This document shows positions 1 to 11,925 of a stretch of DNA of 11,925 nt, one piece after another. Made by a program: the position numbers and the translations under genes. Source of the DNA: Leptolyngbyaceae cyanobacterium (GTDB lineage Bacteria > Cyanobacteriota > Cyanobacteriia > Phormidesmidales > Phormidesmidaceae); assembly GCA_050331235.1 (NCBI GenBank), contig JBHJHA010000102.1, positions 1 through 11,925 of the forward strand, in the 5' to 3' direction. Numbering within the stretch: position 1 is the first letter of the stretch; each line of letters starts with the position of its first letter. The notes beneath the pieces were generated by a model. That model did no database searches. It was not told the DNA's origin and was given only the letters and a program-made list of their open reading frames with translations.

Positions 1-154
<154 letters not shown>

Positions 155-390
155 GTTACTTCACCCCGCATGATTTACGGTATTCACCGGCGATCGAAGC
201 GTTGCTGGGTGACATGACATCAACTTTCCAGGGATGCCCCAGCCAGTGCCCTCGAACTGCGCTCAAAGAAAGCTGGCTGGCGAAGCTGCAATAAGTTAAT
301 GCTTGAAGTGATCTCTCGCCCCTAATAGTGATCCCAGAAGCAACGCTCTGAAAGGTCACAAGCCGCGCCTAAACAGCACTGATGAAATTA

Positions 391-1119
391 TCAGTTGGGC
401 TCAATGTCTTTAGAAAAGCGATCAAGAAAGTGGTGGTTGCGCTTGCGATAGCTTTCCGGAAAGGGAAGCTCCAGCGTTTCGTGAAAATCTTGCTGTACCT
501 TGAGCGTTAAGCGCTTAGAGACCTGGCGAACAATTTGACTGAGCAGAGAATCGCCAGTGCGCTGAATAATGCGTTTGGGTAATGCCTGAATAAATCTCGG
601 GAAGGTAACAGATACGTTAAGGTCCAAGTCCCAGTCCACTTTGGTGATCACTTCGCCGGCTGTGCTGGTGGTTTCATTGAGCGCGAGGGCTGCCTTGAAG
701 TCAACTTCGTATCCTAAAGACACATAGCCGGGCACAGGAATGGTTTCAATGCGATAAATACCTTGTTCCTGTGGCAGAAGATTGAGACCAATTTTGGGCT
801 CCACATCGTAACCCAGAGCCCCAAAATGGCCCACAGTAATATCGTAGCCGTTCTCCCCCAAGGGAGTCGCAGTCATGGGATGGGCACAGCGCAAAAACCA
901 AGCGCGATGGTCGTCTAAGTAACGAGCGACGGTTTGACGACTTGCGGCCATATCCATGCTGCCAGCATATGCACCATGAAAAAGCACTGGCGAAGAGGCT
1001 GAGGTTTCGGGAACGTGATTGGCAGGACTGCTATCAACGGTATCGACCAGATGTGAGACAGTCTCGAAAACCTGATCCGACAGGTCGCTAGCTCGGTGAT
1101 TAGTAAATGGTGTTTGCAT
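391..1119 (-). CDS. DUF1997 domain-containing protein
   Basis: 242-aa ORF with the motifs YLDDHRAWFLRCAHPM, GHFGALGYDVEPKIGL and TGDSLLSQIVRQVSKRLTLKVQQDFH, which I recognise as the cyanobacterial/plastid DUF1997 family. Confidence 0.85.
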   Translation of the reverse strand: MQTPFTNHRASDLSDQVFETVSHLVDTVDSSPANHVPETSASSPVLFHGAYAGSMDMAASRQTVARYLDDHRAWFLRCAHPMTATPLGENGYDITVGHFGALGYDVEPKIGLNLLPQEQGIYRIETIPVPGYVSLGYEVDFKAALALNETTSTAGEVITKVDWDLDLNVSVTFPRFIQALPKRIIQRTGDSLLSQIVRQVSKRLTLKVQQDFHETLELPFPESYRKRNHHFLDRFSKDIEPN

Positions 1120-1509
1120 GGACGCGCTTTACTATCTATATCCTCAAGGACAAATACCCAAAGGCAATAATCAACAGCTAGTCAAAAGTTTAAGAGTATC
1201 AACGTTATTCTAGCTGACGAATTGTAGAGAATTTTCCCTTCATCAAAATTTGAAGAGATTCATCTGCTGACAGCAGCCTAACCTGACCGGTATTGTTCTA
1301 TCAGTCGAGAATACACGGAGGAATAACCGATTTTCTAAAAGCATTCCGAGCTTTTCTCCGGGAGCCTACTAGCGTAGGGTTAGCTTAGGGACATAAGGGC
1401 TCTTCAGTTTGAATCTATTGCTACGGTTGGAATCCAAATCCGTAAACTTTTTCTATGGTGAAGACTCAGCCATTGATATGTTGCTATTTGTTGTTTGGGG
1501 GCAAGACCA

Positions 1510-2172
1510 ATGAAAGCACTGGTAGTAGGAGCCACGGGGGAAACTGGTCGCCGGATTGTGCGGGTACTGGTGGGTAAGGATATTGCAACTAAGGTTTTGG
1601 TGCGCGATCGCCAAAAAGCCCAAGAGATGCTGCCCAACACGGTGGAATTGGCTGAGGGCGACGTTTCCCAGCTGGCGACGATAGAGTCGGCGATCGCCGA
1701 CTGCACAGTGCTGATTTGTGCGACGGGAGCCCGCCCGAGCTTTGACCCGACGGGACCTTACCAAGTTGACTATGAAGGCACCAAAAATCTGGTGGACGTG
1801 GCCAAGGCACATAACATCAAGCAGTTTGTGATCGTTTCCTCACTTTGCGTCTCGCGCTTCTTCCATCCACTCAATCTGTTCTGGCTGGTGCTGTATTGGA
1901 AAAAACAGGCGGAAGCCTATCTGGTGGACAGCGGCGTGCCTTACACCATCGTGCGTCCTGGCGGTCTCAAAAGTGATGATACGGATGACCGACCGCTGAT
2001 TATGGCTCCGGCGGATACGCTGTTTGAGGGCAATATTCCCCGGCTGAAGGTAGCTGAGACCTGTGTGGCGGCCCTCACCAATCCGGCCGCTAAAAACAAA
2101 ATTGTGGAAATCATTGCCGAAGAAAATGCGACTGAGAAGTCCTTTTCAGACTTGTTCGCGAGTGTTGCCTAG
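1510..2172 (+). CDS. Atypical SDR family NAD(P)-binding oxidoreductase (NAD_binding_10 / Tic62-like)
   Basis: ATG at 1510 gives MKALVVGATGETG (Rossmann GxxGxxG). Also VDYEGTKNLVD, VSSLCVS, LNLFWLVLYWKKQAE and YTIVRPGGL. The TTG start at 1495 in the track is less likely. Confidence 0.92.
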   Translation: MKALVVGATGETGRRIVRVLVGKDIATKVLVRDRQKAQEMLPNTVELAEGDVSQLATIESAIADCTVLICATGARPSFDPTGPYQVDYEGTKNLVDVAKAHNIKQFVIVSSLCVSRFFHPLNLFWLVLYWKKQAEAYLVDSGVPYTIVRPGGLKSDDTDDRPLIMAPADTLFEGNIPRLKVAETCVAALTNPAAKNKIVEIIAEENATEKSFSDLFASVA

Positions 2173-2993
2173 CCAGCTGAGTCAGCGGCGGTGCTCCAAA
2201 ATTGCCGAAAGTCTTCGTCGCGATTGCTGAGGCGAGCAGTGTCGGCTCCTAGGGCCAGTAACTTGTCGACGAGCCGTGCGCAGGCGGGCCGTTCTGTCGC
2301 GTAGTGACCTGCGTCGATGAGCACAAGGCCGCGATCGCGCGCTTCTTGAAACTGGTGAAACTTGCAATCTGAGGTCAAGTAAGCTTCGGCGCCGGTCTGC
2401 ACAACGGCCTCAATAAAGCTAGCTCCAGAGCCTCCTAAGACGGCCAACCGATGAATGGGCTGATTGAGATCGGTATCGGGGAAATAGATCAGATCAGGTG
2501 GCTCCAGGTGAGTCTGAATGGCTTGAAGTACCTGGCGGAGGGATGGCGCCTCGGGCACCTGGCCAACCCGACCATATCCAATGCCGGGTTGCGTGGGGAC
2601 GACCGGTTCGCTCGCCTGTAAATCGAGCAGTTGGGCCAGGACATCCGCTGTGCCATCGGCCACCTGATCAAAGTTAGTATGGGCACTATAGATGCCGATG
2701 CCATAGGCCATACTCAACCGCACCATATCGCCCAGGGGAGTGCCGGTTTGGAGCGACTTGAGCGGATTAAAAATGAGCGGATGATGGGCAAAAATAAGAT
2801 CGATCGGAGTCCCCGACTGCTGAAGCGCGATCGCCTCTTCCATCACGGCTAAGGGCGGTGTTAGGCACACCAATACATGGGCCGGGGTATCCAGCACGCC
2901 AGGCTGCACTTGCCAGCCACAGTTATCCCACTTTTCCTGCCATTGGGGGGGGGCCCAGGCTTCGAACTGATGGATAAGCTTAGCAATAGTCAT
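2169..2993 (-). CDS. Nif3-like dinuclear metal-centre hexameric protein (YbgI/DUF34 family)
   Basis: Motifs WDNCGWQV, AHHPLIF, YSAHTNFD, GGSG, TSDCKFH and DAGHYATE. Its stop codon overlaps that of the convergent SDR gene (CTAG, 2169-2172). Confidence 0.95.
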   Translation of the reverse strand: MTIAKLIHQFEAWAPPQWQEKWDNCGWQVQPGVLDTPAHVLVCLTPPLAVMEEAIALQQSGTPIDLIFAHHPLIFNPLKSLQTGTPLGDMVRLSMAYGIGIYSAHTNFDQVADGTADVLAQLLDLQASEPVVPTQPGIGYGRVGQVPEAPSLRQVLQAIQTHLEPPDLIYFPDTDLNQPIHRLAVLGGSGASFIEAVVQTGAEAYLTSDCKFHQFQEARDRGLVLIDAGHYATERPACARLVDKLLALGADTARLSNRDEDFRQFWSTAADSAG

Positions 2994-3062
2994 GGCAGCG
3001 CAATTGAAGTGAGCAACAAGGGTCTAATACTGATCTTAGCGAAGGATGCACAGCGGCCAATA

Positions 3063-3090
3063 TTGCCCCACAGCGGTGGTTGAGGGGCAA
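3063..3090. terminator. Stem-loop between ddl and the Nif3-like gene (terminator or mRNA-stabilising hairpin)
   Basis: TTGCCCC (3063-3069) pairs with GGGGCAA (3084-3090), with an imperfect inner CAGC/GTTG extension. It lies 40 nt past the ddl stop and has no strong U-tract. Confidence 0.45.
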
Positions 3091-3129
3091 CAGACATCGG
3101 TTTAGGGTGGGGGCAGCGCTCAGAGAACG

Positions 3130-4194
3130 CTATGCCGAGGTCCGCTCAAACCCTAGTTGCACCAGCTGATCGACGAGGGTTTCGAAATCAACGCCGCTGG
3201 CCTGCCACAGCGTGGGATACATGCTGGTTTGAGTAAAGCCGGGCAAAGTATTGATTTCATTGATAAAAACTGCGCCCGTGGACTCGACGTAGAAAAAATC
3301 GACCCGCGATAGTCCAGCGGCATCCACCGCTTGGAAAGCCTGAACCGCCATTTCCTGAATTTGTTGGCTAATTTCTCGCGGTAATTGGGCGGGGATGGTT
3401 AAGTCCGCTCGCCCCTGGGTGTATTTGGTCTCGTAGTCGTAAAAGTCGCTCTCAAAGGTGATTTCGCCAATGATGGAAGCTTTGGGTACGTCGTTGCCGA
3501 GCACAGCGCATTCTACCTCACGGGCCGTGACTCCGGCTTCGACAATTAGGCGGCGATCATAGCTGGCGGCACTGTCTAAGGCGGCTTCCAACTCCTGGCG
3601 CGATCGCACTTTAGCAATTCCTACGGATGACCCTAAATTGGCTGGTTTGACAAAAGCGGGATAGCCTAATTCGGCTTCGATGCGATCGCACAGCTTGGGA
3701 AACACGCAGGGATTGGACCAAACCTCAGCCCGAGAGACCGCCACATATTTGACCTGGGGCAGCCCGGCCTGGGCAAAGGCTGTTTTCATGGCGACTTTAT
3801 CCATCCCGACGGCGGAACCCAAGACCCCGGAACCCACGAAGGGCATGTTGAGCAAAGAGAGTAGACCTTGGATGGTGCCATCTTCCCCATTGGGACCATG
3901 CAGCACGGGAAACCAAATGTCAACAGTGCTGAGCATCTCAGCACTGGGCAGGCGCTGTGCTGCGGTAACGCCGTCGGGATCATTGCCAGTGGGCTCCCCC
4001 GCTTGTAGAGTTTGCGCGGCTGTATCGTCCCACCGCCAGACACCGGCTTTAGTGATGTAAACGGGGATCACCGTGTATTTATCTTGATTGCTGCCCCGTG
4101 AGAGGGCTCCCGCGATCGCCCGAGCTGAGCGAATAGAAACCTCATGTTCCCCAGAGCACCCCCCAAACAAAACGCCGACTCGTGTTTTTGCCAT
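3130..4194 (-). CDS. ddl: D-alanine--D-alanine ligase
   Basis: Motifs [54 protein letters not shown] and [14 protein letters not shown]. An AGGAG RBS lies 7 nt upstream of the ATG. Confidence 0.98.
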
Positions 4195-4318
4195 GCTGTG
4201 CTCCTAAGGGGGGAAATGGTTGTCTGGATGAATAGGCGAGGCGGGCCGTGGGGCAGCGATCGCGCCAATTTGGCAGACTAGGGTTGATGTGTCTGTATTC
4301 CTACCATTTCAGAACCAC

Positions 4319-4354
4319 AAAAAAAACCCCGAGTTTCCAGAAGAGACTCAGGGT
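4319..4354 (-). terminator. Rho-independent terminator of the NsiR1-like RNA
   Basis: Minus-strand stem ACCCTGAGTCTC / GAAACTCGGGGT (11 of 12 paired, including one G-U), loop TTCTG, running into an 8-T tract (A8 at 4319-4326 on the + strand). Confidence 0.85.
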
Positions 4355-4377
4355 GCGACAATCAGGGTGCATCTACC
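4319..4377 (-). ncRNA. nsiR1: NsiR1-like small RNA (~59 nt)
   Basis: The minus strand reads GGTAGATGCACCCTGATTGTCGCACCCTGAGTCTCTTCTGGAAACTCGGGGTTTTTTTT. The 5' GGTAGATGCACCCTGA matches the conserved 5' end of NsiR1 as I recall it. The ~60-nt length, the 3' terminator and the upstream TCCGGA also fit. Confidence 0.72.
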
Positions 4378-4415
4378 ACTTCAGTTTTCCCCTCGCGACT
4401 CATCCGTCCGGATGA
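4378..4415 (-). promoter_or_regulatory. Putative DIF1-type promoter (TCCGGA at about -35) of the NsiR1-like RNA
   Basis: TCCGGA at 4407-4412 is -35..-30 relative to the inferred +1 at 4377. It is embedded in the palindrome TCATCCG-TC-CGGATGA (4400-4415). The -10 region reads GGGGAAAACT. Confidence 0.6.
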
Positions 4416-4582
4416 TATTCAGCTGCCTATCCATTTTTGCCTCTTAGGAACCGCTACAACTACAATGAGTCCCGCCCTGATGGATGGATGTGGGGCGATC
4501 GCTGGCATCAGCTGCCGTATCTAAAGTGACTGTTGAGCGGCCATCGTTTAGGCAAAATACGCGAAATTGTCAAGGAGTCATC

Positions 4583-4753
4583 ATGAACGAGTCGGTGAAT
4601 TGCGAAAAGTTAGCCAGCGTGCTCAACCGGGCCAGTGCTGATGGCAAGCACCAGTTTTGCAAGATGCTATGGGGCAACCAACCTGAAATGGTGCAGGCGC
4701 AGTTGATTCCCTTACTGAGTCACCAAGCCCAAGATGTGGTCAATGAAGCCTAG
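4583..4753 (+). CDS. Small hypothetical protein, 56 aa
   Basis: A strong RBS (AAGGAG, 4572-4577) precedes the ATG at 4583. Sequence: MNESVNCEKLASVLNRASADGKHQFCKMLWGNQPEMVQAQLIPLLSHQAQDVVNEA, with an amphipathic helical pattern. This start is preferred over 4484 in the track. Confidence 0.75.
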   Translation: MNESVNCEKLASVLNRASADGKHQFCKMLWGNQPEMVQAQLIPLLSHQAQDVVNEA

Positions 4754-4929
4754 CCACAGCCGTGGGGACTATGGCCTAGATTTCTGTCCGGACTGCCGCT
4801 CTCACCAACCCCGCAGGATAGCTGCCTCACCTGGCGGGAAAGACTAGTCAAATTTCGCGACTCAGTTTCCGAGCTTTGGGTCAGCACATTAAAATCAGTG
4901 ATGGAACTAAATGAGTGAAATAGACAACC

Positions 4930-6684
4930 GTGGCTGATTTTGAGGACGCGATGCCGGCAGAGGGGTCGCAGCCTGAGGCCAACACCTCGACACAATTGGA
5001 TTTTACCTTTGACTCCATTGCTGCAGCGTTGAATGATCTGGCAGCAGGGCGGGCGATCGTCGTGGTCGATGACGAAAATCGCGAGAACGAAGGCGACGTT
5101 ATCTGTGCTGCCCAATTCGCCACCCCTGACATGATTAACTTCATGGCGGTTGAGGCGCGGGGGCTGATTTGCCTGGCAATGACGGGGGAACGGCTGGATG
5201 AGCTAGAGCTGCCCCTAATGGTGACCCAGAGCTCTTTTGAAGATGAAAATGAGCAGACGGCGTTTACGGTTAGTATCGATGCGGCTTTGCATTGGGGTGT
5301 CACCACAGGAATTTCTGCAGAAGACCGGGCCCGCACCATTCAAGTCGCATTGAATCCCAGTGCGAAACCCCAGGACTTGCGCCGACCGGGGCACATTTTT
5401 CCTCTCCGGGCCAAGGCTGGGGGCGTGCTCAAGCGAGCAGGACACACGGAAGCGGGTGTTGATCTAGCTCGCCTCGCGGGGTTGTATCCAGCCGGAGTGA
5501 TTTGTGAAATTCAAAATCCTGACGGCTCGATGGCGCGGCTGCCGGAACTGATTGACTATGCGCGTACCCACCAGCTCAAGTTGATCAGCATTGCGGATCT
5601 GATTAGCTACCGGCTAGAGCACGAACGGTTTGTCAAGCGTGAGGCGATCGCTGATTTACCCACTCAGTTTGGCCATTTCAAAATCTACGCCTACCGCAAC
5701 CTGATGGACAACTCTGAGCATGTCGCCATGGTCAAAGGGGACCCCGCGACATTCAAGCATCAGCCGATTATGGTGCGAGTGCACTCTGAATGTTTGACCG
5801 GTGACTCTTTCGGATCCCTCCGCTGCGACTGCCGAATGCAGCTCCAAGCAGCTCTCAAAATGATCGATGCGGCGGGGCGAGGCGTTGTGGTTTATCTGCG
5901 CCAGGAAGGCCGGGGAATCGGCTTGGTCAACAAGCTCAAGGCGTACTCCCTTCAAGACATGGGACTAGATACGGTGGAGGCTAATGAAAAGCTAGGACTG
6001 CCCGTTGACCAACGCAACTATGGTATGGGTGCCCAAATCCTCAACGACATTGGGGTACGTCAGTTTTGCCTGATCACTAACAATCCGCGCAAAATTGCAG
6101 GACTGAAGGGCTACGGCTTGGAAATGGTCGATCGCGTGCCGCTGATTATCGAAGCTACGCCCTACAACTCTCACTATTTGGAGACCAAGGCCCAAAAGCT
6201 GGGTCATTTGCTACTGCAAACCTATTTGGTAACCATTGCGCTGCAACCCAAGGACGGATTTTCGGCGATTCCGGCTAAGTACGAGCAGTTTGAAAAAGTG
6301 CGGCAGCTAGCTCAGCAGCAAGGATTTTTGGCGCAGGAGGAAGTCCGGTCAATTGCGGTGGCGCTGCTAGGCCAAGGCAAACTGATCATTAATCTGGGAT
6401 TAGAGGCTCCCCGAGCCGTGGAGCCAGGCTGGTACAACCAGGCGACGGCTCCCTGGGCAACATTAGCCACTGTATTAGACGAATTGGTGCAGTGGCCCAA
6501 CCTAGAGCAGCTGGAGATGTTGGTGTCAGATGGCACTGACCCGTTTGCGCATTTGCAAATCGGACTGAGCCGTCAAGTCTTTTCCCTAGGGGCGGGCGGC
6601 ACTAAGGTTGATCCCTCGGAGCTGCGGGGGCAGCTCAAAACCCAGCGCATCTATATTTTCTCCCACCATCAGGTCAACGACTGA
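4930..6684 (+). CDS. ribBA: Bifunctional 3,4-dihydroxy-2-butanone-4-phosphate synthase / GTP cyclohydrolase II
   Basis: DHBP synthase motifs [25 protein letters not shown] and [12 protein letters not shown] motifs [20 protein letters not shown] and TNNPRK. There is a ~155-aa C-terminal extension. GTG start. Confidence 0.97.
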
Positions 6685-6737
6685 AGGCAATCGCTGACCC
6701 AGTAACTTTTTAGGAAAGCATGGCCTGCGATCGCCTT
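6684..6737 (-). terminator. Long stem-loop spanning the gap between convergent ribBA and the response regulator
   Basis: On the minus strand, AAGGCGATCGC (6737-6727) pairs with GCGATTGCCTT (6694-6684) over 11 bp with one G-U. After an A-A mismatch the stem extends by GGCC/GGTC. There is no 3' U-tract. Confidence 0.4.
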
Positions 6738-7494
6738 AGCCAAATCGATAGCCAAATCCCCGTAAGGTAACGATATAGCGAGGTTTGCTGGGGTCTGACT
6801 CGACTTTTTCGCGCAGCCAGCGAATGTGAACGTCGACCGTTTTGCGATCGCCCATAAAGTCAGGCCCCCAGACTTTATCGATGAGTTCTTCCCGGCTCCA
6901 AACCCGATTGGGGTGGTTCATAAATAGCTCCAAGATGCGAAACTCTTTGGGCGAGAGGGCGACCTCTTGCCCGTTGACAGTCACCCGCAACTCATGGAGG
7001 TACAAAACGATCTCTTCATAGGTCAAGACGGAGCTATCCTGAGGTGTCTGGGCCCGGCGATAGCGTCTCAGCAGGGCTCGGCAGCGAGCCACTAGCTCTC
7101 TCATGCCAAAAGGTTTGGCTAGGTAGTCGTCCGCCCCTACCTCTAGCCCGACGACTCGGTCAGTTTCACTCCCCTTGGCACTCAAAATTAGAACGGGAAT
7201 ATCCCAGTTGCGGTGGCGGATGAGGCGACAGAGATCGAGCCCGCCAATGCCAGGCAACATCAAATCTAAGATGGCCAAATCAAATGGGGGAGACTCCTCC
7301 GCACTTTGCCAAGTGTTGTTAGTCAAAAGCTCCAGCGCCGCTGAGCCATCAGCCGCGACATCGACTAAATAGCCCTCATCTTTGAGGGCCAGGGTCACTG
7401 TCTCTCGAATCAGCGCTTCATCATCAACCACCAAAATATGATCCTGCTGCAGGGCAAATTTAGGATGTAATTGACTTTCTAAGTTTTGCGCCAT
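6736..7494 (-). CDS. OmpR/PhoB-family response regulator, SphR (cyanobacterial PhoB)-like
   Basis: Receiver domain: ILVVDDE, LDLMLP (phosphoacceptor Asp), LSAKGSETDRVVGLEVGADDYLAKPF. Winged helix: LSPKEFRILELFM and KTVDVHIRWLREK..DPSKPRYIVTLRGFGYRFG, characteristic of SphR. An alternative in-frame ATG is at 7518. Confidence 0.93.
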   Translation of the reverse strand: MAQNLESQLHPKFALQQDHILVVDDEALIRETVTLALKDEGYLVDVAADGSAALELLTNNTWQSAEESPPFDLAILDLMLPGIGGLDLCRLIRHRNWDIPVLILSAKGSETDRVVGLEVGADDYLAKPFGMRELVARCRALLRRYRRAQTPQDSSVLTYEEIVLYLHELRVTVNGQEVALSPKEFRILELFMNHPNRVWSREELIDKVWGPDFMGDRKTVDVHIRWLREKVESDPSKPRYIVTLRGFGYRFG

Positions 7495-7838
7495 CTTGCG
7501 CCCCTGAATTGAGATCATTGACCGCCATGGGATATGCCGTAGACGAGACAGAAGGTTAGAAGAACTTCAACGACTAAGCGGTCTTAGTCTGCAGCGCTTA
7601 GATCTAAGCTGCTCTCAAATCCAAGCCTGCAATCCGAGTCTGCCTCAGTGGAAGATATTTCCCCTGCCAAGCATGGGTGACCATAGCCGCCGATCAACAT
7701 TACCTGTAGCCAGAAAAGGATTTGGCATGTGCTCAGCCTCAGCAGTGCCGAGAGTGGTCATATAGTTGGGCCGGCTGCGAGCCCCCGACAATGGGGTTTG
7801 CCTGTATAGACATTTCCATTCCGTATAGTCTGTGGTTT

Positions 7839-7868
7839 TGCTTAAGGGCAAAAGATGTAGAGGTTAAG
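7839..7868 (-). promoter_or_regulatory. Possible Pho box (SphR site)
   Basis: Minus strand CTTAACCT-CTA-CATCTTTT-GCC-CTTAAGCA. One unit is a perfect cyanobacterial Pho-box unit, a 6/8 unit lies exactly 22 bp away (11-bp period), and the middle unit is poor. Confidence 0.3.
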
Positions 7869-8026
7869 CATCCAGCGGCATCGCCTTAATCTTGAGATGA
7901 CTTGATAAGGCTGGTCGCCGCTGTCGATATGCAAAGCTCTGGAGAAGACTTGCTTTAGCTAGCCATGCAACCCAGTTCGGGCAGTTAAGATAGAAAGGCA
8001 AGCATTGTTTGTAAAGGCTGCCGACC

Positions 8027-9136
8027 ATGGAAAGCGCCTCCTGGCTCGATATCATTCTCAAGCGGTTGCGATTTTTCAGCCGACCTGTCCCCCTTGCCTC
8101 TACTGTGGGGGCTTTGTTATTGGCGGTCTTTATCTGGGAATATGTGTCGCACCCGGAATGGTTTGGAGCCTTTGAATCCACTAGTGCCAGTCCCAACCAG
8201 GATGTTGATTTGTCTGATTTGACTCCGGAAGAGCAGGCTGCCATCTCCGGCATCGATAACCTATCGCTGTTATTTCGGGAGTTGGGGGTGGAGTCTGGTG
8301 GCGTTCCCCAGTTGCAGGCTTTGGGCGACTCATCAGAAGCTGAGGAAAACGCCTTTTTGAATGAGGCGTTGGCGATCGCCCAGCCAAATCAAGTTGAGGC
8401 CTCAGCCAGCGGCAACCCCTTTACCCAGTATCTGGAGCAGTACCAGTTTGGCCGTCAGCGTTCTACCTCAGAGTCGGCGGCGACGAATTCTTCTCGTAAT
8501 GCGAATAGCTTCAGCTACTTCCAGACAAATAGCGACACGTCGACCAGCGATCGCTATAACCCCTTGACTGCGGCTTTACAAAATGACTCGGGCCAATTGG
8601 AGGGTGACTTACAAACTACAGCTGAAGAAGATGCAGAAAACTCAGCGCTCGAAACCGAATTGCGATCGCAATCAGCCAGCGGCTCAGATACCTCAAGCGA
8701 TGAGCGATCGTCTGAGGCCCTAACCGACAGCGGCTTACCCATTGGTGAATTTAGTTCCCAAACGGTTACTGTTCCTGGCGTCAATTTTCCGGTGCTGCCT
8801 ACCCTGCCGAAAATGTCGCCGCCGCCAGGCACGACGGGCTACACTCCCCCCGCCTCTTTAAACTTGATGCCACCGCTGCCAGGGGTTTCCTCGGCTCCGG
8901 CTCCGAGCAGTGCGGGGGTACCTGACCTGTCCACTTTAAACGGAGCAACTTCGGTCAATACTCCCCAGGTAGATGTCAGCAATGGGTACACCCCTTACAC
9001 GCCCACGGTGCCGAGTGCCGCCCCGACCACCACCGGCCCAACGTCACAACCCTTTACGGCACCTCGGCCACCGGGCTCTTACACCGGTGGTGGTTACATT
9101 AATACGTTCTCTAACCCCAACGGCCCCTCTAATTGA
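8027..9136 (+). CDS. Hypothetical membrane-anchored Ser/Thr/Pro-rich protein
   Basis: 369-aa ORF. A basic N-terminus is followed by a hydrophobic segment (LASTVGALLLAVFIWEYV), then an acidic Ser-rich linker, a Pro-rich region and a C-terminal GGGYINTFSNP. Confidence 0.85.
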   Translation: MESASWLDIILKRLRFFSRPVPLASTVGALLLAVFIWEYVSHPEWFGAFESTSASPNQDVDLSDLTPEEQAAISGIDNLSLLFRELGVESGGVPQLQALGDSSEAEENAFLNEALAIAQPNQVEASASGNPFTQYLEQYQFGRQRSTSESAATNSSRNANSFSYFQTNSDTSTSDRYNPLTAALQNDSGQLEGDLQTTAEEDAENSALETELRSQSASGSDTSSDERSSEALTDSGLPIGEFSSQTVTVPGVNFPVLPTLPKMSPPPGTTGYTPPASLNLMPPLPGVSSAPAPSSAGVPDLSTLNGATSVNTPQVDVSNGYTPYTPTVPSAAPTTTGPTSQPFTAPRPPGSYTGGGYINTFSNPNGPSN

Positions 9137-9240
9137 CCCGCTGCTGAGCCGATAGGTCAGCGCAAGACTGCGCATGAGAGTCAGCGGCTAGCAAACTGAC
9201 GGTGAGCTACCCTGTGGAAAACCGTTTGGAGGCTGTTTCC

Positions 9241-11925
9241 GTGGCGAGCCGGCTCTGGAAATTTCTCACGACTGATATCCAAGATTTAGTCTCCCTTGAT
9301 ACCGTTGATAGCGGCAAAGACGCGGCGGCGGCTGTATTGGGGTTGGCCGAGGTACTGCAAACAGAGGGCCCTAATGTCCGGCAACTTGCGCCCCTCATTA
9401 CTCAGCTGGATTCGCTGCTAGATATTCTGAACTCGCCCCTGGGCAATATTGTGGGCGCCAGTCTACCGTTTGTTTCTATCGCTACGGGGTTGCTCAAGTT
9501 TTATCTCGAGAAAGCCCACAAAGAGCCCACGATCGCCCAAAGCGTTGCCTTGGTCAGTCAGGCCGCCTATCTCGCCACCGTCAAAGAATTTCTCGAACAG
9601 CCACAGTACCAACGCTGGCTCGAAAAAGTGGGCGATCGCCCCGCCGCTGCGCCGGTCGAGCAACGGCTCAAAGCGCTAGAAACCCTGGAGCTAAGCGAGA
9701 CCCAAGCGCGGCGGGCTTTGCTGCACTTCCATGAGTCTGAGCTGGCCACGGCATATAACGCTGCCTTTGTCGCGCGATTGGTGGAACTTGGTGCTCAGCT
9801 TGCCAGAGCTGAAAAAGTAGCGATTAAAATCGCCCGGGATACCAATCGATTGATGCTGCAAACGTTGGTGAGCTGTAGCGACAGCGTCAGTGCCTTAGTC
9901 GAGTGGTATCGCATTGGCGGCAAAGCAGAATTTGAAAAGTACCTCAGCATCGACACTTATCTAGACGAAGTTATTGCCCCCGGCCCCCACGACCGAGTAT
10001 TTGCTGAGCCCTTTGCCTTTAAAGATATCTATGTGCCGATGAAGGCCCACCCCCTGACAAACGCAGGCGAGCCAGACGAGTCACAAGCCCCAGTCGAGTT
10101 AGAAGCGTGGGCGCGGCAGATGCTCAACGACACGGCTCAAAAAGACCGCGTGATGTTTGTGCAGGGCGGGCCGGGCCGGGGAAAAAGTGTCTTTTGTCGC
10201 ATGTTTGCCGACTGGGTGCGCCGCTACGAGCATCCTCGCTGGACGCCGATCTTAATTCGCCTGCGTGACGTTCCTATACTGTCGCGCGATTTTGAGGAAA
10301 CGCTGGCAAAAGCGGTGGATCGCGACTTTACCAAAACTGACTCGGGCTGGCTGACCGATCGCAACGTCAACTTTCTGTTTATTCTTGATGGGTTTGACGA
10401 ACTGCTGCTGGAAGGGCGCACCAGCAGCGGTTTGAACAATTTTTTAGACCAGGTAGGGCGGTTTCAAGAGCAGTGCGCCCGCAACTCTGAAAAACATCAC
10501 CGGATATTGGTTACCGGGCGAACGCTGGCTTTGCAGGCGATCGAGAGTCGCATGCCGATGAACCTCGCCCGGATCAAAATCTTGCCGATGGATGATGACA
10601 TCCAACGCCGCTGGTTTGAGCGGTGGGGGCGGCTCATTCATCAAGACGATGCCTATCTGATGCAGATCTTGCAAGATCAACGCCTGCCAGAGCGGGTAAC
10701 CGAGCTCGCCCGCGAACCGCTGCTGCTATATCTGCTAGCGGCGATGCACCGCGATGGCGAATTGCGCCTAGACATGTTTGCCGGAGCCGAGGGCGCCCAG
10801 GCCAAGGTGCTGATCTATGAGCGCACACTGGACTGGGTACTAACCAAACAGCGGGCTGAGGGACACCGCCGCGACCCCCAAAGTCAAACCACCCTTCCCG
10901 CTCGTGACCTCAACCCCGACATCACCGAACTCGCCCCTAAAAACCTGCGCCGCATCTTGCAAGAGGCCGGACTCTGTGTGGTGCAGTCGGGCATGGAGTT
11001 TGCCAGCATCGGCGCGATCGAAGACCGCCTCAGCCAAGACAGCACCGCCAAAGCCTTTTTAGAAGCTGCTCAAAAGCGTTTAGAAACTGACGACACCCCT
11101 CTCCGTAATGCCCTTGCAGCTTTTTATCTACAAGAGGGCCGTCAAGGTGAAGGCTCTATCGAATTTGTCCACAAAAGCTTTGGTGAATTTCTCTGTGCTG
11201 AGCGCATTGTCAATGGACTAATCGACATTTGCCAACCCGGACGCAATCGCGAATACGACATTAATGACCCCGCCTTTTGCTGGCTGATGTATGACCTGCT
11301 CGGTTGCCACGTTCTCACTCCCGAAATCGTTGAATACCTCACCGCCCTACTCACCAAACACCCCGAATTTGCCGCAGCAAAGCTACACCAACGCCTCTAT
11401 GACTTTTACTGGCGCTGGAGCGACGGCGAATTTATCGATGCGCCACCCGAGAACTTACCGCAGCAAAAAATGCGACTGCTGCGCGAGCGTATGCCTAATC
11501 GTGAAGAGGTCTTAGGGCAGCGCCAGGTCGATACTTATACCGGACTCAACACTATGATTTTGCTGTTTGAGCTGCATCGTTTTGGTTTGCCGATGCCGGA
11601 TATAGAGAAACTCGTCGCAGATACCAATCCACCCTCAACCTCTTTGGCCTTTAACCCTGGCCAGATGATGGATAGTGAGGAGTTCGATGCTACCAAGTTG
11701 CTCAGATTGATGGGAATGAGCTGCTGCTTGGGCACTGGTGCTTTTAACCAACTTGTCGGTTCATTTCTCCGCAACGCCGACCTTAGCGACGCCGACCTCA
11801 GCAACGCCGACCTCCGCAACGCCGACCTCCGCAACGCCGCCCTCCGCAACGCCGACCTCCGGAAGGCTGACTTGACAGAGGCAAGACTATCGGATGAATA
11901 TATGCCAGAGATTCATAGGAATGAC
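9241..11925 (+). CDS. NACHT-domain (STAND) NTPase with C-terminal pentapeptide repeats, 3'-partial (at least 895 aa)
   Basis: Translated by hand and open from the GTG at 9241 (GGAGG RBS at 9228-9232; MASRLWKFLTTDIQ) to the window end. Walker A GGPGRGKS (10165-10188), Walker B FLFILDGFDEL (10372-10404), sensor-1 RILVTGR, helical-domain AREPLLLYLL, winged-helix EFVHKSFGEFLCA, then ADLxN pentapeptides. Confidence 0.93.
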   Translation, partial: MASRLWKFLTTDIQDLVSLDTVDSGKDAAAAVLGLAEVLQTEGPNVRQLAPLITQLDSLLDILNSPLGNIVGASLPFVSIATGLLKFYLEKAHKEPTIAQSVALVSQAAYLATVKEFLEQPQYQRWLEKVGDRPAAAPVEQRLKALETLELSETQARRALLHFHESELATAYNAAFVARLVELGAQLARAEKVAIKIARDTNRLMLQTLVSCSDSVSALVEWYRIGGKAEFEKYLSIDTYLDEVIAPGPHDRVFAEPFAFKDIYVPMKAHPLTNAGEPDESQAPVELEAWARQMLNDTAQKDRVMFVQGGPGRGKSVFCRMFADWVRRYEHPRWTPILIRLRDVPILSRDFEETLAKAVDRDFTKTDSGWLTDRNVNFLFILDGFDELLLEGRTSSGLNNFLDQVGRFQEQCARNSEKHHRILVTGRTLALQAIESRMPMNLARIKILPMDDDIQRRWFERWGRLIHQDDAYLMQILQDQRLPERVTELAREPLLLYLLAAMHRDGELRLDMFAGAEGAQAKVLIYERTLDWVLTKQRAEGHRRDPQSQTTLPARDLNPDITELAPKNLRRILQEAGLCVVQSGMEFASIGAIEDRLSQDSTAKAFLEAAQKRLETDDTPLRNALAAFYLQEGRQGEGSIEFVHKSFGEFLCAERIVNGLIDICQPGRNREYDINDPAFCWLMYDLLGCHVLTPEIVEYLTALLTKHPEFAAAKLHQRLYDFYWRWSDGEFIDAPPENLPQQKMRLLRERMPNREEVLGQRQVDTYTGLNTMILLFELHRFGLPMPDIEKLVADTNPPSTSLAFNPGQMMDSEEFDATKLLRLMGMSCCLGTGAFNQLVGSFLRNADLSDADLSNADLRNADLRNAALRNADLRKADLTEARLSDEYMPEIHRND
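11767..11886 (+). repeat. 15-bp tandem repeat (about 8 units) encoding pentapeptide repeats
   Basis: The consensus CTCCGCAACGCCGAC is exact at 11767, 11812 and 11842, with variants at 11782, 11797, 11827, 11857 and a degenerate unit at 11872. It encodes LRNAD LSDAD LSNAD LRNAD LRNAA LRNAD LRKAD LTEAR. Confidence 0.95.

Follow-up and report, generated by a model that had tools for sequence, protein, structure and literature searches.

Introduction

What does the small RNA NsiR1, whose proven targets in Nostoc are hetF (antisense) and alr3234, a gene of the HetP-like kind (PMC9045159), do in a filament that most likely makes no heterocysts? The question is raised by a locus in a contig of 11,925 nucleotides from a Leptolyngbyaceae cyanobacterium (JBHJHA010000102.1), which was analysed over its whole length and is called the window below. 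The presence of NsiR1 outside heterocyst-formers is by itself not news. A table of 2016 (PMC4734099 Table S3) lists homologues in 38 of 89 genomes; 27 of these hosts are heterocystous, which leaves 11 that are not, among them, as we read the columns, Trichodesmium, Arthrospira 8005, Microcoleus FGP-2 and Leptolyngbya PCC 6406/7375. In addition, an expressed 57-nt NsiR1-like RNA was described in Limnospira (PMC8400943, 2021). In the accessible parts of these two papers, we found no analysis of promoters, copy number, hetZ link or targets in non-heterocystous hosts. Leptolyngbya BL0902 has hetR, patX and hetZ-patU together with a predicted DIF1 promoter, and NsiR1 goes unmentioned in the accessible text of the same paper, which describes the role of hetR, patX and hetZ in filaments without heterocysts as a mystery (PMC11298460).

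An NsiR1 gene upstream of ddl

The Rfam covariance model of NsiR1 (RF02399) matched positions 4378-4319 of the minus strand from model position 1 to 60. It scored 55.5 bits where 39 is the gathering threshold (E 5.8e-9), and this was its only match in the window. The element is almost certainly a member of the NsiR1 family, in agreement with the preliminary description, which had recognized an NsiR1-like RNA from its letters; it thus extends an RNA family already known. The compact minus-strand unit of about 59 nt that had been described, running from TCCGGA to eight T residues, was found with all its parts in place (Table 1). TCCGGA occupies -35 to -30 when G4377 is taken as +1, a 16-nt spacer separates it from GGAA, and the conserved 5′ motif begins at 4378/4377, which gives an RNA of 59-60 nt.

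Table 1. Features of the NsiR1 locus and its neighbours in the window
Feature	Position	Strand	Basis
DIF1 motif TCCGGA, -35 box of a sigma-HetZ-type promoter	4407..4412	-	Sequence; invariant in 16/16 copies upstream of ddl; consensus of PMC13342950
Predicted -10 box GGAA	4387..4390	-	16 nt past TCCGGA; G and A invariant in 16/16 aligned copies
NsiR1 small RNA gene, ~60 nt	4319..4378	-	RF02399, full model, 55.5 bits vs 39
Near-invariant 5′ region, predicted base-pairing seed	4361..4378	-	187 distinct copies; complementary to hetZ′ start regions
Intrinsic terminator, stem-loop 4354-4326 and T8 4326-4319	4319..4354	-	Fold; compensatory stem changes
ddl, D-alanine-D-alanine ligase	3130..4194	-	Pfam and NCBIfam; start 125 nt past the NsiR1 terminator, same strand
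Conserved 56-aa ORF, divergent from the NsiR1 promoter	4583..4753	+	31 homologues

Alignment of 16 copies located upstream of ddl showed no variation in the first 17 nt of the RNA, in the TCCGGA motif or in the -10 box's G and A; eight of these copies had been picked by a pattern containing TCCGGA, and the -10 box was part of no selecting pattern. The terminator stem carries changes on both sides at 6 of its 12 pairs, and a simple terminator scan made no call at 4354-4319. Almost no variation of the 5′ seed was seen among 187 distinct NsiR1 copies, a set gathered by the seed motif itself with up to two substitutions allowed, and opening of the seed is cheap (1.8 kcal/mol). The mini-hairpin that had been proposed at the 5′ end appears in the minimum-energy fold and is absent from the centroid fold; it never varies, the whole fold reaches a z of only -1.5, and we regard this hairpin as marginal.

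Compared with NsiR1 of Nostoc/Anabaena sp. PCC 7120 (RF02399; PMC9045159), the element shares the length of ~60 nt, the 5′ sequence, the DIF1 promoter, the intrinsic terminator and the occurrence in several copies. Unlike the 12-copy array of that strain, the copies here are four and dispersed, none is antisense to hetF, no HetP-family target was found, and the host is most likely without heterocysts. The element is therefore not a Nostoc-type nsiR1–hetF locus. Moreover, hetZ′, which is discussed below as a target, is not named as one in the accessible part of PMC9045159.

The host most likely forms no heterocysts

The assembly (4.80 Mb, 52.6% GC, 95.5% complete) encodes HetR (541.5 bits, cut-off 489), HetZ (608.7 bits, cut-off 550) and a HetZ′ just under its cut-off (605.4 against 612), as well as a third HetZ paralogue. 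With HetZ over cut-off, the gene of the cognate sigma factor for a sigma-HetZ-type promoter is present. The gene 5′ of hetR, designated patX, has three RGSGR motifs and a DIF1-like promoter, and scored under the cut-off of the PatX model; the ORF after hetZ was called patU by position only. A second, divergent HetR-like gene (C39:66763-67716, minus strand) reached 353 bits, below the HetR cut-off.

A hetF-like gene lies on another contig (C24:16329-18974), in accordance with the earlier statement that hetF is not near this locus. It is 48% identical over 425 residues to a protein beside an NsiR1 array, which itself is called HetF by position. No NsiR1 copy was found on contig C24, and no good pairing site was found upstream of this gene.

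The host has nifB-nifS-nifU-nifH-nifD. In the host and in two genomes of the same genus, no HglE-type/PfaA-family gene over cut-off and no match to the HetP family (NF037966) were found, and 2 of 2 array-bearing genomes have both families. Among the named records in which NsiR1 lies upstream of ddl are Halomicronema sp. CCY15110 (Nodosilineales), whose Ddl is 81.5% identical, and Leptolyngbya sp. PCC 6406. Because HglE-type and HetP genes were not found and the same gene order recurs in these records, we take the host, as judged from its genes, to be most likely a filamentous diazotroph without heterocysts. The preliminary description had reached the same view from GC content, an argument that these gene tests replace.

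Other copies in the genome

The RNA had been called solitary, which is true of the window only. A search of the assembly with the Rfam model returned four copies over cut-off, dispersed on four contigs with no tandem array, and one look-alike was found in addition. All four exact matches to the 12-nt motif have TCCGGA or TCCGGT at -35/-36; since TCCGGA occurs 706 times across the assembly, its pairing with the motif is not a matter of chance. One copy, on contig C88, deviates from both promoter boxes.

The look-alike (C51:7003-7054, minus strand), unreported by the Rfam search, lies just 3′ of gatB, with the seed from position 3 onwards and a clean terminator. Upstream of it there is no TCCGGA, and a GGG-N5-CCC box and a CATACT hexamer are found instead. 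GGG-N5-CCC is the minimal HetR site (PMC4192349), and the look-alike is possibly a HetR-controlled NsiR1 copy. As a separate observation, the terminator of the C67 copy (C67:16775-16828, plus strand) lies right at the stop codon of a gene running towards it, and may act as terminator for both strands.

A sigma-HetZ-type promoter

HetZ was reported to be a sigma factor reading TCCGGA-N16-17-TGNA-N7-9-T, with the DIF1 motif as its -35 box (PMC13342950). The promoter of this NsiR1 gene, TCCGGA-N16-GGAA-N8-T, fits this consensus with tolerated substitutions, which bears out the DIF1-type promoter proposed earlier: G-12 and A-10 match, and the substitutions are G at -13 and A at -11, both partly or fully tolerated in the Anabaena work, T-13 to G only partly (PMC13342950). 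The pattern alone is common, with 115 sites in the genome.

In Anabaena, sigma-HetZ ChIP peaks lie over nsiR1(1-12) and at the promoter of alr0202, i.e. hetZ′, whose product acts like HetZ and is weakly expressed (PMC13342950). In the hetZ4-201 mutant, nsiR1 RNA went up, yet the ChIP peak dropped from 8.4- to 3.4-fold (PMC13342950), so that dependence on HetZ alone is not simple; as a guess, HetZ′ could account for the rise. The sigma-HetZ regulon has been shown in Anabaena only (PMC13342950), and the present host shares with it hetZ, hetZ′, hetR and patX with a DIF1-like promoter, in addition to a promoter of the TCCGGA-N16-17-(T)GNA type. By analogy, a HetZ-type sigma factor is likely to drive NsiR1 here.

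NsiR1 and HetZ occur together

Among 151 genomes drawn across the phylum, NsiR1 was over cut-off in 35, and HetZ was over cut-off in the same 35 (the two lists were matched by eye). HetR was found in these 35 and in one more genome (G131), which is without hetZ and has NsiR1 only at a sub-threshold level; NsiR1 tracks hetZ slightly better than hetR. Seventeen of the 35 genomes belong to one family (f7), taken to be heterocyst-formers from their arrays, their hetF linkage and the HglE-type and HetP tests, and 18 to ten other families. The genomes are related, so that the co-occurrence reflects few events and not 35, and the counts describe a pattern rather than a p-value. This coincidence makes the module of HetZ and NsiR1 look ancestral and not repurposed; the preliminary description had offered both, and the second finds no support. 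A link of NsiR1 to nitrogen fixation was ruled out, since 7 of 28 nifH-positive genomes have neither NsiR1 nor HetZ; absences of nifH are unreliable in this set, as 7 of 17 array-bearing genomes scored none.

Near the host, NsiR1 was present in 24 of 24 other genomes of the same family, and non-heterocystous homologues are already in print, so the rarity that the first description implied has to be given up. All 35 of 41 relatives with NsiR1 have a hetZ- or hetZ′-level match, and the six without it have no HetZ match or only the distant third paralogue. Outside family f7, TCCGGA was found within one mismatch in 100 of 104 distinct copies, 61 of them exact, in a set not selected by promoter. 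A pattern scan gave at least 119 NsiR1 loci, whose titles include Coleofasciculus, Moorena, Microcoleus, Laspinema and Limnothrix. Among the matches listed, a hetF-like gene adjoins NsiR1 in 31 of 80 flanked named loci and is divergent in those inspected. Linkage to hetF thus exists also outside heterocyst-formers, and is missing in this genome. Tandem arrays of 6-10 copies were observed outside family f7 as well (L118, L087, L088 and L092, one titled Potamolinea), which means that arrays are not confined to heterocyst-formers.

hetZ′ as a predicted target

The mRNAs of hetZ and hetZ′ were candidates chosen beforehand and not by an unbiased screen. In 37 of 45 hetZ′ genes and in 16 of 19 families, array-bearing ones included, a near-complement of the seed (GTGCATCTACC, at most two edits) is found no more than 30 nt from an in-frame ATG. 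For hetR the count is 1 of 20 genes, and among windows of this genome it is 66 of 6711. The 45 regions remained from 47 after two without an in-frame ATG were dropped; hetZ′ and hetR regions were subsets of those found, the latter from 20 of 36 genomes. From the end of the site to the ATG there are 0-18 nt; in 30 of the 37 cases the site lies ahead of the first in-frame ATG. In family f2 the strict motif is missing and a related site lies on the ATG.

When each family had one vote and only first-ATG windows were counted, the mean duplex energy at hetZ′ was -14.6 kcal/mol, against -8.8 ± 1.1 for shuffled seeds and -8.4 for random genomic 18-mers, none of which was as low (0/300 in each case). 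Control windows of hetZ′ gave -9.7 (antisense) and -10.3 kcal/mol (100 nt upstream). Start windows of hetR gave -8.4 kcal/mol, a value equalled or passed by 79 of 300 shuffled seeds. In a best-site search over 800 nt, hetZ′ reached -17.4 and its antisense -16.9, and only start-anchored windows separated them. With accessibility taken into account, 31 of 45 hetZ′ sites were in the lowest 5%, and 14 of 45 first-ATG windows missed it.

In the host, the site GTGCACTACC ends 7 nt 5′ of the ATG of hetZ′ and is already accessible, with an opening cost of 2.8 kcal/mol. Its net energy with opening costs is -11.7 kcal/mol, which places it among the lowest 0.4% when set against 491 random genes. In a ranking by raw energy, hetZ′ is number 72 of 3497, and number 10 when the first 13 nt of NsiR1 are used. 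As the seed is invariant, no compensatory change can be demonstrated for this pairing. We consider hetZ′ probably a real, repressed target of NsiR1, as far as sequence comparison can tell. In the literature searched, neither hetZ nor hetZ′ was found as an NsiR1 target, and a prior mention elsewhere is possible; the conserved site at hetZ′ is thus a prediction that we did not find in print.

The same data bear on the best-surviving alternative, in which NsiR1 is HetZ-driven and acts in trans, its main conserved targets are other mRNAs, and the motif at hetZ′ is retained for some different purpose, for example as a cis structure or a site bound by a protein. Pairing would extend over a short stretch (about 11-12 bp, interrupted by a bulge or mismatch), a fuzzy motif of the hetZ′ type is carried by 63 of 3519 genes of this genome, hetZ′ did not come out of an unbiased cross-genome screen, and Nostoc copies have other proven targets (PMC9045159). 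Against this alternative, the motif is strand-specific, stands beside the start codon though not at a fixed distance, persists in 16 of 19 families, and fits the invariant seed much more closely than it fits any of 300 shuffled seeds or 300 18-mers from the genome. For this reason, we hold this alternative unlikely, at perhaps one chance in four, and prefer repression of hetZ′.

hetZ and other candidate targets

The mRNA of hetZ has a different, two-part site before its conserved GTG, with -16.3 kcal/mol for 57 of 62 regions (five without the start motif were dropped), and the hetZ′-type motif was found in 0 of these 57. Shuffled seeds gave -9.2 ± 1.4 kcal/mol (0/300 as low); when the 3′ seven bases of the seed were kept, they gave -13.9 ± 1.4, and 15 of 300 matched the real value. 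In many genomes this site may be N-terminal coding sequence; in the host it is non-coding, as shown by an in-frame stop. Net binding in the host is only -6.6 kcal/mol, weaker than at hetZ′, with 8.8 kcal/mol needed to open the start region.

Two genomes of family f4 (L255 and L256, i.e. G092 and G008) have a near-perfect complement of the seed ~175 nt upstream of the hetZ match (-27.4 kcal/mol) and are without the start-proximal hetZ site. A site of -21 kcal/mol ~275 nt upstream of hetZ in the host was discarded, because its position is not shared in relatives. Moreover, hetF, hetR, patX, ddl and the third HetZ paralogue were rejected as host targets, with net energies of -1.7 to -3.8 kcal/mol, i.e. 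background. Exact complements of at least 12 nt outside the NsiR1 copies exist at two sites in the genome. Upstream of hetR, at -190 to -240, 3 of 20 genomes (L291, L299 and L301) share a motif that complements the seed's 3′ half; none was seen in this genome.

A proposed circuit and its alternatives

We propose that sigma-HetZ or HetZ′, as extrapolated from Anabaena, would transcribe the four independent NsiR1 genes, and that the open 5′ end of the RNA would cover the ribosome-binding region of hetZ′ mRNA and damp the synthesis of HetZ′, with hetZ mRNA as a weaker second target. The outcome would be negative feedback; should HetZ drive hetZ′ as well, to which the Anabaena peak points, it would be an incoherent feed-forward loop. 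This loop could be an old part of the HetR–PatX/HetZ–PatU circuit of filamentous cyanobacteria; the targets hetF (antisense) and alr3234 would have been added in Nostoc and are lacking here. For the whole reading, in which HetZ-driven NsiR1 represses translation of hetZ′, a rough probability of 0.6 seems appropriate. There is an even chance that stopping translation of HetZ′ (alr0202), and of HetZ more weakly, is the original and still-kept job of NsiR1 in heterocystous and non-heterocystous filaments alike.

Instead of acting in trans, the unit might act in cis, a HetZ promoter and a leaky terminator placing ddl, and with it cell-wall precursor synthesis, under HetZ by read-through. The position of ddl on the same strand 125 nt downstream fits this, as does the same order in 17 of 119 pattern-scan loci among the matches listed; in addition, two other copies of this genome precede co-oriented genes (argG-like and leucyl-aminopeptidase-like). 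Neighbours vary from copy to copy, however: the C67 copy is opposed to its downstream gene, the 31 of 80 named loci mentioned above adjoin a hetF-like gene instead, and the conserved part is the seed and not the flank. We therefore hold a cis role improbable.

The sign of regulation is the subject of another alternative, that NsiR1 pairs with hetZ′ or hetZ mRNA and activates or stabilises it, giving positive feedback. Overexpression of NsiR1 in Nostoc promotes differentiation and raises HetR (PMC9045159), and the start region of hetZ in the host is fairly structured. Against this, the site at hetZ′ is accessible as it stands and borders on or overlaps the region bound by the ribosome, and both proven NsiR1 targets are repressed (PMC9045159). 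Activation thus appears very unlikely, and repression of hetZ′ is retained. That the element is a silent relic, or the ordinary case in a heterocyst-forming host, is hardly credible: the host has nif genes, and HglE-type or HetP genes could be missing from an assembly of this completeness, but promoter, seed and terminator are conserved with compensatory changes, these genes were not found in the two same-genus genomes either, and the gene order is that of the Halomicronema and Leptolyngbya records.

An alternative sigma factor that turns on a small RNA lowering the output of its own circuit is known from sigmaE with MicA and RybB. The sequences are unrelated, and the RNA described here, unlike those two, is predicted to hit the mRNA of the sigma factor's paralogue directly. 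The sigma-HetZ network as published has the protein inhibitors PatU3 and PatS/PatX, and no RNA arm on hetZ′ was found in the accessible parts of PMC13342950 and PMC11298460. If our reading is true, the best-studied patterning system in bacteria would gain an RNA feedback arm in its core circuit, namely an inhibitor arm that is absent from the published HetR–PatS/HetZ–PatU circuit and older than heterocysts. It would imply a HetZ-on cell state in plain filaments, account for the near-constant 5′ end of NsiR1 where the two known targets are missing, and may account for the low expression of hetZ′ in Anabaena. The NsiR1 unit is also a ready reporter of sigma-HetZ activity in non-heterocystous hosts.

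Neighbouring genes

The 56-aa ORF that diverges from the NsiR1 promoter matched no known family or atlas entry in Pfam, NCBIfam and the atlas searched; its 31 homologues include named ones in Nodosilinea and in Leptolyngbya BL0902 (GFS31_21100) and KIOST-1, and its arrangement with NsiR1 is the same in 5 of 10 relatives with a match to the ORF. Near it, a weak sigma-70-like site (4437-4466) stands back to back with the NsiR1 promoter, and beyond it lies ribBA. Further along the plus strand, the frame at 8027-9136 encodes a low-complexity, S/T/P-rich protein of 369 aa that has a single hydrophobic stretch near its N-terminus and matched nothing in Pfam or NCBIfam. It is followed at 9178-11925 by an open frame of at least 916 aa, absent from the default ORF list, that runs off the contig end and contains a P-loop, NACHT-like by eye, and pentapeptide repeats.
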